Assembly: GCF_000022265.1 (NCBI RefSeq)
Contig: NC_011979.1
Span: forward strand, 570,001 to 602,000
Direction of reading: 5' to 3'
DNA length: 32,000 nt
Source of the DNA: Geotalea daltonii FRC-32
GTDB taxonomy: Bacteria > Desulfobacterota > Desulfuromonadia > Geobacterales > Geobacteraceae
The translations under genes and the position numbers were made by a program. This document shows, one piece after another, positions 1 to 32,000 of the stretch. The notes below the pieces were generated by a model. That model saw nothing but the letters and a program-made list of their open reading frames with translations. It was not told the origin of the DNA and did not search any database. The number at the start of each line of letters is the position of its first letter. Positions within the stretch are counted from its first letter, which is position 1.

Positions 1-19334: not shown

Positions 19335-19877
19335 ATGGCAGTGAACAAAGCGGAATTGCAGAAGGAATTTGCTGACGACTTCATAAGAAAAATCGACAGG
19401 CGGTTCGTACACAAGGCAAAGGACGAAAACGTGGTAATCAGCGATATCTGCCGGCGGGAAGACCTGGGGCCCGATATCTACCAGTGTTTTCTAACCTATG
19501 ACGACCAGCTGCCCTTCTTTTTCGAACACTATCTGGACCATGTACCGGGGCTTCTCGTCATCGAGGCCGCACGGCAGATGGGTACGGCGACGGTGCATAA
19601 ATTCTACGACGTGGATTTCGACACGATCTTCATTCTGGATGTGGTCAACTGCAGTTTTACCAATTTTCTCGAATGTCAGGAACCGGTGGTCATCCAGATA
19701 GCCATAATCGCACCAAACGGCCCGGACAGGGTGCGGAAAGCATTCAGCTCCGTCGTCACCATCTTCCAGCATAGCGAAAGCAAAGGGACCATCGAGTTCA
19801 ATTGCACCTGCATTCCGAAAAAACTCTTCGCGCGGATGAGACGGACGGCGGCGGCATGCACAGGAGGGGGACAATGA
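19335..19877 (+). CDS. Single-domain AfsA-type (A-factor biosynthesis) hotdog protein
   Basis: Matches PF03756-type motifs as I recall them: FVHKAKDENVVISD (compare VHKxxxENVL) and PFFFEHYLDHVPGLLVIEAARQMG (compare FFDHxxDHVPGMxxxEAxRQ). The ATG at 19335 is preceded by GGAGG; the track ORF starts at 19314. Confidence 0.72.
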   Translation: MAVNKAELQKEFADDFIRKIDRRFVHKAKDENVVISDICRREDLGPDIYQCFLTYDDQLPFFFEHYLDHVPGLLVIEAARQMGTATVHKFYDVDFDTIFILDVVNCSFTNFLECQEPVVIQIAIIAPNGPDRVRKAFSSVVTIFQHSESKGTIEFNCTCIPKKLFARMRRTAAACTGGGQ

Positions 19878-21658
19878 GACTGAAAGCACTGATTGCTTGC
19901 TTCGGTATCCTCTGGTCGTGTTCCCTGTCCCATGCCTTCGACCATGGCAGCCTCTACGGCGATTTTGTTGCCGTCGATGCCCAGGATGGGAAAATAGATG
20001 GTTCGGCCGACCTGCTTACTACCGCCCTGTGCGGCAAGTGTCATAACGATAAGATCAGCGAGGTGATGGCCACGGTCCACTATACCTTCCGTTCGGAAAA
20101 CAAGATGATCGACTTCCCCGGCGGGGGGATGCACGGCCATTACGACCGGAGCAGCGGACTGACCGGCGGCAATACGGTGGTCAATTACTATTTCGACAGC
20201 GAGCGGGGGTGCGGCAAGTGCCATGTGGGGAAATACCTTCCCGGTACCATGGGAGAAATCGATCTGCTCACCGGGTTGCCCACGGCTAACATGGAAAAGG
20301 TCCGGAACGGGATCGACTGTCTGATTTGCCACGCGGCCACCTACAGCGGGAGAGATAAGTTGGTGGAGGAGATCGATGCCGACGGCACGAAGGCTAAGTA
20401 CTGGCACCAGGATCGGACATGGAGTGCTGTATCGAGCATCGGCAGGTCGACCACTGCGGCTTGCTTGCGCTGCCACAGCGAGGCTGCATCCCCCAATGAG
20501 CGGGGAACCCCCTTCGCCACATGGAACGACGTGCACATTGCCTCTGCTGCCTTTTCCGGCAACGCCTGCACCAGGTGTCACAATGTGGGCAAGCATAAAA
20601 TGGTGCGGGGCAACCATATTGCCGAGATATTCGCCTCGGATTACCAGGTAGGGTCGGCAGAAAACGAGCTGAAATGCGAGAAATGCCATTCGGCGAAGCC
20701 CCATGATAAAGAAACCCTCAATGGGCATGTGAGCAGGGTAGCCTGTCAGACGTGTCACATCCCCTGGACCTCCGGGGCCACCTATTCCCGCTGGGAGCTG
20801 GATGGGACCCAGACGGAATTCGCCCGGGGGGGAATCTTCTCCGCCGAGGACAGTAAACCCTATACGACAGCGGGGATGAGCGAACGGGAGGTTTGGGAGA
20901 CCTACAAAATGCGGCCACGGTACCTGTGGTTCAACGGAAAAGCAAGCTACCTTGCCCAGCCAATCGGCAGCAAAGGGGAGAATGGCAGCAAGATCTGGCC
21001 GTTCAAGCCCCTTTCTTCAGGGCTTCCCGTGGATACGAGCGGACTGCGCATGGCGGACCTCCTGGACGACGCTACTTTGCAAACGGCAATGGTAAGGACA
21101 GGTTCCATGGTGCCCGGTGACGCCCCTGGCGCTACGGCGTTGGCTGGTGTAGGCACCCTGGCCAACCGTACTGTCGATTCCAGCCTGAGCTTGGAGCTTC
21201 AACGGGAGATGCTGGAAGTGCCGCTGCTTCTGAACCTGGATCTGGAAGTGCTCAAGAGCGGCGGCTCCATGACCCCGGCCATCGACTCGGCAATGAGCAA
21301 GACCTACAACTCCCTCAACTTCCTTGGGAAACTCTTCGGTGCACCCGCCGATGCTGCGGTCCTCTCCATCTTCAACGGCAACTACAGGAGCGACAGCTAT
21401 CTTGTGACAACCCTTCCCACCGGACAGAACATGCAGAAATACAATGCCAACTATCCCAGCGGCTCGTTCCTTACCCTGACCCATGGTGTCAGGCCCTCCT
21501 CCGAAGCGCTTAAATGCTATGACTGCCATAGCTCAAGGGGCGTCATGGCCGGAAACCGCCTGAGGGTTTATGATCGTCTCGACGGGAACATGAACCCCGT
21601 CTATCGCGAAGTCGACAATTTCGATGTTTTGGGAATAAAGCCGCAGGGGGGCATATGA
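19874..21658 (+). CDS. Secreted octaheme c-type cytochrome
   Basis: Signal peptide MRLKALIACFGILWSCSLSHA. Eight CXXCH motifs: CGKCH, CGKCH, CLICH, CLRCH, CTRCH, CEKCH, CQTCH, CYDCH. The ATG overlaps the upstream stop (ATGA) and follows AGGAGGGGG. Confidence 0.9.
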   Translation: MRLKALIACFGILWSCSLSHAFDHGSLYGDFVAVDAQDGKIDGSADLLTTALCGKCHNDKISEVMATVHYTFRSENKMIDFPGGGMHGHYDRSSGLTGGNTVVNYYFDSERGCGKCHVGKYLPGTMGEIDLLTGLPTANMEKVRNGIDCLICHAATYSGRDKLVEEIDADGTKAKYWHQDRTWSAVSSIGRSTTAACLRCHSEAASPNERGTPFATWNDVHIASAAFSGNACTRCHNVGKHKMVRGNHIAEIFASDYQVGSAENELKCEKCHSAKPHDKETLNGHVSRVACQTCHIPWTSGATYSRWELDGTQTEFARGGIFSAEDSKPYTTAGMSEREVWETYKMRPRYLWFNGKASYLAQPIGSKGENGSKIWPFKPLSSGLPVDTSGLRMADLLDDATLQTAMVRTGSMVPGDAPGATALAGVGTLANRTVDSSLSLELQREMLEVPLLLNLDLEVLKSGGSMTPAIDSAMSKTYNSLNFLGKLFGAPADAAVLSIFNGNYRSDSYLVTTLPTGQNMQKYNANYPSGSFLTLTHGVRPSSEALKCYDCHSSRGVMAGNRLRVYDRLDGNMNPVYREVDNFDVLGIKPQGGI

Positions 21659-22632
21659 AAATCTTTGTGACCGGTGCCACCGGTTTGGTCGGTAAGCGTC
21701 TTGTGGATAAACTGTCGGAGGGAAAAGACGAGATTGTCTGCCTGGTGAGGGATGCATCGAGAGTAACCTTCGACAGGAACAGGGTGAGGATCGTCAACGG
21801 CGACTTGCTGGACAAGGGGAGCTACAGGCGACATCTGGACGGCGTCGACCTGGTGTACAATTGCGCTGCGGTCACCGGCTTCTGGGGTATCAAGTGGGAG
21901 GAATACTACCGCAACAATGTGGAAGCCACCATGAGTCTTTTGCAGGGCTGTTCCGAAGCTGACGTGCCGAACTTCGTCCATGTGAGTACGACCCTGCTCC
22001 ATGGAGCATGCGACGATCCCGCTCCGAGAAAGGAGTCAGACCCCCCGGGCACGTGCCTGTCGGGATATGAAAAATCCAAGTTGGCAGCGGAGTCGGCCGT
22101 GGTTGAGTGTGGGAAGCAGACCGGCATGAGTACCAAGATCGTCCGCCTGACTTCCGTGTACTGCGCCGGCGGGCGCCTGATCCCTTCCCTGGTGGAGGGG
22201 TTGCTGCAGAATAAATTGAAGCAGATCGGCTCGGGAAAGAACATGAAGCACATCACCCATGTGGATGATTGTGTGGACGGCATGATGCTGGCAGCAAGAA
22301 AAGGGCTCCCCGGCGCCGTGTATAATATCGGCGCCAGGGAGGTCCCCACCATGGGGCAGATCATGGAGCAGGTATCTTCGGCCCTCGGCAGGGAACGCCC
22401 CCGGATGATTCCTCAAGGCGTTGCCAGACTGGCTGCAACAGGAATGGAGGCCGTTGCCTGCATCACCGGTAAGCCGCCGCTGCTCACCCGCTATACGGTG
22501 GATTACCTTACCAAGAACCACATCTACGATACATCCCTTGCCGCAAAGGAGTTGGGATTTGTGGCGAAGATGGATTATCGCCAGGGCATAGCCAATTCGG
22601 TGCTGAAATATTTGCAGCTCAGGCAGGCATGA
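21655..22632 (+). CDS. NAD(P)-dependent epimerase/dehydratase-family (extended SDR) oxidoreductase
   Basis: Rossmann motif MKIFVTGATGLVGKRL and catalytic YxxxK (YEKSK). ATGA overlap with the cytochrome gene. Confidence 0.88.
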   Translation: MKIFVTGATGLVGKRLVDKLSEGKDEIVCLVRDASRVTFDRNRVRIVNGDLLDKGSYRRHLDGVDLVYNCAAVTGFWGIKWEEYYRNNVEATMSLLQGCSEADVPNFVHVSTTLLHGACDDPAPRKESDPPGTCLSGYEKSKLAAESAVVECGKQTGMSTKIVRLTSVYCAGGRLIPSLVEGLLQNKLKQIGSGKNMKHITHVDDCVDGMMLAARKGLPGAVYNIGAREVPTMGQIMEQVSSALGRERPRMIPQGVARLAATGMEAVACITGKPPLLTRYTVDYLTKNHIYDTSLAAKELGFVAKMDYRQGIANSVLKYLQLRQA

Positions 22633-23390
22633 CCGGTAAAGAACTCTCGATCACCTTCGTAGGTCACTCCACGGTTCTCTTGCAGAGCCGTGAGGTGGCC
22701 ATTGTTACCGATCCCAATTATGAGACCAGTTTCGGCCCTTTCGTGCCGAGATTGGAGGCTCCGGGAATGGGGATCGAGGATCTTCCCAGGTTGACGCTGG
22801 TCCTGATCAGCCACGACCACTTCGACCACCTGTCCAGGTCAACCTTGCGGGCGCTGCCGGGAGGGTACCGACTCCTGATCCCCAAGGGGACGGGTCATCT
22901 TTTCCGGGGGCTTAACCACCGGACACAGCATGAACTGGACCATGGAAAGACCTACCAGGACTGGCAGGTGAAGGTGACCGCCCTGCCGGCGCTGCACGTT
23001 TCAAAGCGGCTGCTTCTGGGCAGGAGCAGGCCGGCGAACAACTACCTCATCGAACTGCACGGCAAAACGATTTTTTTTGCAGGGGATACGGGCTACGGCC
23101 CCCAGTTTCGTGAAATCGGCGCCGCTTGGGATATTGATGCGGCTCTGTTGCCGGTCGGGCTGGCAACGCCGGATTTCCTTTTCGGCAAGACCCACCTGAA
23201 CCCGGAAAGGGCGCTTCGGGCATTCAGAGACCTGCAGGCCCGCATCATGATTCCCATCCATTACGGTACATTTCGAACCGTCCTGGAAAAGCCGGACTAC
23301 CCGCTGCAGGAGTTGAGAAGGCAGATAGCCAGGTATGACATGGGCGAGAAGGTGAAAATATTGCGCCCCGGAGAGAGCATCCACCTATGA
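22629..23390 (+). CDS. MBL-fold metallo-hydrolase
   Basis: HxHxDH motif (LISHDHFDHL) and an N-terminus TFVGHSTVLLQ typical of COG2220-type MBL hydrolases. ATGA overlap upstream. Confidence 0.85.
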   Translation: MTGKELSITFVGHSTVLLQSREVAIVTDPNYETSFGPFVPRLEAPGMGIEDLPRLTLVLISHDHFDHLSRSTLRALPGGYRLLIPKGTGHLFRGLNHRTQHELDHGKTYQDWQVKVTALPALHVSKRLLLGRSRPANNYLIELHGKTIFFAGDTGYGPQFREIGAAWDIDAALLPVGLATPDFLFGKTHLNPERALRAFRDLQARIMIPIHYGTFRTVLEKPDYPLQELRRQIARYDMGEKVKILRPGESIHL

Positions 23391-24106
23391 CGAAAGAGAG
23401 CAAACACCAGATCGGCGCGTTCTTCGATGTGGACAAGACAATCGTAGACTACAATACCATGAGCGGCTATTACTGGTATTTCCACCGAAACCTCTACAAG
23501 GGGGCGCCCCCCCTGAAACGGACCGTTGCGGGATTGGCTCATATGGTTCGTGTAACCGGCACCTATCTCAATCTCCTCAGGTGCGCCATGAAAAAAGACG
23601 ACCGGATGACCGTGAACAGGCACTATTACGCTGCCCTGAGCGGGATCGACGCCGGTCTTTACGGCAGCCTGATCGACGAATGGTATCGGGAGGCGGGCAT
23701 TCTGGAGAAAATATACGGGCAGGTGGGCACGGTAATCCGTAACCATCAGCGGCAAGGACACCGTGTGGTCCTGGTGTCCGGGTCCCATCTTCCCCTGATC
23801 GAACCCTTGGGAAAGGCCCTGCAGGTTGATGAGATCCTGGCTACGGAGGTTGAGGTAAAGGGGACTGTCTTTACCGGGAAGATACGCAACGAACTCCCCA
23901 TGGTCGGAGAGGGGAAGGCCCGGGCAATCCGCCGGTATGCGCAACGAAACGGAATTGACCTTTCGTCGAGCTATGCCTATTCCGATCACATATCGGACCT
24001 GAAGATGCTGGAAACGGTGGGCAATCCATGTGCGGTGATCGGCGACATGAAGCTGGATGAGTATGCAAGGAAGAGGTCATGGCAAATCATTACCACAGGT
24101 TGTTGA
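23387..24106 (+). CDS. HAD-IB family hydrolase (SerB-like phosphatase)
   Basis: HAD motif I FFDVDKTIV, motif II LVSGS and motif III/IV K...YSDHISDLKML. ATGA overlap upstream. Confidence 0.85.
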   Translation: MTKESKHQIGAFFDVDKTIVDYNTMSGYYWYFHRNLYKGAPPLKRTVAGLAHMVRVTGTYLNLLRCAMKKDDRMTVNRHYYAALSGIDAGLYGSLIDEWYREAGILEKIYGQVGTVIRNHQRQGHRVVLVSGSHLPLIEPLGKALQVDEILATEVEVKGTVFTGKIRNELPMVGEGKARAIRRYAQRNGIDLSSSYAYSDHISDLKMLETVGNPCAVIGDMKLDEYARKRSWQIITTGC

Positions 24107-24236
24107 AAAACTGTTGCGGTGCCGATCTGCTGCGTTATCGCTCGCTCAAAACCTCAGCGTACAAAAAGTACGCTTCGGCTTTTCGCTTGCTTAAGCCTTG
24201 CATTCCGGCATCCTTTCGACGTTTTTCAACAACCTG
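24096..24236. repeat. 141-bp element bounded by perfect 16-bp inverted repeats (MITE/REP-like; probable convergent terminator)
   Basis: CAGGTTGTTGAAAAAC (24096-24111) is the exact reverse complement of GTTTTTCAACAACCTG (24221-24236). There is an internal hairpin AGCGTAC-aaaaa-GTACGCT (24156-24174). The left repeat contains the HAD gene stop codon. Confidence 0.6.
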
Positions 24237-24252
24237 TCAGAAAGGCGCGGCT

Positions 24253-25227
24253 CTAAAGGCAGGCGATTTCGGTCCCTTTGCGATATTGGGAAGGGTTGGT
24301 GCCGCTGTACCGCTTGAATTCCTTTGAAAAATGGGAGTAATCGGAAAAGCCGGTCAGATAGCCTATTTCCGTGAGGGAAAGCTGACTGTTGAGGAGATAA
24401 CTCTCCGCCGTGCGTATGCGGGCATTATTGAGCAGCTTTCTGAAAGTCTGCCCCTCGTCCTGTAATTTCCTCTGCATGCTCCGCTCGGACATGTTCAGGG
24501 ACTGGGCAACGCTTTTCAGCGTCCATTTGTGATTCAGGTCCTGCTTGACGATAGCTTCCACGCTGTCCGACAGGCATTCCCGCTGGACAATCTTCGATTT
24601 CTGCAGGAGAAAGTCGTCGAGCCCTGAGATTTTTTCCGGCGGCGAAAACGATTCCCACTGGAATTTCCATTGACTGGCCCTCGCCTGGACTGCCCCCTTG
24701 AGGGACGCGTCGTCAAGATACTGGAAAATCTCCGGGTTCCCAACTTTTTGCCAGCCGTAGGAAAGCTGCCGGCATCCTATCAACCCCAGCAGGGTTTTCA
24801 GTACGCCGCAGGCAAAGAAATCCTCCGCCGCAGAGATGGGCTGTGCCAGGGCCGTGACGTGGCTGACGGTCACGCTGCAAGGTTCCGCCGCATCCAGCCT
24901 GATCCTCTTCGCCGAATGGATATAGCGGTAATAGTTCTCCAGCTTGTTGATCAGTGTCTTGGGCGAATCCGAGTTCAACAGAAAATAAAATAAGGGAAAA
25001 TCGCACGAAGAGTTGCAGTGCTCGCCGATATTGAGAATCGGCTCTGCACCGCATTCGGAGAGCAGGTCATCCAAGAGGGCGACCTTTTTTTCTGCCGGTA
25101 TTACCTGTACATCCCCCCGCTTGATCTGCTCGATAAGGGCGGCGCGCTTGCCCATGGTCCTGGGGGCCAGGTGCGAGACGCCGTTGACGATCAGTTTGAC
25201 GATACCCACATGGACGAATTGTTGCAT
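24253..25227 (-). CDS. AraC-family transcriptional regulator
   Basis: C-terminal AraC double HTH (LSLTEIGYLTGFSDYSHFSKEFKRYSGTNPSQYRK). The start is uncertain: 25227, or the internal MGKRAAL at about 25153. Confidence 0.85.
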   Translation of the reverse strand: MQQFVHVGIVKLIVNGVSHLAPRTMGKRAALIEQIKRGDVQVIPAEKKVALLDDLLSECGAEPILNIGEHCNSSCDFPLFYFLLNSDSPKTLINKLENYYRYIHSAKRIRLDAAEPCSVTVSHVTALAQPISAAEDFFACGVLKTLLGLIGCRQLSYGWQKVGNPEIFQYLDDASLKGAVQARASQWKFQWESFSPPEKISGLDDFLLQKSKIVQRECLSDSVEAIVKQDLNHKWTLKSVAQSLNMSERSMQRKLQDEGQTFRKLLNNARIRTAESYLLNSQLSLTEIGYLTGFSDYSHFSKEFKRYSGTNPSQYRKGTEIACL

Positions 25228-25699
25228 TACCTGCCTCTGCTGTACTCCCTGATGATACCCCGCCGGGTATCACCGATAAAAAAAGCCAATTAGGCTGGGC
25301 ACATTACCGTTAAATATCTGCAATGTCAAGGGGAGAGGCTTTGAGCGAGGTGGGAGGCTTTGCCCCGAAACCAGCTTGCGGTTGGCTCTCCTCCTGCCTT
25401 TCGCACTTTCTATCCCCTTTGATTTTTTGACCTTTTGCCCCATGCAAAAATTTTTACAGCCAACCTGCTGTAATTTCAGTTGAATTTCCCATTTTTCAGG
25501 AGTAGAAATGGCTAGTGCTCATTAATTGGAGTGGGTGAATCTGGAGGTGCGTTGGGCTCGCGGCGAAAGTTGTAGATGTGTCAACCTTCGGTGGTGGGGA
25601 AGCCGGCGAAGTTTATAGTATTAGAAACCTGTTGGGTTTATAGATGTAGAAACTTTGCAACTGCTCAAAAACGAGTTGGGCGAACGAAAGGAAAAGCAT

Positions 25700-26425
25700 A
25701 TGTCTCTTATAGTCACAGTTAATGTCGAAGAAGGTATAGTCATGGCAAGTGATAGCCGTTTGACTATGAACCTTCCACGCGATGTAAACGGCCAGACTGT
25801 ACTCGAGTGTGGAGTGTCGCAAAGCGACACTATTTACAAAACGTTTCTAGCTAAAAATGGTATTGGGATATCCATGTATGGTGATGCAACTATAAATGCG
25901 ATACCTATAAGTGGATATATTGAATCATTTATTAATGAAAAAATGGTTGAAGGTCAAACTTCTGTAGATGAAGTTCCAGAACTGTTGGTTGAGTATTTTC
26001 AAGCTATGTCGAATATTCCTAATACTGGATTTCATGTTGCTGGTTATAAGACTGAAGGTGAAAAACGTGTTAAAAAAGTTTATAAGGTCATTATATCCAA
26101 TGGAAATATAAGTAATATTGTACCAAACCAGTTATTGCACGGATCAATTTGGGATGGCGAGTCAGACGTTTTGATAAGAGTGATTAATCCGCATCTGCAC
26201 TTCTCTGAAGACATGGTTGCATATTCACCACTAACATCACACAGTATCCCTTTTGAAATGTTTACACTTCAAGATGCAATAGATTTTGCTGTTTATGCTA
26301 TCAAAACTACAGCTGACACAATGAGATTCCAAATGCGTACAAAAACTGTCGGTGGTCCTATCGACGTATTAGTTATAAAACAGCATGAAGCCTTCTGGAT
26401 CCAAAAGAAGTCTTTGCATATTTGA
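25700..26425 (+). CDS. Orphan proteasome-beta/HslV-like Ntn-hydrolase with Ser at the nucleophile position
   Basis: By-eye alignment to T. acidophilum beta: SLIVTVNVEEGIVMASDSRLTMN vs TTTVGITLKDAVIMATERRVTME; YKTFL..GIGISMYGDA vs KKLFQ..GMTIAGLVGDA; VGGPIDVLVIK vs SGGMIDVAVIT. The ATG at 25700 follows AAAGGAAAAG; the track ORF starts at a TTG at 25655. Confidence 0.7.
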   Translation: MSLIVTVNVEEGIVMASDSRLTMNLPRDVNGQTVLECGVSQSDTIYKTFLAKNGIGISMYGDATINAIPISGYIESFINEKMVEGQTSVDEVPELLVEYFQAMSNIPNTGFHVAGYKTEGEKRVKKVYKVIISNGNISNIVPNQLLHGSIWDGESDVLIRVINPHLHFSEDMVAYSPLTSHSIPFEMFTLQDAIDFAVYAIKTTADTMRFQMRTKTVGGPIDVLVIKQHEAFWIQKKSLHI

Positions 26426-26482
26426 GTATGGCATCCCTGGAATTACCCTAATGTACATAAAATTTCCTTTTAGGAGAAATCA

Positions 26483-26893
26483 ATGAGATTTTTAACAATA
26501 ATTTTCTTGCTTGTAACTATTAGTGGCTGCGCCACCACAGAAATCATTAATCAAATTCCAATGCCTCAAATACAAGCTTCGCAGCAAGCACAGGTAAAAG
26601 TCTGCAGGAAATATATTTTTCTAGGTGACGCTGCTGCAACGATAATTTCGTTAGATAGAAGACCTATATTACGTTCTTCTGCTGGGAAATGCTTTTCAGC
26701 TAAGGTAACCCCTGGTTCCCACGTTCTCGGTGTCATGACTCAAGGATTTGCAGGGCTAGAAATGAGAGAACTTGAATTTCTACTTCAAGAAGGCCAAACA
26801 AAATTCCTCAAAGTAAATCTGGATAGATTATATGAAGCCTCTGAGGACGAATTTTCAGGCTTTCTTAATTACGAACAGATAATCGTACAATAA
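26483..26893 (+). CDS. Lipoprotein (DUF2846-like beta domain)
   Basis: Signal peptide with lipobox MRFLTIIFLLVTISG|C. The body (...ISLDRRPILRSSAGKCFSAKVTPGSHVLGV) resembles DUF2846. RBS AGGAGA. Confidence 0.7.
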   Translation: MRFLTIIFLLVTISGCATTEIINQIPMPQIQASQQAQVKVCRKYIFLGDAAATIISLDRRPILRSSAGKCFSAKVTPGSHVLGVMTQGFAGLEMRELEFLLQEGQTKFLKVNLDRLYEASEDEFSGFLNYEQIIVQ

Positions 26894-26902
26894 ATCAGTC
26901 AT

Positions 26903-26969
26903 AACGCCGGCACAGACACTGACACGGCAGAGTAAAGCCCTGCCTCGCAGGTCATGCCGAGCCGCCGTT
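26903..26969. repeat. GC-rich imperfect palindrome between island genes (attC-like or REP-like)
   Basis: AACGCCGGC (26903-26911) pairs 8/9 with GCCGCCGTT (26961-26969). Inner pairs are TGAC/GTCA and GGCAG/CTGCC, with unpaired bulges. It ends in GTTGAGC, which fits GTTRRRY. Confidence 0.4.
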
Positions 26970-27010
26970 GAGCGGAAAAAGAAGAAAATTGTGGAAACCA
27001 AGAGCTAAAA

Positions 27011-27772
27011 ATGATCCCATCGTCTATTGAGTGGCTAAATAACAACCAAGGCGTGCTGAGCGTCATCCTCTTCATCATTACAATCGGATTAGGGTGGGCT
27101 AGCGGCATTTTTCGCACGCTCCGACAAAAACCGAAAATGAAGATAAGCCTACTCCCCGGGCCGACCTTCTGCTGCACGTATCTAATCGGGGAAAAACATG
27201 GCAAATATGATGTTCATCGGACAGGCATCGCGCTTTACCTCCATATTGCGAACATTGGGTCAGCTCCTTCCAGCATAGAACGCGTCTCCATCGGATACCA
27301 TTGGAACATCACACCTTTCAGCATTCAATGGTTGAAATATAGGATCGGCTGGTTTTGGTTACATGATCAAACTGCGGCCTTGATGGACTTTCAGGCAAAA
27401 ATAGGAGAAAATCTTAAAATATATCCATTCCTTACCCAAAAGAGCATCCTCTCTGGGGAAAGTGCTGAAACGTTTCTTGAGGTAGGTCGGTCCACAAATG
27501 GGGCCGTCTACTTTGAGCAGTCAGATAGCTGGGGTGCTTGTTTCCCCGTCGTGACAGACAATAAGGTTAAGCTTCAGGTTCGAGTAACCGACGTGTTCAG
27601 CAACAAACACCAAGCTACATTTGAAGTGCCAGCTGTTTCTTTTGAAGAAGCAAGGAAGTACAACCCATCGTTCGGGAAGACCCTGGCAGATTTGCATGGA
27701 AAACCTCTGCCTGTGGACATTTTGCCAGCTGCTGAAAGTTATTGCCATGAAGCCGCCAATCCAAGGATATGA
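27011..27772 (+). CDS. Membrane-anchored hypothetical protein (N-terminal TM plus beta-rich domain)
   Basis: 253-aa ORF in the AT-rich island with a TM segment VLSVILFIITIGLGWASGIF. I recognise no family. Confidence 0.55.
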   Translation: MIPSSIEWLNNNQGVLSVILFIITIGLGWASGIFRTLRQKPKMKISLLPGPTFCCTYLIGEKHGKYDVHRTGIALYLHIANIGSAPSSIERVSIGYHWNITPFSIQWLKYRIGWFWLHDQTAALMDFQAKIGENLKIYPFLTQKSILSGESAETFLEVGRSTNGAVYFEQSDSWGACFPVVTDNKVKLQVRVTDVFSNKHQATFEVPAVSFEEARKYNPSFGKTLADLHGKPLPVDILPAAESYCHEAANPRI

Positions 27773-27865
27773 ATCTCTCAACCCGCGCTCAGACCATGAC
27801 CGGGCGATAAAGAGGCCAGGCATGTGAATCGCTACCCCGTTATGCGTGAAATAAGGATTCAGAAG

Positions 27866-28057
27866 ATGAACGGATTTGAGATGATAAACGTCTTTATCGA
27901 TACTTCAATTTTTATCAAAATGAATTTTTTCTATGGGCATCCAACATTTGCGGCTCTAATAGAGTCAGTGAAACAAGGTAGAACGCGTATTCTACTGACT
28001 GAGGTGACTGTAGAAGAAGTCAAAGCGAATATCAGAGGAAATTTAACAGAAATTTAA
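27866..28057 (+). pseudogene. N-terminal fragment of a PIN-like (DUF4935/PIN_12-type) protein, truncated by hairpin element copy 1
   Basis: MINVFIDTSIFIKMNFFYGHPTFAALIESVKQGRTRILLTEVTVEEVKANI resembles the start of roughly 300-aa PIN_12 proteins. The reading frame runs into the element's GGAAATTTAACAG and stops there. Confidence 0.4.

Positions 28058-32000: not shown

Follow-up and report, generated by a model that had tools for sequence, protein, structure and literature searches.

The open reading frame at the left of an AT-rich island in Geotalea daltonii FRC-32 encodes a protein, hereafter the Ntn protein, that is likely to be a cytosolic, stand-alone proteasome-like Ntn hydrolase, partner-less, insertion-bearing and flanked by passenger genes. 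It would belong to the PMI type ("Proteasome homolog with Multiple Insertions"), which is part of the group II proteasome-like homologues (PMC8665760). The predicted structure is a proteasome-beta-type Ntn fold, the active-site residues are conserved across the family, and the family lacks a conserved genomic context. The features discussed below are collected in Table 1; the window is the whole 32,000-nt stretch of DNA that was analysed.

Table 1. Features of the AT-rich island and its left edge, in window coordinates
Feature	Position	Strand	Description
AraC-family regulator	24253-25227	-	In normal-GC DNA at the left edge of the island
AT-rich mosaic island	25300-30500		GC 38-46% against 53-60% in the flanks; holds the Ntn gene, unrelated accessory genes and repeats
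AAGGAA	25688-25693	+	Shine-Dalgarno-like, by direct reading; 5' of the ATG at 25700
Ntn-hydrolase gene	25700-26425	+	ORF; 241-aa proteasome-like product; start MSLIVTV
Lipoprotein gene	26483-26893	+	136 aa; lipobox ISGC; DUF2846 (PF11008) sub-threshold, E 7e-4
TM-protein gene	27011-27772	+	253 aa; one N-terminal TM helix and an Ig-like beta-sandwich
PIN_12 gene, split	27824-28405	+	N-terminal fragment 27824-28057, C-terminal remainder 28208-28405; PIN_12 E 2e-9

The Met-Ser start of the Ntn gene was favoured over an upstream TTG at 25655 because AAGGAA lies 6 nt upstream. The family agrees with this start: among 304 relatives, residue 2 is Ser in 276 and Thr in 23, and the Ser or Thr follows Met directly in 290. 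Matches to the family profile begin at residue 1, and the family therefore has no propeptide. A signal peptide is likewise absent from the Ntn protein. The original prediction had pointed to a Ser exposed behind Met, an Asp in the motif ASDSR (residue 18, mature 17), a Lys in YKTF (residue 47, mature 46, i.e., Lys33 + 13) and the motif GGPIDV (residues 218-223), and each is present in the ORF. The catalytic residues are Ser2 (mature Ser1), Asp18, Arg20, Lys47 and Gly61. As with the nucleophile, the predicted Asp and Lys positions hold in the homologues: Asp18 is kept in 321 of 325 relatives and Lys47 in 317 of 328. Arg20, the equivalent of Arg19, is kept in 319/325, and Gly61 in 326/331. Two insertions interrupt the chain, one at about residues 24-44, with some 13 extra residues in the spacing from Asp18 to Lys47, and one of about 28 residues (approximately 162-189) between helices H3 and H4.

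The AF2 model of the Ntn protein (pLDDT 81.8, pTM 0.80) has the expected strand order and four helices when referred to the S1-S11, H1-H4 alpha-beta-beta-alpha sandwich. H1 (residues 70-81) and H2 (92-101) are both retained, the S3/S4 insertion is modelled as a beta-hairpin, and the chain ends in a short strand without a C-terminal helix; pLDDT is low in the insertion regions. A Foldseek search of the PDB gave 363 matches at E ≤ 1e-3, and the best 50 of these consist entirely of Anbu and 20S subunits, the latter mostly beta (probability 1.00, E down to 4e-7), as the proteasome-beta assignment first made by eye would require. Against solved structures the TM-scores take moderate values (0.5-0.65); the best structural match among viral proteins is to a "proteasome beta" protein of a phage (TM 0.72/0.79). 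Sequence-profile links to characterised families are weak. Pfam gave no match for the Ntn protein even at E ≤ 1, and the sub-threshold matches among 45 relatives were solely to Proteasome PF00227 (5/45, best E 4.4e-4) and the Connectase N-domain PF09894 (9/45, best E 0.045). Nothing relevant emerged from PDB sequences, whether searched with the single sequence or with a profile. In hhalign, the N-terminal strand and the Asp of the family align with E. coli HslV over 31 N-terminal residues (E 0.019), and the alignment is not significant further.

Judging from these residues, the Ntn hydrolase is probably active. Methionine aminopeptidase would remove Met1 and expose Ser1, so that neither a propeptide nor autoprocessing would be needed. 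Ser1, with its free alpha-amine and its hydroxyl, would then attack an amide bond via an acyl-enzyme intermediate, assisted by the equivalents of Asp17 and Lys33 (residues 18 and 47), with Gly61 contributing an oxyanion hole of the Gly47 type. Neither ATP nor a dedicated unfoldase would take part. The first insertion would form a hairpin between the Asp and Lys strands, carrying the near-invariant Asp43 (310 of 327 relatives), and the second would lie between H3 and H4. Both insertions are family-specific and probably limit ring stacking and the access of substrates; bulk degradation of the 20S kind would therefore be less likely than action as a specific peptidase or protein-processing enzyme.

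One alternative concerns the chemistry. Connectase (MJ0548, PF09894) shares with the Ntn protein the proteasome-like fold, an insertion between S3 and S4 and the lack of a partner ATPase. By analogy, the Ntn protein could act, as a monomer or a low-order assembly, as a sequence-specific transpeptidase or ligase; an amine rather than water would resolve the Ser1 acyl-enzyme, under a lid formed by the insertion that separates the Asp and Lys strands. This insertion indeed shares its S3/S4 location with the connectase lid (PMC8665760) and bears Asp43, faint PF09894 matches occur in the family, and the second insertion falls at the H3/H4 site said to hinder double-ring formation (PMC8665760). Yet these matches are all far below threshold, no connectase chain is found in the best 50 of the 363 structural matches, and no candidate substrate gene is linked to the Ntn gene. 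Moreover, connectase has lost H1/H2, has a lid of two helices and is confined to methanogens (PMC8665760), whereas the Ntn model retains both helices and has a beta-hairpin at this site, and the family is widely distributed. A connectase-like enzyme is thus unlikely. Doubtful to a similar degree is a broader proposal, that the family is an additional widespread, cross-domain group outside the 22 published ones, in which the hairpin, with its invariant Asp adjacent to the catalytic Lys, forms a lid over Ser1; such an enzyme would be non-compartmentalised, either a sequence-specific protease or a ligase of the connectase kind, and its quaternary structure would be new.

The family is large. The homology search returned 2271 clusters homologous to the Ntn protein, which places the gene far beyond chance, and 1999 representatives remain at 50% identity. 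Of 185,579 species genomes, at least 252 carry a member, and members are common among some gut Bacteroidales. The loci span more than 15 phyla, including archaea (Methanoregula, Thermoplasmatales and Bathyarchaeota), in a patchy, cross-domain pattern. Pfam, NCBIfam and PADLOC contain no model for the family.

This distribution bears on the original suggestion of a stress or defence effector, namely a proteasome-fold protease acting as a single-gene defence or abortive-infection system and unleashed by infection or stress. Such a role would suit the patchy spread with 45-55% identity between archaeal and bacterial members, the strong AT shift of some copies relative to their hosts, the transposases, integrases, Abi_C and type I R-M genes among some neighbours, and the presence in this island of a PIN gene and of a TM gene whose family sits among defence-type genes. 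However, gene GC tracks the host in most genomes (median -1.5%), and the family is absent from the phage and plasmid collections. At E ≤ 1, PADLOC-DB v2 has no match for the Ntn protein, the lipoprotein, the TM protein, the PIN fragment or a 290-aa protein. Of 118 immediate neighbours, no more than about 3-5 match defence models, and many are housekeeping genes (KdpA, MetG, SAICAR synthetase and FtsW); the census of these 118 neighbours revealed neither a recurrent partner nor a clear defence enrichment. We therefore regard the defence idea as very improbable. Likewise, no recurrent neighbour of the Ntn gene was present in 61 non-redundant loci, and BLASTP clustering of all ORFs at 84 loci yielded solely shadow ORFs and generic families, i.e., response regulators, SDRs and an integrase restricted to a single Chloroflexia clade.

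In the G. daltonii island, the two genes downstream of the Ntn gene were correctly recognised in the original prediction as encoding a lipobox-containing lipoprotein and a single-TM protein. The further proposal, of a self-contained, envelope-linked functional module made up of the protease and these two proteins, is largely refuted by absent co-occurrence, an outcome named in the original prediction as counting against it, and appears most improbable. The three genes share a strand, with gaps of 58 and 118 nt and no clear terminator between them, so local co-transcription is possible; two further assemblies, of practically the same DNA, also show the identical arrangement, including the AraC gene. 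Nevertheless, a homologue of the lipoprotein or the TM protein accompanies none of 83 other Ntn loci, and an Ntn or lipoprotein homologue accompanies none of 87 TM-family loci. Ntn genes 90% and 61% identical to this one have entirely different neighbours, and no generic pattern of downstream lipoprotein or TM genes, judged by properties, was seen at Ntn loci. The compartments would differ too, since the Ntn protein lacks the signal peptide that would bring it to the lipoprotein. The TM-protein family, with 483 mostly proteobacterial clusters, is separate from the Ntn family and sits in variable or defence-like islands. A role for the TM protein as a fixed partner of variable enzymes, with SIR2_2 upstream, was considered and rejected; the pairing occurs in 4 near-identical loci out of 87.

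The surroundings are those of a horizontally acquired, mosaic and repeat-ridden island, whose AT-richness had been noticed at the outset. The Ntn gene is compositionally foreign in this genome (GC 36.8% against 55.8% in the flank), and the island genes have unrelated distributions from gene to gene. The AraC-family regulator is divergent to the Ntn gene, 472 nt from its start. The PIN-like gene described earlier as degraded is a PIN_12 gene with a truncated domain, split by an 86-nt hairpin (MITE/REP-like, repeat family D2) at 28048-28133; in silico deletion of about 102 nt restores an ORF of 159 aa. No tRNA gene or integrase marking the island was found, and a search for an empty site through the flanking AraC and FMN-reductase genes returned solely fragments of the same arrangement. 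The remainder of the window holds a flagellar operon and metabolic, regulatory and cytochrome genes. As the original prediction had stated, the window contains no gene for an alpha subunit, an AAA+ unfoldase, an ATP-grasp protein or a transglutaminase. The three-gene arrangement, however suggestive, is a chance product of this mosaic island, and the lipoprotein, the TM protein and the broken PIN gene are unrelated passengers rather than functional partners of the Ntn protein.

Scarcely credible is a catalytically dead scaffold or pseudo-enzyme comparable to proteasome alpha subunits: position 149, which corresponds to proteasome Ser129, lacks conservation and is mostly Ala, but the nucleophile (Ser/Thr2), Asp18, Lys47 and the oxyanion Gly61 are 97-99% conserved over some 300 relatives across deep divergence, and the nucleophile is precisely residue 2, without any N-terminal extension.

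The preferred reading, a stand-alone Ntn hydrolase, can be set against the known members of the superfamily. With the 20S beta subunit (PF00227), the Ntn protein shares the alpha-beta-beta-alpha sandwich, the best PDB matches and the equivalents of the catalytic tetrad and Arg19. It differs in having no alpha subunit (no 20S-type alpha-like gene is present in the window or among recurrent Ntn neighbours), no propeptide, Ser instead of Thr as the nucleophile, two insertions and no C-terminal H5, and in falling below the PF00227 threshold. Anbu (e.g., PDB 5NYG), also a top structural match, is likewise bacterial and has neither an AAA+ partner nor a propeptide. However, its ATP-grasp and transglutaminase-like operon partners are absent from the Ntn window and recurrent neighbours, and its long C-terminal coiled-coil helix H5 is missing from the Ntn model. 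HslV and CodW differ in that neither hslU nor codX is found beside the Ntn gene, elsewhere in the window or as a recurrent neighbour, and HslV is compact, with about 175 aa compared with 241 aa and insertions in the Ntn protein. Bacillus CodW does provide a precedent for a Ser1 nucleophile in the proteasome-like superfamily.

The proteasome family is the paradigm of regulated proteolysis, and connectase showed that the chemistry of its odd relatives can be useful. With about 2000 clusters at 50% identity, the Ntn family ranks with the larger of the uncharacterised proteasome-like groups. Since it is large, has a conserved Ser1 active site and lacks a model, it is a reasonable target for biochemistry and for a Pfam or NCBIfam entry.

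The closest correspondence is found in a recent catalogue, in which Fuchs, Alva and Lupas (Bioinformatics 2021, PMC8665760) described 22 orphan proteasome-homologue families without a conserved context or an AAA+ partner. The Ntn context had originally been taken to fall outside those described for bacterial proteasome homologues, a view at odds with the partner-less families published there. None of the representative accessions in that paper is among the accessions of 30 Ntn clusters that were looked up. No single listed PMI subfamily combines the insertion pattern and the taxonomic spread of the Ntn family, which may therefore correspond to PMI-1 or PMI-2, to another PMI, or to a family missed by the catalogue. 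Compared by described features rather than by cluster membership, the Ntn protein fits the PMI type. Both are partner-less proteasome folds found in bacteria and Euryarchaeota, with the Thr1/Ser1-Asp17-Lys33-Gly47 set, no propeptide, insertions at both S3/S4 and H3/H4, and neither a conserved context nor an AAA+ partner. Partner-less bacterial relatives of the proteasome were thus already known, and the Ntn protein adds a member to them rather than a new system architecture.

The Ntn gene, which encodes the putative proteasome-like Ntn hydrolase, is preceded by a ribosome-binding site (AAGGAA, 6 nt 5′ of the start) and followed by genes for a lipoprotein, a membrane-anchored protein (TM protein), and a PIN_12 fragment. 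Its product carries the motifs ASDSR (Asp18), YKTF (Lys47), and GGPIDV (218–223), counting the initiator Met as residue 1. No gene for a proteasome alpha subunit, AAA+ unfoldase, ATP-grasp, or transglutaminase protein was found within the 32-kb window. Thus, every sequence feature named in the original prediction is confirmed, including the absence of partner genes from the window. Elsewhere, the window contains a flagellar operon (FliF, FliG, FliI, FliK, FlgD, FlgE, FliM, FliP, FlhB), followed by an acetyl-CoA transferase, a citrate synthase, a GntR regulator, an AfsA-like gene, a multihaem cytochrome, and an epimerase, and then by an MBL-fold protein, a HAD hydrolase, and an AraC regulator. 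The AfsA gene lies directly upstream of the cytochrome gene and overlaps it, an unusual pairing, found here in a seemingly Geobacter-like genome.

Features of the Ntn locus and its surroundings (window positions)
Feature	Position	Strand	Description
AfsA domain gene	19314-19877		A-factor biosynthesis hotdog domain
Cytochrome gene	19802-21658		618 aa, multihaem MtrC/c7-type
Ntn ORF	25700-26425	+	241 aa, N-terminus MSLIVTV
Lipoprotein ORF	26483-26893	+	136 aa, lipobox ISGC; DUF2846 match sub-threshold only
TM protein ORF	27011-27772	+	253 aa, single N-terminal membrane helix
PIN_12 N-terminal fragment	27824-28057	+	77 aa
86-nt MITE/REP-like element, three copies	28048-28133, 29701-29786, 30368-30453		98-100% identity
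290-aa ORF	28538-29410
38-nt tandem array	29493-29629		four copies, right side of island
300-nt direct repeat	29768-30067, 30490-30789		99% identical, 722 nt apart, right side of island

The Ntn protein matched nothing in Pfam or PADLOC, and its sole NCBIfam match, to archaeal proteasome beta, was faint and 21 residues long (E 0.039). Sequence and profile searches of PDB chains retrieved nothing relevant. An AlphaFold2 model made from a 45-sequence alignment (mean pLDDT 81.8, pTM 0.80) yielded 363 Foldseek matches in the PDB at E ≤ 1e-3. The 50 best of these comprised only Anbu and 20S proteasome subunits, the latter mostly beta, with a probability of 1.00 and TM-scores of 0.5–0.65, in agreement with the proteasome-beta-like Ntn fold first proposed. 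The hhalign alignment of the family with E. coli HslV covered the first 31 residues only (E 0.019), pairing Ser2 with Thr1 and Asp18 with Asp17. Among predicted viral structures (BFVD), the best match was the phage 'proteasome beta' A0A8S5LJV3 (TM 0.72/0.79, E 1e-11), a hint that a sister group, perhaps PMI-4, may be carried by phages, where PMI denotes 'Proteasome homolog with Multiple Insertions'. This 219-aa protein of Siphoviridae sp. ct3o911, annotated 'proteasome beta type-2', shares 20% identity with the Ntn protein but is structurally much closer to the model than any solved proteasome or Anbu chain.

Residue conservation was counted over about 300–330 family sequences. Of 304 sequences, 276 have Ser and 23 have Thr at position 2, and in 290 of 304 this putative nucleophile directly follows the initiator Met. 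Asp18 (321/325), Arg20 (319/325), Lys47 (317/328), and Gly61 (326/331) are also conserved, with a Lys47–Gly61 spacing of exactly 14 residues, identical to that of Lys33–Gly47 in the proteasome. The putative catalytic residues named in the original prediction (Ser/Thr at position 2, Asp18, and Lys47) are conserved in nearly all of these sequences. Bacillus CodW provides a precedent for a Ser1 nucleophile. Methionine aminopeptidase removes Met before Ser and Thr alike; therefore, the nucleophile should be exposed without a propeptide. Such exposure is likewise found in Anbu, BPH, and newer homologues (PMC8665760). Relative to the canonical core, the model contains about 13 extra residues, forming a low-confidence β-hairpin between the Asp and Lys strands on which the nearly invariant Asp43 sits. 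A second insertion of about 28 residues separates a short H3 from H4; the C-terminal H5 helix is absent.

On the best-supported reading, the Ntn protein would be a Ser1 Ntn amide hydrolase that works alone and independently of ATP. Removal of Met would suffice to activate it, and its insertions would probably control access to the active site and restrict ring stacking. In individual Pfam scans of the 45 aligned members under permissive cut-offs, just two families were matched by more than two members: Connectase_N (9) and Proteasome (5, best E 4e-4). The former, faint matches are in keeping with a connectase-like ligase variant of the Ser1 mechanism and the latter with the proteasome fold; we consider the ligase variant unlikely.

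Searched exhaustively with an HMM, 1.84 billion representatives yielded 1999 matches at E ≤ 1e-3, of which 891 reached E ≤ 1e-10 and 227 reached E ≤ 1e-30; the matches typically began at target residue 1. The relatives form 2271 clusters at 90% identity, nearly all 235–250 aa long and without a Pfam domain, with a relative present in at least 252 of 185,579 species genomes. The 80 genome loci span Methanoregula, Thermoplasmatales, Bathyarchaeota, Chloroflexota, Bacteroidota, Bacillota, Acidobacteriota, Nitrospirota, Desulfobacterota, and Gammaproteobacteria, among others. No member of the family was found in 50,697 phage records or 72,556 plasmid records, and 2.9 million viral contigs held a single match, at a contig end. 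One cluster (P0179/P0180, with a 232-aa member) has 272 member sequences, seen on many long gut Bacteroidales contigs (Candidatus Gallipaludibacter), and also takes in 72-aa fragments annotated in Bacteroides fragilis; the family is thus common in some gut lineages.

The Ntn, lipoprotein, and TM genes had been proposed to form a three-gene module. The context survey covered the 80 fetched loci and the contigs of the closest metagenomic relatives. By BLASTP, homologues of the lipoprotein, TM protein, PIN fragment, and 290-aa ORF occurred at 0 of 83 other Ntn loci. Relatives of 90% identity adjoin an IS3 transposase and an Abi_C protein, or a RAYT-like transposase, and one of 61% identity adjoins a GST-like gene. 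At locus L087 (53–604, 1982–2806), a 90%-identical copy beside an IS3-family transposase and an Abi_C-domain protein is N-terminally truncated (183 aa). All-against-all neighbour clustering revealed no recurrent partner, only generic families and clade-restricted synteny, and the Ntn loci showed no generic tendency toward a downstream lipoprotein or membrane protein. Among 118 immediate neighbours at 61 non-redundant loci, no Pfam family occurred more than four times; many were housekeeping genes and about 3–5 matched defence models (type I R-M, mad5), and a defence role for the Ntn protein is very improbable.

The TM protein falls in a family without annotation that comprises 483 clusters, mostly from Proteobacteria (60–87% identical, about 246 aa); it is modelled as a membrane helix and an Ig-like β-sandwich with weak, generic matches only. 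In 87 TM-family loci (L089–L175), both the Ntn gene and the lipoprotein are absent. The neighbours of the TM genes vary and include many genes of defence or mobility type: SIR2_2 is directly upstream in only four, near-identical loci, and others include integrase, ParE/Phd, and HsdR-like genes, mad2/3, PDC-S06/S14/S15, and LmuB. The TM family may itself be a constituent of defence islands. Since the trio was not found together at any of the 83 other Ntn or 87 TM-family loci, its members are independently mobile passengers of one island, and the module is essentially refuted. Local co-transcription is possible, given the short gaps and lack of clear terminators.

The island (~25.3–30.5 kb) has a GC content of 38–46%, against 53–60% in the rest of the window, and the Ntn gene 36.8%, against 55.8% in the 25 kb upstream. 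In other genomes, GC of the family genes is mostly host-like (median difference −1.5%), with a strongly AT-shifted minority. The gene is thus established in many lineages and a recent acquisition in some, among them that of the G. daltonii window. The arms of the 86-nt element form a perfect 22-nt hairpin (GTGTCAGGTCTACACCTTGACA, 17 nt, and the complement). Its first copy splits the PIN_12 gene, and in silico deletion of ~102 nt restores a 159-aa ORF. The tandem array has the unit CCGGAATTCCGGGGACACCTTACTTAATTACCGCTTG. No tRNA gene or integrase was found at the island borders, and the 290-aa ORF matched nothing in Pfam, NCBIfam, or PADLOC and had a homologue in 0 fetched loci.

A set of 22 new proteasome-like families was reported by Fuchs, Alva and Lupas (Bioinformatics 2021, PMC8665760), who detected them through iterative searches aimed at conserved active-site residues. 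All share the S1–S11/H1–H4 core and Thr1/Ser1, Asp17, Lys33, and Gly47, with Ser1 given as an alternative nucleophile; propeptides are confined to proteasome beta and HslV, and the authors identified neither a genomic context nor a co-occurrence pattern or AAA+ partner for any of the 22 (PMC8665760). The original prediction regarded the present context as undescribed, but such partner-less, context-less homologues had already been published. The looked-up accessions of family members matched none of those of Fuchs et al. Even so, the family was probably accessible to these authors, as its members WP_092589906.1, KPK89597.1, and HEC21779.1 had been released by the time of the August 2020 database freeze. 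A literature search found no later characterisation of the 2021 families. The PMI groups, from bacteria and Euryarchaeota, carry insertions at S3/S4 and H3/H4 (PMC8665760), and, compared by published description, the two insertions of the Ntn protein lie at the same sites. Collectively, the Ntn gene is an uncharacterised proteasome-like gene, correctly identified, that belongs to an already published kind of proteasome homologue.
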